Part shown: positions 1 to 64,000 of the stretch, piece after piece | How positions within the stretch are numbered: the stretch's first letter is position 1 | How the letters are laid out: every line of letters begins with the position of its first letter | Assembly: GCF_020745735.1 (NCBI RefSeq) | Contig: NW_026867509.1 | Location: forward strand, 496,001-560,000 | Source: Hemiscyllium ocellatum | Lineage: Eukaryota | Length of the DNA stretch: 64,000 nt | Direction: 5' to 3' | The notes under the pieces: generated by a model | Seen by the model: the letters and a program-made list of their open reading frames with translations, nothing else | What the model was told of the DNA's origin: nothing | Database searches by the model: none | Translations under genes and position numbers: made by a program

Positions 1-95
1 GGGATATTAAAATTGCATGATCAGCCATGAGTATATTGAATGGGGCTTTTGATCTGAAGGGCCACATGGCCTAACACTTACACTTAATTTCTATG
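1..95 (+). mobile_element. CR1-type LINE 3' tail fragment
   Basis: Resembles the shark CR1 3' end (gatcagccatga...gaagggccacatggcct...tctatg); recognised by eye. Confidence 0.45.
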
Positions 96-104
96 TGTGT
101 ATTT

Positions 105-1457
105 TAAAGTTAAAAATCACTCAACGCCAGGTTATAGTCCAACAGGTTTAGTTGGAAGCATTAGCTTTCGTTGTGCTGTGTAGGTAGTTGTGGAGAATAA
201 GATTGTAAGGCACATAATTTATAGCAAAAACTTACAATGTGATGTAACTGAAATTGTATTTTGAAAAAGATCTGGCATGTTTGTTAAGTCTGTCATATTT
301 GAGAATGACTTTACATTCTTGGATATTTAAATCTAAACACCTTTTTTTTAACAAGTTACGTTCTCAAGTGCACTTTAACAAGTGGTATCATGTCGGCCCA
401 AATAAGGTATTAAAGCTGTTAACTCCCTGTGACACTGTCTGTGCCACAATGCTCAGATTGATTCTAATCTAAAAAACGGATTTACAGAATCTTACGTGGA
501 TTCATGCAGTTTTTGAGCAAAGTAAACTGTAATTCTGCAAGTACAAATTAACTCCATATATGTGTACATGTGCTTGTGTATGTGTGTGGTGTGTTGTCTG
601 TCTTTCTGTGTGTCCATCTGTCTGTGCAGTAGTGTCACTTTGAGTGTGATATGCACCCAAGGCCTCAGTACCCATAGCGGTGGCCTCAACTGGTCCTTGG
701 GTTCATGTTTCACTACAGGTGACCCGATTATACTATACACAGCCACAGATAGACGAACACACACATGCGCATGCGCGCGCGTGCACACACACAGACATAC
801 AGAAATACACACACACGTACTCAGACTCTCTGTCATGCACTCACACATTCACTCCCATACACACCATCTCACAGATTAAACTCCTTTTATACTCATCCTC
901 ACACACATGCACAAACCCTCTCACAGACACACATAACCCCCCACACCCCAAAACACACACGCCCCAACATGAACATATGCATGTATAAATTTGTGGGTTG
1001 AATTCTTATTTGCAGAATTACATTTCACACTGTGCAAAAACTGCACAAATCCTTGAACGGTTCTGTAAATACGTAGCTTAGATTAGAATCACTCTGACCA
1101 TTGTGGTATAGACAGCCTCACAGGGAGTTAACACCTTCAACGCCTTATCTTGGCCGACATGACATTAATTGTTAAAGTGCACTTGAAAATGTAACTTTTT
1201 AAAAATGGTTTTACGATTTACATAGGAAAGAACTGAATACAAGATGGTCATTCAAACAGATGGGAGACTTAACAAATAATGCAGGTCATTTTCAAAATAT
1301 AACCTGGTCCATCGCACTGTAAAGTTTTGCTATAAATTCTGTGCCTTACAAACTTATTCTCCACAATCACCTGATGAAGGAGCAGCACTCTGAAAACTAG
1401 TGCTTTCAAATCAACCTGTTTAATTATAAGCTGGTGTTGGGTGAAGTTTCAACTTTG
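105..1457. mobile_element. Old Neptune-type PLE 3' fragment arranged as a ~1.35-kb fold-back
   Basis: 105-244 is the reverse complement of ~1310-1457, and inner arms (~340-560 vs ~980-1210) also pair. The centre (~660-725) encodes a decayed PLE C-terminus (THSGGLNWSLG, cf. THEDGLNRDLGFMSHY). A hammerhead-like ctgatga...gaaa lies at ~1371-1400. Confidence 0.7.
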
Positions 1458-1582
1458 TGCACCCCAGTATAACACTGGCGTCTCCAAATCATATCTATTT
1501 TAAAGCAGCACTATTAAGCTTAGTAAGTATCGGCTACTTTTCAATGTGCCCCCAGCCCATTCACCGTTCCCCATGACAACAC

Positions 1583-1621
1583 AGTTTTTGCACGAAATTC
1601 CACCTGTTTCCTGTCACCGTG
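1583..1621 (-). other. 23-RSS of TRAV-like pseudogene
   Basis: Minus strand: heptamer cacggtg (1621-1615), 23-nt spacer, nonamer gcaaaaact (1591-1583). Confidence 0.9.
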
Positions 1622-2143
1622 TCTCTCAGCCCGCAGTAATATACTACACTGTCTGACAGCCGCAGTCCACTGATAGTGAAATTCCCCTCGTGTTTCGAAA
1701 TAGCCAGAAATGCAGAAAATCTATCGCCAACACTGTGTGATTTGAAAACATTTTCATGTGATGACTTGCAGCTAAATGATGTAAGGGATTCTCCACCGTC
1801 CTGATGGTACAGACGGCACAATTTTGAGAAATAGAAGGCAGCCGAAATCAAATAACCGAAGTAAACTGTTACTGAGTCTCCTTCAATCTCAGTTACTGTA
1901 ATTGGTTTAAGTGAGACCTAATGCGCACGACGAACCGCTGCAGAAATTTAGATTTGGAAATATATATATATATTAGCGTTATATTCTGCAATCAATGCAA
2001 AGGCATTTATGGCAAATGGAGGGAGAGTACAATTGAAGAGCAAGTTGTTCGTGTCATCGACAATTGAGAATTGTTAGAGTGGAGAACTAACCTGTTAAGA
2101 GAGCTGAAGCAGTGAGGAATGACTTAGTAATAATACCTGACAT
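1622..2143 (-). pseudogene. TCR alpha-type V pseudogene (leader 2143-2092, V exon 1937-1622)
   Basis: Leader MSGIITKSFLTASALLT followed by GTTAGT, and a tttctgcag acceptor. V exon ends EGNFTISGLRLSDSVVYYCGLRD + RSS. It has an in-frame TAG near the exon start, the first Cys replaced by Phe, and the WYRQ motif reading LYHQ. Confidence 0.88.
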
Positions 2144-4007
2144 GTTTTCAGGACTGATGGTGGGTTTGAACAGAGAGAACTGAAGCTCAATTATTTTAGT
2201 GCAGAACTGATGTTGCGTTTGAATATAGGGAGCTGAAAGTGAAATGTTTCATCTGAGATTTGAGATGAGGAGTTACATCTGCTCCTGGCTCACGGCTGGC
2301 AGAATCACCAGATGGCATCCAATCCACGTTTGGCTCTTTGTCCCACAATCCAATCGGTTTGAGAAAGGAGCGGGAAACGACATGTATTTGTTCTCATTCC
2401 AGTGAACTGCGCATAATAAAGTTTCTCAGAACTGTCCCAATTGATCTCATTATCCAACCGTACGTCACAAGTGGTTTTGCATAAAATCAAGCGCCGAGGA
2501 ACGACGACTGTCTGAGGTAGACAACATCACTAAGACATGAATGAAACCGATTTCTCATCTCTTAACAGTCAATGTCTGAGACTGTGATTACGAATATTTA
2601 AATTTGCCCTGCTGATGATGCCAAAGATTATCACTTGCAAATGCTGCTCAATGACATGAAGAAAATTTGTTTCAGAAGTGACTTGTTACAGAATGACACA
2701 CATAAAGTCCCAGCGAAAGTGATCAATTCGGCCGCTTTGTTTGTATTCACAGTTAGCAATTCGGATCTTAGATGTGATGCAATGAAAAAAAGCTGAGAAT
2801 TTCTGCTGTACACTCTGACTGTGCCTGTATGCTAAGCGCACAATGATTCCACAGAGTCAGAGACACTAAACACAGGAATATTTAAAAGAATCAGTTTCTT
2901 GTGTTGTTTCAAATGAAATTCATTTCTCTATGGAGTTTCAGAAGCAGAATAAATTAACCCATTTAACTGGCTCTGGGCTGCATTGAATGGTGTAGCATTG
3001 CTTTCGTGAGCTTTTCGAATCAAGGCAAGTGAATTTGCTGCCAGCATCGTGCAAGGTGCTGTATGATGTGGTCTTTCCAGAACTACAAACAGTGTGCTAC
3101 CATGCACTCAAACACAGACCGTGAGGAAATTAAATTAATCTCGGTTCAAACAGCGAAATGATTCTGGGGCAACTCAGAAAATTAGCTCCATACCCTGTTC
3201 CCTTTGAAATTTCGGCCAACATTCTATTTAACGTTCATGTTACCTACTGAGCTCATCTGTACTCACTGTACCTATTTGTGAGTGATAAAGTAGGAGCTAC
3301 ATCAGTGCCACTTCCTGCAATGTGATCCGACAGATGAGTTGATGCTGCGACCGTGCAGATGCCTTCTGGAAAGTTTGAATGTTTTGGCGTTAGTAGCGAA
3401 TATACGCCAGCAGAGGCTGGCATTATGCCACAATCAAATAAGATGAATCAACCAGGAAAGAAATGTTGACCTTGTTAATTCATTGTGATCACTCCGCAAA
3501 ATTTGTCTCCACTTTGCTGCCAAAACTTTCTGACCCGGTTTTAGACATATCCAAAGATCCTGTATAATTCATATACAGACACTGCTCTGAGACCCGTGCA
3601 GAAAGGCATTATACGACACCATCACAAGCTATAAATACTACAATTGCCTAAAATGCTAGATTGCATTTTATTGAATTGCAATGGATCCTAAACTGTAACA
3701 ATATTCTCGTTTAATGCGCGTGCATTGTCATTCACCACAAGGCAGTGTCTCATAGACCATTTGTCTATAATTACACAGCATGCAAAAGTGCCCTTCGTTG
3801 TAATGAAAAAATAAGTAATGCACGATAACCTTCCATAGTGCAGGTATTATTTCATAATGTATTATAAACACTGAAGACCTGTTGAAGAAACTTAATGTCA
3901 AAGTTTTGCATTTTGGAATAATGCAGCCAAGTCTGAGAAGGAAAATGTATAAACTTCTGGAAAAATTGTGATTAGCTGCACGATTTTCTCGAACGTCAAT
4001 GACTTAA

Positions 4008-4080
4008 CAGGGGTATCCATAGCAACGAGAACTGAATACCAAATGACAAAGAAGGGAGAAATGACTGGCTCCTGCACCAT
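4008..4080 (-). pseudogene. Orphan exon 1 of a GPR139-like GPCR
   Basis: MVQEPVISPFFVIWYSVLVAMDTP-G followed by TTAAGT. It parallels the intact exon 1 (YYPVLAAVGVP-G, GTAAGT), with the donor mutated GT to TT. Confidence 0.6.
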
Positions 4081-5129
4081 TGTTTGTAAACTGCAGGAGT
4101 TGTTGTCCTTGTGCAAGTTTTCTCTGCTACACATTCAAATTTTCCCTCATTTATTTGGAGTAGTAATCTTAGACAACTAAGTTACAGCATGCAAATTACT
4201 TAAATTTCGTTTAACGAAGAGATTACCTCACTGTTTCATGCCTTCCAACAAGGTGAATGAATGTATTTACTTTTGTGGACAGGTTCGCTGTAATTTCTTT
4301 GCTTAGTGAAACATCACAAACTTGGCGAGGAGTTTTTCCCAAGCGAATCCACGCTGCTAGTAAACACTGAGTTAAGTCAATGTTACAATACTTCCTTTTG
4401 GTTTCTTGTTTCTGCTATTTCCCAGTTTAATCTTTAATTTAGGCATCAACTTACTTCATATGTTGTGTTCTTTTAAACGTGTTCTAGTGCCTAATACTTT
4501 AACAATGCTCAAACATTTCCATAAATGTACAGTTGAAATTTTGTAATAAACTGCTTACACACATAATAGATTAAGATGGAAGCATCAAATGCAAATTTTG
4601 GCAACGTTGAATCTGAAAAGAATGTTGATTTGATCAGATAAATCAAACGTGCAAGAAGGGGGTATACATGGTGAAGATTGTGAAGAGAGCTTCTGGTACA
4701 GGAACAGATGACTGATATCATTATTTAATATAACGAGAGAAACATCAGTTCAATGAGTGACGGGATGACTGATTAAAAATAGAGTGCCACATTAATTGAC
4801 AACAGGGGTTTAGTACTTTATTGGAGAAACCTTCATATGGTCTCGCAGTAGCAAATGAAATAAAACCGTTTGCAGTGCTCACAGGGCCACATGTAGTAAT
4901 TGAAGCATATACTATTTCAGCAACAATCAAAATATCTCAAGATGCCAAATCATCCAATACATGTTCGAAACCAGTAAATAGCATGTGAATCTATTGTGCC
5001 GATGACACAATCTGGAGAAATGGCAAATAAGATATGGCTAAGTATAATAGAAGCAGAGGCATATAGTTGCTTATATTAAACAGAGATTATGTGCAATGTA
5101 ATATCTGCAAAAAAGAGACACAAGTTATG

Positions 5130-6420
5130 AAGTGAAGCTAAGCTTAAACAATAACATAGCTATCATAATGCTAGCTGACACAGCGACCAGTTTCATGGAA
5201 ATAAATAGATGCACACTTCTCCCAATTACTGCGGAATGGCAGAAAGTATGATATAAAGATAAACAGGATTTGATTCGGTAATCAGGCAATTGCTGAAGTA
5301 TCTGTAGGATCTTGTGCATTTAACAATTGTTTCCTAAGCCTGTTCACCGTGGAGGCACGGGCTTGACAAATTACAATCAAAACCTCGTGAAACTGTGAGA
5401 GGACCAGTGTGTATTTATATGCATAATAAGTTGGATAATGTACGATAACAGTGCGGACCCTTTGTCGTTCTGACAGTGATATAAACAGCTCCAATAAGAA
5501 AATATAATGATGAAAGAGATAGAACTAGAAAAGTAATATTTAGTATCTGCAAAAATGCGAATGCAGTCATTGATGCAACAATACATTAAGTCGACAGGCA
5601 TTAGTGAAATAATAATGAGGACTGGTAATTCACGAACTACGGCAGATTCATATTTATAATATAAATACCTTGCATTTGTTCCTATAGGAATCAAAATGTG
5701 TTCACAGTGTGTAAGAAGCTCACTCATGTTCCAACGTTCTATGTGTTTGCAGTGCGTTGTGTAGATGGTACACTTTGCTGTTCCTGAATGCCTGTTTCGC
5801 AGCGAGTGAACTTTTGTGAAGGCAATGTTCATCAAGGTGGCTGCTTTTTACTGCATGCCGTCAAGTTTCTCTAATCTTAATGAAATCAGCCACCATCACA
5901 CGAAATGGCACAGCAGGCTCGAGATTGGAATGTCCTTCTGCGTTTCTATTTTTCATGTTCATGCATTAACGACCAGCATGTATTCTCATCAGAAAAAAAG
6001 GGACTGAATAGGAGATTGAAGAGGTTGGATCAGCTTCTCTGGGAAAAAAAGGAACCATGAAGTGACTGAATAGGAATGTTTCAAATAATGCATTTGTTAA
6101 GTGAAATGAATTTGAAAGAAAAGTTCTTACATGTTACTCCATGAGGAATAGATATCAATAAAAGTTCACTGAATAAAATACAGAGGTGATACTGAGGCAA
6201 ATGCATCTTTCCAAAGACACATTGCAACAGAACAGAGCCACTAATACACATAGTAGATGGAACAGGCCGGTGGCAGAATGGAGAAAGGAATTGATGGTTA
6301 CATGGTTCCAACTGTTAATATATCATGTTGTGTAAAGGGGACAGAGGTTCATGACATGTATTTGCACTGGCCCTGTAAATTTCGTCAAATATCTTGTGCC
6401 TGTGCTGAAGCTTGTATATA
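5130..6420 (-). pseudogene. Possible highly decayed class-A GPCR remnant
   Basis: Scattered fragments in different frames: ILPPACSIYYV, VSLERCICL, VICQARASTVNRLRKQLLNAQDP, KLVAVSASIMI. They are loosely in TM order; support is weak. Confidence 0.25.
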
Positions 6421-8053
6421 ATACGAAGTTCAGAGAAAGCTAGACAGGGAAAATATTGGAGAGAATCAGGCAATTGGTTGGAGGGCCTGGAGATGACCAT
6501 ATGTTAAAATGGACGCCCCACGCAGTAAAATTGAAACCACAGCTGAACCGGCACAAAATAAAATCAACAGACAATACTAAGAATTTAGAACGACCTCTCA
6601 GGATGGTGCAAACGACTAGCAGAAGAAATTAGTTGTTAAAATGAAATGAAATTGACTGTGAAAATTCAAAATAATTTCAAATCGATAAAGTCGAGCCTCT
6701 TTTTAGCCGATAATACACAAAAGAAATAACAGGTAGAGCATTTCCTAAAATGCTGATCTATTAATATCATTGATCTCTGACAGTCGGTGTTCAATTTAAA
6801 TGAGAGTTCACTTTTGGTTCTTTCTTTTTGTGAATGGTGATGGAAACCAGCTTGGTCTCAGATTTTTTTTGCAAGTTACGTGTCGCTTATGTCCGAATTT
6901 TGATTTGAGTTCACGTTTCTTCAGAAAAAAATGCAAAAGTAAGAGTAACATCAGAAAATCAGCACAGAGGAATGTTATTTGATATGCATGCCAACCCCCA
7001 CACCATGAAGCTGGAATCTAATTCGTCCTGAAATTCTTGCTTTCTCACAGTAGTCCAACACATATTTACTGATGCAATAAACATTCAATTTGAGTGCATG
7101 CATCTTATGGACTAGACCAGACCACTTAAAACATTTTAAAGCAGGCAGCCTATACCATAACTTTGGAATTTGTTTCGGTAAATGTACAGTGAAAATTACC
7201 CAGATTAAGTTAGCTAGGTTGACTAAAAAAATTTAATACAGAAAAAAATGTGTTCACAAAATTGGACAATGAAACACAAAGCACAGAATAACGAAATCGT
7301 ACGGAATTCAGTCTATCCAAAATAGATGTAATTATGCTGTTCCAAACATGCACAAACGTCTCAATAATTAAAATACATTGAAGTACTAATATATATGGAG
7401 CACATGCTTGCAGGTTGACGTTTAAGGGCAGAAAGAGAGAAAGAGATTTCCACCTAGTTCATTTCAAACCCTCACCAGTTCAAGACTGAATTAAACTGCT
7501 CAGCTAGGGAGCTGACCCCACTAACCTTTCATTATACCAGCCATTTCTAAACCAGGACTATTTTGGACTGAAGATTCATCTGTTTACATATAAACAAAAG
7601 GCCCCTCAAAATGTTTTTCATCTCTGTACCAAACCAGACTGATCTGAGCCCGGCCTGGTTTATTCCCCACCCCCCCCCCCCCCCGCCCCCCGAAAAACAA
7701 ATCAAGGATCGAGTATCCTTTAGCAAAGGAGCAGCTTTTCGGAAAAAAGCTCGCTTTGTGACACGGGTTATTGACAAAACTGTTCATGCTATTCACCTCT
7801 TGTGTGAAATGTAACAAACCATGTCCGTTATTTATTGACTTTCTGTAAACAGTTTGTAAAGATGGAACAAGCTTTGTCAGATGCTGGTTGACTCAAAGCT
7901 AGATTTCTTCCAATTAATAGGGTGCTTCCTCTATGAACAGTGCATTACTGAACAATATGTATTTAATACAGCAGATTCTGGTTACAAACAATCCTGCACA
8001 GCCCCATCCCAAACCCCTGGTTCAGAGTCCAGCTCCTCAGATCTCTACCAATA

Positions 8054-8249
8054 TGATTTTGCATTGCTCGCTCTGTGCACCATGATACTGTGTCTGTAAT
8101 CCCACCATTATTCAGTTTTTGTACTCGTCTCTGCGTGCTTTGTGTCACCGTGTCTATAAACTCTACCATTATAAGCCATTTTTAAGCTTTCTCCGTGCTC
8201 TATATATTTGTGTCTGTAATCACACCATGTTCTGGTATTTGACAGCTCT
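8054..8249 (-). repeat. Tandem 60-bp 23-RSS array, distal part
   Basis: Heptamers start at 8086, 8146, 8206 and nonamers at 8054, 8114, ~8174, 8234 (exact 60-bp period). Best unit: cacggtg-23-acaaaaact (8152-8114). Confidence 0.85.
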
Positions 8250-9568
8250 GTTGAAAATGTGTTGCTGGTTAAAGCACAGCAGGTTAGGCAGCATCCAACG
8301 AATAGGAAATTCGACTTTTCGGGCATAAGCCCTTCATCAGGAATGAGGAGAGTGTGCCAAGCAGGCTAAGATAAAAGGCAGGGAGGAGGGACTTGGGGGA
8401 GGGGCGATGGAGATGTGATAGGTGGAAGGAGGTCAAGGTGAGGGTGATAGGCCGGAGTGGGGTGGGGGCGGAGAGGTCTGGAAGAAGATTGCAGGTTAGG
8501 AGGGCGGTGCTGAGTTGAGGGAACCGACTGAGACAAGGTGGGGGGAGGGGAAATGAGGAAACTGGAGAAATCTGAGTTCATCCCTTGTGGTTGGAGGATT
8601 CCCAGGCGGAAGATGAGGCGCTCCTCCTCCAGCCGTCGTGTTGTTATGTTCTGCCGATGGAGGAGTCCAAGGACCTGCATGTCCTCGGTGGAGTGGGAGG
8701 GAGAGTTAAAGTGTTGAGCCACGGGGTGGTTGGGTTGGTTGGTCCGGGCGTCCCTGAGGTGTTCTCTGAAGTGTTCCGCAAGTAAGCGGCTCGTCTCCCC
8801 AATATAGAGGAGGCCACATCGGGTGCAGCGGATGCAATAGATGATGTGTGTGGAGGTACAGGTGAACTTGTGGTGGATATGGAAGGATCCCTTGGGGCCT
8901 TGGAGGGAAGTGAGGGAGGAGGTGTGGCCGCAAGTTTTACATTTCCTGCAGTTGCAGGGGAAGGTGCCGGAAGTGGAGGTTGGGTTGGTGGGGGGTGTGG
9001 ACCTGACGAGGGAGTCACGAAGGGAGTGGTCTTTGCGGAACGCTGATAGGGGAGGGGAGGGAAATATATCCCTGGTGGTGGGGTCCGTTTGGAGGTGGCG
9101 GAAATGACGGTGGATGATACGTTGTATACGGAGGTTGGTGGGGTGGTTGGTGATAACCAGTGGGGTTCTGTCTTGGTGGCGGTTGGAGGAGCGGGGCTCA
9201 AGTGCGGAGGAGCGGGAAGTGGAGGAGATGCGGTGGAGGGCATCGTCGATCCCGTTTGGGGAGAATCTGCAGTCCTTGAAGAAGGAGGCCATCTGGGCTT
9301 TGCGGTGTTTGACCTGGTCCTCCTGGGAGCAGATGCGGCCGAGACGAAGAAATTGGGAATATGGGATGAAGTTTTTACAGGGGGCAGGGTGGGAGGAGGT
9401 GTACTCCAGATAGCTGTGGGAGTCAGTCGGTTTATAGTAGACGTCTGTGTTGAGTCGGTCACCTGCAATAGAAATGGAAAGGTCGAGGAAGGGGAGGGAG
9501 GAGTCTGAGACAGTCCAGGTGAATTTGAGGTCGGGATGGAAGGTGTTAGTAAAGTTGATGAACTATTC
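8250..9568 (-). mobile_element. Neptune-type PLE, 5'-truncated (RT C-terminus, Cys-rich linker, GIY-YIG)
   Basis: ORF 9292-8366 contains CNCRKCKTC and IIYCIRCTRCGLLYIGET. The in-frame upstream sequence reads FHPDLKFTW...LPFLD. Confidence 0.92.
8310..8343 (-). ncRNA. Minimal hammerhead ribozyme motif (mutated)
   Basis: ttc-CTGATGA-a-gggc-ttat-gccc-GAAA-aGTC-gaa. An A replaces the usual C after GAAA, breaking the ACGT palindrome. Confidence 0.65.
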
Positions 9569-9667
9569 ATCAGTTTGAGAGCTCTATCCGTACTCAGTGA
9601 CACTGAGTCTATCATTCCCAGCATGTTTCGGTTGTGTGCAACTGTCTCCTAAAGCTGTATCATTGTA
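9569..9667 (-). repeat. Tandem 60-bp 23-RSS array, proximal part (V RSS + second RSS)
   Basis: tacaatg-23-acacaaccg (9667-9629), 21 nt, then ctcagtg (9607-9601) with a 22-23-nt spacer and tcaaa. Heptamers are 60 bp apart. Confidence 0.7.
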
Positions 9668-9972
9668 TGTGAGATGAGTGCGGATTCAATGCGCAGTTAT
9701 ACGCAGTGGAGTCATTAGGCTGTATTTGCGAGACCAGTAACGAACTGATGTCCGACACAGGATCAATAGAAACAGAAATTCGCCCGCCACTAGCATTTTA
9801 TTTATTGTGCTCTCCGGACGTGTACCTTTGAACTGGATATTTCAGCGCTTGTCATGGGTACTGACAGAACCAGTAAACTATGTCCTGAGGGAGCCCTGAA
9901 TATTCACAGCATAAAGAAATGGTGTCACCTGAGAGTTGTAGGGGTGGATTCTGGACGTCACGTAACTGGAAT
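9668..9972 (-). pseudogene. TCR delta V pseudogene, supporting-V-like family
   Basis: cccacag acceptor; GDTISLCCEYSGLPQDIVYWFCQYP*QALKYPVQRYTSGEHNK*NASGGRISVSIDPVSDISSLLVSQIQPNDSTAYNCALN. Two stops and a 5' frameshift; no leader seen upstream. Confidence 0.85.
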
Positions 9973-10344
9973 CTGTGGGATGACATTCAAGATCATTACT
10001 TATTCAACCTGTGTTACAGTGAAATTGAAAATTATCATAATGATGTTGTACTGTTCGTTGACATTTCAGTGGGCACCATTCTGTTTAGCCGAAACATAAA
10101 CTAATGAGGCGATGAATTTCCATTTGATTTTACATATGTTCTTCTTATTATGTGCAATTCATTGCCAAAATTGACGGTGGAAGTTGATCCAACAGTAACT
10201 TTCAATAGGCAATCGACAACAGCTGATTCTGGCAGAAAATCAATGGCTATGGGATTAGGCAAGTACAGGAGGAACCATTTCAAAGAACTCTGAAGGAGAC
10301 AGTATCCACAAAAGGAGCAGAATGCTATCGTCAGCGATTTTGTG

Positions 10345-10384
10345 ATGCATGTAACATTTCTGCTTCTATTCATTCTATTGGCAG
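10345..10384 (+). pseudogene. Possible orphan V leader exon
   Basis: MHVTFLLLFILLA-G followed by GCAAAC (GC donor). It runs directly into a CR1 fragment and no V exon was found downstream. Confidence 0.3.
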
Positions 10385-10399
10385 GCAAACTCAAGGGAC

Positions 10400-10705
10400 C
10401 ATCTTGTCGTCAAATTGAAAGCTTGAGGGCTTGTTTTAAGATGAAAGGAGAAAGATTGAAAAGGAGCATGAGGGTCAATTATTTTATACGGAAGGTGATA
10501 AGTAGTTCGAATGAAAAGCCAAGCAACTCTTTGTTGTGGGTACAGTGACAACACTTAAAAGGTATTTGGGTACGTACTTGAGCAGGAAATATCAAAAGGA
10601 TATAGGACAAACGCAGGCAAATGGTACGACTTTGTCTTGGAAAACTTGGTCAGCATGGACCATTTGGTCGAAATAGTCTGTTTCGTTGCTGTATAACTCT
10701 ATGAT
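10400..10705 (+). mobile_element. CR1 LINE 3' fragment
   Basis: Shark CR1-like tail (tttaagatgaaaggagaaagattgaaaagg...ttggtcagcatggac...ctgtataactctatga). Confidence 0.6.
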
Positions 10706-11899
10706 AATAATAACAGTCCAAAATTAACTTCCAATAAGGAACCAAACTATCTTGTGCCACTATGCTGAAAGATATGTTTCATCAGCATTGATTTGTTCGA
10801 CCACTTTCTGCAGTTTAATTCTGTCCATGACATTCTACGCAATTTTTGATCTGATTCTTCCGCCCAGTCCATTCACTTTCTTCTCTAACGTTTAACTCTA
10901 AGTCAAACTGTTCACTTTAGTATCATTTGATATTTGATTTTCCTTTTTGCCTTATCCTTAACTTGCAAGAGTGGCAAATTGTACTAATCTTTCTCAGTAG
11001 TCGCTTCGGGTCAGTCTGTACTTTTTTTGAGTTGGCTTTATCGTTACACTCTTGGAACTCACCTGCAGATCTACCTCAAATTCAATTCTTTACATTGATT
11101 TATTGTCTTCCAGATATTCTGAATGGGCATCCTTTTAGTTTTATATTAAATATTAAGATATGGCTTAAGTCTTTTGGACAAACTAATTTGTGTCTGTGCA
11201 TATACCCGAACATTCACCCCGGCTCGAAATCTAATTGGGATTGTCCACACAACGGATGTGGAGGTTTATTCCCTTCTCCTCGCTGTATTTCAAAACCTTC
11301 CATAAATGACTCAATGCAATGCGATCCAACCACACAGTTTGTCAGCTGGTTCTATAGTCTTATCTTCATTGTTTTATTTGTTTTGTTAGCGGTATATTGT
11401 TTGCATTCAGTCTGATTAAACCCATTCACTACGTCATGACACAAAGGATTTTTATGAAGTTTCTTAGTGCTTCGCTTTTCTTGTACAAAAGAGACCCAAC
11501 GAAAGGAGTCAATGTTTGGAATTCCACTGCCCGTTGAGTTACAGAATGCCGCTAATTTAAGAAAATGGCATGACTGAACGACTTTCTGTTCTTCATAGTC
11601 CAAACTTCCTACCATTTAATCGCAAATTGTGAACACTCGAGAGACTTTTCTGTAGCAATAAATTCCATCGAATGTCGAACCATTAATAATTATTTCTGTT
11701 CACTTTAGATCACTTTTCATTATTCTAACCGCTAAGCAATGAATTTTCAACTTCATAATTACTTCACAAAAGTAATCTCAAGACAATGTTAAGGGCGGCA
11801 GCTTCCTTCCAGAGATGATATTTGTGAATGTGTTGAATTTTACCATCTTAACAAGTGAGCCACTTCTGTGTTTACGTTAAATTCAACTTCTAACATATC

Positions 11900-12300
11900 A
11901 CAACATGTTACTTAGGTCTTTGAAGTAGTAGTTCAGCGATTTTATTACAAAGTTATCACCTTGGTGACCAAGGCATCTGTCTGGGCCTACTTCAAAATGC
12001 ATGGTTAACTTATCTCTTAATCTCTCGGCCTCACCCCTGTCTTCAGAGTATATCCCAATTTTTCCTAAATGTAATCAAACCTGAAGAAGAGTTATTGGAT
12101 CAAATCGTTAACCCCGCTCGCCTTGAAGTGATGCTCACTGATGTCTTGATAGTTTCTACCCATTTCTGTTCACATTTTCATGTTTTCTCAGTTGTGATGA
12201 CATGCCATCTCAAACACACCATTAACTTTGTCTCTGTACAGACAGCCTATCTGGTCTGTTTTGTACGTTATCCTTTAAAACTGTAACAATCAGATTTCCT
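11900..12300 (-). mobile_element. Decayed CR1 LINE fragment
   Basis: CR1-like endonuclease-region sequence, by eye; boundaries approximate. Confidence 0.4.
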
Positions 12301-14392
12301 GAATCTGCAGTGGGTTACTCTTGTCCTGTGGACAATGAAAACGCATTAATCGTTTATGTGAAAAATGTTGAAGCCTTTGTCAAGTGTTCGTTCTGCAGAT
12401 TAGAAATTACATTGGACTCTCGTTACATCCTCTTCTTGTATAGTGAATTCACTCAGATTTGTCTGGTGTTTGACAGCAGTCTGACAAAAGCATGGCCAAG
12501 CTGATTGTGTCTCTTCCCAAGTACCTCCAGACTACAATCTTTCAAGGCATCTTAGTAGGTTTGATAATCAACACAATAATTAATACTCACGGCATTTTTC
12601 TGTGTGCCTTTAAATGGTTTTCAGTTTTCCTTTCTGATTCCATTCTACCATATTCCATTGCAGGACAAGTAAAAGGCATCCAAAGTTCTATGATTTTCAC
12701 ATGAGTAGGTTGGCATGTCACAAGTCAGTAGAGAATGTTAGCTCGTTTCACAGTAGGACTGTGAAGTATTTCATTTACTTCGATCTGGGTATGAAAAAAA
12801 TCAAATGGAAAGCATCTCCTCATTTTGCATCAGGCTCTTGGTTTTCAGTTTGTGGTAAGACATTGTGTACTGTGGATGCGATGTTGAGACTTCATAAGGA
12901 GACACTGTGCTGGATGTGGGAACCGGCAGCCTGTATTGGATGCTGGGGTGAACTGTTCGGAAAGTGTTTTCGCACATCATAATTTGGTGGAATGTTTTAG
13001 CAGTCGATATTGTGTTGGATGTAAGAGGACATTTATGTGCTGAGTTGGGGATTCTGCATTGTTGTACTCGAATGGTGGAGAGACACATATGCTTTTGTTG
13101 TGAGTTGCTGGATGCTAGATTCAGACATGTTCTGTTGTGAAATGGTCATTAAGATACTCTCTGCTGTTTGCCTGATAGTTTGGGACCTAGTCTGCGGGAA
13201 AACATCTTGTGCTTAGTGCAGTTCGAAACATGTGCGCTTGGCGCCATTGTGTGTGTTGATGTGGGTTAGAGTGTGTTGCGTGAGTCAAACACTGCACCTA
13301 TCGTTTTTTGATGGTACTCTTTGCTCAAAAGTGCCTGAAGACATCCTGAGTTTGCGGGTGCGTACCATGGATTCAGAGTAGATAATGAAAGTACTCGGCA
13401 GGACAGCAAGAGAGAGAGATCGGCAGCTTCGACAGCGCAAAGAACATCACAATGTTTCTTTGTCTTTAAAGCATGTTTATTGAGTCAAACAGAAGGCCGT
13501 TGACATTCATGTTCCAATCTTATGGGTTATCATGAGTGATTTGGGATCCACCTTAGTTATTTGTTTTATTTCATTGACAGAGATACATGGTCGGAAGAAT
13601 GTTCCTGTGTTGCACGAAGTTCAGTGTGGCTGCACAGAGTTGGGTTACGTAGAGACAGAGGACAATGTAGAGTCACGCTGAAACTCCCAGTGTGCAATTT
13701 GTAGAAGATGAACTAATCAGAACTTAGCATCTGTTCCAGAAGATAATCGCTGTGGCACAGACTGTGAATGCTCTGTGAATACAGACCAACTTCGTGACTC
13801 CCACTTTGAAGTATTTGTAAATCCATACCCACTCTGCGACTTTGGAGGCTCTTTAAATGCATAAAACTCTGTGATCTACATTTCGAGTCAATGTAACATA
13901 AGTTTTATTCTGATTGCAAATTTGTCATCCCTTTAAATAAAGACCTTTCTGTTACTCACTGAGTGGAATTTCGATACGTTTGGCCTCCTGTTTAACTGAG
14001 CTAGCATGCCATGCGGACAAAGCAACTTCATGATGCCCCTTGTGATGTCGAAGCTGCCGAGCTCTCTTTTCCACTATCCTGCCGAGTACAACCATTTTCA
14101 ACTCTTAAACTAGACCTGTTTTGAGACACACTCATCTGCTTTCCTGCAACCTTGCAAATCAAATTATTTTCATAGAACTGAAACACATGTTTCGTTTTGT
14201 TGAAGAAGATAAACTGAACATGTTTGTTTAGTTACTGTAATTAATGTAAGTCTCGGTGGGCTGTAAATACGTCACTGGAGTGCTTCTCCCTTTTATTAAT
14301 AAGGACCAGCTTTGAATATTTCATTCCACAGTACTGTCAGAAGTATCACCTCTTACACAACTGATATCCTTTCGAACACAGAAAGGGAAGCA

Positions 14393-14489
14393 ATGGTGCA
14401 GAGTCGTCTATCTGAATGGCAAATTCGGAGGTTCATGTATGAATTTCAAAAGTTTTACTATCCTGTTCTTGCTGCTGTGGGCGTTCCTG
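14393..14489 (+). CDS. GPR139-like class-A GPCR, exon 1
   Basis: MVQSRLSEWQIRRFMYEFQKFYYPVLAAVGVP-G followed by GTAAGT; phase 1 donor matching the exon 2 acceptor. Confidence 0.85.
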
Positions 14490-15866
14490 GTAAGTGTTTG
14501 CTCAGTTTTTTTTTACGACCCTTTCGAAGTATTTGCAAGTGGAAGGCTAGGCTAGCATTTATTGCCTACCATTTATTCCCTCAGGAAAGCTGATAATAAG
14601 TCATCTTCTAGATGTCTGGTAATCCATATCTTTTAGCAACACTTGATATGTTGCTATGAATGGACATCTAGGGTTTTGATAAAGCGATCTTAAAGCAAAA
14701 TACTTCAAAGTCAGTGGCATTTTAGGGGACATTGCAGTTGGCGGCTGTCCAATGAATCTGTGACTTTTGCCCTTCGAAATGGTGAAGGCACCAGGCGTTG
14801 AAAGCCCTGTTGAAGGTTCCTTTCATGTTCCTTTCGTGAATCTATTGTTATTGCACAGTGCTGCCAATGTGCACTTCTGATGACGGGAGTGAATGTTGAA
14901 TTTGGTAAATAGGGTTAATCAGGTGATGTATTTTTCTGCTGTTCTTGTAGGATCACTCATCCATCATATACTTGAATTTTGACATTGGATCATTGCCAAA
15001 CTTGGGAGACACAAAGGGCGAGACACATGCTGTTGACTTCTCAGTTTCAGATCTGCTGTCATTGACACATTATTTCTACGACTGATCAAATTGCAATCTT
15101 TGGCAAGTGCAGCCCCAAGAGAAATAACGCCTGAATTAGCAGAGGGAAAATGCAATCTGTCCTCTCGAATTTGCTCAGCAAATCCATAATTTCATGGCTG
15201 GTCTGATTACACCATAACATACAAGATGTTGTTCACTCGACAAGCTTTCACCTCTTTCCTGTCAAGAATCTTGTGCTTAAAACTTACAAAGATTTTGCTT
15301 CAACAAAACTTTGAGAGAGATAATACCAAAGTCTAACGGGTCTCTGTGACACAAAGCAATCTCATATTCGCTACCTGATATTGAAGTTGATTTTGTATGG
15401 CTTTGCCACTGACGGTAACTTTACTGAATATCAAGGGGACACTGCTCGCTTCTCCCTTGCTCGAAATTACATTGTCTAGAATGTCTGGGACGTAAATGTA
15501 GCTTGCCAATTATTAGCCCAAACGTTTTATAATTAAATGTTTCCTTACGGCCTTCATGAATCTAAGTTAAATAATCCAATTATTGATACTGTTAAATTAA
15601 TGCATGCTACTGAATGAGGGTTTGATACCATTCTTTGGTTCAATGCTTGTCCGATTTCTTATGAAAGCTCTGACTTTACTGAAAGCCATTTTCCCCTTTG
15701 ATCATGTTTCGGAGCAATTAACTATTACTAGAAATCAATAGACGCTTCAACCTACAAGAAAGTTTACAAACCGTACATCAGATTCAGCAGGAGAAAAATA
15801 TTTGTATCACATATCACATATATCACATAATTATGGGTGTATAGCACGGACACGTTGTTGATGGTC

Positions 15867-15879
15867 TTTAAGTGAGATA
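15867..15879 (+). repeat. Target-site duplication, left copy (tttaagtgagata)
   Basis: Identical 13-mer at 21226-21238 on the other side of the PLE palindrome. Confidence 0.85.
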
Positions 15880-15917
15880 TTGTTGTGGTTCTGCTCGCCG
15901 AGCTGGAAGTTTTTGCT

Positions 15918-15957
15918 GCAAACGTTTCGTTCCCTGGCTAGGGAACATCATCAGTGC
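15918..15957 (-). ncRNA. Minimal hammerhead ribozyme motif in pLTR
   Basis: gca-CTGATGA-t-gttccct-agcc-agggaac-GAAA-CGTT-tgc. Confidence 0.75.
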
Positions 15958-17960
15958 GGTGGGAGCCTCGTGTGAAGCGCTGCTTTGATGTTTCTTCCGG
16001 TATTTATATTGGTTTGTTCTTGCCGCTTCCGGGTGCCAGTTTCAGCTGCAGTGATTTGTATCTGGGGTCCAGGTCGATGTGTCTGTTGATGGATGTTCTT
16101 GCCGTTTCCGGGTGTCAGTTTCAGCTGTAGTGGTTTGTATATGGTGTCCAGGTCAATGTGTCTATTGATGGAGTTTGGGGATGAATGCCATGCTTCTAGG
16201 AATTCTCTGGCTGTTCTCTGTCTGGCTTGTCCTATGATAGTGGTGTTTTCCCAGTCAAATTCATGTTGCTGGTTGTCTGAGTGTATGGCTACTAGAGATA
16301 GCTGGTCGTGTCGTTTTGTGGCTAGCTGATGTTCGTGGATGCGGATTGTTAGCTGTCTTCCTGTTTGTCCTATATAGTGTTTTGTGCAGTCCTTGCATGG
16401 TATTTTGTAAACTACGTTAGTTTGGCTCATGCTGGGTATTGGGTCCTTTGTTCTAGTGAGTTGTTGTCTGAGCGTGAATGTTGGCTTGTGTGCTGTTATG
16501 AGTCCTAAGGGTCGCAGTAGTCTGGCTGTCAGTTCTGAGACACTCCTGACGTATGGTAGAGTGGCTAGTCCTTTTGGTTGTGGCATGTCCTCGTTCCGTG
16601 GTCTATCTCTTAGGCATCTGGTGATAAAGTTGCGTGGGTATCCGTTTTTGGCGAATACCTTGTATAGATGTTCCTCTTCCTCTTTTCGCAGTTCTGGTGT
16701 ACTGCAGTGTGTTGTGGCCCTTTTGAATAGTGTCCTGATGCAGCTTCGTTTGTGTGTGTTGGGGTGGTTACTTTCATAGTTTAAGACTTGGTCTGTGTGT
16801 GTTGGTTTCCTGTGTATCCTTGTGGTGAATTCTCCGTTGGGTGTTCTCTCTACTAACACGTCTAGGAATGGGAGTTGGCTATCCTTTTCTTCTTCTCGTG
16901 TGAATCGGATTCCTGTGAGCGTGGCATTGATGATTCTGTGTGTTTTTTCTATATCTGTGTTTTTGATGATTACAAAGGTGTCATCAACATATCTGATCCA
17001 GAGTTTGGGTTGGATTTGTGTTATGGCTGTATGTTCTAATCTTTGCATAACTGCCTCTGCTATGAGTCCCGAGATTGGTGATCCCATGGGTGTTCCGTTG
17101 ATTTGTTCGTATATCTGATTGTTGAATGTAAAGTGTGTGGTGAGGCACAGGTCCAGTAGTTTAAGTATGCCGTCCTTGTTGATAGGTTCGGCCTCCTGTG
17201 TTCTGTTATGTATGTCCAGTAGGTTGGCTATTGTTTCTCTGGCTAGGGTTTTGTCAATTGAAGTGAACAGTGCCGTCACGTCGAATGATACCATGGTTTC
17301 TTCTTTGTCTATGTGTGTCTTCCTGATGACGTCCAAGAATTCCTGTGTTGATTGTATGGAGTGTTTGGATCCGCTGACTAGGTGTTTCAGTTTTTGTTGT
17401 AGTTCTTTGGCCAGTTTGTATGCTGGTGTCCCTGGTAGTGATACTATGGGTCTGAGTGGGATGTCTGGTTTGTGTACTTTGGGTAGTCCATAGAATCTGG
17501 GGGTGTTGTTGCTTTCAGGTTTCATTCTTTGCTGGTCCGCTTTGGTTATCTGTCCGTTTTTTTGTAGATTCTTTAGTGTGTTGATTATTCTATTGGTGAG
17601 TTGTGGTGTGGGGTCGGAATCCTTCATTTGGTAGGTGTTGGTGTCTGCGAGTAGTTGTTGTGCTTTACTGATGTAGTCTGATTTATCTAGGATGACCGTC
17701 ATTCTGCCTTTATCTGCCGGTAGTATGATTATGTTTTTGTCATTTTTCCGTGCTTTCAGTGCTTCCCTCTCCTTGGTGTTGAGGTTATGTGTTTGTCGTT
17801 TTCTTATCATCATGGGTACTGCCGTTTGTCTCACTGTTTGTTGTGTCTCTTCTGTCAGTCCATTGTTCCTGAGTGTGCTTTCTAGTGCTGCTGGGAAGTC
17901 TGCTGTGTTGACATCCCTGTGGTTGTGTTTGAGTCCCTTGGCCAGTATAGTTCTTTCCAT
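15951..17960 (-). CDS. PLE reverse transcriptase + GIY-YIG endonuclease (left arm, 669 aa)
   Basis: FYGLPKVHK, SFDVTALFT, GTPMGSPIS, RYVDD, VVYKIPC...YIGQTGR motifs. Confidence 0.93.
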   Translation of the reverse strand: MERTILAKGLKHNHRDVNTADFPAALESTLRNNGLTEETQQTVRQTAVPMMIRKRQTHNLNTKEREALKARKNDKNIIILPADKGRMTVILDKSDYISKAQQLLADTNTYQMKDSDPTPQLTNRIINTLKNLQKNGQITKADQQRMKPESNNTPRFYGLPKVHKPDIPLRPIVSLPGTPAYKLAKELQQKLKHLVSGSKHSIQSTQEFLDVIRKTHIDKEETMVSFDVTALFTSIDKTLARETIANLLDIHNRTQEAEPINKDGILKLLDLCLTTHFTFNNQIYEQINGTPMGSPISGLIAEAVMQRLEHTAITQIQPKLWIRYVDDTFVIIKNTDIEKTHRIINATLTGIRFTREEEKDSQLPFLDVLVERTPNGEFTTRIHRKPTHTDQVLNYESNHPNTHKRSCIRTLFKRATTHCSTPELRKEEEEHLYKVFAKNGYPRNFITRCLRDRPRNEDMPQPKGLATLPYVRSVSELTARLLRPLGLITAHKPTFTLRQQLTRTKDPIPSMSQTNVVYKIPCKDCTKHYIGQTGRQLTIRIHEHQLATKRHDQLSLVAIHSDNQQHEFDWENTTIIGQARQRTAREFLEAWHSSPNSINRHIDLDTIYKPLQLKLTPGNGKNIHQQTHRPGPQIQITAAETGTRKRQEQTNINTGRNIKAALHTRLPPH

Positions 17961-18539
17961 GTCTGTGAGCTGTCTGTGGAGAGGTTTTTAACCTAGTTGT
18001 GTGTTGTAGTGTCCTCCTTTTTGTGTGTTAGTTTGTCCATTTTTTCTCTTAGTGCTTTTTTTTGCGGAGTGTTGTCCTGTTCTGTCCTATAGTGATAGCC
18101 TGTTCTATGGTCCGGGTCCATTCCTGATTAGTGGTTTTTGAAATTAACGACTTTTGGCGCGCAATTTCTTGCTTGTATCTGTGCAGTCGGTTGTGAGCGT
18201 CTGTGATCATTACCTGGACCATACTGAATCCGTTCTTCTTGGCTGTTTCCCTGGCTTGTGGGTTATTTACTGGAGGTCTGTACTTGACACATTGTGGAAG
18301 GATTTGATTTTTTCGGCATTCGTGGAGGAACCGGAGTTGTTCATATGTTGCGCTGAGGCGGTTAGCGCAGGATTCCCATCTCCTGGCTTGTTTCAGCGTT
18401 TCTCGCCCGTAAGTGTTTAAAATCTGATTGAAGATTTGTAGCTCGGGTATCCGTTGTTGTGGTTCTGCTCGCCGAGCTGGAAGTTTTTGCTGCAAACGTT
18501 TCGTTCCCTGGCTAGGGAACATCACACGAGGCTCCCACC

Positions 18540-18579
18540 GCACTGATGATGTTCCCTAGCCAGGGAACGAAACGTTTGC
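18540..18579 (+). ncRNA. Minimal hammerhead ribozyme motif in pLTR
   Basis: Stem I gca/tgc, CTGATGA core, 7-bp stem II, GAAA, palindromic ACGT, GUU triplet. Confidence 0.75.
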
Positions 18580-19079
18580 AGCAAAAACTTCCAGCTCGGC
18601 GAGCAGAACCACAACAACGGATACCCGAGCTACAAATCTTCAATCAGATTTTAAACACTTACGGGCGAGAAACGCTGAAACAAGCCACGAGATGGGAATC
18701 CTGCGCTAACCGCCTCAGCGCAACATATGAACAACTCCGGTTCCTCCACGAATGCCGAAAAAATCAAATCCTTCCACAATGTGTCAAGTACAGACCTCCA
18801 GTAAATAACCCACAAGCCAGGGAAACAGCCAAGAAGAACGGATTCAGTATGGTCCAGGTAATGATCACAGACGCTCACAACCGACTGCACAGATACAAGC
18901 AAGAAATTGCGCGCCAAAAGTCGTTAATTTCAAAAACCACTAATCAGGAATGGACCCGGACCATAGAACAGGCTATCTCTATAGGACAGAACAGGACAAC
19001 ACTCCGCAAAAAAACGGCACTAAGAGAAAAAATGGACAAACTAATACACAAAAAGGAGGACACTACAACACACAACTAG
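18546..19079 (+). CDS. PLE N-terminal region (177 aa), in frame with the RT ORF but ended by TAG
   Basis: TAG at 19077-19079, then 11 in-frame codons to ATG 19113. The old copy near 53580 has TGG at this position. Confidence 0.6.
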   Translation: MMFPSQGTKRLQQKLPARRAEPQQRIPELQIFNQILNTYGRETLKQATRWESCANRLSATYEQLRFLHECRKNQILPQCVKYRPPVNNPQARETAKKNGFSMVQVMITDAHNRLHRYKQEIARQKSLISKTTNQEWTRTIEQAISIGQNRTTLRKKTALREKMDKLIHKKEDTTTHN

Positions 19080-19112
19080 GTTAAAAACCTCTCCCACAGA
19101 CAGCTCACAGAC

Positions 19113-21122
19113 ATGGAAAGAACTATACTGGCCAAGGGACTCAAACACAACCACAGGGATGTCAACACAGCAGACTTCCTAGCAGCACTAGAAAGCACAC
19201 TCAGGAACAATGGACTGACAGAAGAGACACAACAAACAGTGAGACAAACGGCAGTACCCATGATGATAAGAAAACGACAAACACATAACCTCAACACCAA
19301 GGAGAGGGAAGCACTGAAAGCACGGAAAAATGACAAAAACATAATCATACTACCGGCAGATAAAGGCAGAATGACGGTCATCCTAGATAAATCAGACTAC
19401 ATCAGTAAAGCACAACAACTACTCGCAGACACCAACACCTACCAAATGAAGGATTCCGACCCCACACCACAACTCACCAATAGAATAATCAACACACTAA
19501 AGAATCTACAAAAAAACGGACAGATAACCAAAGCGGACCAGCAAAGAATGAAACCTGAAAGCAACAACACCCCCAGATTCTATGGACTACCCAAAGTACA
19601 CAAACCAGACATCCCACTCAGACCCATAGTATCACTACCAGGGACACCAGCATACAAACTGGCCAAAGAACTACAACAAAAACTGAAACACCTAGTCAGC
19701 GGATCCAAACACTCCATACAATCAACACAGGAATTCTTGGACGTCATCAGGAAGACACACATAGACAAAGAAGAAACCATGGTATCATTCGACGTGACGG
19801 CACTGTTCACTTCAATTGACAAAACCCTAGCCAGAGAAACAATAGCCAACCTACTGGACATACATAACAGAACACAGGAGGCCGAACCTATCAACAAGGA
19901 CGGCATACTTAAACTACTGGACCTGTGCCTCACCACACACTTTACATTCAACAATCAGATATACGAACAAATCAACGGAACACCCATGGGATCACCAATC
20001 TCGGGACTCATAGCAGAGGCAGTTATGCAAAGATTAGAACATACAGCCATAACACAAATCCAACCCAAACTCTGGATCAGATATGTTGATGACACCTTTG
20101 TAATCATCAAAAACACAGATATAGAAAAAACACACAGAATCATCAATGCCACGCTCACAGGAATCCGATTCACACGAGAAGAAGAAAAGGATAGCCAACT
20201 CCCATTCCTAGACGTGTTAGTAGAGAGAACACCCAACGGAGAATTCACCACAAGGATACACAGGAAACCAACACACACAGACCAAGTCTTAAACTATGAA
20301 AGTAACCACCCCAACACACACAAACGAAGCTGCATCAGGACACTATTCAAAAGGGCCACAACACACTGCAGTACACCAGAACTGCGAAAAGAGGAAGAGG
20401 AACATCTATACAAGGTATTCGCCAAAAACGGATACCCACGCAACTTTATCACCAGATGCCTAAGAGATAGACCACGGAACGAGGACATGCCACAACCAAA
20501 AGGACTAGCCACTCTACCATACGTCAGGAGTGTCTCAGAACTGACAGCCAGACTACTGCGACCCTTAGGACTCATAACAGCACACAAGCCAACATTCACG
20601 CTCAGACAACAACTCACTAGAACAAAGGACCCAATACCCAGCATGAGCCAAACTAACGTAGTTTACAAAATACCATGCAAGGACTGCACAAAACACTATA
20701 TAGGACAAACAGGAAGACAGCTAACAATCCGCATCCACGAACATCAGCTAGCCACAAAACGACACGACCAGCTATCTCTAGTAGCCATACACTCAGACAA
20801 CCAGCAACATGAATTTGACTGGGAAAACACCACTATCATAGGACAAGCCAGACAGAGAACAGCCAGAGAATTCCTAGAAGCATGGCATTCATCCCCAAAC
20901 TCCATCAATAGACACATTGACCTGGACACCATATACAAACCACTACAGCTGAAACTGACACCCGGAAACGGCAAGAACATCCATCAACAGACACATCGAC
21001 CTGGACCCCAGATACAAATCACTGCAGCTGAAACTGACACCCGGAAGCGGCAAGAACAAACCAATATAAATACCGGAAGAAACATCAAAGCAGCGCTTCA
21101 CACGAGGCTCCCACCGCACTGA
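19113..21122 (+). CDS. PLE reverse transcriptase + GIY-YIG endonuclease (right arm, 669 aa)
   Basis: Same motifs as the left arm; the two ORF-track proteins differ at 2 positions (P/L, G/D). Confidence 0.93.
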   Translation: MERTILAKGLKHNHRDVNTADFLAALESTLRNNGLTEETQQTVRQTAVPMMIRKRQTHNLNTKEREALKARKNDKNIIILPADKGRMTVILDKSDYISKAQQLLADTNTYQMKDSDPTPQLTNRIINTLKNLQKNGQITKADQQRMKPESNNTPRFYGLPKVHKPDIPLRPIVSLPGTPAYKLAKELQQKLKHLVSGSKHSIQSTQEFLDVIRKTHIDKEETMVSFDVTALFTSIDKTLARETIANLLDIHNRTQEAEPINKDGILKLLDLCLTTHFTFNNQIYEQINGTPMGSPISGLIAEAVMQRLEHTAITQIQPKLWIRYVDDTFVIIKNTDIEKTHRIINATLTGIRFTREEEKDSQLPFLDVLVERTPNGEFTTRIHRKPTHTDQVLNYESNHPNTHKRSCIRTLFKRATTHCSTPELRKEEEEHLYKVFAKNGYPRNFITRCLRDRPRNEDMPQPKGLATLPYVRSVSELTARLLRPLGLITAHKPTFTLRQQLTRTKDPIPSMSQTNVVYKIPCKDCTKHYIGQTGRQLTIRIHEHQLATKRHDQLSLVAIHSDNQQHEFDWENTTIIGQARQRTAREFLEAWHSSPNSINRHIDLDTIYKPLQLKLTPGNGKNIHQQTHRPGPQIQITAAETDTRKRQEQTNINTGRNIKAALHTRLPPH

Positions 21123-21155
21123 TGATGTTCCCTAGCCAGGGAACGAAACGTTTGC
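21116..21155 (+). ncRNA. Minimal hammerhead ribozyme motif in 3' pLTR
   Basis: Same motif as 18540-18579. Confidence 0.75.
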
Positions 21156-21225
21156 AGCAAAAACTTCCAGCTCGGCGAGCAGAACCACAACAACGGATAC
21201 CGGAGCTACAAATCTTCAACCAGAT

Positions 21226-21238
21226 TTTAAGTGAGATA
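21226..21238 (+). repeat. Target-site duplication, right copy
   Basis: tttaagtgagata; the first bases overlap the element's own ttttaa (microhomology). Confidence 0.85.
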
Positions 21239-22514
21239 GTTTGGCATAGTGATGAAAGTAGAAACAGTTGTCATAGCACTGAGGGAAGGAACACTTCTAT
21301 CAGTCATTGGTGGACGGTGATTTTAAAAAAGTGCTTCTTGATTTTGCTTCCAATAAGAATAGTATTATGATTAATTGAAAAAGTGAAAAGTTATCATTCA
21401 CTTCTGATTCTGATGTATCTTAGATTATTTTCAAGTTAGATTGTGAGCAATTGCACAGTTTTCCTTTCGTGCAGGATTCTGTTTCCTTGGGCCTACCTGG
21501 TGTTCATAAAATGTACCTGAAGCAAATTTAATTATGACCACACACCCTGAATTACATTTCTCTCCTAATCATCAATCTTTTTGATCGACATTCGCATAGA
21601 CCAGTGTCACTCTAGCCACTTGTGACACAAAAAATTCAACTTCTAGAATTGCAGTCATGTCACCACATCGTTATTAAGTCTGTATATATCATTCTCAGGT
21701 ATTGACACTTCTAATTTGCAAAGTAGCAAGCAAATCGTCTTTTCTCAAAATTACAAAATAGCAAACAAAAGATCAGAAGAATTATTCTCTTGCAAAGAGC
21801 AGGAGCAAGCAAATGAACAAAGGTTTGGCTCATTTGGTTCATGCTTTGTTCACCAGTCTCTGACATACTCTGAAATCTCACCTGACTGTGATTTTGCCTT
21901 CACTAACATCACCATCATATTTCGACATCGTATGTGAATGCGATAGTGACTTCTAAAACTGCTGAAATACATGTGGCCCAATTGGTGGTGGTGAGGGGTG
22001 GGGTGGAACTACCAAATGCCAGCAGAAGATTTTATAGCAGCAACAATATTCTGTACTTTTCGCGGTTCCAGTGCCTTATTTTGTGCCATATATTCCAACA
22101 AGTAGTCCTTTTTTTCATTTGCCTTAAAAGGCATTTGGTATAATTAAGTGTCTGGTTTGGCCTCTTGAAGTGTGAACTACATTGCTGGTGGAGACACTGC
22201 AGTCACGTGCCAGCTAGGCCAGGACATGAGTGCAATAGATAGGATCTTTTGGCAATTGTTTTATTGCCACCATTGGACGAAAATTTGATTCCAGATTTAT
22301 GAAATGCGTTAGATTTGTGTGTTCTGCCATGGAGAGATACGAACCTCAGTTCCCACTCAGTATCCTGGATTCATGGCTTTCCAGTCCAGGAAGAACACTA
22401 TAAAGCAATCGTGTAGTTAATGCATGTATGCTTGAGTTCTGATCTCCCCACACTACAAACTCTCTTACATACCCTAATGGGCACATTTTATGATGTTTTC
22501 TGGCTACAAACGCA

Positions 22515-22625
22515 GGCACACATGCACACACACACACCAAACACATGCGTGCGCGCGCACACACACAAACACAAACACACACACACGCACACACACGCAC
22601 TCACGCACGCAAACACACACTCACA
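22515..22625 (+). repeat. Imperfect (CA)n microsatellite
   Basis: cacacaca/cgcgcg run visible directly. Confidence 0.85.
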
Positions 22626-23495
22626 GTCTAATGATCCTGAACATAAATCTGGGTTGATTCACAGGCAACAAACCCAAGTCACAGTCCAACATTGCGAATA
22701 TAAGCTGATTTTCGAGCAATAACCCATAGACTTTGTGGAATGATTAAGAGAAGGAATTTACATTGATTTGCCCAAAAAGCCGCTATTACTGGACAATGTT
22801 CATACGCAGGAATCTTGCTTGCTGCTGCCATTCCAAGTCACGTTCAATGGCTAGATATTAGAAATGGAATTAAGATCAATATCACATAATAAACCCAGAG
22901 TCTCTGAGAAATTATCAGGGGAAACAAAATAATCACGTGACATTATTTTCCCTCATTCACCCAGAAGTGAAGAATAATGATGTGAAGCAGGATTTGGATT
23001 GGTTTCTCACAATAATCCAGTGTCAATGTATTGCATAACAAATCATCTTGATTCTCTGGTAATCAATGTGTAATGATCAGGTGTGTGAACTTTTAGGATG
23101 TCAGATTATAGCCACGCAACATGTTCTGAACGGTTTCACTGAGTTCATTGCAACTCTTATGCTGAGGTTCCACTCATTTGTTGCAGGTAATTTCTAAAAG
23201 TCTTACCTCTCCTTTACCTACGACTGGAGGCTATAGGCAGATTACGCATTTTACGTGATTACCTGAAGTGTTATTACTTCTGTTCGAGATCGTGCTGATA
23301 ATGTTTTGCATAATATGCTACGTTTTGTTAAAAGATGAATTATTTTACCTAGAAAAAGTGATGTGAAACGTGTAGGCATGTTAATCCTTTGCTGTTCACA
23401 TTAATTCAGAACAAATCTTAACAAATACTCAATGAAACTGTTAAGTGTGCTTCCAAGTTGATTTATAACTTGTTTTTCTTTACTTTTCCTTGCAG

Positions 23496-24403
23496 TTAAC
23501 ACACTGACAATTTTGATATTGTCTCGTGGAAAGTGCGGCCTCTCCAAATGTATCACCCAGTACCTTTTAGCGATGGCTGCAGCAGATCTACTGGTCGTAG
23601 TTCTTGACCTAATATTGAGGCATATTCCGATTGTTTACGCATCACAGTTTACTTTCCTGTATTCTGTCCGCGTATGCAATATCCATGCTTTCCTGGTTTA
23701 CGTAGTCACTGATTGTTCTGTCTGGTTCACAATCACTTTCACGTTCGATAGATTTGTGGCAATTTGTTGCCAGAAGCTGAAATGTAAATACTGCACCAAG
23801 AAGACAGCGCTTGTTGTTCTCGGGACAGTGACTTTTTTGAGCTGCATCAAAAATATTTTCTGGTTTTTTGTGCTAATGGATGAGTACTGGCTTGAGAACA
23901 TCCCCTGCTTTTGTGGTGGAACAATGGAAGTTCTTGAATCTCTTATTTGGGCTTTAGTAGAGTTCGTTCATCACATTCTAACACCTGCAATTCCATTTTC
24001 CCTCATTCTCCTGTTTAATTCTTTAACCATCAGGCATATTTTGGTGACAAGCAAAGCCAGGAGGAGACTGCGTTGTCAGAGCGGTGAGAACAATGCAAAT
24101 GACCCAGAGATGGAGATGCGAAGAAAATCGATAGTTTTACTGTTTTTTATCTCAGGGAATTTCATCCTGTTATGGACAACTTTCATGTTGTATTTTATTT
24201 GGTACCGAATGTATTGGTTGGGTTATGAGGCTATATGGTTACCATACTTCGTACGGGAAATTGGATTTATGCTCCAGATGCTGAGTTGTTGTACAAATAC
24301 TTGCATTTATGTTGTAACTCAGGCTAAATTCAGAGAGCAGTTCAAGAATTTGCTGCTTTGCCCATTTAGACAAATTAAATTATGTATTCATTTTTTTCAA
24401 TAA
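23496..24403 (+). CDS. GPR139-like class-A GPCR, exon 2 (spliced product 334 aa, intact)
   Basis: Pyrimidine tract + cag acceptor; NTLTILILSRGKCGLSKC, LAMAAADLLV, TFDRFVAICCQ, DPEMEMRRKSIVLLF, SCCTNTCIY; seven hydrophobic segments; no stops. The family assignment is from motif recognition. Confidence 0.92.
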
Positions 24404-25279
24404 GTATCCACTTCAACAGCAGCATTCAAAGCTTCCCAAATTACCTTTGTCACGTTTCCCTTCAGGTTAGTGTTAATTATTAATGGGAAAGTTGACTGCT
24501 ACATTGTGTCTATGAGAATGTATATTGCCAGCGGTTGACAGATAACAATTAAACAGCTACGCAATCTATTTACCTACAATAACAATAACAACAACTAAAA
24601 TAATAATACTGGTCACCTGAGTAGCCTGCGATGTTCATTCGTGCACATATTCTCGTAAGACTCAGGAATAGCAACGTTGGTCATCATGACACTTTCAACA
24701 TCAGTGAAAGCAGTTGATTCGTGGTTCCAGTTGTGTCGTACAAACTGTGGTAAAAATCGATCATAAGACGAGATCCAAATGAATGCCAATGATCACCTGA
24801 TTTGCTTGTGAGATTCTCAAAGGAAATAGGGGATCTTTTTAACATCTCCACTGAAAAGCGACATTGAAATTGATACGGAAAACAATGAATTTTCGAGATC
24901 ACATCGAGTCAGACAGCATCTACTGAGAGAGAGCAAGCTGAGAGTACGAATCTAGATGACTCTTCATCAGAGCTGAAATGAAGTGTGGAGGGGGCAAGAT
25001 CTATTTTAATCTGGCAAAGTAGGGGTATGGGTTGTCGAGTGCCTGGGAGAAAGGATGTTGGAAATTCTGATGAAGTGATTACAATTTGATAATGGCCATA
25101 GAATTGCCTATCCAACTGTTAGACATGAAACGGAAAACAGTACCACTGGAGGGGGTGAGTTGAGAGAATACTGTGACAGAGAATTTAGCAAATAAAGCTA
25201 AACGGAACGGGTTTGGTTTACATTGTGAATGTGTTGAAATCAATATGAAATCCAGAAACCCAGTTGTCCTACAGGACTT

Positions 25280-26620
25280 CTACTTTTTTATGGATAACCT
25301 TCCCCAAAGGATCTCGCTCTGCAATGTTGGTAAATAATCCTGTCTCGCTACACAATACACAGTGTAAGATGACTTGCAGTCTAGTTCGTTCCTTCGTAGA
25401 CATACACATTCATCTCCAATTTCCTGTTTGATACAGTTCCCAACATCACAACTCTTATTTGGTGGTCTGCACACTTTGTTGTTCCACATCTCCACCATTC
25501 ATCCTCCACACTGTTCAGGCTAATGTCCTGTTTTACTATTGTGTTAATCGAATCTTTAAACAGCAGCTCTACCTCAGCTTCCATTCCTCTCTATCTGTCT
25601 TTTCTTTAAAAAAATGTAATACCCTTGATGTTGAGTTCACATCATTCGTCAACCTGGAGATAAGTTTCTGTGATCCCAAAGACATCATATGCATCATGGC
25701 GTATTTAGACGACTAGATTATCCACCTTATTAAAATATTACTCGCATTGAGATACAGAAATTTCAGGTCATTTTGTTTTGATAGATATTGCCACTTTTGA
25801 AACATTGCGAAATTTTGCCCAGTTTTATTTTTGTCTTTGGTTTATCTGCCTTCCATTTTCAGTTTTCATCTTGCCGTCGTTGTTTCTGTCCCCAATTTAG
25901 ACCGACCGAATTATGCACGAGTTCTCATTTTCCTGACAAATTTTTTTACATCCTTCCCAACAGCAATAGCAAACACTCGCCCATGACATTGTTTCTAGTC
26001 CATCCCAGATGCAGACCGTCTTGTTTATATTATTCCCACATCACACCAAACCGGATCCAATGTCTCACAAACTTTAATCCATCTCACTTACACCGTCCTC
26101 CAAGCCAAGTTTTAGCCATCATGTCTGGCTAGAACATGACACTGGTAGCAATCTCGAGATTACTACATTTGACGTTCCGTATTATGTTTTAACGGCTGCC
26201 TCCCTAAATTCAGCTTATCAGTCCACACCTAGATACTTAGCTGTGTGCCTGGCGCCAAAACATAACATGGAAGTCGACTGTTCGCCCTCCCCCAACTCCA
26301 CCGCCTCCCACCGAACCCCCAACGCCCTCAGAATATCCTGTCGCCACTCAGAAATATTCCGAGCCCTGCACCAATGAGACAGCATAGCATCCACAACTCT
26401 CTTTTATGGAATGTCCACGTATTTCCCAGAAAATGCATCCCCTATCACTGTCGCTCTGCCACCGTTTATCCTCCCTCCTGTGCAGCAGAGCCATCCATCG
26501 TGCTATGGCCCTGACTGCTGTCACTTCTCATTGGTAACATATATCTCTCAACAGTTCCCAAAACGGTATACTTGTTTTGGAGGGAGATGACTGCAGAGGG
26601 CCTCTGCAGTGCCTTCGTGC
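25280..26620 (-). mobile_element. Decayed CR1 LINE fragments (5'/endonuclease region), interrupted
   Basis: SLQNKYTVL-type and endonuclease-like remnants (26466-26620, 25280-25620); boundaries approximate. Confidence 0.4.
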
Positions 26621-29600
26621 GCTTCCTCTGTCTGTTATTACAGACGAGGCCAGACCCCTTCAAAATGTTTTAAGAACGTACCCTGGAATGTAACCTTTTT
26701 TATTTTAAAGGCAGATGTAAGTGGTTATTCCAGGTATGATGCAACTGATCGAACCTTTCGGATTGAAGGAAATTTGAATTTATTTAAACACTACAGTTGG
26801 AGAGCAAACAAAAGAAAATAGAATTTAGAATAACTTAATTGATGGAATCTTAACTGACCCCACACAGCAACTTAACTAATGAGCGGTTCCAATTCCCGTA
26901 GCATTCTCAAAATTCACGCTTTCGAAAAAGCTAATATCGAATACAGGTTTTTCCAGGCAGGCAAGAGAGGTTTGAGAGAGAAAAGTCAGGTAGGGACCAT
27001 CAGCAGAAGGACAGAACCTTTTTCCAATGCCACAACCTCTGCTGCTACAGCAAAACCCATCAGTGTTTCACCGTTACAACTAAACTGAACTTGAATAACT
27101 TGAACTGGGAGAAGTGGCCACTCTGCTGCCAATGGTAAATTTGGGTCTTTCCCGATACTTCTGTGTCTCTGACCTCCCTTAAAAAAATCTCTGGAGAAAT
27201 TAACCTTGCTGAAGAGAGAACATCGTCTCACTGTTGGTCATGCTTCCTCAGTAATTTTTATCTGTGGTGAGGCCAACTTACTGAAAGTGCTGTCCACTGT
27301 TCCCTCCAACCAGCTGATAAACCAAGGAAATGTTCGAAATTTCATGTGCTTGTTACGGACCAGCTGTCAAGACAAAAGTAATCAGGAACTTACTGAATGA
27401 CTTGTTCAAGAAATTAAGATTCAAGAAGTAAAGACCCTGACAGTGATCTTCTCAGATTTCTATAATTCTAATGGAATGTCAGAGTCCCTGACAACGTCAG
27501 TCTTTGTTGCCCATCCGTTCCAGAGGTTAGTTTTAATATATCTGGTGCCACATGTTGGCCTCACTGCGTGAGGATAGCAAATCTGCTTCATGGGGGACAT
27601 TCTTGAGCCAAATGTTGTGAAGTGACTTTCGATCCTGGTAACGTGGTTGTCAATAAACTGTTTTGTTTTAATTCAGGCTTTGTAATATAATTCAAAATTC
27701 GCCATTGTGGGATTCATACCACACTTCCTTAGCTTTCCTGTCTTAGCTTCCTGATGACCAGTCTAGTGAGAATACCTCAATCCTCCCGACTCCCTCCAAA
27801 TGTAACTTCAAATCTGTCTCTACAGAAATATCAAAATTTCCGATGAAGATCTCAATGTATTCTCCAGAGACCAGGGTGGCCCATCTCTAATTTTCTCAGA
27901 CAGATTCTCTGTTGACTCAGCCGAAGTCGAGTAAACTGCTCAGTTGTCTGGAAGCTTGTGCGCCATTTACTGTGTATTATTGTGCATGCTGTAGAGAACA
28001 ACATTTAAATTTTCATCTTTGTAAAAGTTGTCACTCAGCCTGATTATTATTGTACGTGTCACATCAGTATCGAATGAAGTAATAGCACTCTCGAGGAAAT
28101 CGAGGAGGTTTATTATGATTGGTCAGGACAGGAAAATGGTTCTTTTCTTGAAGCTGAGGACATTAAGGTGAGATTTGTTTGTGGTGATCAACGTTGAATG
28201 GGGCGTAAGTGAAGCGATGTGACGTCAGTGTCTTGAAACGTCAGTGTCTCTGTTTCATGGATGAGCAGTTATTGACACTGTTGAAAGCTATACCGAGAGT
28301 CTGCTATTATTTAAGCTGAACCCTACATACGCTGTGGAACTCGGCAGCTGAAATGACAAGAGTCTAATTCGCTTAACAACTAATATAAATCGTAAATCCT
28401 GATCATCCAATTTACTTAAAAATGAAATTCAACGAGGGAAATGATGGAAAATGGAATTCGGCTTTAAAGTCCTTTTCTCAGCCAGGGATGAACAGAGTGT
28501 TTGTTATTGTACTATGAAATTTTATAACTTCCAAATATCGAAAACGCCGAATGTTGGCTATTCCAAGGATCTTGCGTTACGTGGATTGCTCCTTCGTCGA
28601 GTTGGCATGGATCTGAACGGCAAAATTGTCTTCTTCTGTGCTGCTTTTATCATTCTTGTTGTGTTGAATATGGCATGAGCTTATGCCTGGGTATGTGTTT
28701 CTCCAGGTTTTATGACTCCCTGACAATCTGTTACTCCTCGTTTCTCTTAATGTTTCACCCGCCACAAATCATCATTGCACAAACACGTGGTTGCTTATTA
28801 AGTGCATCAACTTGTTCAGAGATCATTGCATACGTCTGCAACAGATACGCCTTGAACCATGCTCTCTCTACTTGTTAAGTGCAACAGACACCTCGAGAAG
28901 CAATGATTACATTAGATACTCCCTGTAACAAATGGCTAGCACAATTGCTTCTTCAGTCGCTGAAACGTCTGTTTATATTACTTGATACTCATTCGTATTT
29001 CTTACTGCATGATTACGTTTTGTTCCCAGTACAACAGACACTGACTGTCCGTGCTGCGCTAAACAATGCCTTTTTTTATTTACTTTGCTCTTGTTGTTAA
29101 CTAAAGAGTTAAGTCATGGCAGGAGATCCCAGATTCATGCTGTGTGTCTTATGTGCGATATGGGAATTCAAGGCCTGTTCCAATGTCCCTTATCCCTTTA
29201 CCTAAAGAAAGTGTGTCCAGCTGCAGCTCCAATTTTACCACTTGACAGGTATGGAGATGCAGGTGGATTAAAAAAGTCTGAGGAGATGACTGTCAGGCTC
29301 TTTACTTCTTGAATATTAATTTCTTGAACAAGTCATCCAGTAAGTTACTGAGGACTTTTATCTTGACAGCTGGTTCCTGTAACAAGCACATGAAATTTAG
29401 AACATTTCCTTCGTATATCATGTACAGCAACCAGTCGTTAAAGAAAACATGAAAACTTAAACTCTCTGGGAATCATGTAACAATTTCTGGAACTTCTTCC
29501 CAGCAGAATTGTGGGTGTACTTGCTCCTGAGGTCTGCAATAACTAAGTAGGCTGCACACCAGCACCTTGCCCACGGCAACTAGTGATGGAGAATAAATGC

Positions 29601-29650
29601 TGCCTTAGGCAATGACTCCCAAATCCCATAAATGTATACTGATATAATAC

Positions 29651-29958
29651 TTAGATTAGATTACTTACAGTGTGGAAACAGGCCCTTCGGCCCAACAAGT
29701 CCACACCGACCCGCCGAAGCGCAACCCATACCCCTACATTTACCCCTTACTTAACACTACGGGCAATTTAGCATGGCCAATTCACCTGACCCGCACATCT
29801 TTGGACTGTGGGAGGAAACCGGAGCACCCGGAGGAAACCCACGCAGACACGGGGAGAACGTGCAAACTCCACACAGTCAGTCACCTGGGGCGGGAATTGA
29901 ACCCAGGTCCCTGGTGCTGTGAGGCAGCAGTGCTAACCACTGTGCCACCGTGCCGCCC
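29651..29958 (-). mobile_element. HE1-type tRNA-derived SINE, young
   Basis: Head gggcggcacggtggcacagtggttagc...gggttcaattccc (A/B boxes) and TAATC-repeat tail. Confidence 0.93.
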
Positions 29959-32866
29959 ACCAATACGTTTGTTCTTTGAATTAACTGGCATAGTGGTATA
30001 TTAAGAGATGGACAGCTGTGATATAATAAAATTAGAGCAGACATTAAATTGGAATGTCCTGCATGATTCTACTTCTCATATTCACACTTTACAACTATGA
30101 CCTCTCTCTCTCTGGCTGAAAAAAAACAGAAATGCAGACTGATCTGGAAAGAGAAAGCAGACTGGTGTATTATCAAACGTGTAACAACTCTTTCACTTTG
30201 AAAAGGATATTCTGTTCTGGGCATTTGTTTAAAGAGAAGTTGAAAAGGCATCCGTTAAGTACTGCAGACTGAAGATCCCCTACGTAAACAAGTTAGGTGG
30301 CCTTTAGTTTTTGTTTTATGAAAGTTGGAAGAATGGAATCAGTTTGAAAGTGAGTGGCCAGTTCTCACAAAACAGGCTTTCTATTTTTTTTTCAGCTTGA
30401 GAGGCAAAAGCTGTTCGTGATTCCAGAAGAGTTGGACTCGTTAGTGAATGATAACAAGCCACTCCTTCCTCTGAAATCTCCATTGATGTTATTTCCTCTT
30501 TATTGGAGAACAACAGGCAAGAATCTGTGTTTGAACTGATTTTGTTTTTTGCCAAGCGATTTGTTTCTAATAGAATATAATAGATCAGAACAGAATATAA
30601 TAGAATAGCATATTCTTTATTGTAAAGTTAATCCATTGAAAGAGTACCGAGAAAAGGCTTCAAGCTGTCTGCCTTCTTTTGGCGACATCTTACGTGCAAG
30701 TATCTGGGTACAAACGTTGCATACACCAGAGGACTAAATGTAGTTGAATTACTTTGCACAGTTTAAAACTACGTTTTTTAAAAGAAACTACTAAAATGTT
30801 GACATTAAAAATTGACATTCCGTATACACATTACATTGTTGCAGCTCAACACAGTATGTCCACACTGATCCTAATCCAAAAGCCTTCCCTGCTCTGCTCC
30901 AAGCCGGCAGCCCACTCGGTACCGGTACTCAGCTGCTCCAAGGTAAGTTTGAGTGCTGCATTCCCCATCCTGGTTTCAGTCCAGAACTCTCTGCTTACTC
31001 GCGGCTTGAAGCCTGCTTCCCTGGACTGCTCTGGAACTTACAGCTCATGGGCTGCTCCAGGACTCGCAGCCGGTGCACTCCTCTAGCGATTCTGGGTTCT
31101 AACAGCTGATGTAATGTTTCAGGGCTTGCAACACACGTGCAGTGTCAGAGCTCATTGCTCTAGTACTTGCTGCCTATGCCTGTCGCTGATCCACGATTCA
31201 CTTTTGGGGCTAAGGGAGAACAAAAAACGAAGAGAAAAAGACAAAGGAAGAAAAAGAATAGGCGTGGTCGAAGAGTCCGAGCAAGGCATCTTATTCTAAC
31301 ACTGTCTTGCCCGAGAGATATTATGAGATTTACTGTACGTGAACAATTCATTAGGAACAGGTACTTTATATATTATTCGGTTATGGTTTCTACTCGTTAA
31401 GTTATTCTAAGTTATTCTTTCTTTTGTTTGTATATTAACTACACTGTAAGTACATTGTGCTTTGTTTAACGTCATGTGGTTTGACCCGTCACATCAGACC
31501 TGGAAAAATCAGTTCGCATCTATCTTTAAAATGAGAAAATGTTAGGGTCCAGGCTCTCTTCTTAAAATATTTCCCAGTCCATAAGAACTGGAACATAGGG
31601 AACGAGGAGCTGGCATTGCAAAAAAATATTATGCATATATTCAAAGAGGCTGATGTGGAAAATCCTTATTTGCTCTATAGATGAACAAAAAAGAATTATA
31701 AATGCATCAGTTCAATAACAGAAGAGTTAGAGAAAAAATGCTTATGTTACCGATTCGCACCAGAATACAGACCTCATTGACAAATAGGGTGCATGGATCC
31801 TGTGGAAGTGATGTCAGGAAAAGGTAAATTACAGGTGGGACAAAGGAATAGAAGAGCACGGCGTCTTAGTGGAAATTTTTTGTTATGATTAGAAGGGTGA
31901 ACATTTCAGATGAAATAGGAATTCTGGCATTCTCCAGTTGATGGTCGCTTAGTCCCTCCCCTGTCCTGAACATTGTACATAATGTAAAACTCAGAGGTTA
32001 GGGGCAGAACCAAGCAATTTATTTGTCAAGAATTTAAATTTTCAGGGACGGAGCAGACGCACTTCCTAGGAATAACATTAAAATCACAACAGAACCTGCA
32101 CAAACTGAAACCAACTGACAGTTTTGAGTCTACCAGGAATGAGGTCACAACGATGTAAAAGCACAAACAAACCATGTAGAAATAAAATACGATGAGATAA
32201 AATCACCTTCTAAGTTCAAATTAAGGCGAAGCAGAAAAATCTACTCCCTTGAAAGTGGAATAGACTTTCCATGACGATTAAAGTGACAAATAGAAGTGTT
32301 AATTTTTGAAGATGGCAACTCAGCTCAATTGAATTTGTCGTTTTCACTTGATTTTCCTCTGAGCAGTAAGAAACACAATTTATGCTTTTGCATAAAATAT
32401 TGTTAGAAAGTATTGTCTTATTGATGTTTATTTTTCAATAAGAAAATATTCAAATGTAAATTTAGATCATGCATTTGTCATTCTCCCTACTCTCCAAAGC
32501 TGTAAAACAATTTGTCCCACGACTCTTCCTACTTCTCCAGAACTTCACAAATTTGACAAGCTCCTGTCTTTGTCTAGTTAAATTCTGTGATTGTTCATTG
32601 CATCTGCTTTCTCCATCCTCTTCCTGTGTTGAAGGGAACAAATGAACATCCTCAGGGACTAATTTTCCATAACAGCCTTCAAAAATGCAGAAAGTAGTAT
32701 TTGATGTTAATTATCAGAAAATCACAAACTTATTCATTTAATTATTATCTTTCCATTATGTACAATGTATTAGCAAATAATGAAAACCGTTTCTTTGCTC
32801 CAGTCCCGGTTCACAAATTTCCAATATCCTGCAACTGCAAACCACTACTCTCTCCATTGTTTGTAT

Positions 32867-33003
32867 TGCTGTGGTTATAATCCTCAACACATTCAAGTCT
32901 TTGCACAGCTTTCGAAGTGCTCTATCACTATGTCCTCACCATCAGTATCAGCATGTTTTTTTTTACAGCTCTCTCCGTGCTCTGGATGACAGAGTATGCT
33001 GTG
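32867..33003 (-). repeat. Decayed tandem RSS array 3' of supporting-type Vdelta
   Basis: catagtg-21-gcaaagact (32932-32896) and cacagca (32873-32867), 59 bp apart. Spacer agagcacggagagagctgt and linker gaatgtgttgaggattataac resemble the 8-9.7-kb array. Confidence 0.6.
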
Positions 33004-33265
33004 CAGTTGTACTGTGGAGATACGTAAACGACTGATTATCACTGCAGAGTCAGTATCAGCAGAAATTCTTCCTCTAGCTGTGTTTTCTGTATTCTGCTCT
33101 TCTGAAGTGTATCTTTGAAGCAAGTATTTCAGAGACTGTCCTGGGCGTGATCGTTTCAGTAAACTGTGTACTGACAAAACCCTGAAAATTTATGGCTTAA
33201 TATCACGGTGGCAGCTGCAGCAGAGGTTTGGAAAGTAGGACTCTGGGACAACAGAGACGGAGAAT
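33004..33265 (-). pseudogene. Supporting TCR delta V (NAR-TCR type) pseudogene
   Basis: ttccacag acceptor; DSPSLLSQSPTFQTSAAAATVILSHKFSGFCQYTVY*, frameshift, RSRPGQSLKYLLQRYTSEEQNTENTARGRISADTDSAVIISRLRISTVQL. CDR1 Cys TGT at 33176-33174; no leader seen. Confidence 0.82.
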
Positions 33266-34299
33266 CTGTGGAATTTTTTAAAAATGTTTTTAACGCATTG
33301 ACTGCCTCAGAAACCTAGTAATTGTGAAAATCATTCTGTTAGTAAGACATTTCTCTTAATTTAACGTAGTCGTGAAGTGTCTTTAACATAATTATCAAAT
33401 TAATGTCCATACTTTGCGTTTCCTGTGTTGACACAGTGAATTATTACGATCCAATTCAATCGCTAGAAGAGTTCAAAATCAAGACTAAATTTCAAACTGT
33501 AATTGCAAGTTTTCTACCACAGGGAATTGTCCCAGAAAAGCGAGCGAGTGTTACCGAATGTGAAAAATGGTTGCTTTTTTGAAGCTTCCGCCATTGCAGT
33601 ACAGACAGTTTGATAATTAGCTGTGCTTTCTGCTTCCATCGCCTTTGATAAAATAATCTTCATGTGTATTTCTGGAAAAATGTGCATTTGGGAAATCGTT
33701 TTATTCATTCACTCTCCTCCTTGCTAAGTCGATCGCCTTGCAGAATTGGGTAAAAGAAAACACCCCTGTGTGTGTTGCATCACTGTCTTAGTAAAGTCCA
33801 ATGGAAAGTCATAAATGTCATCAGTAGTGATTCTTCTAGATGCCCGCTGAGGCACAGTATGAGGGAATAGAATCAAAGAAAAGTGAGGGCACAGTGGCAG
33901 TTCATTCGCTCTGGCGTGCACATATTGTCTCTCTGAGAGAGGAATTCAGCTGCTACCATTTCAAACTCTCTACCAAGCAGCCTGGTGCATTCTTCATTCT
34001 TTCATAATTGTGCAATTTGCTTTATAACATCTGAATCAATTTTGTCTGTCCTGCAGTCTCAGGAAATACATGCCAGATCATAACTGTTTATCTTGCTGTT
34101 CCTTTATTTTTGAAGCCGCAAATGCTTCTTTTGTCAATTCACTTAAAGGGTTTATTTTCCATTGCCGAGTTTTCTACCAACGGGATCAGTTTCACTTTAT
34201 CTTATCTATCCAAGCTCTTCATGATTTTGCTTATCTTCACCAAGTAGGAAAAATGTGAATGCGTCGCAGGGACTCAAAATAAAATTTACCAGGATGTCC

Positions 34300-34880
34300 C
34301 CTGCTAAGAAAGATACGGGCGATGAAGGATTGTATAGATCGGGTTTTTTGTCTTTAGAACGCATGAGGTTGAGGGGAGACTGATAGAAGTTTATAAGATT
34401 GTGAATGGCTTGGAGAGAATGGAGACTATTGAGCGTGTTTTCTCCAGGGTGGAGGGTTAAATTACTAGGGACACAGGATCAAGGTGCGAGGGGGGAAGAG
34501 TTCAAAAGCGATATGCGATGCAAATTTTTCACTACAAGGTAGGGGAGTGCCTGGATTGCGTTATCAGCGGATATGATGGGATCACACAAAATATCAGATT
34601 TCAAAACACCTGAAAGAAAACATTAATATGAGTGGAATGAAGGGATACGGATCCTATGTTTGAAGACAGTTTAAGAAAATATGTTCAGCATGTATTAACG
34701 GACGCTTCAACAGCTTAAAACCCTTTTCCTGTGCTGCATTGTTCTTTTTACGGTTCTTCCTTTTCCACAAACTTTTCCTCTTGAAGAAAAAATTAGCCCC
34801 GACTTCTTCAATCCATCTCCTTCTCCGAACTCCCAGAACCGTCAAACAATGCTTGTAAATATCTCTTCATGCTCTATCAT
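34300..34880. mobile_element. CR1 LINE 3' fragments (two pieces, opposite orientation)
   Basis: RT C-terminal/3'UTR-like sequence (aggttgaggggagactgatagaagtttataag...). Confidence 0.55.
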
Positions 34881-35147
34881 GCTTTTCATCCGACCTAAGA
34901 AACATTTCCCAGAACCTGACACAATGTTCTCGTTGTTGTCAAAGCTGGATCCACAAATTTAACGCAATATCTTTGCTTTTGTACTCAATGTCCCCCTCAA
35001 TAATGCTTATGCAAGTTTGATGGCGATGGCCTTTTATGACACTTTCTTTATTTTTTGCTCGGATGTAAATTGTTTCGACATTTCATTACCACATTGTAGC
35101 TACAGTCCACTTTTGCAACTATTTGTCTTTCCATAAATCCAGGAAAC

Positions 35148-35440
35148 AAGGGTGGCATGATGGCTCAATGGTTTGCATTGATGTCTTACAGTACCTTTGA
35201 CTCGAATTCTATTTCAACCTCGGGTGAGCGTCTTTGTGAAGTTTGTACATTCCCTCCATGTCTGCATGGGTTACTTCCCGATGCTCAGGTTTTCTCCCAC
35301 AATCCAAACAAATGTTGTTTAGCTGAATTGGTCATGGAGAATTCTCCATTCTGCTCAGGGATGTGTCAGGGTGGGTTACACTTCGGAGGGTCGGTGTGGT
35401 CTTGTTGGGTCAAAGGGTCGGTTCCTACAGTGTAAGACAT
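35148..35440 (+). mobile_element. Old HE1-type SINE
   Basis: Diverged match to the 29651-29958 SINE. Confidence 0.7.
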
Positions 35441-36489
35441 CTAATTCAATTTCGCTCGGTTTCACTTTTCTAAGAATTACATTAAGCCATTTCATTTCAA
35501 AATCTATATCTCTCACTTTACGGCATTTATTTGCTCATTTCCATCTTGTGAATTGCGACCGAGTCTCCAAATTGGCGTTTGGGTTTTGCCACTGCGATTT
35601 GCACCTTGGTTTTACCATTACTGAGAACGAGGTTCTCGGCATGTCGGACAATTTCAAGTCCCTCAGTCCATTGATGACCTGTTCTCCTTGTTTGTGGCAA
35701 ACTGTTCTCTGAAATTTGCATCAAATGGAATCTTCAGATCAGGACAAGTCCATTCGGGCAATTGCCTGCACCTGTTCTTGTACTCTCCAAATGCCTCTTC
35801 CCTCCTGACTGTGACTAGCATGATTCTTCATTTCTTCTATTTCCTTCCATTTCCCGCTCTCTATTTTGCAACTACGCCATCGTCACAATAAACCATTCAT
35901 TGAAAAAACTCGATATGTCGGCCAGCTTTACATTCTGAACTGAGTTTGTGCAAATGCATTCTTCTGAATATATTCATCTGTTGTTTTGGAGCTTGTTACG
36001 GTTGTACTGAACAGCGTTTTGCTCAGGACAACAAAGAGTTGAACCAATGTATCCACACGCAGCTTATTCAGTATTTAACCACAAGTCAAAGATTCGGATG
36101 GTATCTTTTCATACTCTCTGATTTTCGAGATGAGGACAAGACTGTTCTAACGCTTAAAACTATGCATAGTTGTGCTCCACACTATACTTAGTGGTGTAAA
36201 AAAATGTTGATAATGCAAACTTATATAAGATCTGAACAGAAAAGGTGATTCGTATCTGAGAAGGTCAATAAATTTCAGGATTATCCACGTGACTCGTCTA
36301 TATTCAAATCATGCTCCGCCCTGTTTCCAAATGCATGAACCCCTCTTTGCTTTCAAACATCTAAGAAAGCTGTGATTCCTTATGGCATCCCTTAAGAGAT
36401 AGGTAAGATTTAACTAGGTCAACCTGTGTTTTTACAAGGTATTGTTAATATAATTCAAACCAGTGTAATCCGATAGGTGACTGTGACCC

Positions 36490-37520
36490 TTAGCCGTACA
36501 GTTGAATTTAGCGTCATGGCTCAGAGATGCACAGCTTACCCTTCAGTCTAATGCGTCCATGATAACCAGATATCATAAAATAATCCAGCCCCATTTGCCC
36601 ACCTCTGCACCATATCCCTTTCAACTCTTCCATGTAATTAAGCACTCACATGCATTTACTTGTTGTAACTGCAACACCCTCGACAGCTTCATCTGGATGT
36701 TAATTCCGTAGTTCACCACACTCTACATGAGACAATTGCCCCTGAGATCAGTTTAAAATCTGTCCCCCCACCTTCGTATCTAAAATAAATGCTCTCGGTT
36801 TGGACTTCCTAACTCAGGAACTTCCTAACTCCTAAATCACTCGATCAATGTCTTTCATGATTTTATAAACTTCTGTAAATTAACATCTCAGCCTCTGACT
36901 CTCCAGAGAAAGTAGCCTCAACCTATTTAGCGTCTCCTTACACCCGAAAGGCTCCACGCCTGGCACCATCCTTATAAGTATTATCTGAAACATTTCAAGC
37001 TTCACAACATCTTTCCGATAGCAGGGCGACCAGAATTGAACGTAGTATTCCAAAAGTGACAGAACCTAAGTTCTGTATATCAACAACGCGACCTCCTACC
37101 TCCTATGCTTAATGTACGGACGAAGAAAGGCAAAGGTACCAAACACGTCTTCACGATACTGACTACCTGCGACTTTAATTTCAAAGATTAATAAACTTGT
37201 GCACCATATTGCTTGTCTGGCAAGACTACCCAGTACCTGATCTGTAAGTGTACAACCATGCCCTGATTTTCCCTGTTAAAACGTTGCAGCTCATTATTAT
37301 CTGGCCTGAACTCCATCTGCCATTCCACCATCCATCGACCCATCTGGTCAAGGTCCCATTGTATTCTTTGTTCACTACACCAAAAAATGATATCACCTGC
37401 AATCTTACTATCCACACCTCTTTTATTCACATTCTAATCATATATACATAAGTGACAAAAAACAGCGAGACAAGCAGCGAACCTTGTGGCACATCGATGG
37501 ACACAGTACTTCCATTCGAA
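36490..37520 (-). mobile_element. CR1 LINE RT 3' fragment
   Basis: DLDQMGRWMVEWQMEF-type RT remnant. Confidence 0.7.
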
Positions 37521-37905
37521 AAGCAATCTTCCACCACTACCTTTGGAAGAAACACCGGATCAGATTGCTCTGAAAGGAAGAAGTGAAACTAAACACAAGA
37601 TATCAGATGTGGATGCCATCTGGTATCAGTGACTCTTGAAAGGCATCAGACATTCCAACAGGAATCGACTGACGACTACACCATGAACGACATCACTGAC
37701 AGATGTACTCAGCATTTACAAAACTCAAAATTTTAACAGTGACCAACCAGCATTATTTGAACAACTGCGGTGTTTTCAGTGAGAGGGGGAAATTAGGGTT
37801 ACTCAAGACTCATGGGGTTCGAATTTTCGCTTACTTCTGTCATAATCTGCGGAGAATGTTTTAGAATCATGGCATGCCGAGCCATATCATTTAGCGTTAT
37901 AAGTG

Positions 37906-38335
37906 TACCAAACTTTATAATAATAGGCGGCAGTATCTTTAACATTCACCTTCTGAGCATTCAGCAAAATGTCTTTTCAGCTTTACCCGTCCTCACAACA
38001 AACCGTCCTCCTGATAAGATTCAGTCCCGCTCTGTCCCAGTCCATGCTTGTCTGAAGAAATCTCCCCGCTGCAATGAATATGCAAAGAAATCACCATAGA
38101 AAACACAGTCGATGATGAGAGACTGGCACTTTGCTTTGTTGTCCGCTGGTAGGGTCTGTACCACTGAATGACTGACAGTTATTGGTCTGCACAGTGGAAC
38201 TGAACAAGAAACATCGCCTGTTTTATTTTTTCATGGATTCGGGGAGCTCTGTACTAAATGTGCACAATGTTAGATTTTTGGATCCATAATCCCGGGTAAA
38301 TAGTCACACAGTGTAAGGACAAGAATAAGTCCCAT
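37906..38335 (-). pseudogene. NAR-TCR V pseudogene (putative leader 38335-38293, V exon 38199-37906)
   Basis: VVQTLPADNKAKCQSLIIDCVFYGDFFAYSLQRGDFFRQAWTGTERD*ILSGGRFVVRTGKAEKTF, frameshift, LNAQKVNVKDTAAYYYKV. NAR-type GGRF, short CDR2-less length and an extra FR1 Cys (KCQS). Leader MGLILVLTLCDYLP has a GG instead of GT donor. Confidence 0.82.
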
Positions 38336-39259
38336 TGTGCTTCTGCCTGGTGCAGGAGATGTCTAATGTGAAAGCTGAAATTTCCTCTGGGAAATGGGAG
38401 AGAAAGGCTGCACTGACATACTGAAGAAGGATCAATTTAATTTGCAGAAGCAGCTGTCCATGATCCGGAAGTGAAATTCTTTCCTGCCTTACTCTGGCGT
38501 ACGGCGGTCGGGTTGGAAACTGTTCTGTGAATAAAGGCTGCCTTCCTCCGTGCACCCAGAGAGATGAGCTGGGAAGTTGGGTAATGTGGTTTCATTGATG
38601 CTGATCTATGAGCTTGAAATGTTTGCCCAGGACAGCAGGAATTTTTCACATTCTGGAAACCTCCATTCATTGCATTCCATTGCTAGCAGGAAGTTATTAA
38701 TATTCACCTGAAATGATTACCAGGATTTTGTTTCAATATGGAATCAGAAGAAGTGCTCCTCAGAGATAATCAATCGGAATCAGTCCAACTTTTGAAAGTC
38801 AGATTCAGGTGTGAGATAATTCAGCCAAATTGTCAATATCCTGGAAAACAGTGCAGAAACATTTTCAACTCTTCTCTTGACTATGGCTTTTAATCGAGCT
38901 TTTGGGTTTGATGGTTGGATACAGCAACTCAGGTTAATTCTGTTGTTACAAATAATCAAGATCTGTCTGAATTTTTCTCAGTATATTTCATGTCTTTTCT
39001 GAAAGCAGGAATATATCTAACTTTACCTTCATATATTCAAATACCGGCTTATCGTGCCTTTTGGAAAAGTGAGTTGCAAAACTTCACTCCATCTGAAACA
39101 AAAGAAATCGTCTTTATCTCTGTATTAAATATTCGAATCCGAATCATCAAACTTGGATTCGAGTTCAAGATTCTGCTAAAGTTTCGAACATTCTTTCCAT
39201 GCTTACCCTGTCAAGACTCTCAATGTCTGATGTGAGCCTGTCAAATGGACTCGTTCTCT

Positions 39260-39600
39260 TCTAGCCTCAAACAGGCAAGCCTCCACTGAAAGGAAAGGCA
39301 GCCCAAATTCTCAAAGATACATTCCACCCTGGCAACGTTTTTCTACAACCTCTGCCACCGTGGAGAAGGTACAGAAGCCTGAACATATGCACCAGCCGGT
39401 TTCAAAATAAGTTCCATCCTACTGTTTTTGCAATACTGAATGGACTCACAAACTCTTATCATTCGCCTGTACCAATGCTTTTGTTTTTGCCGATGTTTAC
39501 CTGTTATTTACTTATTTATGCGACTTAACTTTGTGATCAGCCTGTATTGCTCTCAAGACAAAACATTTTACTGTGCCTTGGTTCACGTGACTATAAATTT
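39260..39600 (+). mobile_element. L2/Rex-like LINE 3' end
   Basis: Decayed 'TSRFKNSF.P' terminal motif and T-rich tail; by eye. Confidence 0.45.
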
Positions 39601-42059
39601 AATTTATTTCGATTCAATTCTATATTTTTCCTTTCCATTCCATCACAAGACTTCCCATTCACAGCATCATTGACAAATATAACGACATAAATTCGCCATT
39701 TGAGCATTCACCACGTTTATTTTTATGGCCCTTTGTTTGATCGGGATGTTTTACATTAATTCCTTTAAAAGTGGCATTTTTTCTGATAATAAAGGAAGCA
39801 CGTTATCAATGTGCTTTTTCCGCTTTAATATGATGTTGTTTCTTGTGATGGCTACCATTCGATTGTTTGAATGATGTCATGGATCCCATATTCCACAAGG
39901 ATAAGATGAAATAAATGCTCTTCTATTTTAATGGGCAGACTCCTAATGAGTGAATTATCACTCTGTTATCGTAACTGAAAAACAATTATAGAAAGTCACT
40001 GACAATACTATTGTTGATGAAGTACTACATTATTATTATAGAAATATGTTTGTAACATGGCATTGACCACTGTCCTGTGATGCACTAGTGCAGTGTCACA
40101 ACAGTTCATATCAAGTTTTCTTGTGTTACTCATGGTTTTATTAAAGGTGAAGGACCTTCTTGCAATTTCTGTGTAAAGGTAAAACTTTTGTGTTTTTTGA
40201 ATGTCGTTCACTTTGAAAGTACATTCTGTAGGATGCTACACATATGCAGCTATGACGTGTTTCTAATTCGGCATCAAATCTGTGGACAAACAGCAATAAT
40301 CACGTAAATATGAACTTTTTGCGTGTCATTCCCTCTGAAATGTTAGAATAATTAACGTAAGTGTCTCATTGATTGAGAAGATCGAAACAAAATGACTAAC
40401 TTTGCAGGATATAATGAATTAATTTACTTAAATTTACGTTAGTTGGCGGCGAGATAATGAAGTGGAACGTTCAGCTGTGAGGACGTTCTTTCTGAGATTG
40501 AGTTTTCCCTGTCAGTTCTTTCCATTCATTCGCCCTGATGCAAAAATATTAACTGATTATTAGCTAAGGAGGTCAGAGTGAGAATTGCATCCCACTGAAC
40601 AGTCACATTCCAATTCAGAGTAACACTTTTTGACATTCACTTTTATGGTTTGAGGATAAACTTAAGCAAGTTGACCACCAACTTCGCTAACAGCGAAACT
40701 TGTCACAAACAGGTTTTGTAAGTGATCACTTTTGATTATCAGTCGGGTAGAAAATGTATTCTTGTTCGGTTCCAAACGTATGACTTCGATTTGTAATATA
40801 TCAACTCAATACATTCCATGACATCACATGGCATTCATTTTCTTATTTACTCGATGATGCTGTGTTGATTTTCTTTTATTTTAAATTCCTGGTTTCTGAC
40901 TTCGGTTTAATTCTATCAGAATGCATTAACATTCGATTGACCTGGTAAACATAATTTCATGGCAGAGTGATTGTTTTTGAAATAAGAGGTAAGTTATGAA
41001 TTAGATTCAGTATCACCAAGTCCTCCAAAATGGTTGGGGGAATTTGTTTGGAGTTGAAACAGTAACGGATCTGTACTCCATTAAACACCCACAATATGTC
41101 TCTCTCCCTCTCTCTTTCTCTTTCTCTGACATTTCCTTTCTTTGTCTCATCCTCTTCCTTATTATATCAACTAATTAATTCGGTGATTGCACTCCATGTT
41201 TCGAATTTTATCAGTATCAGCTGGTTTCCTTAGTTGTGGTGGTATTTTAGGCATGATTATGACTGCAATGTTCAATTTGATTCCATTATTTGTCTTCCAT
41301 TCAGTTATCTCTCTAGTAGATGCAAGCAATTACTGTTTTGCCTTAATTTCTCCAACTATTGACGTTTCGGCCTTGTTATCTCTCTTCTTTTTTATTTGTT
41401 TCTGGGCCCTCCAAGCAAGAAAATCAGAATGAAACATTGTATACAGTAATAATTCCATGTGTTAATGAACAACGTTAAACACAAAAAAAAGTGTTTCCTA
41501 ATTTAAAATGCGCACGATTTAATGAAGTAATACACTGATACATTGAGTTCCTCGTGGATATCTAAGCAGTACAAGTTGATCACTTTTAGAAACCCTTCAT
41601 TATTTCAAAAAATGCAATATGTTCTTTCTGAATCTCTGAACATTTCCTGATTTTGGCCATCAATCTTTCCAATGGCAAATAATTTTGCATGGTTTTGTCT
41701 GATGCGTCAAATTTAATCTTCAGAAAGATATGACTTTTTATCTACGTAGTTTCCACATTAATTTTGGATTATTTTCCAATTTCTCGGCAAGAGTATATTT
41801 CCATATTACTTTGCCAATATGATCATCATAGTACCTCATTGTCTTTTACTTCACGCCTCTGATTAGGATTATGATGTATTTTGCTCTCTGATGTGTGTTA
41901 TTATATTGACTTGTACTCGTATTCCATTGACCTATTTGTATTCTAATTCAGGAATCACGGTATCCCTACTATTCAGAGAGAGACCATTCAAAGCATTAAC
42001 TGAACTGGAATTCTTGGAAGACCAACTACCCAATCTCTGTAATACCACATTCACCAGAG

Positions 42060-42270
42060 TTAACCCAACTTGCCAAACATTTTATGGACACTATGTGATA
42101 ACTTATCATAGCCAATAAGACTAACCTGCATAACTTGGGCCTCAGGGAGGAAAGTGGAGCACACAGAGGAAACATGACACGATTATACAAACTCAACATA
42201 AGAAATCACCCGAGGATGGGTACCTGGTGCTATGAAATACCAGGCCTCGCCATTTTGTCACTGTACCACC
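42060..42270 (-). mobile_element. Old HE1-type SINE remnant
   Basis: Diverged similarity to HE1 copies in this window. Confidence 0.5.
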
Positions 42271-42429
42271 CTAAGAGGCTTTCCCCATGGGAATAACTGT
42301 CAGAATGCTAATGTGCAATTTCCAATTCAAATTCACGTCTCAAAAATACCGATTTCCTACAAAACCTTTAAATAATTCTCGTTATCCGTTGATATCAGAT
42401 TCTATTTCTCCTCATATTCTACATGCATG

Positions 42430-43309
42430 TGTATGTGTCATTATGATATGTAACCTGATTGTGATCCTTTCCCAAAGAAAATGCGGTTTTTCTAGCTACC
42501 TTAGTTATTACCTGGTGTCCATGGAAGTGGTAGATCTCCTGGACGTGGTAACTGCTGTAAGAAGAAACCACGTTGTGGGAATTTATTTCCCATCAAGTTT
42601 CTTGCTCATCACTCGGGTGTGCAGTCATCATCTCCACAGTTATAAATTGCTCAGGATGGTTTACCGTTAGGCTTACGTTTGATCGATTTGCTTCCATTAC
42701 TTGTCAGAAACTGAAAATTACATACAGCATGTAACAGACAGTGACACTGGTAATTGGAAACGTGACTGTACTCATCTGTATAAAAATGCCATTTTTTTGT
42801 TTAATTGATAAATCTGTCGACATAATTAAATAGTGTACCCTGGTTCTGCAACGTAAAATTAATACTTATATGTTCCCTGCATGGGCAGCTTTTGATTGGA
42901 TTTGTGCTATTTAACCCGTTTGCCTTTCTGTCTTTCATTCTGATTTTAAGAATGAGTGCTCAAATTGTCAGACATATTATAGTAGCCAATACAGCCAGCA
43001 GGACACTCCGAATTCAGAGCAGTGGAGAATATCAAAGGGATGCAGAGATGGGGAAACACAAAAAGACCATGGTTTAGTCTTCACCATCTCGGGCAGCTTC
43101 ATTCTGTTATATTCTTTATTATTCATAGTTATGATGTATGTCCAAATTGTGAACGTACGTTAATTCTCAGTTTTCAATTTAAGTCAGTTGGCATTTATTC
43201 AGCAGGAAAGTGGATTCCTGCTGCACTTTATGAGTTCCTGAACAACCCAATCATTTATACAGCAGCGCAAAGTAAATTTAGAACCGAGTTTAAAAAAAAA
43301 ATGGTTTGA
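42430..43309 (+). pseudogene. GPR139-like GPCR pseudogene (exon 2)
   Basis: NLIVILSQRKCGFSSYLSYYLVSMEVVDLL...ITRVCS; RHIIVANTASRTLRIQS...DAEM; IYTAAQSKFRTEFKK. Multiple frameshifts. Confidence 0.85.
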
Positions 43310-43916
43310 AGCATCTACTGGGGATCCTTATGAAATTGTGTAAGCTTTGAAAAAAAATAAAACCTAACATAAATTGATGTTAATTTGTCAATTTCGTCTT
43401 ATTCACCGTCATACTGAGATATTCCTTTCAAAATCGCATGCAATCTTCGATCATTTCCCAAAAGATGAGTTAGGGAATGCCGAAGTCATTGCCCTTTTGA
43501 ATGACCGCACATTTCTGATTGGAAACTGTCTTGAATTAGCTTCCCGGTTTCTCCCCGTACAGGAACTGGTCAAAGCATTCCTCAAATCTTCGAAGGTGAA
43601 AATGTGATGTGCAGTCAGCACTAATGATCCTTGCAGATACTCGTCCTTTCCTTTAAATGATCGGTTTCTCTTTGGCCCTTCTTGGAGGGAAGATCAGGAT
43701 CAAACACGCTGCTGCGAGTCTAGAGTAATGTATACTCCGCATCAGGTAAGAGCGGGACTTCGTAAAACAGATGGTGTTTCCAGCAATCAACAAATATTTT
43801 ATGGTCTTCAGCAGGTCCCTTAATTCTAGGTTTATTTTGTTGTAATGAAATTACACCAACTGCCATTGTGGAATTCGTACCTGTCCCAGAATATTCGCTC
43901 GGCTTCTGTATTATTA

Positions 43917-44099
43917 TCGAGATTAGAGTGGAGCTGGAAAAGGACAGCATGTCAGAGAGTGTCCGAGGAGCCAGATAACGACGTTTCGGACAAAAGCCCT
44001 TCATCTGGAATGAAGGGCAATTTGCCTGAAACGTCGAGTATTCGGCTCCTCAGATGCTGACTACCCTGTTGTCCTTTTCCAGCACCACTCTAATCTTGA
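43917..44099. mobile_element. Mini PLE-derived fold-back with two head-to-head hammerhead halves
   Basis: Arms 43917-44003 and 44011-44099 are inverted, with a 7-nt loop tctggaa. Confidence 0.75.
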
Positions 44100-47000
44100 A
44101 TCTAATCTCTAATATCTGCAGTACCCAACTCCTTCAGGATTGGTGGTCTAGCGGTAATCCCATTGAGCAATTGCCTCATTCATTGTTAATTGGATGTATC
44201 ATTGTATATGTACTCTCCCAGTTTGGAATTCCATTTGCATTCATAGCTTGGCTTGACTAGTCCTTTGTCTATGTACGAATGTTCAGACTCTCTTGAAGAA
44301 ATGTCAGAAGCGTCCAGACCTCCCAGTACTGAAGCAATTCCTTGCACTTCTCGTGATCCTGCATGTGAACTTGATTATCTTGTGGGTGAAAACTCTTGCG
44401 CCCAAACTTATTACTCTCTACTTGAGGAGAGGCATCAGTGCACACACCACGGGAAAAAAAAAACATTCACGATTCAATCAGAAGGAGGGAAGCAGCACAA
44501 GGCACCAGAATAGGGGAAGGCGATTGTCGAACAGCATTATCACTTACTCCCAATCCAAAGACCCAGGACACGTTTTGATGACCTTGAATCGAATCCAGCC
44601 ATGTTCAAAGGAGAAATTTAAAATAAATAAATATCTGGGATTGAGAGTCGAACGATGACCTTAAATCGATTGCCTGCGAAAATACAAAAAAGCATGTGTT
44701 TCACTAATGCTTGGTAGGGAGCTAACTGTCATCCTTACCTGGTCTGGCCTACATGTTACTCCAGGCAAACAACAATGTGGTTGACTCTTACTTGCTTTGC
44801 GAGCATTTATGGACGGGTAATAGATGCGGACCTTTGCAGAGATTCAATCATCCAATTAATAAAAGTAGAAGAAAACATATATGATTGCCAAGGCTGAATT
44901 AGTGATTATGGAGGTGGTCAGATTTTACAAGACGTCGTAGAAAAGATTGCAACGCATTTGTTAAAGATTTAAACAAATCTTTAACATAAATCTTTAATCT
45001 TTAATATTATAAACACTTGTGCCAAAAGTCTGCAACAAGTAGAAGACAATCATATGCCTAGCTACTCACCTTGGCCCTCACATAAATTTAAACCTAGAGT
45101 TTGATGTGAGTTATTCTTTTACTGAACTACTGCTTTCATTCTGAACTTTGCCTGTCACCATGAGTATTTAACTCTGAATTTTGCACTTCACCATATTTAA
45201 TATACCGGTCCCCTTCTCTTCCTATATCTCTGCCCTCATTGTGTCTTCAAAAGAGGGGAATTCATACCTGACAAATTTAAAGGAATTGTGGATGAGATGG
45301 AGATAGCAAAAATAAAAGGAAATGAGGAGGTATAATATAGGTGAATTCCCAGATGACGTGTGATAAGTTTTTCATCTATTAATGAACAAAGAGACGATCA
45401 CGCTGCAGGTCACATATGATCGTGGGCAGAGGACTGGAGAACGAACAGGATACCATTTATGGAATCAAGAACTTGCTTTAGTTTTGTTACTGATTGTTGG
45501 CACCACTAAATTAAGATGTCAGTGAACATGGACAGGAATTCCAGAAAATCAAAATGAGGCCCTTCAGAAAAACAAGCCAGTGGAGACCGAAAAATAATGG
45601 TGTTGTGCAGAAGCAGAGATTCGCTAGCAGATTGTAATATTGTATCATTTCAATTCAAAGACCAAACAATAGAGAGAGAGTGGTTATGGCACTTTAATTC
45701 GTTCAACCTCCAATCCAAGTGTCTGCCATTACATGAGGAGACAAACATACAGCACACATGAATGCAAATATGCATGTGCACATGGGCACACGAATGAGAA
45801 AATCGAAGAGGAACATCGACAAAGAAAATCTCACAGTCTTCCCTTGCTATATAAACAGTTAATGGATGATGAATGAGATTAGACCAGAATAGCATGTTTG
45901 GTCAGTTCAGACAAGTTCACTGAAGGATCTGCTTCCATGCTAGACGACACTATTATGTCATAAATGAGGAATATATATAAACAGAGAGCAGCAAAATGGG
46001 ATTATCACTTGGAATTTGGGGGCATGACTAATGTGTAATGTAAATACTTTTGCATCTATCTTTACAAGTGATGAAGTTTCTTTCTCGGCTATGGGGACAG
46101 AGGAGGAAATGTTCTTTTTTTACCGGAAGCATTCAAAATTTAGAAGAACGAAGGCGTGGATAGACTTGTGACACATTTAATAAGGCACTGGGATCGAACA
46201 AGATACATCCAATGATAGTGAAGGAAATAAGGGGAGAAATTGTGGGAACACTGGCCGTAATCTTTCAGTCTACCATTGTTTCGAGGACATGCCAGAACTG
46301 TCGACACGTTAACATGGTTTCTTCTTCCAGTACAGGTGATCAACCCCACCAACATCCCCAGTCTCTCCTTCTGTTTTCATTTCTGAATAATTGTCTCTTT
46401 CCTTGTTGTAAAAACGACATCTGGTTGACACTAACTGGAATTTTCATCTTTTTTTTCTCTACAGGGTTTTCTGAATCTCTGTAGATTTGTGAACCCCATG
46501 GCACAGAGATGTATGGCCATACTGGGCATAATTCCGGCGATATTGAAATATCGTTATTTTACTTTGGGCAAATTATCAGAGCACCGTCCAGTTAAAACTG
46601 GAAACTTCTCTTCACTCTCCATGGTAGACATCTATAGTTAATATTTTGGAGCTTCGCAATGATACCTGATTTACAAGAAAATTGTTGGAGTGGATTAGGT
46701 TGTCAAATAACGGGAGTCCTGAATATTGCAATCTCGCTTCGAATCATTAATTCAAATTGATCTTTTGACATTGAATCTTTGCGATTCAATCCAGTAACAC
46801 AGTTACAATGTGTTGCAAACTTCGAACAATAAATACAACGCCTGAAACTTGCCGTACATATTGAGAATATAATGCACGAGGTAACAACACAGTCATATTC
46901 AGTGAAAGTCATAAGGAGCACATGGTGTCTGGTTTAGAGTTGAACAAGAAATTAAGAGAATATCATTCGATAATTATTCTAATCGTGATCAGTGATCAGT

Positions 47001-47633
47001 ATCAGACTTTGGTTAGTTAGAAGATAGGGTCTTCCCTTGAGGCATGATTGGCTGTCCTGACTGCGCTGATCATATCTACATGACAATTATTGAGCGCCAC
47101 TGTCATTATCTTCCTCCGATTGTTCCTCTGTATTTCGAAATATCCGTTTTTCTCTGTGTCTTTTCCTGGATCTCTGTCGCTGTCATGAAACGAGCACTGC
47201 TTGAAACAGACATTACGTCTGTAGTAAAATACATCGCAATGAAGACTGGATGAATAATCTTGAAATGAACACAGTTTGACAGGTTTAACAAACACAAACC
47301 AGAGTACAACAGTCGATGGTGAGGAATCCATGTAGAATTTACGCTTTAGAACTGGATTGATGGATGATCTATCAATTAGTTTAATCCTAATGAATACTGA
47401 TCAAAGACCATTCAAACAGCACCCTGAAATTAAAATTGTTAAGCACTGACTGAGAATCTGAAGTGGACATGAAGTTAAAGATAAATAAATTGAAAGATTC
47501 ATGTATTCTGAGACGATAGAGGGAATAAACAATGCATTTTATCAGATTTAATAATTCCAAAATGTTGACAATTATTTTGCTTGCAAATGTCGGCAATTAA
47601 ATCTTCATGTAGTATTTCATCCACTGCTGCAAA

Positions 47634-47761
47634 NNNNNNNNNNNNNNNNNNNNNNNNNNNNNNNNNNNNNNNNNNNNNNNNNNNNNNNNNNNNNNNNNNN
47701 NNNNNNNNNNNNNNNNNNNNNNNNNNNNNNNNNNNNNNNNNNNNNNNNNNNNNNNNNNNNN
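47634..47761. other. Assembly gap (N run)
   Basis: 128 N. Confidence 1.
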
Positions 47762-48160
47762 AAAGAGAACAGGCCATGCTTTTCTCTCCTGGTTTCAACG
47801 GACAGCCAACCCCTGAGTGTGATATTAAATTACGTCTGTTGAGAACACCCCAGAAAAATCCTGTTATTGTGAATTCTGCCTATCAGTCTCCCTATATAGG
47901 AGAATGTGAAGCTTTCCTCTTTGCTGCTCCAGCGCCATCGGTTAGATCCTGACATTGTCAACGAATCCTGATTTGCAAACAAACGATTTAATGACTTGTG
48001 TCCTATCTATCTTCATCGTCGTGAACATAAAGTCGTGCAAACACTTAATCTCATTTGGAGCTCTGAGGTTCTTGATATCTTACGAGATTTTTCAATCAGA
48101 CGCCTTGGTCTACCATTTCTAAATATATTGTGGCGTTTGCATGTTGTTTACTTTCTTCAG

Positions 48161-48469
48161 CGGTTTTCTGTGAAGATCAGAGATCTCAAGATAATCAGAT
48201 GATCGGCCTGGAAATTAAATGAATTGAACTTAATTGCAGGCTCTACATTAGTGCTAGGAGTATGGTGGCCTGGTATCGACAAATTTCATCAAAGGCTCCA
48301 ACATATACGAGGGTAATCAGAGCGCAGGCCATTACATGCTGTGGTTTGACCGCGTGAAGACGTTCAACATCATCCCTATCGGTGATTCTGTGGTCGAGGA
48401 TGTCGGAATGTATTACTTTGCAAAGGCAGATATGGTGAGGGAAATTTCATTTCTGGCTGTGCAACATCT
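48161..48469 (+). pseudogene. Short Ig-type (NAR-length) V pseudogene with 23-RSS
   Basis: ctttcttcag acceptor; VFCEDQRSQDNQMIGLEIK*IELNCRLYISARSMVAWYRQISSKAPTY, frameshift, EGNQSAGHYMLWFDRVKTFNIIPIGDSVVEDVGMYYFAK. RSS tatggtg-23-gcaacatct at 48431-48469. Confidence 0.75.
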
Positions 48470-48682
48470 TGGCAGTATTATGTCTCTCGTTTCCCTTCAA
48501 CTCTTTCTGTACGATAATTTAAAAAAATAACAGTGATCCCAGTAACAATTACTCTCTGATGTTGAAACTTGCCAAGCAATTAACGTACAAAATGTTAATA
48601 ACTGTTGCGACAAATTGAATATCAGAAGTTTTTTCAAAAAATGTTCGCAGTTGGAAAACGCTTCAGATAAAGGAATAAGACT

Positions 48683-48959
48683 NNNNNNNNNNNNNNNNNN
48701 NNNNNNNNNNNNNNNNNNNNNNNNNNNNNNNNNNNNNNNNNNNNNNNNNNNNNNNNNNNNNNNNNNNNNNNNNNNNNNNNNNNNNNNNNNNNNNNNNNNN
48801 NNNNNNNNNNNNNNNNNNNNNNNNNNNNNNNNNNNNNNNNNNNNNNNNNNNNNNNNNNNNNNNNNNNNNNNNNNNNNNNNNNNNNNNNNNNNNNNNNNNN
48901 NNNNNNNNNNNNNNNNNNNNNNNNNNNNNNNNNNNNNNNNNNNNNNNNNNNNNNNNNNN
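48683..48959. other. Assembly gap (N run)
   Basis: 277 N. Confidence 1.
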
Positions 48960-49352
48960 AAGAAACGTAAAACTATTCATGGCAAAGTCTTTTGTTTGCA
49001 GCTGTCAGAGAACAACAGGTTTTTGTTGAGATTAAAATGCTGACTATGAAGTGATAGTAATTCCCTGCAAAGGAAATGGTTACAATTACATTTAAATAGA
49101 GAGGATGGCATTGACCATATTCAATCAGTTCGTATTTGAACTGGAAAATCAGTAAATTTCAGAGAATAATGTATCGAGATAGCCAAATGCATGAACCATG
49201 TTTTAAAACATAAAAATAAAATTGCAAGCGAACCTTATCTGTCCATGCTCAGGGGTCTGTGTTTCATAACTTTCGTGGTTCTCTGTAAGCTCTTGGTGTT
49301 TCTGGATGTGAAAGCGCCCTCTGATGAGCACTGACTAGAATTCGAAATTGGA

Positions 49353-50184
49353 GGCTTTCTACCTTGTCCGCTGCAGCCCTGCAATAATGTGGGCTCCACA
49401 GCACAGTAATGCACAGCGTTGTCAGAAATTAGAATAGTTAAGTCGGTGATCTTCTCAGCTATTTCAAGCGTAGAATAAAATCCAGCAGTGATGATGTTAT
49501 CCCTGCGCACATCACTCCCAATAAGCCAAAGCATGTGCTGTGGCCGCTGCCCAGGACGTTTACTGTACCAGTTCACAAACATTGGGTGGCATGGTGGCAC
49601 AGTGGTTAGCACTGCTGCCTCACAGCGCCAGGGACCTGGGTTCAATTCATGCCTCAGGCGACTGACTGTGTGGAGTTTGCACGTTCTCCCTGTGTCTGCG
49701 TAGGTTTCCTCCGGGTCTTCCGGTTTCCTCCCACAGACCGAAGATGTGCGGGTCAGGTGAATTGGCCATGCTAAATTGCCCGTAGTATTAGGTAAGAGGG
49801 GTATGGGTGGGTTGCGCTTCGGCGGGTCGGTGTGGACTTGTTGGGCCAAAGGGCCTGTTTCGACACTGTAAGTAATCTAATCTAATCTAAAAAAAAAGTG
49901 AGAGATGCTGGTCTTCACGATGAAGATTAGTTTCGTATTCTTTGCATATTCAAACGTCTTTTCAGCAAAGGGCTGTCCCACTGTATCCTGCTGTCTCTAT
50001 TCTAACATATAAAATGTAATAAATTAAAATTGGTGTGAGCCTGATATTGATCAACATACTCGTCATAACGACATCAACCAACAACTAACATTTATATTGT
50101 AGCCATCATTCCTTTTCTTAGAAGAAAATACGTACTCAGAAAGTTTAAAATGATGAGAAACTGTGTGAGACATTTCTCCAAGAT
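49353..50184 (-). pseudogene. TCR alpha-type V pseudogene split by an HE1 SINE
   Basis: Leader-like (ATC)LEKCLTQFLIILNFL followed by GTACGT (50184-50136); DTVGQPFAEKTFEYAKNTKLIFIVKTSISH, SINE, MFVNWYSKRPGQRPQHML...DNAVHYCAVEP. RSS cacatta-23-tagaaagcc at 49391-49353. Confidence 0.8.
49584..49897 (+). mobile_element. HE1-type SINE, young
   Basis: tRNA-like head, TAATC repeats and A tail. Confidence 0.93.
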
Positions 50185-50739
50185 TTCTCACTCTGGTTTT
50201 CTGCAATGCAGGAAATTCTCTCTCAGAGCAGTAAGACAGATCCTTAATTGACGGTGTGGCTGACCCAACTAATAATAAGATTGCCCGAGTAGCGGAATTC
50301 TCACCAAGAACATAATTTATTCAGAGATAATGAGAGGAAGACAGACATAGAGCAGGAAATGTAAACTATGGGCGGCGATACCGCAAACTGAACTTGACGA
50401 CGTGTGTGGTGACTCTCAGGTGCATGAGGAGCTGATGGAGTGCAAACAGTGACGGCTGGGTCTCTAGTCTGTGACCTGCTCTCTCAACCTGCAAAATATT
50501 ATTTATCATGATTCAATAATCTATATTCTATAGCTAAATGGTGTTTCCAAATATATAATAATATGCTGTTTTGATTTTCTTTCGAAAATGAACAATGTCA
50601 CATTTTCCTTCGTTACTTTCTGAATGCCAACAGTTTTCACACTTACATACACTAACAACATCTCTCTGAAACTGTTTGTGCACTTTTCACAATTTCTTTT
50701 TCACCTGTTTTGGTACTGTCTGCAAATTTGATTGGAGTA

Positions 50740-51170
50740 CATTCTCTTCCTTCCTTAAGTACAATGTATATTATAAACATCTGTGGGCCCAGCACTGATG
50801 CCTATGTAACCCCGTCTATCACAGGTCATCAGAACGAAACATAACTTTTCCCCATTTACTGTTTCCTGCCCTTTAGCCAATTCTTTGTTTATGCCAATAG
50901 ACTACCTCCAACACCGCTGGGGTTCTTACTGCCTGAGTTAATCTTTTGTGAGGTTTCTTGACGAACATATTTTGGAAGTCAAAATGAACACAACTACGCG
51001 TTCCCCTCTGCCCAGTCTATTTCAGAAATCCCTTAAAAACTCTCAGAAATTAGTGAGACATGATTTCCCTTTCATGAAATCAAGTAACCTGTGTTGATTA
51101 GAAAACAATATTCCAAATGTGTGACTTACTTCTTTGAGAATTAATTCTAATAACTTTCCAACAATAGGTA
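50740..51170 (-). mobile_element. Decayed CR1 RT fragment
   Basis: RT-region remnants (YFDFQ..FVKK.H); boundaries approximate. Confidence 0.5.
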
Positions 51171-53189
51171 TCTATCAAATTGACGACAAATTCCGGGTTT
51201 TTTTTGACGGCTTGCTTTTTTGAGTGTGCTGTTGGACATTATTCAATTCTCTGATACTTTATCAGAGTTCAAGCATTTTTGGAACATAATTGCAATTTAT
51301 CCTTGTTTGTCGTTTGTAAATGATTACCTCCAATCGCGTTTTCAGATTACTGGTTGGATCAATTACATTGCATGCGAAGGAATTTTAATGGAAGCCTTTT
51401 GAAACTCAGGTATTGGCACTTCTGGAAGTTGATGCCAGGAATTCCTGTTTCGTAGCTAACCGACAACTAAGCCGCAATGCCGACTTTGGGTTGTTTCTGC
51501 CAATATCCTTGGATACTCTTTCATAGGAGATTTTTTTTTCTGTTTCAATGTTGTTGAGTGAGAATGTCAAATGGCCAGGAGATCTGAAAAAAAATGCGCA
51601 CAACTTACTCTGAATAGTCACCAGTGAAAACGCACAGCAAATTACAATCTTGCACATGGCCCTTTCCCGATCACTGATTTGGAACTGCAAGTTTAAAAAG
51701 ACTGAATCATTCAATATGGAAGTCACTCACTGGAATAGGATTTATTGTCAAACACTCATTACCCCAGAAATCGAAATAATGAGCCACTTTTTAAACTATG
51801 ATACTCCTTGGCACTCGGTACAATCGTGAAGGCAATGTGGATCGATTTCCAGAAGTCCAGAACTCAGGCCTAGCGACTGAATGAACACCAATATATTTTC
51901 AACTCACAAAACTGTATGACTTGGAGGATGTCTTGTTTGTGACAGTTTTCCCACATATCTGTTACCATTCATTTTTTTTCTGGATGGAAGCAAACTCTAA
52001 TTGGACTGAATCAGCAGGTTCGGGGTCTATGTGCTATTTGCATTCAGAAATTCATTTGCATTTGAAAATTCCCATAAGAGAAAAAAAGTGAAAGACAAAA
52101 GATATCCAGACCCAAATCTATGCTGACACAACAATTTCAATGAGGTTTCACATTTTGTTTCCTTCAGCTAGACGCTGTCCTACCTGAAATGTTCTGGAAT
52201 TGCTGTTTAAATTTCAATCCGTGTTTGTCTCTCTATACCTATTGTGACTTTTCTTGCCTCTCGCACGGATTCACTCAGTGTCTGTTCAGTTCCTTCTCTT
52301 TAATTCTCATTTTCCATGTTTCCATGTTGCAACACATCTTTCTCTGACGGAATTCTCACCTCAGTCGCTCCATGTCATTATCGTTAACATTCCTGTCTTG
52401 GCCCAAATATTGAGTGTTTTTTTTTCCAATTATTTATTTCCCCGAATCTTCATCAGGTTTTTGCCTGCTGACTGGTCGGCAGCATTTTCCTTGAATCTCA
52501 ATCCGTTTCATTGCTGGATTTCCTCACAGTTGGAAACAAGCATGTCCATTTTCTGTGAAGAACGTTCTCGCATTTAAAACAGATTTCTTTTATTTTGCAG
52601 TGCCCTTAGTGGAGAGTCTGCACTCTCCCAATCCCAGCAGAAGGTTCCAAAGGAGGCAGCGTCATTTGAAGTCCAGTGAATTGTTTGTTGTTAAATCCAT
52701 TGAACTGCAGATAAGGAAAATCATTAAAAAAAAAACAGAAATTGCTGGAAATATCAGCAGGTCCAGCAACATTTGTGTTGAAAAAAAAATTACGTCTACC
52801 AGGTGAGTGACCCTTCCTCGGAAATGCCTGTTGTGTTTTGTTATACAAATTCTGATGAATGATTAAGTTTTTATGAATATCAACGTGATTTTCTTTTAAC
52901 AGAACAGCTCCCACAGTTCATCATTTCACATCTACAGTTCCTACTTCTCCATTCCTATTGGATCTTTCAAATAGCCTCAGCTTTATTCATATGAAATGAG
53001 GAACTCAACTTACTGACAACGTCGGTTGGTTTAAGTCATAATAATTGAGCTGGGCTTCGATAGGTCTCTTTTCATTAGCTATCGGGAGCCAAAATGTTTG
53101 TTCTCACACGTTAGTTTTGAAAAGTTCAGCTCTGATAACAGCACGATCTGAGCTGTTCCTATTCGCTTGGCCCAGCTCATAGACTAAAG

Positions 53190-55655
53190 TATTTGAAAGG
53201 ACCACATTTGGTCCCACAGACAACTCGCAGACACGTAAAGAACAATACTGGCCATTCGGAAGATTCGAATCCTTCCACAATGTGTCAGATACAGACCAAC
53301 AGTCAACAATCCACAAGCCAGGGACACAGACAGACAGAACGGACACAGGATGATCCAGGTAATAATTACAGACGCTCACAACAGACTCCACAAATACAGA
53401 AAAGAAATTGCGCGCCAAAAATCGTTAATTTTAAAAACTACCAATGAAGAATGGACCCGGATCATAGAACAGGCGATCACCATAGTACAGAACAGGATCA
53501 CACACCGCAAAAAAAAGCACTAAAAGAAAAACAATGGCCAAACTAACACAAAACGAAAAGGACACCTCAACACAAACCTGGGTTAAAAACCTTTCCCACA
53601 GACAGCTCACAGACACGGAAAGAACAATACTAGCCAAGGGACTTAATACAACCACAGGGACGCCAAGACAGCAGACTTCCTAGCAGCACTAGAATGCATA
53701 CTGAGGAACAATGAATTGACAGAAGAGACACAACAAACAGTGAGACAAAGTATTGTACCTATGATAACAAGGAAAAAACAAACACACAACTTCAACACTA
53801 AGGAGAAAGAAGCACTAAAATCACTAAGAAACGATAAGACCATAATCATACTACCAGCAGACAAAGGCAGAATGACTGTTATACTGGATAAGTCAGATTA
53901 TATCCACAAGGCAGAACAACTACTTGCAGACACCAACACCTACCAAAAGAGGGAGTTTGAGCCCACTCCACAGCTCACCAATAGGATAAACAACACACTG
54001 AGGAACCTACAAAAAAACGGTCAGATAACCAGGTCTGACCTACAAAGAATGAAACCGGAAAGCAACAACACCCCCAGATTCTATGGACTACCTAAAGTAC
54101 ACAAACCAGACATCCCCACTCAGACCCATAGTATCACTTCCAGGAACACCATCACACAAACTGACTAAAGAGCTACAACAGAAACTGAAACACCTGATTA
54201 GCGGATCCAGACACTCTATACAGTCAACACAAGAATTTTTGGACATCATTAGAAATATGCACATAGACAAGGAAGAAACCATGGTCCCATTTGATGTAAT
54301 GGCACTGTTCACTTCTATTGACAAAACCCTAGCCAGAGAAACAATATCCAACCTGCTGGACATACAAAGCAGACAACAGGACGCTGAACCTATTAACAAA
54401 GACGGCATACTTAAACTACTGGACCTGTGCCTCACAACACACTTCACATTCAACAGCCAGATATATGAACAAATCAACGGAATACCCATAGGCTCACCGA
54501 TCTCCGGACTCCTAGCAGAAGCAGTAATGCAAAGGCTAGAAAAAACAGTTTTAACACAATTACAACCCAAACTATAGGTCAGATACGTGGACGACACCTT
54601 GGTAATCATTAAAAACACAGAAATAGAGAACACACACCGGATCGTCAACGCCACACTCACAGGAATCCGATTCACGAGAGAAGAAGAAAAGGACAACCAG
54701 CTCCCATTCCTGGACGTGATGGTACAAAGAACACCAAACGGAGAATTCACCACGAAGGTATACAGAAAAGCCACACACACAGACCAAGTCCTGAACTATG
54801 AAAGCAACCACCCCAACACACACAAACGAAGTTGCATCAGGACATTATTCAAAAGGGCCACAACACACTGCAGCACACCTGAACTACAAAAAGAGGAAGA
54901 AGAACACCTATAAGGTATTCAATGAAAACGGATACATGCGCAATTTCATCAACAGATGCTGCAGGGAAAGACAACGAAATGAGCACATGCCACAACCCAA
55001 AGGTCTGGCCACACTCCCATAGACCAGGAACATTTCTGAACTGACGGCCAGACTGCTGCGACCACTAGGACTCATAACAGCACACAAACCAACAGCCACC
55101 CTCAGACAACAATTCACCAGGACAAAGGACCCGATACCCAGCATGAAGAAAACCAATGTAGTGTACAAAATCCCATGCAAGGACTGCACAAAACACTACT
55201 TAGGACAAACAGGGAGACAGGTAACAACCCGAATCCACGAACATGAACTAGCCACGAAACGACACGACCAGCTATCCCTAGTAGCCATACACTCAGATGA
55301 CAAACAACATGAATTCTTTTGGGACACCGCCACTATTATAGGGCAGGCCAAACAGAGAACAGCCAGGGAATTCCTAGAAGCATGGCACTCATCCACGAAT
55401 TCTATCAACAGACACATCGACCTAGACCCTATATACCGGCCACTGCAACGGACAGCAACTGACGACCGGAAGCGGCAGATTCAAATCAGTATAAATGCTG
55501 GAGGAATCAGCACAAAAGCGCTTCACAGGAGGCTCCCAAGCACTGCAGACGTCACCTAGAAAGGGGATGAAACGTTTTGCAAGAAAATCTCCCAGATCGG
55601 CGAACATAACCACAACAATGAGCACCCGAGCTACAAATCTTCTCAGAAACTTTGA
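53190..55655 (+). mobile_element. Decayed Poseidon-type PLE, same family as the palindrome
   Basis: Fragmented ORFs 53716-54168, 54083-54577, 54587-54913 and 55143-55559 align to the 669-aa protein; decayed hammerhead near 55540-55580. Confidence 0.92.
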
Positions 55656-55875
55656 ACATTTGGTTTATTTTTTGTCATGATTCTTGTTTCAGTCACCACT
55701 GTCCATATGATGTCAGGAACTCGAGAACAAACAAGCAGTGAGATGTTTGATGACAGCTGCTGCTGTTGTCAAGAACGACCAATTCTGGATACTTCGTAAC
55801 ATGAACACAATTATTGATGTTCACAGTTTCAACATGATATTGCATTGTTCAAATCCACATCAATTGTCTACAAAC

Positions 55876-56607
55876 ATGACAATTGCTTTACATTCATTCT
55901 TCACAACTGCAGCTGTCATAACTGGTAGCACATTTCAAGATTTATACACTCTTCCACATTCAGGAATAATTGGAATCTTTTGTCTATTTCTAAAATGTTC
56001 ATTCCTATGTTAGTAGGGACCATAGCATGACGATAACATGTCAGAGTTGTGTATTTCTAAATTTCTTCAGGAGTTGGTGGTGCAGATTCAGTCTTCCAGG
56101 AGCTTGTTACATAGATGAAATTTAAACAAGATAACGTAATCATGGCGTACATTTACTCGACCACTTCTACTGCATATTCCTTACAAAGAAGTCGCCAACA
56201 TTGAGACAACGCTCTGATGTTCTTTATCGACATCAGTAAATTATGGAAATATTCCCACAGTTGAAAGTATGCGTCCTCAATCTTCTGCTAACATTGACTG
56301 TGTGAAAGGTGAGGGAAATTTCACCTCGTAGTGAGGTTCACTATCTCGTTCATTGGTATCCTTTAGGGGACACACAATCATCCTTATCTGCTCTGCTCTG
56401 CATGTGATTCTAGACCCTCAGTAATGTGGATGACATTGAAATGCCCTCCGTGCAATTAGGAGTGAACAATAAATTCTGCCTCTTCAGTCATGCCCTCATC
56501 TCGTGAATGTTGAATTAAAAAAAGCTACAGCACTCTGACAGCGTTGAGTATTACTGCAGACTCAGAGATACAGTGACAGGAACCAGAGGGAGCTTTGTAC
56601 AAAAGAC
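55876..56607 (+). pseudogene. TCR alpha-type V pseudogene with ~200-bp insertion
   Basis: Leader MTIALHSFFTTAAVIT followed by GTAGCA (55876-55924). Exon from 56071: VGGADSVFQE... with stops, ...KGEGNFT, insertion, LQHSDSVEYYCRLRD. RSS tacagtg-23-acaaaagac at 56569-56607. Confidence 0.85.
56326..56523 (+). mobile_element. Shark retroelement 3' tail inserted in V exon
   Basis: Ends in an A run; similar to 44720-44870. Confidence 0.55.
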
Positions 56608-57649
56608 ACTGCCACTTTGGCATAAAGTAAGGGACTGAAAGGCTGTGGAAGGACATACATTGATTACCAGCACTTAACAAATACCTTGCAACCGGCCAAT
56701 CTTTGTATATGACTCCCTCAATCAGTTCTGAGTACAGATGGCAATTTACAATGTAAATTAACTCCACAGTAAGGATTTGGCAAGCGAAATGTAATACAAT
56801 TATTAAGCCTCCCTTCTGACGCATGCATGCTGGTGTCTCCTGGTCATTGATAACTCTTTTCCCTCTCTGTTAGAGTGGTGCTGACACACAGTGATAAGAG
56901 AAAATCGTTTTTAAAAAGTGTTCAATCTTAGACATATAAATTTGTGATAGTATACTCGCATTAGACAAGTACTTGAGCTGTATTAAAGCTAATTTGGGTT
57001 ATGGTATGCGTTTTTGGCCTTTCCCTTACATCCAGAATGACAGACACAAAACACAACGCATGAGCAATGGATGAAAATGATGCTAGAATTGAATTATTTT
57101 AATTAAGAGAAATTAATGTGAGGGCTTGGGGTCCTTTCTCTGCCTTTGAGAAGACTCAAGGCTAACCGCCCTGATGGCTTGTCAATGGATGATATAGTTC
57201 TTAGGTTCCAGACATGGAGAGCAATATTCCACTTGAGGAGGATTCCTGTTCTATAAGAATGAATAGACGCATTTAAGTGACACAACGTTCTCCAACGAGG
57301 ATTTGAGGAGAAATTTCTTTATTTGATGAACAAGTAGAAAGTGGTTGTCATCACCAGAAGGAGCATTTGTAATGAACAATAACGTTACGTTTAAAGGTCG
57401 CCCCAGTTAAACGTGTGAAGGACAGAGGGGTAGAAAGATTTCCAGTCGAATGAGAGGATGAAGCATGCAGAATGCTTTCTTTATTGTACACATGAACTTC
57501 CACCTGATGGGCCGAATGATCTTGTTATTCCTGTCTAAATCCCATCTATTAATTTGAAAGCACTGTGAGTTGCTACCTTCAGTTCAGATCGCTCCACCAT
57601 TTAGTTGCTAATTTCCAATTTTTTGATACTCAATTTCTATATTTGAGCG

Positions 57650-57940
57650 ATGGAATTTCTGTTTCTCGGCGGTATCCCACGCTCAAACAAACAGTCTCTG
57701 ACGACGTTACTTGAAACTTCACCTGTGCGACAATGCTTAGTTTTTCACCTGTTGTCGTCAGTAACTGGGCAAACAGCCTGAGTTCACATTTTGAAAGTGC
57801 ACAAGCTTTGCAACTGAACCGAGGTTTCATTGAGGCCCGGTTTATTGATTCACTCCTGCAGTCAGAGAAGTACTACCAATTGCTTGTATTGGAGCTGCTG
57901 CTGTCTGATACTGCGATCTATTACCGTGCATGGGAACGAA
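57650..57940 (+). pseudogene. TCR delta-type V pseudogene
   Basis: DGISVSRRYPTLKQTVSDDVT*NFTC...GFIEARFIDSLLQSEKYYQLLVLELLLSDTAIYYRAWE; second Cys TGT changed to CGT; RSS not recognisable. Confidence 0.6.
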
Positions 57941-58096
57941 TGCTTCATACAATTGTTTTCTGGTTGGCATCTGCTGTATTTTCACAGCTTCGAACAGCGG
58001 GTCACACACAGACACTTCAGTACTTGCCTGTGAGAGAATTGCTGCGTGATTACGTCATGATCACTCACAACAAACACACATTAACTGTCTACATAT

Positions 58097-58612
58097 ATGG
58101 TAGTATTTTATATTCATTATTTGCAACTGCAGCGCTCATAACTGGTAAAACATCCTAAAGCTACACACTCTTCGCGTACAGACATTACTCACGTCGTTTC
58201 AAATGCACTTTCTCTACGTTTAAAAAGTGTGCAGTCACAGATGGTAACACGTACCATAGCAATGATAACATATTGAAGTCTTATGTTTCTAAATTTCTGC
58301 AGGTGTTGATGGTGCAGACTCAATCTCGCAGGAGGTAGTCTCAGCAATGAAATTTGAAGGCAATGCATTGAATTTTATTTAAGCGTATTTGGCCACTGCA
58401 ACTAATGAGCATTCTTTGGATTTATATCGTCAGGATCGATACAGAGCACTGTCATTCTCGATCCACATCACTACCTATGGCGATGTTATCAAAGCTGAAG
58501 GTGTAGAGCTTCGATTTTTGACTAATATTGACAGTGGGAAAAGTGTGGGACGTTTCACCGTCCGTGATATGCGGTTGTCTGACAGCACAATGCAATACTG
58601 CGCACTGAGAGA
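58097..58612 (+). pseudogene. TCR alpha-type V pseudogene
   Basis: Leader 58097-58144 has a 1-nt deletion, then GTAAAA. Exon 58303-58612: VDGADSISQE...FI*AY...LYRQ...FTVRDMRLSDSTMQYCALRD. RSS is decayed. Same family as 1622-2143 and 55876-56607. Confidence 0.85.
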
Positions 58613-58911
58613 TGCCAAGAATGGAACTCGTCGTAGCCTCGTAAAATATTGTGACATTAACAATAATATCATCGTCCAAAATACCGTTTCTCACAATACT
58701 CAACAGGCATTTTCCTGAATTTCAATTGATGCTTCCTCCTGGGGAAGCACCTCCTGCGATTGGAATAGAACAGACGCCCAACTAATGGTTGCTACAAAGT
58801 CGAAGAAATCTGTTTTTGAAGCGAATTCGTTTCTATAGAAAATACTCATCTGAAATCTAAACCATAAAAGTTGTAATTTATTTCATTGCATTTTGCTGGT
58901 CTATTATTATG

Positions 58912-59066
58912 GAAGAGCAGAAACATTGCTGAAGAGAGGAAAGCAGAGATTAATCATTTCGAGTCCAGTGTTCTACAATGACGAAAGGTCTGTAAACCCG
59001 AAACGTTATGATCTTTCAACAATGATGCCAGACCTGCTGAGGTTTTCCAGTAATTTGTGATTTTGA
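58912..59066. mobile_element. Short PLE-derived fold-back remnant with hammerhead halves
   Basis: Minus-strand ...catttcgagtccagtg faces plus-strand tgacgaaagg...cccgaaacgtt, with inverted outer arms. Confidence 0.45.
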
Positions 59067-61269
59067 TCCAGATCTCCAGCATCAGCAGTTCCTTGTTTTA
59101 TATCATTGGAGAATTGGTTGAATTGTGATTGAATTCAATGTACAATCAAAAGTGAAATTTTCATCATAAGGAACATTTATGCCTTTATCGAAAGTAATTG
59201 ACCAACACAAGTTGTTTACACGTTCTCAATGACGCCAGGCTTGGAGATAGATTTCTCAGTTATCTTCTTCAAAAAAGTAAAAGCTCTGCAGTACCTGTTT
59301 ATTACTGGTGAAGCACATTCTAGGCATTGAACTTTACTTCGGTTGAACCAGCAGTCAAGTTCAGTTCCAGGTAGCGGGGATGAATATCTCCTTTCACAAC
59401 GATTGGGTACGTCGAATTGAAACACGTTGAACATTGTAAAGTCACTCTATTCAAAGGTATTGTATTGCGGGGCAAGTACATACACAGTGTCTGTTCAGCC
59501 CTTGCAATCAGTTCTTGCTATTTTCCATTATTTAGGCAGTGCCTCTGAAGTAAGTACTTGATTTTAGCACCCATGCCTTTATTGTGCCTGTTGTAAGTGA
59601 TTGCCATTAGCCATGACCTTTTTTACACTGGTTGCATACTATTGACCAAAGTTTTCTTCCATAACACTAACAATCAACAAATTATTGACTGCAGTAGTAA
59701 AGGAACCCTATAATATAAGAAAGATCAGACCAGTATCTTGATGACCAACGGGCAAGTACTTGTTTAATTGCGTAAGAAGGATCCGGCAAGAAATTATTGA
59801 GACTCAGTAAGAAAAAAACTAAATGGTGGCAGGAGACAAAAGGCTGACCACAGCACAGCGAATTAAACAGTAGGAAAGAAAACATTAGAAATTTCGGTAA
59901 ATATAAGCATAATAGCCATCGTGACACTGAAGGACGCAGATGATCAGCAAGTGACAAAGAGACATTGTCAACGGTCAGAACTATATGGAAAAAGAACTAA
60001 ACAGTATCAAGTAAATAAACTTTGTGAATTTGGGTTGGGGGAGGGGGGAGACATGGAAAGGCACAAGGCGCAGAATTAGAGACTATTGATTTAAGTATAA
60101 AATGGAATTCCAGGAAATGTGAAAATGTAATTCAATATTATGGAAAATGAATGCTGATAGGAGTAAATGCAGCTATCCACTTGAAAATAAAATTTAGTGG
60201 TAACGAAAGTGGCCCTTGTTTTGCATCAGAAAACTGTGAATGTCAGCTTTTTGACAAAGAGATAAAAATGTATTTGTTTCCAACACACACAGAAGATTTG
60301 ACAAATCCAGTGATCATTTCTATTTGAAATTTGCCACAAGGCTGAGTGGGATGTTACTTTTTGTGAATTATAACTACTCACATGACATGACTTCCCTGTT
60401 GAAAATTGGATGGTTAGTGCCAGGAAGCTGGTGATCATGAACCTGCAAAAGAGTTTGGAGACTTGGGGATGGTGTTAAGAACAGAATTGCTCAGAAAATT
60501 TCAGATTCCATGTCAACAGCTACTTCAGTTAACAGGGTGTTTCTAGTTTTGACAACTACTGCTGTTTTTGACTGATTTCTCAGAAAGACAAGAACTAGTA
60601 GAGAGTACCACCATAAGAATATTGACTTGGGATCATGTAGCTATCGCTATGATTTAGCTGTGCAATATACTTTGGTACAAGTCATAGAGACAGAATGCTC
60701 TAGATGTAGTTTCAGAAAGATGTGGTGCTCCTACACTGGAAAAGCGACAAGAGCACATCGAAGTCGGGATAATGGGCTAATACAACGCAGTGACAACTCC
60801 AGTTTTATCAGAGATGAGTGGCAATGAACTGTCAAATACTGCATTGCCAAATAGTGAAGTCTTCACATGAAACTTTGGAGGGAGCTACAAAAGATTCGTA
60901 GTGATTTATTTTCCTTATTAGGTTCTGCACTAATGTGTCTCCATTTTATGATATAACATTGAAAGTTTTACAATGCTTTTGTTACTTATTCATGGTTTTC
61001 TATGTTTGCTCATCACTTTGTAAATGTTTGATTTTTGTTTTCTTCTATTAGAACATGTTACATTTTGGGTGATAGATAGATGCTATTTTAAATAATTTTT
61101 TTAGAAGAAGCAATAATAATTTTCCATAAATAAAGTGCAATTCTCTGAAGTGAAATGTTTCATCCGATTTAATCTGAAAGATGACATTGTTGGAAATCTA
61201 AACTCTAGCTTTCAAGTTCTCACACTTTCGCACGCAGATTTTCTCCATCTTTCTCTTTTCCCATCTCTT

Positions 61270-63720
61270 ACTGATACTATATTAATCATTTTAATCATTT
61301 TGCAGAGAAGATCCACTCTGTTTGGCTGTACCATTTATTTCCTGGTCTTCACAGATCTCCTTGTTATTTTTACAACGTTGTAATACTAAACTGTATTGGT
61401 AAATTTTAATTCGCGTTCAATTTCCTGTCTATCCAATCGATGTGCAGTATCCATTTTGTCTTAATTGATTCAATTTCGAAGAATTATTCCTGTCTAACAA
61501 ATGATTTCGCTTTTGATCAACTTGTGTCAATTTGTTGTCAGAGCTGAAATACACATATTGCACTAAGAAGACCGCAACACAATTTAAGCAATGTAGAACA
61601 CAGAACATTCCAATGCAGAATTGACCCGTTGGACCTCCATGTTGTGCCACTCTGGACCACTCTGAAGCCTATCTGCGCGAAAATATTCCATCTTCATCCG
61701 TATGTTTATTCAATCACCATTTAAATGCCCTTAAATTTGGCGAGTCTACTACTGTTGCAAGTAGTGTGCTCCATGCCGCTGAGTGAAGAAACTTCCTCTG
61801 ACATCCATCCAATATCTATCATCCTTAAAGGAAAGCCATGCCCTGGCGTGTCAGCCATCAGCATCCAGGGAAAAAGGGTCTCTCTGCCGACTCTATCTAA
61901 CCCTATGATTATCTTATAAATCTTCTTTAAGTCCGGAATCAACCTTCGTCTCTCTGACGAAAATAGCCTCAAATCATTCAGCCTTTCCTCAGAAGACCTT
62001 ACCTCCATTATGGGAGCATCTAAGTAAATTTCTTCTGCACCCTTTCCAAAGCTTCCACATCCTTCATACAATATGGTGACCAGGAATGTACAATAAACTA
62101 TGCCAACTGCGGCCGCACCAGAGCATTGTACAGCTGCAGCATGACCTCATGGCTCAGAAACTCAATCCTGCTACCAATAAAAGTTCACACACCGTGTGCC
62201 TTCTTAACAAGCCTTTCAACCTGGTTGGCAACTTTTACGGATCTGTGTGCATGGACACCAAGGTCGCTCTTCTCATCGGATCTACCAAGAGTCTTACCAT
62301 TAGCCCAGTACTCTTTATTCCTGTTGATCCACCACATTGAATCACGTCACACTTTTCCACAATAAATTCCATTTGCCATCTCTCAGTTCCACTCTGGAGT
62401 TTATCCTTGCCCCTCTGTAATTGCAAAATTCTTCAGCACGATCCACAGCTCCACTGACATTCAGCTATACGCAAATTTATTAACGCATCTTCTGGGCTCT
62501 CAAATAGGACATTTATAAAAATGACAAGCAGCAGAAGCCCCAAAACAGACCCTTGCGGTAAACCACTAGTTACTGAACTCCGGGATGAACATTTCCTAAC
62601 AACCACATTAAAAACAGTAATAATTTAGCACCACTCCGTGTCTTCTTTCAGTTAACCAAGATGAGGTCGAACCCCTAAAATATACTCATTACCATGCTGA
62701 TAGATTTTGTGCAACAGTCTACCCTGGGCACATTATTAAACACATTATTAAAATCCATAAAAATCACATCACCTGCTTTACCCTTATCCAACTGTTTCGT
62801 GAGCATCTCAAGGAACTCATTAAGTTTACGAGGCACGATCTACCCTTCACAAAACCATGTTGGCTGTACCTAATCAACTTATTCCTGCCCAGATCCTTTT
62901 CAATTATCTCACTTCCAGCATTTTCCAACACTTTACCCACAACTGATCTAAGTCTCACTGGTCTATAATTACCAGGATTGTCTCTTCTCCTCTAACTGAA
63001 CAAGTCCACATTTTCTCTCCTCCAGTCTGACACTATTTCGGTAGACAACGACGACATAACAATCGAAACAAAAGGCTCGACCATCTCCTCCCTGGCTTTC
63101 AAGACAATCCTAGGAAAAATCTCATCTGGCCCACGTGAATAATCTATTTTCACACTTTCTAGAATGGCTCACACCTCCAGTTGCAACAGTCGTATTCACA
63201 CTGAACTTCATCAAAAATATATATGTTTATATGTGCACCTCGGCGCACAATAAAAGAAAACTGCTCCAGCGAATATTATATTCGTTATCTATGTTGGTTA
63301 CCTATGATTGGATCTGTAACATTTAATCGCATGTCTTCCATTTATACTGATTTTACTGCTCAATGTATTTTTATCAGATAAATTTCAATAGCCATGAAAT
63401 CATCTAGGACACACGACCACAGCAACAATAACCATAATCATAATGACCTAGAGATTGAAAAAAAGTAATAAAATGCCCATGTCTTTAGTCTTTATGGCCT
63501 AGGGTAGTTTTATCCTGTTCTATAGTTTTCCCGTGTAAAGGATGCTCTCTGCCACATTCAAACTGTCACTTATTTTGGAAGTTCCAGTTTTAGTGCATTA
63601 CCATTTATTCATTCTTCGTTTTTGTGTTCCTAACTTAATGCATTTAATTATACAGACATGCAGAATACATTCAGTTGAATTAAACACTGGGATAAAATAC
63701 CTCCTGAAACGATTTTTTCA
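61270..63720 (+). pseudogene. GPR139-like GPCR pseudogene split by CR1
   Basis: 5' part: YFLVFTDLLVIFT, FAFDQLVSICCQ, LKYTYCTKKTAT. 3' part: NDLEIEKK, GSFILFY, NAFNYTDMQNTF. Confidence 0.75.
61650..63190 (-). mobile_element. CR1 LINE RT fragment
   Basis: VGKVLE...SQHGFVKGRSCLVNL and DKLQSGTERWQMEF motifs. Confidence 0.85.
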
Positions 63721-64000
63721 CATTCTTTAAAGGCTAACGTAAGAAATCCCAGCATGAACTGAAAAGTAGAAGTCAATTTTTTATGTAAATCATTTTCACC
63801 CAACATACGTTCCCCTTTCCAATATATTTGCTTTTCCATTCGTATCGTGCACAAGAAGTTAGGAATCCATGTATGCAGCGCTCCATTCTGACAGAGGTCA
63901 ATTATGCATACTGTCTCTGTAAAGGACCTGTTTTGTGACCAGTGCTGGTTCGCGCCTTATTTTAATAATTCTTGAGGGCTCTGGAGATCTCTAGCTGCTG

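What the first reader, a model, noticed from the sequence alone, without database searches (positions are those of the whole stretch)
8054..9972. A TCR delta-type V followed by a 60-bp-period tandem array of 23-RSS signals
Seen in sequence: behind the V exon (9972-9668, minus) RSS-like units repeat every 60 bp. Heptamers start at 9661 and 9601, then after a PLE insertion at 8206, 8146 and 8086; nonamers start at 8234, ~8174, 8114 and 8054. That is five units, or six if the halves on each side of the PLE are distinct rather than a target duplication. The unit at 8152-8114 is near-canonical (cacggtg-23-acaaaaact). Each 21-nt linker ends in AGA and is G-rich and D-like: aaacatgctgggaatgataga, agaacatggtgtgattacaga, tataatggtagagtttataga, gaataatggtgggattacaga. 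Established: a V normally carries one 3' 23-RSS, and TCR delta D segments carry a 5' 12-RSS plus a 3' 23-RSS; no 5' 12-RSS is visible here. Inference: because 60 is a multiple of 3, RAG cutting at a distal RSS would add 20-aa germline blocks to CDR3 in frame, or the array could simply raise recombination frequency. I know of no description of this layout, but cannot search the literature.
Basis: partly seen in the sequence, partly recalled or inferred. Interest (0 to 1): 0.9.

Follow-up and report, generated by a model that had tools for sequence, protein, structure and literature searches.

The report
Tandem recombination signals behind shark V
Behind a dead shark T-cell-receptor V gene lies a decayed copy of a five-unit tandem array of RAG recombination signals; intact copies of this array follow the same special V gene in three other sharks and a sawfish, a layout I found described nowhere.

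Summary
All heptamer, nonamer and linker coordinates are correct. A profile built only from other species' units finds every unit here and nothing else in the 64 kb.

The V is a leaderless NAR-TCR "supporting" V-delta pseudogene with two stop codons. The array has five units, not six: the two halves beside the Penelope-like insert share a 12-bp target duplication. With the insert removed, the array aligns unit for unit with a five-unit array in Hemiscyllium.

Intact supporting V-deltas carry 2-5 units with a 60-63-bp period and near-canonical CACAGTG-23-ACAAAAACC:
- Heterodontus: 3 units
- Hemiscyllium: 5 units
- Rhincodon: at least 3 units
- Pristis: 2 units

Across species only the V exon and the array align; the flanks mostly do not. 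In distal units the heptamers and nonamers are better kept than the linkers.

The in-frame 20-aa idea is refuted, because the period is usually 61 bp and stops appear within about two units. The D-like idea is unsupported.

Most likely (about 0.45) the array provides redundant RAG entry sites. The main rival is a neutral hitchhiking repeat. The window's two copies are relics. First readers of this scan noted the same layout at about ten other places in this genome.

The parts
9669..9971 (-). Supporting-type V-delta exon (V-A). It is a pseudogene, leaderless, and preceded by a splice acceptor.
   Evidence: The translation has two in-frame stops. One stop-free piece gives a weak Pfam V-set match (E 0.001, below the Pfam gathering cut-off). 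It is 49% identical to the supporting V of Hemiscyllium P0007. The acceptor and exon align with L003. The CDR1 cysteine is lost.
9608..9667 (-). Unit 1: heptamer TACAATG (9661-9667), 23-nt spacer, nonamer ACACAACCG (9629-9637), 21-nt linker.
   Evidence: 11 of 16 consensus positions, no CAC. nhmmer E 1.6e-4.
9574..9607 (-). Unit 2, left half: heptamer CTCAGTG (9601-9607) and spacer, ending in the left target-site-duplication copy (9574-9585).
   Evidence: (model positions 3-28).
8250..9573 (-). 5'-truncated Penelope-like retroelement inserted into unit 2.
   Evidence: Stop-free ORF of 398 aa at 8369-9562 with a weak GIY-YIG match (E 0.0027, below the Pfam cut-off). It is flanked by a 12-bp duplication. 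Rfam finds no hammerhead.
8213..8249 (-). Unit 2, right half: right duplication copy (8238-8249), nonamer TCAAATACC (8234-8242), linker.
   Evidence: nhmmer model positions 23-61, E 6.6e-4. Colinear alignment after removing the insert.
8153..8212 (-). Unit 3: CACAAAT-23-AAAATGGCT plus linker.
   Evidence: E 8e-3.
8093..8152 (-). Unit 4: CACGGTG-23-ACAAAAACT plus linker. This is the best 23-RSS in the window.
   Evidence: 14 of 16 positions, rank 1 of 127,086. nhmmer E 3.5e-7.
8042..8092 (-). Unit 5: CACAGTA-23-GCAAAATCA (nonamer 8054-8062) plus a linker remnant. This is the end of the array.
   Evidence: It aligns with the last unit and the downstream flank of L003.
7900..8041 (-). Post-array flank, homologous to the flank behind the Hemiscyllium array.
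   Evidence: 73% identity over 154 aligned bases.
32835..32994 (-). Second, homologous array (B). Three decayed units have heptamers starting at 32994, 32932 and 32873; the rest is deleted into the flank.
   Evidence: nhmmer E 7e-6 and 4e-4.
33004..33270 (-). Paralogous supporting V-delta pseudogene (V-B). It has stops, frameshifts and an FR3 deletion but keeps the CDR1 cysteine.
37952..38173 (-). NAR-type V pseudogene upstream of V-B. It identifies the cassette as NAR-TCR.
   Evidence: tblastn with the NAR V of P0007 and P0012 (E 8e-15).
1583..1940 (-). Control: a conventional, leader-bearing V with one 23-RSS (CACGGTG-23-GCAAAAACT, 1583-1621) and no array.
   Evidence: no unit match there.

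Best explanation
What it is (confidence about 0.9). The feature is a decayed, retroelement-split copy of a five-unit tandem array of 23-bp-spacer recombination signal sequences. Each unit of about 60 bp holds a heptamer, a 23-nt spacer, a nonamer and a linker of about 21 nt. This array is a conserved appendage of the leaderless "supporting" V-delta exon of NAR-TCR cassettes in elasmobranchs. Both copies in this window sit behind pseudogenes and are relics.

How it works (inferred, confidence about 0.45). In working cassettes the extra units are kept as real RAG targets. Several adjacent 23-RSSs give RAG, coming from the D-delta/J-delta recombination centre, several chances to capture this one V. 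The supporting V has no promoter of its own and is the only V that can pair in cis with a rearranged NAR V. Only a cut at the V-proximal unit can give a productive joint. A cut at a distal unit would leave nested RSSs that could be cut again.
For: Shown:
- The array is present and in register in the window.
- A homologous second array lies behind the paralogous V, downstream of a NAR V pseudogene.
- Stop-free supporting V exons carry arrays: Heterodontus francisci 3 units, Hemiscyllium ocellatum 5, Rhincodon typus at least 3, Pristis pectinata 2. Most units are near-canonical.
- In the three cassettes mapped (Hemiscyllium, Rhincodon, Pristis), the NAR V, the NAR D 3' side and the NAR J each gave a single RSS hit; the D's 5' RSS did not reach the scan threshold. 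Only the supporting V carries an array. Conventional Vs in the window have one RSS or none.
- Across species the V exon (z 60-166) and the array (z 15-83) align. Distal units alone give z 18-68 among sharks. The 300-bp flanks give z about 0, except the upstream intron between L003 and L004 (z 70) and, more weakly, L001 and L004 (z 13).
- The five units align colinearly between the window and Hemiscyllium, so the array is old and positionally stable.
- In distal units of other species, identity to the consensus is heptamer 0.92, nonamer 0.88, spacer 0.83, linker 0.76. Heptamer plus nonamer against linker gives Fisher p = 4.5e-4.
- Between Hemiscyllium and Rhincodon, distal heptamer plus nonamer is 0.84 identical, spacer plus linker 0.65, and intron 0.61.
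- The pseudogene copies here have decayed: nonamer 0.49, linker 0.50.

From the literature: RAG tracks from the Trdd2 recombination centre in mouse Tcrd, and retained RSS fusions are re-used (PMC4995090).
Against: - No direct evidence that RAG cuts distal units.
- The four rearranged chains I could read all join at the V end. That is expected for productive chains and is uninformative about non-productive ones.
- Distal units are not uniformly kept. Hemiscyllium units 4-5 and Pristis unit 2 are degenerate although the V is intact.
- The pairwise tests restricted to distal units are only marginal (p = 0.06 and 0.28).
- Units are not independent samples because they share ancestry.
- A cut at a distal unit is wasteful, because the retained units carry stops.
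- Copy number varies from 2 to 5, as in any tandem repeat.
Confidence: 0.45

Rival explanations
1. Neutral hitchhiker. The array is a minisatellite that arose by tandem duplication of the V's RSS plus about 21 bp of flank. It is carried along when NAR-TCR cassettes duplicate. Fresh duplications, unequal crossing-over or gene conversion from the one working, V-proximal RSS keep it RSS-like. Distal units do nothing.
For: - Copy number varies (2, 3, 5) and units are deleted or degenerate even behind intact Vs.
- Within Heterodontus and L001 the units are 85-92% alike, as after recent duplication or conversion.
- Between Hemiscyllium and Rhincodon the spacers and linkers evolve at about the intron rate (0.65-0.69 against 0.61).
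- The window copies show that the array can decay freely.
Against: - Unit-specific variants are shared across species. Examples are the first-unit nonamer CCAAAAACC in L001 and Heterodontus, and the AGCTGG spacer variant of unit 2 in Hemiscyllium and Rhincodon. The five units are colinear between the window and Hemiscyllium. So homogenisation has been rare.
- Even so, distal heptamers and nonamers stay near consensus and are better kept than the linkers (p = 4.5e-4).
- 35 of 36 positions of the CAC triplet are intact in the 12 distal units scored.
- Distal units align between shark orders whose flanks do not align.
Confidence: 0.35
2. A conserved element that works without RAG. One possibility is a repeated protein-binding or chromatin element in the conserved spacer. 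Another is the splice-donor-like GGTGAGG/GGTGGGG in the linker, acting on germline transcripts of the unrearranged cassette.
For: - The 23-nt spacer is well kept: 0.83-0.85 identity to consensus, and 19 of 23 positions between the shark consensus and Pristis.
- The linker keeps a GGTG(A/G)GG core.
- Mustelus gene models splice the unrearranged V directly to the C exon.
Against: - The best-kept positions are exactly the heptamer and nonamer, and the spacing is 23 throughout.
- No binding site or splice use was tested.
Confidence: 0.08
3. One reading: a RAG cut at a distal unit adds germline 20-aa blocks to CDR3 in frame.
For: The period in this window is exactly 60 bp.
Against: - The period is 61 bp in L001, Hemiscyllium, Rhincodon and Pristis and 63 bp in Heterodontus.
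- The V frame stops at the first heptamer here.
- In the other loci the V frame stops 5, 5, 71, 115 and 127 nt after the first heptamer base.
- The apparent read-through protein P0006 is a gene call that read TGA as sense.
- No rearranged chain retains a unit.
Confidence: 0.02
4. The linkers are D-delta-like segments with one-sided signals.
For: The linkers are G-rich (core GGTGGGGATTAC) and each is followed by a 23-RSS, as D-delta segments are.
Against: - No 5' 12-RSS. Only the previous unit's nonamer, in the wrong orientation, abuts the linker.
- A one-sided element cannot be inserted between V and J.
- The linker is the least conserved part of the unit.
- CDR3s of P0011, P0031, P0033 and P0034 hold no linker translation.
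Confidence: 0.03

Closest known systems
Canonical single 23-RSS at the 3' end of TCR alpha/delta V segments
   Same: Heptamer CACAGTG, 23-nt spacer and nonamer ACAAAAACC directly abut the V coding end. The first unit of each intact array is exactly this.
   Different: Here the signal plus about 21 bp is repeated head to tail 2-5 times. Conventional Vs in the same window have one signal or none.
NAR-TCR, the doubly rearranging TCR-delta of cartilaginous fish. Its associated TcR-delta V lacks a leader and has a CDR1 cysteine (Criscitiello 2006, as summarised in PMC1845163 and PMC12227049).
   Same: The arrays sit behind exactly this V type: leaderless, with a splice acceptor, about 3 kb downstream of a NAR V-D-J mini-cluster.
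   Different: The papers I could read say nothing about the supporting V's signals. The primary 2006 paper is not in the held library.
Cryptic or embedded RSSs used for secondary rearrangement, and re-use of retained RSS fusions in mouse Tcrd (PMC4995090). VH replacement heptamers and the kappa deleting element are examples from my own knowledge.
   Same: Extra RAG targets near a V allow further rounds of cutting.
   Different: Those are single, mostly weak sites inside coding or intronic DNA. They are not a conserved tandem array of full consensus signals.
Minisatellite (tandem repeat of tens of bp)
   Same: Head-to-tail units of 60-63 bp with variable copy number.
   Different: The unit is a complete RSS. 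The array is tied to one V family across shark orders and a batoid, and aligns between species whose flanks do not.

Membership tests
23-bp-spacer RSS (RAG target) | Heptamer beginning CAC | tested here: inconclusive
   In the window, units 3, 4 and 5 have CAC; units 1 (TAC) and 2 (CTC) do not. In other species 16 of 17 units have it.
23-bp-spacer RSS (RAG target) | Spacer of 23 +/- 1 nt followed by an A-rich nonamer | tested here: met
   The spacer is 23 nt in all window units. Nonamer matches are 8 of 9 (unit 4), 6 of 9 (units 1 and 5) and poor in units 2 and 3. In other species nonamers match 7-9 of 9 in 13 of the 16 units with a readable 23 +/- 1 spacer; Hemiscyllium unit 5 has a spacer deletion.
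23-bp-spacer RSS (RAG target) | Cleaved by RAG and joined under the 12/23 rule | not testable with these tools
   This needs junction sequencing or a recombination assay.
NAR-TCR-associated (supporting) TCR-delta V | No leader exon; the V exon opens with a splice acceptor | tested here: met
   The acceptor ...cccacag|att at 9972 aligns with the acceptor used in the Hemiscyllium gene model. The feature is as defined in PMC1845163.
NAR-TCR-associated (supporting) TCR-delta V | Conserved cysteine in CDR1 | tested here: not met
   V-A reads SGLPQDIVYW where intact members read SGFCQYTVHW. V-B keeps the cysteine. The loss fits a pseudogene.
NAR-TCR-associated (supporting) TCR-delta V | Lies downstream of a NAR-type V-D-J mini-cluster | tested here: inconclusive
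   Met for V-B (NAR V pseudogene at 38173-37952). No NAR V was found upstream of V-A, where retroelement insertions lie.
NAR-TCR-associated (supporting) TCR-delta V | Sequence membership of the clade | tested here: met
   A profile of V-A and V-B pieces gave 13 top hits. Twelve are two-V NAR-TCR gene models or chains and one (P0006) is a short contig holding only the supporting V (E 5e-25 to 1e-10).
TCR-delta D segment | 5' 12-RSS and 3' 23-RSS around a short coding core | tested here: not met
   No 12-RSS lies 5' of any linker.
TCR-delta D segment | Core appears in CDR3 of rearranged chains | tested here: not met
   Absent from four chains. The sample is small.
Penelope-like retroelement (the insert) | Reverse transcriptase plus GIY-YIG endonuclease ORF | tested here: inconclusive
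   A stop-free 398-aa ORF. The GIY-YIG match is E 0.0027, below the Pfam cut-off. The RT part is truncated.
Penelope-like retroelement (the insert) | Target-site duplication | tested here: met
   A 12-bp duplication with one mismatch at 9585-9574 and 8249-8238.
Neutral minisatellite | No constraint beyond that of neighbouring non-coding DNA | tested here: inconclusive
   Distal units align across shark orders while the flanks do not, and heptamers and nonamers are better kept than linkers. But the pairwise distal-only tests are marginal.

The most novel reading that the evidence does not exclude
The array is a selected "RSS ladder" that dates at least to the common ancestor of sharks and rays. 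Any of up to five signals can make the rate-limiting long-range capture of the supporting V-delta by RAG. A joint made at a distal unit brings the nested proximal signals into the recombination centre. There they are cut again against a remaining downstream 12-RSS until the V-proximal signal gives a usable joint. This would be a built-in retry device for the only V that can partner a rearranged NAR V on the same chromosome. It would also be the first conserved tandem-RSS regulator of V usage.
Probability: 0.2. Interest if true: 0.85.

Novelty: new variant of a known kind. Interest (0 to 1): 0.72.

Why it matters
V(D)J gene segments are understood to carry one signal per joining side. A tandem array of full consensus 23-RSSs that is tied to a single V family, and kept from horn shark to sawfish, is an unexpected layout.

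It offers a natural experiment on three questions: how RSS number and strength set V usage, how RAG chooses among adjacent signals, and how the two rearrangements of the doubly rearranging NAR-TCR chain are coordinated.

It also has a practical side. Public gene models of NAR-TCR cassettes run into the array and translate it as protein (P0007, P0010, P0012, P0013).

Tried and rejected
- TRF at minimum score 30 finds no array because the units are too diverged. The repeat finder and a cross-species profile do find it.
- A narrow V-motif regex missed the Vs. tblastn found them.
- blastn of the insert against the window gave no second copy, so the insert boundaries rest on the duplication and the colinear alignment.
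- Rfam found no hammerhead in 7900-10100.
- Seven literature searches and four papers read turned up no description of tandem RSSs. Criscitiello 2006 and Ott 2021 are not held.
- Seven of twelve contig look-ups returned no DNA (Chiloscyllium, Scyliorhinus twice, Heterodontus second copy, Cetorhinus, Carcharodon, Mustelus). Lamniform and carcharhiniform arrays are therefore unverified.
- P0006 looked like a five-unit read-through protein. Its contig shows in-frame TGA codons read as sense, so I rejected it as evidence for coding.
- The nearest-neighbour table of units was ambiguous about positional orthology. The colinear alignment settled it for the window against Hemiscyllium.
- A short CACTGT..ACACAGG motif upstream of both window Vs is absent from the other loci, so I dropped it.
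Full report
**1. The observation**

On the minus strand the V exon (9971-9669) is followed by RSS-like units in a strict 60-bp register. Heptamers start at 9667 and 9607, and after a 1.3-kb insert at 8212, 8152 and 8092. The repeat finder reports a three-copy family spaced 60 and 60 bp. TRF reports nothing, because the units are only about 50% identical to one another.

I scored every position of the window for a CACAGTG-23-ACAAAAACC match. Unit 4 (14 of 16) is the single best of 127,086 positions, and unit 5 scores 12 of 16. Units 1 and 2 have lost the CAC.

The strongest check is independent of this window. An nhmmer profile built only from units of other genomes finds each unit here, with E from 3.5e-7 to 0.9. 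It also finds two units of a second array near 32,900. Nothing else in the 64 kb reaches E<0.1.

**2. What the V is**

The exon has two in-frame stops, so it is a pseudogene. It has a splice acceptor and no leader.

A profile of stop-free pieces of this V and its paralogue at 33,270-33,004 was searched against 1.84 billion representative proteins. It returned 13 top hits (E 5e-25 to 1e-10). Twelve are two-V-domain proteins: a NAR-type V followed by a V-delta of this family, in some cases followed by a TCR-type C region and transmembrane segment. The thirteenth (P0006) is a short contig holding only the supporting V.

This is the NAR-TCR chain. Its associated TcR-delta V is defined by lacking a leader and having a CDR1 cysteine (PMC1845163; PMC12227049). 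The paralogue V-B keeps that cysteine and lies about 4.7 kb downstream of a NAR V pseudogene at 38,173-37,952. V-A has lost the cysteine, and no NAR V is detectable upstream of it.

**3. Five units, not six**

The profile places the sequence left of the insert at model positions 3-28 and the sequence right of it at positions 23-61. The overlap is a 12-bp duplication with one mismatch, at 9585-9574 and 8249-8238.

With the insert and one duplication copy removed, the array aligns colinearly with the array behind an intact supporting V in Hemiscyllium ocellatum: five units to five units. The V exon and the downstream flank align as well.

The insert carries a stop-free 398-aa ORF with a weak GIY-YIG match, consistent with a 5'-truncated Penelope-like element.

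**4. The array is not confined to pseudogenes**

I recovered DNA around five of the hits.

| Locus | Species or source | V exon | Units | Period | Note |
|---|---|---|---|---|---|
| L002 | Heterodontus francisci | stop-free | 3 | 63 bp | |
| L003 | Hemiscyllium ocellatum | stop-free | 5 | 60-61 bp | last two units degenerate |
| L004 | Rhincodon typus | stop-free | at least 3 | 61 bp | then a transposon |
| L005 | Pristis pectinata (a batoid) | stop-free | 2 | 61 bp | second unit degenerate |
| L001 | 1-kb ENA contig, unnamed | one TGA | 5 | 61 bp | near-perfect units |

Species names come, and the taxonomy. Most units read CACAGTG, a 23-nt spacer and ACAAAAACC, or differ from that by one or two bases. 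L001:656-716:+ is a typical unit.

In the three cassettes mapped, the NAR V, the 3' side of the NAR D and the NAR J each gave a single signal; the D's 5' signal did not reach the scan threshold. Conventional Vs in the window have one signal or none. The array therefore belongs to the supporting V-delta specifically.

**5. Is it kept by selection?**

*Evidence for.*
- Between species, local alignment of the V exon gives z 60-166 and of the array z 15-83.
- Units 2 onward, taken alone, give z 18-68 among sharks.
- The 300 bp on either side give z about 0. The exceptions are the upstream intron between the two orectolobiforms (z 70) and, more weakly, between L001 and Rhincodon (z 13).
- In distal units, identity to the consensus falls in the order expected for working signals: heptamer 0.92, nonamer 0.88, spacer 0.83, linker 0.76. 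Heptamer plus nonamer against linker gives p = 4.5e-4.
- Unit-specific variants shared between species, and the five-to-five colinearity, argue that homogenisation from unit 1 has been rare.
- The window's pseudogene copies show what relaxed evolution does: nonamer 0.49, linker 0.50.

*Evidence against.*
- Some distal units behind intact Vs are degenerate.
- Pairwise tests restricted to distal units are marginal (p = 0.06 and 0.28). Between Hemiscyllium and Rhincodon the spacers and linkers evolve at about the intron rate.
- Units share ancestry, so the tests overstate independence.

I read this as moderate, not decisive, evidence for constraint on distal heptamers and nonamers.

**6.

*In-frame 20-aa blocks.* This is refuted. 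The period is 61 or 63 bp elsewhere. The V frame stops at the first heptamer here and 5 to 127 nt after the first heptamer base in the other loci. The one apparent read-through protein is a gene call that read TGA as sense.

*D-like linkers.* This is unsupported. There is no 5' 12-RSS. The linker is the least conserved part of the unit. Four rearranged chains join at the V end with no linker-derived residues.

*Raising recombination frequency.* This is untested but is the reading I favour. The reasoning is inference. The supporting V has no promoter of its own. It is the only partner in cis for a rearranged NAR V. RAG is known to track from the D-delta recombination centre and to re-use retained signals in mouse Tcrd (PMC4995090).

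**7. Novelty**

Seven full-text searches and four relevant papers turned up no description of tandem signals behind any V. The primary NAR-TCR paper is not held, so a prior mention cannot be excluded.

First readers of this scan noted the same layout at about ten other places in this genome. I could verify only the one inside this window.

**Verdict**

This is a real, conserved and apparently undescribed variant of RSS architecture. The copy in this window is a relic. The function is open, with redundant RAG entry sites at about 0.45 and neutral hitchhiking at about 0.35.

Noticed in passing
window 1625-2143 (-): A conventional V with a leader exon (about 2090-2143) and a single 23-RSS. Its FR1 and FR2 lack the canonical Cys23 and Trp41 (VTVYFGY, LYHQ).
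   Followed up: partly
window 49376-49576 (-): A V fragment truncated at its 5' side by a SINE-like insertion. Its 3' signal is degenerate (ACATTAT) and there is no array.
   Followed up: partly
window 58300-58610 (+): A third V pseudogene of a different family, with one stop. It ends YCALRD with no recognisable heptamer and no array.
   Followed up: partly
window 9567-9573 and about 8318-8346 (-): The insert begins with CTGATGA and ends with a CTGATGA...GAAA stretch that looks like a hammerhead core. Rfam reports no hammerhead at E<=0.1. A 35-bp piece of the 3' end recurs at 43979-44013.
   Followed up: partly
L001 (ENA ERZ27276711 contig k141_5642): A contig of a metagenome assembly is shark or ray host DNA. 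Its gene call (P0006) translates TGA as an amino acid and so turns a five-unit RSS array into protein.
   Followed up: yes
P0007, P0010, P0012, P0013 (NCBI gene models): Public NAR-TCR gene models carry unrelated names (kappa light chain-like, immunoglobulin superfamily member 2-like). They extend their last exon into the RSS array until the first stop.
   Followed up: partly
P0014, P0018, P0020, P0023, P0025 (Callorhinchus milii named for P0020 only): Proteins of this holocephalan-type family that carry a supporting-type V share a read-through tail. HHSD and YSTVSD lie 23 residues apart, which could encode two CACAGTG heptamers about 70 nt apart. I could not check this at the DNA level, and only P0020's species name was looked up.
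   Followed up: no
P0004, P0038 (Mustelus asterias gene models): The supporting V is spliced straight to the C region after CAL, from a donor inside the V's 3' end. This may reflect sterile transcripts of the unrearranged cassette.
   Followed up: no
linker of the unit, e.g. L001:695-716:+: The linker core GGTGAGG/GGTGGGG resembles a 5' splice site. Its significance is unknown.
   Followed up: no
window 32835-32873 (-): In array B the third unit runs directly into sequence homologous to the post-array flank of array A. A deletion therefore removed the remaining units.
   Followed up: partly

Follow-up and report, generated by a model that had tools for sequence, protein, structure and literature searches.

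The DNA that follows the supporting V-delta pseudogene V2, in the 64,000-nucleotide stretch analysed here (the window), very probably holds the decayed remains of RAG signals of the 23 type, arrayed head to tail and inherited together with the NAR-TCR supporting V-delta. In better-kept relatives the repeating unit is about 61 nt long and consists of CACAGTG, a 23-nt spacer, ACAAAAACC and a linker of about 22 nt, with up to five such units directly after the V. Every component of the V2 cassette has decayed, its NAR V and supporting V as much as its signals, and because no unit has a usable heptamer-spacer-nonamer, the V2 array would do nothing today. Two copies from outside the window are compared with it throughout: L001, a 1007-nt contig of an ENA metagenome assembly in which a supporting V is followed by five signals, and L002, also from a metagenome assembly and the same as L003 in sequence, in which similarity ends after two units. 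The window contains the following features.

38203-37952, minus strand: NAR-TCR V pseudogene with stop codons (tblastn with P0007, 51% over 84 aa, E = 2e-20)
33265-33004, minus strand: supporting V-delta exon V2, a pseudogene (translations, tblastn, phmmer, alignment to L001 and L002)
33003-32997, minus strand: CACAGCA, coding-end string (GCACAGCA in L001 and L002)
32996-32988, minus strand: remains of the first heptamer, unit a (profile and pairwise alignments)
32987-32965, minus strand: unit a spacer, 23 nt, the last 19 nt identical to L001 spacers at 18/19 positions
32964-32956, minus strand: unit a nonamer relic, a run of nine A (6/9 to ACAAAAACC; the alignment puts a 4-nt deletion here)
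32955-32933, minus strand: unit a linker, 23 nt, containing AAACATGCTG and ATGGTGAGGA and lacking the usual TTACAGA
32932-32926, minus strand: unit b heptamer CATAGTG, with the third base of CAC lost
32925-32905, minus strand: unit b spacer, 21 nt, which is 2 nt short (profile alignment)
32904-32896, minus strand: unit b nonamer GCAAAGACT, a 6/9 match
32895-32874, minus strand: unit b linker, 22 nt, with the G of later units at its second base
32873-32848, minus strand: unit c, heptamer CACAGCA (32873-32867) plus 19 nt of spacer, 20/26 in register
9975-9578, minus strand: paralogous supporting V pseudogene V1 (about 9975-9700, two stops) with array units 1 and 2 (9667-9578) (tblastn, profile)
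8249-8033, minus strand: the rest of the V1 array, namely the end of unit 2 and units 3-5, period 60 (autocorrelation, profile)

To judge from its sequence, V2 is a dead supporting V-delta within a dead NAR-TCR cassette, a reading based on its family matches in phmmer and tblastn, its broken frame and the NAR V pseudogene upstream. We ran an exhaustive phmmer search of 1.84 billion representatives with the longest open piece of V2. Nine proteins were found at E ≤ 0.001, six of which have a supporting-type V domain 49-63% identical to V2, and in five of these six (from Heterodontus, Cetorhinus, Mustelus and Scyliorhinus) that domain is preceded by a NAR-type V. The best V matches are gene models in which a NAR-type V is fused with a second V, from Heterodontus francisci, Cetorhinus maximus, Mustelus asterias and Scyliorhinus canicula. 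A word-based protein search with the V2 piece returned no match. In the reverse direction, tblastn with the NAR-TCR models of the four shark species placed their second V on 33266-33159 and 33153-33004, in different frames, and protein homology stops at 33004, after ...VQL.

The V2 exon begins at 33265, where it adjoins an acceptor, cacag, on its 5' side; this acceptor and the ATTCT.. that follows align with the acceptor of L001 and with the TVTA/DSSSL junction of the models. Its translation requires two frames, with a frameshift near 33155. Across both frames Cys23 is replaced and Trp41 is gone. The extra-cysteine motif GFCQYT in CDR1 is retained (frame 1 reads KFSGFCQYTVY); the same motif occurs in P0001, P0003 and P0005, and GLCQYT in P0007 and P0008. 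Alignment to L001 and L002 reveals that about 38 nt are absent from the 3' end, corresponding to the SDSAVYYC codons and the next few residues and including Cys104. The NAR V pseudogene lies 4.7 kb upstream of V2 on the same strand. Between the two, FDGSGSS.. at 34810-34843 (minus strand) is the sole, weak candidate for a decayed NAR J, for which relatives have DGSGTVVTVTA; no convincing signal precedes the candidate, and no clean NAR J was found in the window.

The original prediction had placed a V at 33265-33004, followed by CATAGTG, a 21-nt spacer and GCAAAGACT and, 59 nt further on, by CACAGCA. All of these elements are present on the minus strand; the spacer it quoted lies at 32983-32965 and its linker within 32895-32874. 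It also assigned the V to the right family, that of the supporting V-delta, but overlooked both the truncation of the exon and the damage to the first signal, for which it took the CACAGCA at 33003. In the relatives, the bases homologous to that string are the last ones of the coding sequence and the first two of the heptamer. After the gap of about 38 nt, V2 resumes at GCACAGCA, identical in L001, and GCACAGCATA, identical in L002. Because the true heptamer of L001, CACAGTG, begins 5 nt past CACAGCA, with a 23-nt spacer and CCAAAAACC after it, we read the CACAGCA at 33003 as a conserved coding-end string and not as a true heptamer.

In V2 the heptamer proper is broken by a 4-nt insertion and two substitutions, C to T and G to C. 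The reading CTCTGTC (32994-32988) preserves the 23-nt distance to the nonamer relic. We considered whether the truncation of V2 is the footprint of an open-and-shut RAG reaction and rejected this reading, since the 38-nt gap is found 5' of the GCACAG that V2 retains, away from the cleavage site. A MAFFT alignment that placed unit a on the end of the V was likewise set aside in favor of the profile and pairwise alignments.

Two further observations concern the first heptamer. Its first base is T, not C, in V1, V2 and L002 (..CAGCATA.., at window positions 32995-32996 and 9667-9668 and at 830-831 of L002); L001 has CACAGTG. V1, V2 and L002 are all clearly dead. The T may go back to one inactivating mutation that all three share, or the site may have been hit repeatedly. 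In addition, the RefSeq models P0003 (Heterodontus), P0005 (Cetorhinus) and P0008 (Scyliorhinus) end in ...S(Q/R)(R/H)TAQ-stop, which is germline V read into the first heptamer (ACA GCA CAG TGA). The annotation has therefore fused an unrearranged NAR V and supporting V as one protein. The heptamer carries an in-frame stop both in L001 and in these three models.

Behind the coding end, unit a is followed by unit b after 60 nt and unit b by unit c after 59 nt. The spacer of unit a gives a BLAST match of 92% identity over 24 nt to 8179-8201, in the V1 array. Its linker (32933-32955) contains ATGCTGA and ATGGTGA 12 nt apart, which looks like a small internal duplication combined with a deletion, together keeping the 60-nt period. 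The linker of unit b agrees with the consensus of the outside copies over TGAAT..TGAGGATTA. Past the first 26 nt of unit c, similarity falls to noise level in the second half of the unit and the next 61 nt (32847-32752), and neither nonamer nor linker can be recognised there. For this reason we rejected unit c as a full terminal unit comparable to unit 5 of L001. As we read it, the V2 array ends at unit c and comprises units a and b in full plus 26 nt at the start of unit c. The periodic similarity that had been expected past the first RSS is accordingly real for unit b (E = 4e-6) and the start of unit c, but the rest of unit c is noise.

The array at 8-9.7 kb belongs to V1, a second supporting-type V that tblastn with the NAR-TCR models located at 9953-9640. 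It consists of five decayed units, and its autocorrelation peaks at 60 and 120. Unit 2 is split by an insertion of about 1.3 kb (8250-9573), which is flanked by the 12-mer AGAGCT(C/G)TCAAA at 9585-9574 and 8249-8238 on the minus strand; the pair looks like a target-site duplication. Three more V-like segments occur in the window, at 1618-1917 (minus), 49379-49576 (minus) and 58407-58703 (plus), with 26-36% protein identity to the supporting V. The first of them is a conventional V that ends in ...YYCGLRD and has one good 23-RSS at 1621, CACGGTG-23-GCAAAAACT. It is the only conventional V in the window with a readable RSS, and no second unit follows it.

The 60-61-nt unit of heptamer, 23-nt spacer, nonamer and linker of about 22 nt recurs behind V1, V2, L001 and L002. 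This supports the array as a trait of the supporting V family, rather than a one-off, as the original prediction held. The better copies have their own defects: in L001, otherwise nearly intact, TGA stands at the extra-cysteine codon, and the YYC of L002 contains TAA, so that every DNA example of the array examined is a pseudogene or nearly one. The TGA of L001 falls at 310-325, where relatives have GFCQYT. A database protein, P0004, reads W at this place and runs through all five signals, and it must therefore have been called with a code in which TGA is no stop. A word-based protein search with the V part of P0004 found one protein, which led to L002, and the same search with the array-encoded part found P0004 itself only. 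A first pattern scan of metagenomes yielded no loci, though L003 ought to match the pattern. The ten metagenome loci of a second pattern scan were treated as chance, each being a single match within the searched stretch with no neighbouring unit.

Every linker (L001 575-600 and each later unit; window 32942-32933) also contains ATG/GTGAGG, a good look-alike of a 5' splice site, followed by YAG (TTACAG or TTTCAG) just before the next heptamer. The pair has no evident role and may simply be part of the conserved unit.

How well the array has been kept is best seen in L001 and L002. The signals of L001 start at 534, 595, 656, 717 and 778, a period of 61 repeated four times, and the 22-nt linker is conserved between units. 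Comparison of L001 with L002 gives 84.1% identity in the exon and, in register, 83.6% over the first two units. The intron of the same pair, compared over the 150 nt before the exon, is at noise level. Among the four loci, the 5' flanks of five of the six pairings and the 3' flanks of all six have no significant alignment. The exception is a weak local match between the 5' flanks of L002 and V2 (score 29, z 3.8, 0/200 shuffles). Since exon and units are alike in identity while the flanks are at noise, the array has been preserved about as well as the exon. Either constraint or co-conversion could explain this preservation.

The explanation we prefer for intact cassettes, tentatively and at clearly less than even confidence, is that the extra signals would raise RAG capture of a V that has neither leader nor promoter of its own. 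A usable joint would come from the V-proximal signal only. A distal cut would leave the proximal 23-RSS in place, free to join once more with a D or J (12-RSS) further downstream. More doubtful, to our minds, is the proposal that the tandem 23-RSS array is a selected device of intact NAR-TCR cassettes, which would provide both RAG capture and nested signals for further joining.

The main alternative, a serious contender that we place only a little short of an even chance, is a neutral minisatellite that was seeded by one RSS, was homogenised by gene conversion together with the exon and has no role past the first signal. Mismatches in L001 amount to 3% in the heptamer, 8% in the spacer, 9% in the nonamer and 12% in the linker. 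Such nearly even conservation of signal and non-signal parts is what a minisatellite would display, and it fits recent duplication or gene conversion as well as selection for RAG use. The equal identity of exon and array between L001 and L002 is likewise as expected for a common conversion tract. However, four of the five heptamers of L001 are CACAGTG and the fifth, CACAGTA, is one base off, and the nonamers are 0-2 bases off ACAAAAACC, which is much to retain without selection. The choice between capture and a neutral minisatellite concerns the role of intact arrays and leaves the identity of the V2 copy unchanged.

The second issue is the age of the array. Exon identity is 63% between V1 and V2, compared with 69% (V1) and 75% (V2) to L001. 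The two window copies are thus old and separately decayed, and recent copying between them is unlikely. A second cassette with the array, long separated and independently decayed, argues for inheritance from an ancestor of the family and not for a local accident. We infer that an array of at least two units was already present in the common ancestor of V1, V2, L001 and L002 and that it was maintained as well as the exon while the flanks drifted.

It has also been proposed that the array predates the duplication that gave rise to V1 and V2, and two characters speak for this order. Among the scorable units, the second linker base is A in all three that come first in their array and G in all eight that come later, unit b of V2 included; unit a of V2 was left out of this count, as its 4-nt deletion makes the state ambiguous. 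Had each array grown separately out of its own first unit, the same change would have been needed four times. In addition, ATGCTG is found only in the first units of V1 and V2, and the later V1 units retain ATGGTG. The proposal came with a suggested phylogeny of the units, which we built from 12 units and 60 columns; no branch was supported, and with these data the tree cannot decide the ancestry of the array. The two characters are single sites, and they point with moderate strength to an array older than the V1/V2 split.

A competing account of the V2 copy would have its array arise after the V duplication, by local tandem duplication of V2's own signal, with the likeness between loci due to parallel growth. 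A tandem duplication of this size (about 60 nt) happens easily, unit numbers vary by locus (2.4 in V2, 5 in V1, 5 in L001 and at least 2 in L002), and the unsupported unit tree is compatible with such growth. We nevertheless regard this account as unlikely: unit b has the G of later units in the four loci, the linker, which lies outside any RSS, is common to the loci, and the later V1 units have ATGGTG where the first units of V1 and V2 share ATGCTG.

Taken individually, the V2 motifs are weak. A CAC-anchored RSS scan of the window does not list the V2 signals, Tandem Repeats Finder at a minimum score of 30 reports no array at either the V1 or the V2 locus, and ungapped autocorrelation behind V2 has no clear peak (0.35 at lag 62). 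Within the V2 locus alone, the similarity of unit a to unit b is matched by 28 of 2000 shuffles, which is weak support, and that of unit b to unit c is not significant.

An nhmmer profile made from the seven units of L001 and L002 only was scanned against both strands of the 64-kb window. Unit a is the best match (32992-32948, 28.3 bits, E = 9e-8) and unit b the second best (32932-32878, 23.0 bits, E = 4e-6). The next-ranked matches are units of the 8-9.7-kb array, and matches are confined to the regions behind the two supporting V copies. The maximum among 21 controls, consisting of the reversed window and 20 Markov-resampled windows, was 12.6 bits. The resemblance of the quoted spacer and linker to the units at 8-9.7 kb, which had been noted by eye, also stands, with only 0-2 of 1000 shuffles matching units a and b as well. 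For the in-register match of unit c, 4 of 2000 dinucleotide shuffles were equally good. Finally, AAACATGCTG had been proposed as common to both V copies after the first nonamer; counting both strands, the window contains it exactly two times (32958-32949 and 9628-9619), with 0.12 occurrences expected, and each copy directly follows the first nonamer of V1 or V2. Taken as sequence, then, the V2 motifs are confirmed to be more than chance.

That the motifs are merely RSS-like strings in AT-rich DNA, as the failure of the scan, the repeat finder and autocorrelation to give anything clear might suggest, is very improbable given profile scores far above the control maximum, an a-to-b spacing of exactly 60 nt directly behind a supporting V and a 10-mer unique to the two loci. 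Chance is ruled out for units a and b and may account for the second half of unit c.

Continued use of a V2 signal by RAG is equally hard to credit. RAG cleavage depends most on the CAC triplet of the heptamer. The CACAGCA of unit c retains this triplet, but no nonamer lies 12 or 23 nt past it; unit b combines CAT with a 21-nt spacer, and the V that could be delivered is frameshifted and lacks Cys104. None of units a, b and c has the CAC heptamer, 23 ± 1 spacer and A-rich nonamer near ACAAAAACC that together define a functional 23-RSS. Unit a falls short both as CTCTGTC and as CACAGCA with a 32-nt spacer, and a simple consensus RSS test rejects all three signals. By the usual rules, which rest on established RSS requirements, none of them should be a RAG target.

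Teaching on V(D)J recombination assigns a single signal to each coding end. A family of V genes with up to five complete signals would raise the question of how RAG picks among adjacent signals, and also of whether the NAR-TCR, which rearranges twice, requires assistance the second time. If the array is indeed a selected device, it would be the first natural multi-signal recombination target, and the relics at V1 and V2 would date the device to the age of the supporting V family. The V2 copy adds a limited point only, since it appears to be dead itself and to have no present function. In the searchable literature, outside of which lie the primary NAR-TCR papers (Criscitiello 2006, Deiss 2019, Ott 2021), we found no description of tandem signals behind a supporting V, and the reviews consulted on NAR-TCR do not mention them. 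Provisionally, we consider the tandem array new to the literature.

Each better-kept unit has exactly the make-up of the canonical single 23-RSS (CACAGTG, 23-nt spacer, ACAAAAACC) and the right orientation, reading from the V coding end. In contrast to the canonical form, the signal of the supporting V is repeated head to tail together with a linker of about 22 nt, at a period of 60-61 nt, and all signals of V2 are degenerate. The conventional V at 1917-1618 has the normal single form.

The surroundings of V2 match the doubly rearranging NAR-TCR cassette of cartilaginous fish (Criscitiello, Saltis and Flajnik 2006, PNAS 103:5036, as cited in PMC12227049 and PMC6795676). Upstream there is a V of the NAR type, and GFCQYT is present. 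The supporting V-delta, probably leaderless, begins at a splice acceptor with D-S-x-S-L, and the fused NAR V and supporting V models of four sharks are the best protein matches. Unlike a working cassette of this kind, that of V2 is dead throughout.

Other V regions also carry extra RAG targets for further recombination, such as the VH-replacement heptamer in FR3 and the kappa-deleting element/RS. The likeness lies in the tie between additional RAG targets and one V region. Those elements, however, are single, usually heptamer-only or isolated, and sit inside the V or far downstream, whereas the supporting V array is made of complete tandem 23-RSS that abut the coding end.

Minisatellites, which grow by unequal exchange, share with the array a unit of about 60 nt, a copy number that varies by locus and the even similarity seen in L001. 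They differ from it in that the unit here is a complete recombination signal, the array is bound to one V family, and first and later units have position-specific characters common to the loci.

Follow-up and report, generated by a model that had tools for sequence, protein, structure and literature searches.

A very probable NAR-TCR cassette relic in the Hemiscyllium ocellatum genome, with two inactivated V exons and without D and J segments

Are two dead V exons that lie some kilobases apart on one strand of a Hemiscyllium ocellatum contig the halves of a single NAR-TCR cassette? The question was raised by a sequence-only reading of a 64,000-nucleotide stretch of contig NW_026867509.1 (assembly GCF_020745735.1, positions 496,001 to 560,000), hereafter called the window, whose numbering is used throughout. 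That reading had described a NAR-type V followed by a V-delta, both decayed, and had stressed that each kept a diagnostic extra cysteine. NAR-TCR (NAR-TcR) cassettes, the doubly rearranging TCR delta cassettes of cartilaginous fish, are a system that is known already (Criscitiello, Saltis and Flajnik 2006, as cited in PMC1845163 and PMC12227049). When such a cassette works, RAG recombines the NAR-type V with a D and a J of its own. The VDJ exon, whose J ends in a phase-1 donor, is then spliced onto a leaderless supporting V-delta exon, and the supporting V-delta rearranges separately to the TCR delta D and J. This yields a delta chain that carries two V domains, and a predicted disulfide, from an a-b loop cysteine in the NAR V to a CDR1 cysteine in the V-delta, would hold these together. 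We are highly confident that 38335-32860 on the minus strand is a pseudogenised germline cassette of this family; it is a relic of an ordinary kind, not a working copy.

On the minus strand, the cassette runs from a leader through the NAR-type V exon, a 4.64-kb gap and the leaderless V-delta exon to a signal array (Table 1), and the parts of the ancestral skeleton that survive are the leader, the NAR V, the intron, the supporting V-delta and the recombination-signal array behind it. All motifs that the sequence-only reading had quoted for the two V genes were located on this strand in their places, and its spacing of about 4.6 kb between a NAR-type V and a same-strand V-delta downstream proved correct. 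The comparisons below relied on a bamboo-shark cassette (L001; Chiloscyllium punctatum, BEZZ01003649.1; NAR V protein GCC20150.1), which was the only long comparison cassette, on a further cassette (L002), and on NAR-TCR V sequences from horn shark, bamboo shark and Mustelus (P0001-P0004), of which P0004 is a Mustelus asterias chain with the order leader, NAR V, J, supporting V-delta, C. Mapping by alignment revealed at least 10 lesions across both genes, including one stop and one frameshift in each V exon, so that both are dead, as the earlier reading had concluded.

Table 1. Positions in the window of the cassette's parts, lesions and inserted repeats.
Feature	Position	Strand	Basis or remark
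Leader exon, NAR-TCR V gene (MGLILVLTLCDYLPG)	38291..38335	-	sole hydrophobic ATG-led ORF upstream; ATG at 38335
NAR-TCR V exon, pseudogene	~37906..38176	-	phmmer, library search, tree, alignment
22-nt deletion, NAR V	38177/38176	-	took away acceptor and first codons
a-b loop Cys, NAR V (KAKC, TGC)	38128-38126	-	alignment
Cys23, NAR V	38107-38105	-	kept
Phe replacing WYRK Trp, NAR V	38059-38057	-	alignment
TGA stop, NAR V	38023-38021	-	reading frame
1-nt deletion, NAR V	37966/37965	-	alignment
Cys104 to Tyr (TAT), NAR V	37919-37917	-	TGT in bamboo shark
Decayed recombination signal, NAR V	37860..37894	-	alignment to L001 and L002
5'-truncated LINE reverse-transcriptase fragment	~36500..37590	-	RT-like translation
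SINE-like repeat	35148..35447		clean 300-bp insertion relative to bamboo-shark cassette
Acceptor AG, V-delta	33268-33267	-	sequence
Leaderless supporting V-delta exon, pseudogene	33006..33266	-	alignment, kinship, exon phase
Cys23 to His, V-delta	33194-33192	-	alignment
CDR1 Cys (TGT, SGFCQYTVY), V-delta	33176-33174	-	alignment
TGA at Trp41 position, V-delta	33158-33156	-	alignment
1-nt deletion, V-delta	33146/33145	-	alignment
38-nt deletion, V-delta	33006/33005	-	removed FR3 end and Cys104
Decayed tandem recombination-signal remnant behind V-delta	32860..33005	-	alignment to L001 11644-11790, 72% identity

The split leader of the NAR-type V gene persists as a relic only. It is homologous to the leader of L001, with 83% aligned identity over the leader and promoter region, and a single-nucleotide deletion between 38292 and 38291 has destroyed the ancestral donor GT, which forms part of CACG/GTTAGT in L001 (here and below the slash marks the splice junction). 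The acceptor of the leader intron is destroyed as well. A cryptic donor, TGT/GTGACT, was considered and dropped, and the position of the ancestral donor was located by alignment instead. When the V exon was searched against the PDB with phmmer, VNAR domains accounted for 24 of the 30 best matches (best E 3e-6), and their alignments spanned residues 2-86 end to end without a C'-C'' segment, as in a short NAR-type V; conventional VHH matches were weaker and mostly partial. In the protein library search, a 59-aa piece of the exon matched P0001-P0004 with 53-70 bits (E 9e-15 to 2e-9). [quoted passage not shown] The 'DTAAYYYK' that had been quoted for the end of this exon is indeed there, but its third Tyr is the mutated Cys104. 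Behind the exon, the heptamer position (37894-37888) reads CTAAATG instead of the CACAGTG of L001 and L002, and the nonamer position holds TCTAAAACA, a 6/9 match to ACAAAAACG; a recombination-signal scan detected no signal at 37860-37894.

The V-delta exon starts with DSPSL at a phase-1 acceptor, where the last base of a J completes the first codon. At this junction, cacag/AT TCT CCG gives (G)AT for Asp, matching VTVTA/DSRSL of the Mustelus chain P0004, and the DSPSL start corresponds exactly to the boundary between J and second V domain of that chain; the phase also fits the J donor GCCG/GTAAGT of L002. No leader exon candidate was present within 630 bp upstream. The supporting V-delta of NAR-TCR has a conserved CDR1 Cys (PMC1845163), and the motif around it reads SGFCQYTVY in both the window and L001 and SGLCQYTVH in P0004. 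The exon shared 61% identity with the second V domain of P0004 and 65% with the supporting V-delta of L001, but 26-34% with four other V remnants of the window, which formed the contrast set. In a tree of few and fragmentary rows, in which the supporting clade was without high support, the exon paired with its L001 counterpart at 85/91. It is thus leaderless and groups with the NAR-TCR chain and the bamboo-shark supporting V-delta, not with the other V remnants around it. A Cys in 'HSILC' (~32990) was examined as a possible Cys104 and rejected, as it sits in the recombination-signal remnant, whose first heptamer position reads CTCTGTC versus CACTATG in L001.

Collinearity between L001 and the window extends for about 8 kb: it begins 1 kb upstream of the leader, takes in the intron and ends past the V-delta signal array. 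Identity is 84% in the NAR V exon, 78% in the V-delta exon and approximately 70% outside the exons. Because of the latter value, L001 is probably an old paralogue, not an orthologue, as judged from the alignment. The intron that separates the NAR V(D)J part from the V-delta contains the same LINE in both copies, but in L001 both V frames are open, the V signal takes the form CACAGTG-22-nonamer, the D is flanked by two signals, and the SINE is missing. With NAR-TCR cassettes, this copy shares a NAR V with split leader, a-b loop Cys and no WYRK Trp, a leaderless V-delta with CDR1 Cys lying 3' of it on the same strand and starting in the phase of the J donor, and a tandem signal array behind the V-delta; it differs from them in having no D, J, usable signal, intact frame or intact leader intron.

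These data bear on two other readings of the exon pair. The NAR-type exon might be a dead IgNAR V beside an unrelated V pseudogene, as elasmobranch IgNAR clusters occur near the TCR alpha/delta locus. IgNAR V domains have the same short fold class without C'-C'', and they supplied all the leading PDB matches, although this is because no NAR-TCR V structure has been solved. However, the window V is about 30% identical to IgNAR V versus 61-70% to NAR-TCR V, and with two IgNAR V rows in the tree it fell inside the NAR-TCR V clade with support 99/100, IgNAR V forming a separate branch outside; the same held for the exon as delimited by the earlier reading (37906-38199). IgNAR V segments lie in Ig clusters with constant exons and several D segments. 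No Ig constant exon was noticed in the window, although none of the queries was an Ig constant region. At this locus, a V-delta lies downstream with no intervening D segments, the a-b Cys is present, the Trp that IgNAR V retains is absent, and the whole 8-kb unit, V-delta included, is collinear with a bamboo-shark cassette of NAR V and supporting V-delta, all of which makes an IgNAR origin extremely unlikely. Alternatively, the two V exons could be independent neighbouring pseudogenes, since they lie 4.6 kb apart with two retroelements in between and are not connected by any D or J. The collinearity with L001 and an exon start in the phase required by a NAR J donor argue against this possibility, which we regard as very unlikely. 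The interpretation of the locus as a NAR-TCR cassette is therefore supported by the clade of its NAR V, by a V-delta that is leaderless and of the right kin, and by collinearity with L001.

The D and J segments of this cassette are absent. Scans for recombination signals and J motifs yielded neither in 37900-33270 (33270-37900 in forward numbering), and the D-J part of L002 (551-1147) had no match anywhere in the window; the earlier statement that D and J could not be found was correct as far as it went, but it understated an absence that the scans and the L002 comparison demonstrate. Homology to L001 and L002 stops at ~37602, and the 5'-truncated LINE begins where the D, the D-J spacer and the J are expected. 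Its translation is RT-like (VVVEDCFS, VPQGSLL, WQMEF and YVQFWSP, in this order), and we take it, from its motifs, to be CR1/L2-like; Pfam gave no match for this piece and Atlas a weak retroelement lead. In L001 the same LINE follows an assembly gap at 5683-7465. The LINE may have landed in the J-to-V-delta intron of the ancestral cassette, with a later deletion removing D and J, an order that can only be inferred because L001 is probably a paralogue and has its assembly gap at the expected site of its J and of the LINE's 5' end. The SINE-like repeat is bounded by alignment blocks that abut at L001 9498/9500, and two further copies of it occur in the window at 29655-29958 and 49584-49881. LINE and SINE sequence had been reported from the gap and is present, but 'much of the gap' was an overstatement: the retroelements occupy about one third of the 4.64 kb, and the remainder has its homologue in the bamboo-shark cassette intron. 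Without their ~1.4 kb, the spacing from V to V-delta would be ~3.2 kb.

Several candidate D and J remnants in the gap were rejected. A stretch at ~37508-37481 scored weakly as a signal and could be aligned by MAFFT with the D of bamboo shark, but was dropped because it translates as LINE RT (VVVEDCFSNGSTVSIDVPQGS) and the LINE of L001 aligns with it. A J-like 'YEGGGTDFKL' at 36772 is LINE sequence. Because L001 has its assembly gap at the place that corresponds to the J part of L002, the J-like 11-mer TCTGGGACAAT at 33536-33526 and a 12-mer at 10740 of L001 were put down to chance.

Neither exon retains what a functional V segment has, namely an open frame, both canonical cysteines and a CAC heptamer in its recombination signal. 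Of the four canonical cysteines, three are gone (Cys104 of the NAR V, Cys23 and Cys104 of the V-delta), and CAC is missing from the heptamers of both recombination signals. Since both splice sites of the leader intron, the open frames, most canonical cysteines, the heptamers and the D-J module have been lost, the decayed copy is incapable of any step of the assembly, and it would now be drifting neutrally.

Both extra cysteines, that of the NAR V a-b loop and that of the V-delta CDR1, do survive, as had been reported. Could the dead cassette have been kept for some use, as a sequence donor or as a transcribed decoy or regulator for working NAR-TCR cassettes, with selection preserving the exons and the inter-domain Cys codons? 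Retention of both extra cysteines amid the loss of three out of four canonical ones would fit such a role, as would the higher similarity to L001 of the exons (84% and 78%) than of the flanks (~70%). Yet with three of six cysteines kept, both extra ones would be among them by chance in one case in five, and under neutral decay each Cys codon would survive with a probability of ~0.55-0.8. Constraint on the intact L001 side alone accounts for the higher exon identity, and the three codon positions share evenly in the differences from L001 (13/11/17 and 17/17/22 in the two exons). Moreover, a paralogous dead V-delta at 9.7 kb of the window has lost its CDR1 Cys. Maintenance by selection thus appears most improbable. 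Given that most canonical cysteines were lost, the survival of the extra ones fits chance, neutral decay would often give the same outcome, and the weight that had been placed on the pair was an over-reading.

As one more pseudogene in the NAR-TCR family, the cassette carries little weight alone, and it illustrates how antigen-receptor gene segments usually turn over by birth and death. It indicates that cassettes are copied as whole units, including the intron and its retroelement, and that the stretch from the NAR V(D)J part to the supporting V-delta probably tolerates insertions of kilobase size, because the bamboo-shark relative with the same intron LINE still has open V frames. The family marks (the a-b Cys, the missing Trp and a leaderless V-delta with CDR1 Cys) remain recognisable despite heavy decay, which should aid genome-wide counts. 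Word-indexed protein searches returned no matches for the NAR piece, for the V-delta ORF or for the two dead V-deltas aligned together, because the copies are too decayed for exact shared words; Pfam gave nothing useful on the cassette pieces, and Atlas had no match for the NAR piece. Public annotation also misses such genes: the NAR-TCR chain of Mustelus carries the name 'T cell receptor alpha chain MC.7.G5-like', and other NAR-TCR V proteins are labelled 'uncharacterized' or 'hypothetical'.

In line with the sequence-only reading, every motif it had quoted was present on the minus strand when the sequence was read, with a NAR-type V upstream of a V-delta on the same strand at the proposed spacing of about 4.6 kb. 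The upstream exon translates as ..KAKCQSLIIDC.., a TGA, ILSGGRFVV..KTF, a frameshift and ..KDTAAYYYK. Reading through this exon, with X placed at its two breaks, we found that VNAR domains made up 24 of the 30 best matches among solved structures (best E 3e-6) and aligned with it end to end, without the C'-C'' segment found in ordinary V domains. Because VNAR matches over the full length and this segment is missing, the exon belongs to the NAR type of V. With a 59-aa N-terminal piece as query, an exhaustive HMMER search yielded four real relatives (53–70 bits), two of them from bamboo shark and one each from horn shark and Mustelus asterias, all of them NAR-TCR V sequences.

Since shark IgNAR clusters are linked to the locus in question (PMC12227049), an IgNAR origin of the upstream exon was worth a test. 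This reading failed: in a maximum-likelihood tree the exon nests within the NAR-TCR V clade (99/100) beside two bamboo-shark genes, while two IgNAR V domains fall outside the clade and the supporting V-deltas form a far group; the exon shares 70% identity with the bamboo-shark gene, against about 30% with IgNAR V. According to PMC1845163, NAR-TCR V genes are recognised by an ordinary leader, an a-b loop Cys and a WYRK motif that lacks its Trp, and the gene of the upstream exon shows all three; the Phe at the WYRK Trp position (38059-38057) is thus characteristic of the family, not a product of decay. Decisive for its identity as a NAR-TCR V is the layout of the M. asterias chain P0004, which runs from a leader through NAR V and J (..GSGTVVTVTA) into a second V domain, beginning DSRSL.., and on to a constant region; this is the NAR-TCR delta architecture. 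In public annotation this model (XP_078058183.1) bears the name 'T cell receptor alpha chain MC.7.G5-like', and the NAR-TCR V models of horn shark (XP_067870253.1) and bamboo shark (GCC20150.1) are named 'uncharacterized' or 'hypothetical'; such names conceal NAR-TCR genes.

The downstream exon translates as DSPSLLSQSPTF..SHKFSGFCQYTVY, a TGA and frameshift, and PGQSLKYLLQRYTS..GRISAD. It was correctly taken for a supporting V-delta: the second V domain in P0004 matches it at 61% identity and the supporting V-delta at the bamboo-shark cassette locus L001 (Chiloscyllium punctatum, BEZZ01003649.1) at 65%, versus just 26–34% for four other V remnants of the window, and the CDR1 Cys is retained within the conserved motif SG[FL]CQYTV[YH]. 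The proposed lack of a leader also held, as the 630 bp upstream contain no ORF that resembles a leader and carries a phase-1 donor, and the same scan detects the NAR V leader at once. The first two bases of the exon, AT, directly follow an AG acceptor and require one base of a preceding exon; the J of a second C. punctatum locus, L002 (BEZZ01119444.1), has ..GCC G|GTAAGT at its end, and joining that G to AT yields the Asp of DS[PR]SL, the same junction as in P0004. The best PDB matches of both the dead V-delta (33006-33266) and the intact Mustelus domain (P0004:127-224) are antibody VH. Supporting V-delta domains, intact or dead, are closest to antibody VH, not mammalian TCR V, among solved structures, which is a family property and no contradiction. 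The Trp41 codon is TGA in the window and Trp in the Mustelus domain; the open supporting V-delta of L001 (11349-11642) has Leu there (YTVYLYRH).

Features of the two V exons and of the gap between them
Feature	Position	Strand	Basis or reference
Hydrophobic leader ORF	start 38335	minus	sequence reading
NAR V leader donor lost (1-nt deletion)	38292/38291	minus	vs L001/L002
NAR V acceptor removed (22-nt deletion)	38177/38176	minus	vs L001/L002
V-like exon (NAR V)	~38176-37906	minus	sequence reading
NAR V stop TGA	38023-38021	minus	vs L001/L002
NAR V 1-nt deletion	37966/37965	minus	vs L001/L002
NAR V Cys104 to Tyr	37919-37917	minus	vs L001/L002
NAR V heptamer CTAAATG		minus	vs L001/L002
LINE reverse transcriptase, C-terminal half	~37590-36500		by translation
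SINE, 300 bp, clean later insertion	35148-35447
Second V-like exon (V-delta), 4.64 kb downstream of NAR V	start 33266	minus	sequence reading
V-delta Cys23 to His	33194-33192	minus	vs L001/L002
V-delta stop TGA	33158-33156	minus	vs L001/L002
V-delta 1-nt deletion	33146/33145	minus	vs L001/L002
V-delta FR3 end and Cys104 removed (38-nt deletion)	33006/33005	minus	vs L001/L002
V-delta heptamer without CAC		minus	vs L001/L002

From 39288 down to 31412 the window is collinear with L001 3601-13273. In L001 a NAR V and a D with two flanking signals precede an assembly gap, behind which come a LINE, a supporting V-delta and a pair of signal units spaced 60 bp from each other. Judged from this alignment, the two V exons are best read as one cassette, not two neighbours. 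The NAR V exon shares 84% identity with L001, the V-delta exon 78% and the remaining sequence about 70%; given the last value, L001 is probably an old paralogue rather than an orthologue. In L002, D and J lie 380 bp and 770 bp behind V, each with good signals. Within L002 600-1090 the intact NAR-TCR D has 12-spaced signals on both sides and the J signal is 23-spaced; with a spacer of 22 nt in the V signal, the layout is V(23)-(12)D(12)-(23)J.

As had been reported, D and J could not be found between the exons: the whole gap contains neither a signal nor a J motif, and nothing in it matches the D-J part of L002. A D remnant and several J-like candidates were rejected, being either LINE sequence or matches by chance. 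Homology to both bamboo-shark loci ends at ~37602, and the adjoining LINE is the same element that follows the assembly gap of L001. It would have been located in the intron of an ancestral cassette, and a later deletion in the window copy would have taken out D, J and the LINE 5' end; we infer this order, LINE first and deletion later, with the L001 assembly gap covering the deciding stretch. The SINE-like repeat is present in three copies (29655-29958, 35148-35447 and 49584-49881; mutual identity about 71%).

Both genes are dead, as claimed, with a TGA and a 1-nt deletion in each exon besides further lesions; homopolymer sequencing errors do not account for them, since several are substitutions or deletions of more than one base. 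Both extra cysteines do survive (38128-38126 in NAR V, 33176-33174 in V-delta), together with Cys23 of NAR V, making three of the six relevant cysteine codons. Nothing points to selection on the two: the chance that both would be among three survivors is 0.2, neutral decay at the observed divergence gives a survival of ~0.55–0.8 per Cys codon, differences from L001 are even across codon positions, and the CDR1 Cys is lost from a paralogous dead V-delta at 9.7 kb. Overall, the observation is confirmed and its interpretation supported; the system is known and published, and the cassette is one of its pseudogene members.

The paralogous supporting-type V-delta (9687-9953, minus strand) is interrupted by two in-frame stops and carries Pro at the CDR1 Cys position; it shares 53–59% identity with the Mustelus supporting V-delta and 40% with the 33-kb copy. 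The 23 kb separating these two copies contain no NAR V, and the whole window holds only one. Four decayed V segments of other classes, at 1627-1917 (-), 49397-49576 (-), 56339-56566 (+) and 58407-58607 (+), show 26–36% identity to supporting V-delta. Behind one of them, which ends at ~56563 (..SDSVEYYCRL), come a signal-like TACAGTG, a spacer of 22 nt and ACAAAAGAC.
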